Positions 1-64,000 of a stretch of DNA of 64,000 nt are shown piece by piece. A model generated the notes under the pieces. That model had not been told where the DNA came from and did not search any database. It worked only from the letters and a program-made list of their open reading frames with translations. Within the stretch, counting starts at the first letter, position 1; the number at the start of each line of letters is the position of its first letter. The translations under genes were made by a program, and so were the position numbers. Source of the DNA: Octopus vulgaris (taxonomy: Eukaryota); contig OX597828.1 in the NCBI GenBank assembly GCA_951406725.2, positions 74,338,001 through 74,402,000 of the forward strand. Reading direction: 5' to 3'.

Positions 1-740
1 GGAAGCATCATAGCCATGTGTTGAGAGGGATTCTTTGGGGTTTGAATAATTCACCTCTGGAAACATGGGTGTTTCATTCAACATCCTTAAAGAACCCTTA
101 TTCGGGGACCTTTTGAGCGGGATGGGTTACTCAACCAGAAGAAAATTCTAACTGGACCTCACCTGCAAGGTCATGTGCTGTTTATCTTGATATGAGATCA
201 CTATGTCGCGCACATATGGTTGTGATGCATGTGCCTGGTGTACCCTTATCAGACGGGTAGTCATAATGAGTATACTGGGCTTTGTATATTTGTACCCCAG
301 TGTCACTTTAACACAAACAGCCCCAGGTCGACTTTGCCTTTCCTTGCCCCAGGCTCAATTTCATGCCTTTGAATCATTTATCTTTTACTTAGACTGTGAC
401 CATGCTGGGGCACTGCCTCAAAGAGATTTCAGTCAAATGAATCGATCCCAGGATTTACTTTTTCTTTTTAAGCCTCGTACTAATTTTATCGGTCTCTTTT
501 GCCAAACTGCTAAGCTACAGGAACGTAAACACACCAGCATCAGTTGTCAGACAATGGTGAGGAACAAACACACACACACATGCATGGACACCTTGTTTAA
601 GGCAGTAGAGGGTGATTTGAGGAAGAATCATTTGCTATTTCTAGCTAATTGGGGAACATGAAGAAGTTTACTTACAGTAGTTCAAAGGGAAAACACACAC
701 ACACACACACTCAAAGAGAGAATATCTCAGATCTGCTTAC

Positions 741-56614
<55,874 letters not shown>

Positions 56615-57262
56615 TTTCGCGTGTGTTTCTTTTTAAATCTGATTGTATGAGCTGAGAGGGAGACAGAAATAGAGAAGAAGAAACAATATACTTTCAACAT
56701 TCATCTGCAGGTAATTTAAGATAGGAAATATTAAAATTCATCAAGATATATCCTGATATGTCATCATTGTCACAGCCGTCGTTAGAGCGTCCATGGAGAG
56801 TGGCTTACTGGTTATGGCAATCCACATTTAAATCTGGTTAAGTTCACCTTTAAATGTTCTTCTTCTGTGGTCAGTTGGTAAAATGCAGAACCAGTCATGT
56901 ATATGTATACATGTGTGTGTGTGTGTGTGTGTAGATATAAAGAAAACAGACGTTAAAGGATGATGATGATGAAGGAGAGAAAGCAAACAGAGAGAGACAG
57001 ACAGATAACTACATACATGTATATATACGAGTCATTGTGTGCATCTGTTTATAGCATAGCATACATACACTCCACCTCCTCTCAGGAGAGGCTGTGTAGT
57101 AACTTGATTACCAACCCCATGGTTCTGGGTTCAATCCCACTGCACAGCACCTTGGGCAAGTGACTTGTACTATAGCCTCGGGTTAACCAAATCCATTGGT
57201 GTGCCAACAGAGAGTTTATGAAGTATTGTGCCCAGATTGATAATCTCTCGCTATTTGTTTTG

Positions 57263-57323
<61 letters not shown>

Positions 57324-57414
57324 ATCCAAACAAAGAAGAACAAGAAAAACCATCAATGCGAGGATGTGCTACAAGTACTGTATTATCAGACACTCAGGAG
57401 AGGAAAGAAAGAGG

Positions 57415-57450
57415 ATTTTTATGTTTTGAGCAAAGCTCTTCTTCAGAAAT
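57415..57450 (-). ncRNA. Decayed minimal hammerhead within the 57320-57500 element
   Basis: TTT CTGAAGA A GAGC TTT GCTC AAAA CA TA AAA; a CpG-decayed relative of 63723-63757. Confidence 0.5.
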
Positions 57451-58342
57451 AGAGGAATGTCCAAAAGAAGGGAAGACAGGGCAAGAAAATCGCCAATGAT
57501 ACACACACACACACATATATATACATATATATTTTTGTTAAAATTCTCATTCTTAATAATCTTCTTGATTACCCTAAAAAAAATTTTAACCTTATACAGT
57601 ATGATAATCTTGTTTGAAATGATCTTTAAAAACAAAAAGTTATTTGATTTTTCTCTTTCTCAAATGGCTCTACCCTCCTGATCCTAGTATTTATAAGGAC
57701 CTTTTATATAAATAACCTTTCTAAATAAGTACCAATAAGAAAATATAAATCCCATGTAGGGTGTAATAATAATAAATTCTTAAACCTATAATATAACCAT
57801 TAATTTTAAAAAAAGATTAGTGTAAAATAGGATTGTTCCATAACTTAATTATTCCTTTAGCCAACACCAAACATCAGTCTTTTATAGATATTATCTTAAC
57901 AAGTAAATATAATTTTTAGTCCAATATATTTTGAATTATAATATTTTTTCCTAAAAATTTTCTCTATTGGTGTTAACAAGCTAAATATACTTTACCATAG
58001 TATTAGTAATTAAGCCATTTTATCCCTTTTCTATGGTGTTCTGCCCTTGATAAAATTATTCTAAGTCTCGTATCTCTTTAAATTTCATACTCAGCTTATA
58101 TAAAGCTATGCTGATATATTCACTACAAAATCTGCTTAGATTAAAATTTTTTAATATATAATTAGCCTGTTCTTTCACCTCAATATTCCTTTATTAATAT
58201 CAATAAATATCATTTAATCAATATTCACAGATATCATCTGATAAGTTAGTATTTAAGTGTATAAATATTAAACTATTTCTATATTTTCTTTTTCTCCCTC
58301 TCTTGTGTTAAAAGTTTGATATATACTAAAAAGTATTTATAA

Positions 58343-58764
58343 ATAACGTAAGGGGGATCAGCCATCTGAATGTGGCTAGGGACAGGGCGGGGTGGTGGGG
58401 GTGTTACTGATGCATTTAGCCCCAGGCGATCATCGACGTCACCAGAAGGACCGACACCATCACGGTGTCCTTGCTAGCCTGTAAAAGGAGATCAGCCTCC
58501 CCGAAGATACGGATACTACATACGGACCGGTTTCGAGGTAATTGCCTCTTATCAACGTACGGTAAGCACTGTTCCTCGATGAAGGATTCTCTCTACAGGC
58601 TACATATATAAGGATTCTCCCTTTACAGGCTAGCAAGGACACCGTGATGGTGTCGGTCCTTCTGGTGATGTCGATGATCGTCTGGGGCTAAATGCATCAG
58701 TAACACCCCCACCACCCCGCCCTGTCCCTAGCCACATTCAGATGGCTGATCCCCCTTACGTTAT
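58343..58764. mobile_element. Inverted-repeat element (about 148-bp arms) with a central hammerhead; Penelope pseudo-LTR-like
   Basis: Arms 58343-58490 and 58617-58764 are near-perfect reverse complements; the element is GC-rich in an AT-rich context. Confidence 0.8.
58519..58561 (-). ncRNA. Minimal hammerhead with U3-A8 core variant
   Basis: CGTACG TTGATAA GAGG CAATTA CCTC GAAA CCGG TC CGTATG; GUC cleavage triplet. Confidence 0.8.
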
Positions 58765-59450
58765 AGAGCAGTTACTGTTTATATCTCGTTCAGAGATTTA
58801 TTATTATTTATAAATATTCTTCTTAATAATCTTGTTTTATAGTAGTTAACTGTAGTACTAAATGATAACACTTCCCCTGTCCCATTATCAATGGTCTGCT
58901 AATGGGCGATCCCTTAATTATCAGCTAACAACTTGTTTTAAGTTTTCCCTTACTAAACCTCGTGACATTGCTTCTAATAAATCTGGATTTTATGACTCCA
59001 CCATCTAGAATGTCTGTCTACTCCATCAACTCTACCCCAAACAGATACTACCCTCTGTTTTCTCTCAGCCTTAAATATACAAAGGATTTGATAAACTAGT
59101 CTAGAAATTAAAACTGACCCCATAAAACAAAAATAACAGAAAAATCAGTGACAGGCAGTGTCTTCTTGAAAAGAAATTTCAGTTACAACTATGATGTTGT
59201 TGGTACAACATGTTCTTTGTCTATCCCCTTAACTTCTTGGAGATCTTAGGTAAAATTATACTAATGTGTGCTTCTGTTCTAATTTAATTAAATTCTATGT
59301 CTTTGTGCAGCTGAAGATTACTCTACATTTTAAATTGATGTAATGAAATGATTGCATTGTTCAATTAAATGGAGTTGCATGAAACGATTGTACTACATTA
59401 CCTCTGGATATCATTGTTGCTTATTTTGAGATATATATGTGTGTGTGTGT

Positions 59451-59489
<39 letters not shown>

Positions 59490-59933
59490 TGTTTAAGTGC
59501 AAATGTTAACAACCTAAATACAGATCCGTTATTATACATGAAGGTGTATAATATTGTTTTGTATTTTTTCTTTCAGTTAGAAATCTTCATTTAGTATTGT
59601 ATTTTGAAGAGCAGGAAGGAAAGAAAAAAGAACCATTAGATGTATAAAAGATTAAATTTCTGAGAGAAAAATACCCAGAACCACCTCAGTGGAAACAGAG
59701 AACAAAGGAAATGGTGGGCGAATTGTGCAGCAGATGGGCTGGGGTGTAACAGGTTGTACCTCACAGAGCAAATTGCTTGTTCAGCCACAGCTTGTGAACA
59801 AGATTGCAAAGGTGTAGTCATGGAGAATAGCCAGTTACACCATTTCTCACAGGACTCACATATATATATGGATTGCAGAAGTGAATTAATTATAGTTTGT
59901 AAACCTGGTGGACAGAATCTGTCTCAAAGCCTG

Positions 59934-59966
<33 letters not shown>

Positions 59967-59967
<1 letters not shown>

Positions 59968-60281
59968 GGAGATGTACTCGCATAGCAAGTGATTTGATCT
60001 GAGATCGTGTGCTGAAACAAAAACAATTGCAACGTGGACGGTGTTTGTAAGCCATTTAAGAAACACACAAAAGCCGTTCGATTCACATTTAACATTCAAC
60101 ATTTAAGTTTAATTTGTCAAAATATTTTCGTCGCTAAAATCCGCAAGCACGGATTTTTGTCAGTGAACAGGTCGCAGATTTTAGCGACGAAAATATTTTG
60201 ACAAATTAAACTTAAATGTTGAAGTGAATCGAACGGTTTTTGTGTGTTTCTTAAATGGCTTATAAACACCTTCCATGCTGC

Positions 60282-60285
<4 letters not shown>
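59967..60285. mobile_element. Inverted-repeat element with hammerhead, inserted in (TA)n
   Basis: Arms about 60025-60141 and 60177-60285; flanked by TA microsatellites. Confidence 0.75.
60156..60205 (+). ncRNA. Minimal hammerhead with G3-C8 core variant
   Basis: TTTGTCA GTGAACA G GTCGC..GCGAC GAAA ATAT TT TGACAAA. Confidence 0.72.
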
Positions 60286-60324
<39 letters not shown>

Positions 60325-60327
<3 letters not shown>

Positions 60328-61185
60328 GGCACAGTGAATATAATGTCATCTAAATCATGCTAAAATGAAATAACTTTTGATATCTCATTTTAACAGATAT
60401 ATTTACCAAAATTACATAAAAATATCTTGAAATACTAAAGAGTAAATTTATTCAATAAAATCCGACTTCAGAATCTTCTTCAAATTGTCTGGACGCTCTC
60501 TTTGTTTAAGTTGGTGAATGCTGCCATAATCCTTGCCTTCAGTTTATCTAGGGTGTTACAAAGAGTTTTGTTGGTCTCTCGCTCAACTGCACCCCACACA
60601 TAATAATTAAGAGGGTTGCAGTCTGGGGAGTTAGGAGGCCAGATGTTAGGGGTGATGTGGTTGCAGAAATTGTCTGACAGCCATGACTGGGTTCTCCTGC
60701 TTGTGTGGCATAGTGCAGAGTCCTGTTGCCAGACATAGGGTCTTCCAGCAGTCAACCTCTTGACCCAGTGCAACACTACCTCCTCCAAGCACTTGATGTA
60801 GGACTTTGTGTTGAACCTGAGTCCATGTGGGAAGGTGAATAAAGGCATAACATCACCATCACTAGCAGTCATTCCAAACACCATGATGTTGACTGGATGT
60901 TTGATTTTTATCACTCTCAGTACATGTTTTGGGGGCACAGCAAGCCAATGATTGTTCTGTGTTCACCATCTGTTCATATTGAAGCTTCCGGCACAAATGC
61001 CAAGCAGTATGGCATGTTGTTTCCAAATTTCTAGCTAAGTGAATTGTGTAATGGTGCTGTTTTTCTCTCACAGACAGTGCCCAACTGACCCTACTATACT
61101 GTGTAGTCGACAAAATCAAAAACAAACAATGCACATGCATGAAATTAAAAATATAAAATGGCAACAATTTACTCCTCACACCCTG
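60325..61185 (-). mobile_element. Internally deleted maT (DD37D) transposon
   Basis: CAGGG..CCCTG ends with TA; ORF 60480-60938 contains WQQDSA..(37 aa)..SPDCNPL(N)YYVW. Confidence 0.88.
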
Positions 61186-61227
61186 TATATACATATATAT
61201 ACATATATATAAATATATATATATGTA

Positions 61228-61715
61228 TGTATATTGGCAGGGCTGGCCTGCTAGGTAGCCGGCCAGAATGCTAGAAGAAGATCATCAACGATCAAACGAT
61301 CGAGATGCAAACCGCAAGACTAACCCTAGTCTAACTTGGGGTTAGTCTTGCGGTTTGCATCTCGAGGACCGAATGTACTGATGAAGTCACGGACACTTGA
61401 ATTATGCAAGTAATTCTTTTGTTAAGACCGAAACCGAGGTATACATTTAAGTCTGTTTTTTATTTAATTTTTCATATGTCCTGCCCGCCAAAGTTGGTTC
61501 TGGTGTTCGCTGAATTCTTCCTCTAGAGAATTTCCCTTGTAGTTTGATCGTTGATGATCTTCTTCTAGCATTCTGGCCGGCTACCTAGCAGGCCAGCCCT
61601 GCCAATATACAAATATATTTGAATTTTCTCTGACTCCTCAGATTTTTTGAATGCTGGACTACTGGTTTTAAATTGATATTAAAATTAATATTAATTTATC
61701 TCCCTCAATTTTTAA
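61228..61715. mobile_element. Doubly inverted-repeat element with hammerhead
   Basis: Perfect 70-bp arms 61228-61297 and 61542-61611, plus an inner 27-bp inverted repeat 61300-61326 / 61339-61365. Confidence 0.75.
61371..61448 (+). ncRNA. Minimal type I hammerhead ribozyme
   Basis: GAATGTA CTGATGA A GTC..(long loop)..GAC C GAAA CCGAGG TA TACATTT; GUA triplet. Confidence 0.75.
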
Positions 61716-61813
61716 ATATATATATATATCACGTGATCACGTGACTGACCAGACCATCAGATGTTGCAACACATCGCTGGTCACAATGCGTTTGCATTGT
61801 TTTAGCCTTCGAA

Positions 61814-61860
<47 letters not shown>

Positions 61861-62037
61861 CGTTATATAATTAGGGTTCAGTAAAATAATTTACTTTACC
61901 ACACACCGAACTATTAGAAATAGCAGCCAAAAACTTTTAGCTATTTCCTCTACTATAATAAAAGTCTCCCAGACAATGTTTGCTCAAAATTAATTCACGT
62001 AGGTATAGAGGGAAAAATAACGAAAGATCACACATAC

Positions 62038-63287
62038 CCAAATCACTGATCGCGGATCCTGGGTGGATGTTGTTTACCTGGACTTTGCTAAGGCTTTTAA
62101 CTCTGTGCCACACAAAAGACTTATGGTGAAGCTTTCTGCGTTGGGTGTAAGAGACGAACTCTTATAACTGGTTAAAGTCCTTTATTTTCGGCCGAAAAGA
62201 GGTTGTCACAGTTCTAGGACAGCACTCTTCGCCCTATGAGATGACATCTGGTGTGCCGCAGGGATCTGTTCTTGGCCCCCTTTTATTTGTTGCATATGTT
62301 AATGACATAGATGCCAACTTAAAGAATGCCACAGTGCTGAAATATGCAGATGACATCAAGCTGTACCTCGAAATAAAGAGGTCAAATCCTGTACACTATG
62401 GATCTCTATTGCAAGCAGACCTGGACACAATGCAGCAGTGGATCATGGACTGGCAACTCAAGCTGGCTGTGGACAAATGTACCACCATGCAGGAGAAACC
62501 CAGCGTCCATGAGAGGAGAAACCCAGCGTCCACCTACTCCCTCCACAACACTAGTCTCAAAAAGTCTTCAAGTGAACGTGACCTGGGTGTTATTGTCGAC
62601 AGCGATTTGCGTTGGACAAAACACATCGCTAAAATTGTCAAGAAGGCTGAGGGCGTCTTGGCATCACTCACCAAATCCTTTGTGAGCCGCTCTCCAGCTA
62701 TCTATCTGCGGCTTTATATAGCTATGGTAAGACCTCACCTGGAGTTTGCATCGCCGGTCTGGAGCCCCTATCTTGCCCAGGACATCAATCGTCTGGAAGC
62801 TGTTCAGCGACGTGCAACCAAAAGAATACCCTCCATCAGGCATTTGCCATATCCTGAACGCCTTACCTCCCTGGGCATGGACACATTGAAACTCCGACGT
62901 CTGGCAGCTGACTTGGCAGACACCCATAAAATTATCAACCATCGCACAAACAATAACTCTGAGCACCTCTTCAAACTCCACCCATCTAACACCCGTGGAC
63001 ATATTTACAAAGTAAGGAAACAGCACAGCTCCCATGACTTCAGGAAACATTTTTTCACGCTGAGAGTTGCTGAAGTGTGGAACAAACTGCCGACATCGGT
63101 TGTTAGTTGTCGGAGCACTGCTTCCTTCAAGACTTCCATGCTTCCTGAGATTCGCCAACACTACACTTGATTTTCTTCCCTCCATACACCCAGACATTTC
63201 TACACTACTGCATGTACTTTATATGCACTTTCTGACAAGTTGTGGTGCACCTGAGCACTGTATACAATAATTTCATTATATTATTAT
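62038..63287 (+). mobile_element. 5'-truncated CR1-clade LINE (RT domain, C-terminus, 3'UTR, ATT-rich tail)
   Basis: VDVVYLDFAKAF, SGVPQGSVLGPLLF, YADD, RPHLEFASPVWSPY, VQRRATK, TRGH, FF.LRV..VWNKLP; frame disruption near 62165. Confidence 0.93.
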
Positions 63288-63325
63288 ATAAGATTACTTG
63301 AGAACACCATTTCTGGATTAGAAAT

Positions 63326-63388
63326 CTTGGGCTGATGACAGAAATGTTGATCTCTTTATCCAACTAATCCAGAAATGGTGTTCTCAAG
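63326..63388 (+). ncRNA. Degenerate hammerhead in inverted-repeat element
   Basis: CTTGGG CTGATGA ... GAAA TGGTG TT CTCAAG; stems II and III are imperfect. Confidence 0.5.
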
Positions 63389-63722
63389 TAATCTTATGTA
63401 CGTGTGATCTTTCATTATTTTTCCCTCTATACCTACGTGAATTAATTTTGAGCAAACATTGTCTGGGAGACTTTTATTATAGTAGAGGAAATAGCTAAAA
63501 CTTTTTAGCTGCTATTTCTAATAGTTCAGTGTGTGGTAAAGTAAATTATTTTACTGAACCCTAATTATATAACGTAATGTTTTAAATATACCGTAAATGG
63601 TCTTTTTACATACTGAACACTACTTGGTAAAATTATTAATTAATAATTAATTAATTTTACCCTTTTATTATTGACTACATATATGTTGGCGATTTTTTTT
63701 CCTCTGTCTTCCCTTCTCCTAT

Positions 63723-63757
63723 GTTTCCGACGAAGAGCTCCGCTCGAAACGTTAAAC
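63723..63757 (+). ncRNA. Minimal hammerhead with C4 variant core
   Basis: GTTT CCGACGA A GAGC TCC GCTC GAAA CG TT AAAC. Confidence 0.7.
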
Positions 63758-63856
63758 CCTCCTTCTTCCCTTCTTTCCTGAGTGTCCAATAATACTATAT
63801 TTGTTCCACGTCCTCGCGTTGTTGTTTTTTTGTGTTTTCTTGTTTGGATTAACTTT

Positions 63857-63935
<79 letters not shown>

Positions 63936-64000
63936 CATATATATGTATATATATATGTGTGTGTGTGTATATATATATATATATGTACATACACACACAG

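Follow-up and report, generated by a model that had tools for sequence, protein, structure and literature searches.

The insertion at positions 58346-58804 of the window (the whole 64,000-nt stretch of the Octopus vulgaris contig OX597828.1 that was analysed) is probably a solo, head-to-head pair of 5'-truncated pseudo-LTRs (pLTRs) of a Penelope-like retroelement (PLE), bearing a hammerhead ribozyme with a U3-A8 core that, as modelled, would cleave only as a dimer. As one copy of a common octopus repeat, the locus most likely arose as an ordinary insertion of a mobile element upstream of a gene. Its architecture combines an inverted 5'-truncated copy beside a direct copy with a 40-nt tail at one end and a 12-bp duplication of the AT-rich target site. 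The original prediction, which pictured a 148-bp inverted repeat, missed that there is a tail at one end, that the target site is duplicated and that the family has many copies, all of which point to a Penelope-like end. Membership is proposed from architecture, as no reverse-transcriptase (RT) or GIY-YIG endonuclease ORF was linked to the family; the metagenome and viral loci compared contained no family copy. The insertion and its surroundings comprise the following features.

56572..56651, minus strand: exon of the POMGNT1-like host gene that carries the ATG (56614-56612), placed by the pyrimidine tract and AG before it and by a protein match
57560..58345, continuing right of 58805 to 59200, no strand: older multicopy AT-rich repeat, the insertion target, represented by many diverged contigs
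58334..58345, no strand: left copy of the target-site duplication, 12 bp, palindromic and AT-only, identical to 58805-58816
58346..58491, minus strand: left arm, the 3' part of a longer pLTR-like copy, without the tail, placed by arm pairing
58473..58603, minus strand: long interrupted rod extending helix I of the hammerhead, with loop-1 nucleotides adjoining helix I, from the fold and the HH9 alignment
58519..58561, minus strand: canonical type I hammerhead with U3-A8, from sequence, strict descriptor and Rfam alignment
58582..58632, no strand: inversion junction, where a 7-nt spacer separates the two copies of a 21/23-nt duplication, from sequence comparison
58616..58764, plus strand: right arm, a short inverted, 5'-truncated pLTR-like copy, placed by arm pairing
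58742..58804, plus strand: ATG and 21 open codons through the arm end and the tail, a candidate element ORF start, from the reading frame and a sister-family consensus
58765..58804, plus strand: tail, 40 nt, on the right side only, from contig depth and loose ends
58805..58816, no strand: right copy of the target-site duplication, identical to the left copy and supported by contigs

The insertion measures 459 bp. Its inverted arms (58343-58491 and 58616-58764) are real, as had been predicted, with 149 nt each and 3 mismatches (98% identity); the span of 58343-58764 first assigned to the element falls short on the right, where the element reaches 58804. Arm pairing starts at 58343, the outer 3 nt being common to the left arm and the target-site duplication. 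The left arm abuts the duplication and the right arm stops 40 nt inside it; the arms are not terminal repeats. When 20,000 placements were drawn at random, a looser version of the 12-nt flanking direct repeat arose in 0.63% of them. The two arms carry the same letter at 58450 and at the mirrored site, where 84% of the depth in sequencing run X1 differs; copying of both arms from a single template would give this pattern. The junction contains TATATA at 58605-58610, readable on both strands. The proposal that the insertion is recent holds in that it is fairly young, with 3 of 149 arm positions differing and all 12 of the 12 duplicated target positions identical. In one of four runs (X1), a single contig passes from 58331 to 58805 across one intervening letter, its shorter side being 21 letters; this joined form probably derives from other copies of the host repeat. 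Because the flanks are themselves repetitive and the joined contig is short-sided, it supports the boundaries of the insertion and not an insertion polymorphism. The target repeat has no open frame, and a six-frame search with X at stops gave no Pfam match below E 0.1.

Contigs of four runs (X1, X3, X7 and X12, out of 24 runs listed) were compared over 57560-59420. The family represented by 58346-58804 is abundant and high-copy: summed depth from about 58340 to 58805 lies far above that of the flanks in three organisms (A, B and C). In bins of 62 nt, the summed depths in X1, which are not copy numbers, are 661,775 at 58379-58441 (the outer arm end), 62,649 in the ribozyme bin and 4,283 in the junction bin; individual X1 pieces reach depths of about 15-66. 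In both X1 and X3, depth in the junction bin is about 1/15 of that in the ribozyme bin; this drop upstream of 58568 may be due in part to the changes and the junction particular to the copy analysed. Family sequence runs 40 nt beyond the right arm, after which contigs diverge, with loose ends behind 58805 in 57 (X1), 52 (X3) and 8 (X12) contigs and an agreement between contigs of 0.49-0.61. Among 40 of the 294 difference rows, near-fixed family differences from this copy occur at 58570 and 58575, and none occurs at 58555 or 58550; read by eye, the changes of this copy from the family majority at 58570 and 58575 weaken the rod. In metagenomes, a tight family pattern gave 0 matches and relaxed patterns gave no family copy among the matches listed; the sole BLAST match among the relaxed-pattern loci listed was a 31-nt core match (locus L067). 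In X12, guessed to be RNA, two 151-nt pieces with a depth of 2-2.5 are identical to the locus flanks; they were not accepted as evidence of transcription.

On the minus strand, positions 58561-58519 read exactly as originally quoted and constitute a type I hammerhead motif that is real and well formed. Helix I (58561-58556 with 58524-58519) has 6 bp including one G-U; the core UUGAUAA (58555-58549) places U3 at 58555 and A8 at 58550, supporting the U3-A8 pair first proposed; helix II (4 bp) pairs GAGG with CCUC around the 6-nt loop CAAUUA and is followed by GAAA; and the palindrome ACCGGU occupies 58531-58526, with the predicted GUC cut after C17 (58525), between 58525 and 58524. The core has the nucleotides of a type I hammerhead, positions 3 and 8 form a Watson-Crick pair and the cut site is of the NUH kind; besides U3-A8 the rest of the core is intact. 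A strict descriptor matched the window at 58519-58561 and gave no match in any of 40 approximately dinucleotide-shuffled windows, and a loose descriptor matched 5 sites in the real window against 0.3 per shuffled window. Among 241 core-pattern matches in 240 metagenome and viral loci, a helix II of at least 3 bp together with a helix I of at least 4 bp was present in 6, and values of at least 4 and at least 6 bp, respectively, were reached by 1. An Rfam scan of 151 bases gave Hammerhead_HH9 as its sole match (24 bits, E 3.6e-4), below the gathering score of 52; a scan of 10 kb gave no hammerhead among 62 matches.

The build is that of canonical metazoan hammerheads, with no unpaired base after A9 and without the long helix II of minimal PLE motifs. 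The HH9 alignment passes through the nucleotides flanking helix I and loop 2 (the loop-contact nucleotides), which, with the 6-bp helix I and the 4-bp helix II, replaces the earlier description of the motif as minimal. Assignment to the minimal PLE hammerhead of Cervera and de la Pena (2014), defined by an unpaired base between 9 and 10.1, a long helix II and no helix III insert, was considered and rejected.

In the fold of the whole element, helices I and II have pair probabilities of 0.74-0.98. Of the three stems said to pair, two do so in this fold; helix III in the monomer amounts to 2 bp with a 2-nt loop and is open in the computed fold, so that a single molecule does not close it, and the 6-bp intermolecular ACCGGU helix forms only in the modelled dimer. 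The double-hammerhead dimer is modelled at -25.7 kcal/mol, against -16.6 kcal/mol for two open monomers. Since helix III cannot close in the monomer, cleavage is likely to need a dimer, and the palindromic helix III region suggests the same, in keeping with what had been predicted from it. The surrounding rod at 58603-58473 (131 nt), which extends into the arm, folds at -46.8 kcal/mol (z -3.4), with 1 of 300 shuffles as stable, for a segment picked after inspection of the fold; the 124-nt spacer on its own folds no better than shuffles (z 0.46). Within the rod, the stretch preceding the ribozyme (58603-58581) can pair with 58500-58473 (-23.8 kcal/mol).

The U3-A8 pair, including the UUGAUAA core, is a rare but already described variant, so the rarity first implied for it is not supported. 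According to the available text of PMC3088659 it is natural and active in vitro, and the accessible part of PMC4209133 counts about 1,300 U3-A8 motifs in Schistosoma mansoni, gives the UUGAUAA core in its Fig. S3, traces U3-A8 cores to searches with Cercyon PLEs and also describes the canonical metazoan build. The octopus motif resembles the S. mansoni hammerheads in its 3-8 covariation, its UUGAUAA core and its palindromic helix III region; the S. mansoni motifs, as described there, are minimal, having one additional unpaired nucleotide behind A9 and lacking an insert in helix III, whereas the octopus motif has the canonical build of 6 and 4 bp, a CCGG insert and the loop-contact nucleotides. 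From the available descriptions of non-LTR retrozymes (PMC7229834) and of HH9 (RF02275), it shares with these the 6-bp helix I, the 4-bp helix II, the 6-nt loop 2, a weak palindromic helix III and long self-paired surroundings, but differs in its U3-A8 core and in scoring 24 bits against the cut-off of 52. Neither the combination of U3-A8 with the canonical loop-contact build nor this family was found in the literature searched, which was mostly open to readers without a subscription; supplements or repeat databases may contain the family. In squid, the available text of PMC6962438 counts 235 Rfam hammerheads.

The closest counterparts of the whole insertion, as portrayed in the accessible portions of the sources, are the pLTRs of endonuclease-bearing PLEs such as Pen2a_Av of Adineta vaga (PMC3846280) and PAc of Anolis (PMC11167929), with which it shares a head-to-head inverted truncated copy, a one-sided tail, a target-site duplication of about 10 bp, an AT-rich target, about 21-22 codons in pLTR and tail (in the octopus copy a candidate frame), a TATA-like run near the junction and a hammerhead in sense orientation. 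PLE insertions typically have a 5'-truncated copy in inverted orientation and, at one end, a tail of 30-40 bp (PMC8557442, in part). For Pen2a_Av, the text seen of PMC3846280 gives a 9-10-bp duplication, a 31-bp tail, the first 22 codons in pLTR and tail, and a TATA run and palindromes at the junction; for PAc, that of PMC11167929 describes cutting of both strands in AT-rich DNA, a tail that is the stretch between two RT start sites, and a hammerhead that is protein-assisted and dispensable for insertion in vitro. Unlike these elements, the octopus locus has no ORF body, and none is linked to it; about 220 nt separate its hammerhead from the candidate ATG position of the same copy, whereas the PAc hammerhead overlaps the start codon.

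Contigs have loose ends before 58768 in all four runs (74 in X1, 93 in X3, 60 in X7 and 6 in X12), showing a sister family that shares the tail. The tail at 58768-58805 is common to this abundant sister family, which has a different upstream sequence. By eye, the sister-family consensus has ATG at the 58742 position in X7 and X12 and GTG in X1 and X3, and the X12 consensus matches, ungapped, at 16 of 26 letters. From the reading frame we infer that ATG 58742 is the start of an element ORF; it is kept as a candidate because two protein searches with the tail frame, both of low power for 21 residues, found no homologue (20 candidates, none at E<=10, in one, and 0 matches at E<=0.001 in the other). 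Octopus Naiad families are listed in PMC8557442, and the 58765-58804 tail was not found in the available part of its supplement.

The hammerhead itself counts against a plain pLTR origin: according to the accessible text of PMC7229834, canonical type I motifs of animals occur mostly in tandem retrozymes, and most animal PLE hammerheads are minimal. The family could instead be a non-autonomous non-LTR retrozyme, propagated as tandem repeats and small circular RNAs, of which this locus would be a dispersed piece moved by Penelope-like enzymes. A canonical hammerhead with loop-contact nucleotides inside a long self-paired rod is as described for retrozymes in that source, and retrozymes are proposed to derive from pLTRs and to leave monomers (bioRxiv 10.64898/2026.07.22.740005, in the portion available, where Xenopus retrozyme dimers are cleaved in vitro in 1 of 9 cases and not in the other 8). 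Retrozymes, however, form tandem arrays, whereas the window holds no tandem copy but a single dispersed copy with its inverted duplicate; the variable loose ends behind 58805 do not enter a next unit; none of 15 of the 69 joints loops back across the element; and the tail has an ATG-led open frame at a position shared with the sister family. We regard a retrozyme as rather unlikely. The whole hairpin might also be a MITE or foldback DNA element whose terminal inverted repeats captured the hammerhead, or that amplifies as a fixed unit, as the length and 98% identity of the arms and the depth peaks towards the outer ends would allow; yet the termini are asymmetric, the tail follows the arm in other copies (X12 loose end before 58360), and the junction is far shallower than the ribozyme in X1 and X3, which makes such an element very improbable.

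There is scarcely any prospect that the host has kept this copy as a regulatory ribozyme cutting the POMGNT1-like pre-mRNA. The sense orientation 1.9 kb upstream of the ATG, and helices I and II that stay formed within the long hairpin, would suit that function, but closure of helix III in cis is not possible, the insertion is young and nested in another repeat, and its departures from the family majority at 58570 and 58575, read by eye, weaken the rod. That the hammerhead match arose by chance, or that U3-A8 reflects two independent decay mutations in this copy, deserves almost no credence: although the score is below the Rfam cut-off and the letters of other copies at 58555 and 58550 are not directly visible in the 40 of 294 difference rows, the shuffled windows gave 0 of 40 matches, the remaining core is intact, and those rows include 58570 and 58575 and neither core position.

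If the insertion is a pair of PLE pLTRs, a Penelope-type endonuclease and RT would have cut the two strands of AT-rich DNA at staggered positions and made two copies of the element RNA. Copying from the tail end would have given the short copy on the right, and a second round starting 40 nt further in would have given the long copy on the left, extending through the ribozyme. Given the complementarity of 58603-58581 to 58500-58473, the two cDNA ends would be complementary, and the copies probably joined where the extended helix I of the RNA makes them so; the duplication at 58582-58632 would be the trace of this joining. An alternative is self-priming with an antisense RNA or DNA strand as template (PMC3846280, in part), and the present data do not distinguish between the two mechanisms. 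The ribozyme would act on behalf of the element and process tandem transcripts by way of the 6-bp intermolecular ACCGGU helix, and a lone copy would be largely silent in a host transcript. This would add an octopus family to the hammerhead-bearing Penelope-like ends, one whose hammerhead escapes C3-G8 descriptors and Rfam cut-offs and whose many copies are a natural set for testing the role of the ribozyme in such elements and the formation of head-to-head junctions. Existing knowledge of hammerheads or PLEs is unchanged.

The ribozyme lies in sense orientation to the POMGNT1-like gene, at the distance originally estimated as about 1.9 kb (1.94 kb from U3 to ATG 56614). The N-terminus encoded by exon 56651-56572 is identical to that of two proteins (P0002 and P0003), later exons map down the minus strand, and an octopus POMGNT1-like protein aligns with the exons, for the most part at 90-100% identity. 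Because a splice acceptor stands 37 nt ahead of the ATG, a further exon should lie upstream; the element is plausibly intronic, within a 5'UTR intron, or it may lie upstream of the gene. It is conceivable, though improbable, that expression of the element switches on trans-cutting of host pre-mRNAs, dispersed sense copies being cut only when another family RNA pairs with them via ACCGGU; sense copies, such as that upstream of the POMGNT1-like ATG, would then become conditional cleavage sites.

The window contains a second head-to-head hammerhead pair, at 51701-51900, of the minimal C3-G8 PLE type (cores 51774+ and 51750-), which was counted for the Penelope-like reading, and further copies of that minimal type at 24109-24215, 24487-24586 and 39722-39802. 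Among the metagenome and viral loci, L051 (738-790, minus strand) has a U3-A8 hammerhead with the same ACCGGU palindrome, followed directly by (TCACCC)n, a layout resembling the telomere-type repeats beside hammerheads of endonuclease-lacking PLEs, and 148 nt from it there is a partial second hammerhead copy. Two further U3-A8 motifs, whose helices have 4 bp, are at L014:688-717 and L021:256-286; the former is followed after 55 nt by an ORF that matches one 511-aa hypothetical protein and gave no credible Pfam match. Near the insertion, the window also contains a nested inverted repeat at 60025-60285 with arms of 62 and 50 nt, a weak DDE_3 remnant at 60480-60962, an apparently duplicated segment at 61230-61600 that includes a hairpin (61292-61373), and a reverse-transcriptase remnant at 62151-63170 (RVT_1, E 3e-18).

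Follow-up and report, generated by a model that had tools for sequence, protein, structure and literature searches.

Natural G3-C8 hammerhead motif in an Octopus vulgaris hairpin that probably arose as a head-to-head pseudo-LTR insertion of a Penelope-like retrotransposon

In the hammerhead ribozyme, G8 positions the general acid. Natural covariation of the 3-8 pair is in print as U3-A8 (PMC3088659, PMC4209133); for G3-C8, the published cases found in the literature consulted are engineered, and Lunse et al. 2017, on hammerhead variants of Penelope-like elements (PLEs), may report a natural one. An engineered C3G/G8C double mutant partly restores cleavage in a PLE hammerhead (PMC11167929), a G3-C8 hammerhead is described, as data not shown, as more active with G17 than with C17 (PMC3884650), and the minimal hammerheads of metazoan PLEs are reported to cleave poorly even as dimers (PMC4209133). 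The protein of a related element, Poseidon PAc of Anolis, cuts and extends both strands in vitro, initiates reverse transcription internally, at a pair of sites that set the limits of the tail, and prefers unprocessed RNA (PMC11167929). Self-priming on an antisense template has been proposed for the Penelope palindromes of A. vaga (PMC3846280). Both the architecture and the minimal hammerhead type of the octopus locus described below are already known.

We analyzed a 64,000-nt window of the Octopus vulgaris genome. Direct reading of the window found the hairpin sequence at 59967-60285 and within it the motif that an earlier note on this DNA had quoted, TTTGTCA GTGAACA...TGACAAA with a swapped G3-C8 pair (Table 1). 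Three helices surround the core in type I order, helix III consisting of the AATATT palindrome only, and the core carries U4 G5 A6, A9, G12 A13 A14, the A15.1-U16.1 pair and H17. The literal C3-G8 consensus is absent; a Watson-Crick 3-8 pair is retained as G3-C8. Rfam returned no match to this hammerhead at the gathering score or at E<=10, a null result of little weight because the three C3-G8/U3-A8 motifs of the window were also missed at the gathering score.

Table 1. Positions of the hairpin and its hammerhead motif within the window; offsets in the last column are relative to G3.
Feature	Position	Strand	Details
(TA)n target, left flank	59939..59966		
Inverted pLTR arm with tail (site-B arm)	59965..60144	-	+11 to +182
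Unpaired tail of about 60 nt	59965..60024	-	corresponds in antisense to codons ~11-30 of the parent RT-GIY-YIG ORF
Tail-less direct pLTR arm (site-A arm)	60146..60285	+	-17 to +122
Minimal type I hammerhead	60156-60205	+	core with G3-C8; 7-bp stem I, 5-bp stem II, U17
Stem I	60156-60162/60199-60205	+	7 bp
Core G3 U4 G5 A6 A7 C8 A9 (GUGAACA)	60163-60169	+	
Extra G at 9.1	60170	+	between core and stem II
Stem II	60171-60175/60184-60188	+	5 bp
GAAA	60189-60192	+	
Palindromic helix III, AATATT	60192-60197	+	
U17	60198	+	UUU triplet
Predicted cleavage site	60198/60199 (after U17)	+	from hammerhead numbering on the sequence
Start of the parent ORF (ATG, first 10 codons)	60255..60285	+	
(TA)n target, right flank	60286..60325		

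A descriptor scan of the window located hammerheads with C3-G8 at 51774 (+) and 51750 (-), with U3-A8 at 58555 (-) and with G3-C8 at 60163 (+). At a descriptor score of at least 11 and with a Watson-Crick 3-8 pair, there were three matches in the window against one in total across ten dinucleotide-shuffled windows. The three kinds of 3-8 pairing that the earlier note had offered as evidence of covariation all exist, but they belong to separate families and support that argument only in part. The two C3-G8 motifs, one minimal hammerhead per strand, form a head-to-head pair at about 51600-51910 that is flanked by TA runs, and the U3-A8 motif sits in the loop of a second inverted PLE-type stub (58343-58764), whose 149-nt arms are 98% complementary. 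An inverted repeat at 61212-61627 has 86-nt arms and an internal hairpin, and within it CTGATGA...GAAA near 61390, with a long stem II, is possibly an extended hammerhead from another family. Judged by eye, 62151-63170 (+) is a LINE-type RT fragment of 339 aa, and a frame at 60480-60962 (-) resembles a Tc1/mariner transposase fragment.

The hairpin motif resides in the pseudo-LTR (pLTR) of a Penelope-like retrotransposon with an RT, a GIY-YIG domain and a Neptune-like linker. No PLE ORF lies inside the window; upstream of the hammerhead, longer copies carry a 3' UTR rich in (CATA)n and, before it, an ORF with a terminal GIY-YIG domain, and the pLTR repeat lies about 1 kb past the stop of this RT-GIY-YIG ORF, on the same strand as the hammerhead. 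The longest parent frame analyzed (1025 aa, 5'-truncated) matches PF01541 (GIY-YIG, E=1.8e-5). Its RT domain was unmatched by Pfam; RT motifs such as YVDD are recognizable by eye, and homologues of the ORF are labelled RT-domain or GIY-YIG-domain proteins, the best named match (57% identity) being labelled Octopus vulgaris. By its linker the parent is probably Neptune-like: the parent translations show, by eye, CX3CX2C before GIY-YIG, and a CX2-5CxxC linker in this place is described for Neptune and, as a shared trait, for Nematis (PMC8557442). We found a single ORF with RT and C-terminal GIY-YIG, a pLTR hammerhead that flanks the ORF and includes its first codons, and an inverted 5'-truncated copy with a one-sided tail and a short duplication, the duplication being shown in other copies; these are the features of an EN+ PLE. 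The parent ATG lies 92 nt after G3 (window position 60255), and in three copies the hammerhead and tail continue into the ORF start. Because the repeat continues in this way, the overhang of the hairpin can be identified as PLE tail.

Within the hairpin, the inverted arm is trimmed at its 5' end inside stem II, so that its own catalytic core is missing, and the direct arm misses the presumed start of transcription by 6 nt. The target-site duplication of this copy is unresolvable inside the TA runs. The arms pair at 60025-60086/60224-60285 (62 nt) and 60095-60144/60174-60223 (50 nt), the left arm carrying an 8-nt insertion. The hairpin proposed in the earlier note is therefore real, at 112 rather than 115 bp, but the ribozyme does not sit whole at its apex: only the 5' half is in the loop, and the 3' half is in the stem. 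Folded without the left arm, stems I and II form with a probability of 0.66-1.0; folded as the whole element (MFE -175.9 kcal/mol), their probability is 0.0. This bears out, as a prediction for the window copy, the proposal that the arm sequesters the ribozyme, and in a read-through RNA of this copy the ribozyme would, by the same prediction, be taken up in duplex and inactive. MFE cofolding of two copies, a method that is uninformative for tertiary folds, did not yield the geometry of a hammerhead dimer.

The swapped pair is not peculiar to this copy. The 319-nt element gave 2248 first-look candidates in the 2.8-Gb genome, 40 of which were scored, and GTGAACA was the core in 30 of the 30 best copies. 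A genome-wide search for the core that allowed any base at positions 3, 7 and 8 and required an exact match elsewhere found 7079 exact matches and none with a reversed-pattern control. G3-C8 was present in 6460 of them and an unpaired G3-G8 in 224; 19 were altered at both 3 and 8, and C3-G8 occurred in none. U17 was carried by 6531 of 6565 copies. The check that had been suggested, a consensus of genomic copies, thus upheld the GTGAACA core: G3-C8 and the UUU triplet are the family consensus and not decay of the window copy, UUU being common to the sister family as well.

Twelve G3-G8 copies were inspected, 11 with the older loop type and one truncated, and two listed loci have G3-G8 on both arms, which suggests a template-level variant. 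Copies of this kind, including the two both-arm loci, imply that a paired core is dispensable for some mobilization. The G3-G8 cores of loci L250-L261, mostly of the older subfamily, may mark a transitional state linking C3-G8 with G3-C8, or a dead template that was mobilized in trans. Short tandem arrays of tail-less pLTRs also occur (L098:3660-4240; L246, L248), with units of about 142-159 nt, (TA)n spacers and a G3 core per unit; such arrays could permit ribozyme dimers in cis.

A sister family (L218, L219, L226) shares 59% identity over the RT query, and the N-termini of the two ORFs match at 35% over 187 aa (E=2e-35). At the homologous site the sister family carries C3-G8, likewise with U17, and a non-consensus C9 in place of A9. 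Between the two families the 3-8 pair, stem I and stem II have all changed in compensating pairs. This is better evidence for covariation than the three pairings in the window, but the sister is also C9 and the comparison is a single one. The sister PLE is very young (L219:1772-5698, L218 and L226), and its frames are 1312 aa long and contain an insert rich in Asn; a donor-like GTAAGT lies about 20 nt upstream of its hammerhead, and its copies terminate at the counterpart of the site-B codon.

We consider it likely, with a probability of roughly 0.75, that the hairpin is a head-to-head pLTR insertion in a TA microsatellite, copied from capped, uncleaved RNA at both target ends, and that its G3-C8 motif is a predicted ribozyme of the whole family. 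Transcription would start at A(-23) and the RNA would be capped; the endonuclease would cut both strands 8-12 nt apart in AT-rich DNA, and each target 3' end would prime reverse transcription internally, one at a site A and one at a site B. Both cDNAs would traverse the uncut hammerhead towards the cap, to be trimmed and then joined head to head. Cleavage by the parent ribozyme, if any, might proceed in a dimer formed via the AATATT palindrome and be slow or protein-assisted.

Evidence for this reading comes from a survey of the first 80 distinct places on one contig by position, in which a near-exact core was required in one arm. By design this excludes pairs whose two arms both begin at the cut site, and solos that begin there, and cut-site starts are testable in partner arms only. 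The 80 places comprise 44 inverted pairs, 32 solo copies and 4 others. Eight of the inverted pairs are one older insertion that was multiplied within a larger repeat, with common flanks of more than 1.3 kb that are 92-96% identical; seven were dropped, leaving 37 independent inverted copies. Given these flanks around eight identical junctions, the palindrome was rejected as a self-replicating unit. Copies end at two fixed points, A at about +122 (codon ~10) and B at about +183 (codon ~30), and the arms of the 37 independent copies combine them as A+B in 32, B+B in one and A+A in none, the remaining four having one broken end; in the pooled set A+B accounts for 84 of 92. Among the 20 copies that are not TA-embedded on both sides, 15 are bordered by target duplications of at least 8 nt (shuffled mean 1.4), and 17 of the 37 independent copies are embedded in TA on both sides.

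The 5' ends cluster as well. In 38 of the 44 pairs the longer arm begins at -30..-14, as do 19 of the 32 solos, the other 13 extending upstream, and the resulting pile-up precedes the cut site by about 59 nt (-23 vs +36). A start near +36 is seen in only 2 of the 44 shorter arms. Arms that stop at A(-23) are often preceded by G: 27 of 39 non-C cases have it at -24 (background 22%), as do 9 of the 12 cases that are joined to unrelated flank, neither partner arm nor element; the element's own base there is C or T, and some of these G's may be attributable to microhomology with the partner arm or the target. An extra G is a mark of cap copying in full-length L1 insertions (PMC11702581). The pile-up at -23, the extra G and the scarcity of cut-site starts together point to a capped and uncut template. 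The -23 region also resembles a splice acceptor: in three copies a branch-point-like ACTAAC and a pyrimidine tract are followed by an AG that ends exactly at the 5'-end hot spot. Splicing of a short exon 1 is a less likely cause of the pile-up, as the upstream letters vary among the 12 flank-joined cases. Four presumed-RNA contig sets, queried with a long copy, cover the ribozyme region and contain opposite-strand joints, such contigs being blind to strand, starts, cleavage and level; none of the joints listed in them is a splice into the acceptor-like site at -21.

Whether the hammerhead still works is a separate matter. Its intact core, the compensating changes against the sister family and the partial activity of the engineered C3G/G8C hammerhead (PMC11167929) lead us to favor, by a modest degree, a ribozyme that is active in a dimer or assisted format. 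The view of U17 as compensation for G3 is unsupported as a cause, the C3-G8 sister family also having U17. A somewhat less probable reading is that the G3-C8 motif is a dead or near-dead relic, kept as a structure (protein-binding or promoter/leader) or hitchhiking; it concerns activity only and is compatible with the insertion model. The apparently uncut templates would fit such a relic, as would the 224 G3-G8 copies with the older loop type in 11 of the 12 inspected, the C9 of the sister family, the poor cleavage of minimal metazoan PLE hammerheads (PMC4209133) and the merely partial rescue by the C3G/G8C double mutant (PMC11167929). It sits less well with the compensating changes at 3-8, stem I and stem II, with the consensus state of the other core positions (98-100% conserved in 265 arms, which were partly selected on the core), and with the seven regions around young ORF-bearing copies, where all 12 scored hammerheads are G3-C8. 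More tentatively, the two questions may be joined: an active natural G3-C8 hammerhead may have arisen from a C3-G8 ancestor in a Neptune-like lineage, possibly via G3-G8, with the stubs recording integration and the ribozyme acting outside template production. A dimeric RT would then prime both target strands at two internal sites on capped RNA that had not been cleaved, in some cases with a different RNA for each strand, and the ribozyme might, for example, destroy or uncap RNA that is not used.

An unlikely alternative to priming at both target ends is snap-back self-priming, in which one copy folds back and is itself copied. It would account for the near-perfect palindromic junctions of the 8 of 32 A+B copies whose 5' ends fall within 5 nt of each other, and for the variants that the arms usually share: minor variants are shared 92 times against 40 in shuffled pairs, and at site +100 the arms agree in 61 of 69 pairs, three more pairs having a gap or another base. 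Against it, 18 of the 32 A+B copies have arms that are not nested, the tail-less one reaching further 5' while the tail is on the other (the tailed arm is longer in 6), and the window copy is of this non-nested kind (-17..+122 and +11..+182). An asymmetric deletion at the center could rescue snap-back here, but not in the 4 of 62 classifiable pairs whose arms differ in the multi-base loop type of stem II. The non-nested arms and the few differing loop types therefore fit double-end priming better, although center deletions could mimic non-nesting. A separate RNA template for each arm is rejected as a rule, as the arms mostly agree; we infer that priming at both ends probably took place mostly on one RNA or on RNAs of one source. 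Mostly shared arm variants would also be expected from snap-back copying or later homogenization, which counts against our preferred explanation.

The earlier note's further suggestion, that the inverted upstream arm could be a built-in off state, taken here as a selected feature of a non-autonomous hairpin element, is very improbable: sequestration is predicted to be full in the window copy and the cut site is covered in 27 of the 37 independent inverted copies (16 partner arms span the entire ribozyme and 11 include the cut site but only part of the ribozyme, the other 10 missing it), but 32 of the 80 copies are solo, every independent junction is different, the sole repeated junction (eight copies) rides in a larger repeat with common flanks, there is no hint of a route to switching on, and the layout is the published Penelope one of inverted pLTR plus tail, generic for PLEs including ones without canonical hammerheads (PMC8557442). 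With the arm optional and variable, no built-in switch is indicated, and insertion probably left the mirror arm behind as a by-product.

The hairpin layout itself is ordinary for the PLE class, and the window copy is one of thousands of mirror-image stubs. The value of the family lies elsewhere. More than 6,000 natural copies with a swapped core, together with a C3-G8 sister and a G3-G8 minority, form a test set for the plasticity of the hammerhead core, and the same copies let one ask whether PLEs need cleavage at all. The A+B asymmetry, the non-nested arms, the cap-like G and the few cut-site starts provide in-genome support for a model of internal initiation, use of both strands and an uncleaved template; this model previously came from a single in vitro study, and the end statistics weigh against the older self-priming model.

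Among known systems, non-LTR retrozymes (bioRxiv 10.64898/2026.07.22.740005) are likewise non-coding, hammerhead-bearing and related to PLE pLTRs, but they are described as tandem units each with a hammerhead, whereas the window copy lacks tandem complete hammerhead units and consists of one inverted stub whose sequence is co-linear with that of an autonomous element. Pen2a_Av (PMC3846280; Craig et al. 2021, PMC8557442) shares the head-to-head inverted, 5'-truncated pLTR with a tail on one arm, and with EN+ PLEs it shares a pLTR that holds the first ORF codons, a duplication of ~9-10 bp and TA targets (PMC3846280, PMC8557442); the tail is ~60 nt in octopus and 30-40 nt there (PMC3846280, PMC8557442), most octopus copies are pLTR-only, and the end statistics favor double priming here whereas self-priming was proposed there (PMC3846280). 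The hammerheads reported from metazoan PLEs (Cervera and de la Pena 2014, PMC4209133) resemble the octopus motif in being of type I with an extra nucleotide between 9 and 10.1 and G10.1-C11.1, in their tiny palindromic helix III, in their location in the pLTR and in the common occurrence of U17 (Fig. S3). They differ in that the rows consulted in that figure have C3 or U3, with no G3 among them, whereas the octopus family has G3-C8, and in that stem I is usually 4-5 bp there and 7 bp here. The natural U3-A8 hammerheads (Perreault et al. 2011, PMC3088659) also show natural 3-8 covariation, but keep a pyrimidine at 3 and a purine at 8, which the octopus family swaps. In PAc (Frangieh et al. 2024, PMC11167929), two internal RT starts at the 5' end of the ORF bound the tail, both strands are cut and extended, and unprocessed RNA is used, features that the end statistics suggest for octopus too; in PAc, G3-C8 was engineered and partly active and the ORF starts inside the ribozyme, whereas in octopus G3-C8 is natural and the ATG follows downstream of the ribozyme.
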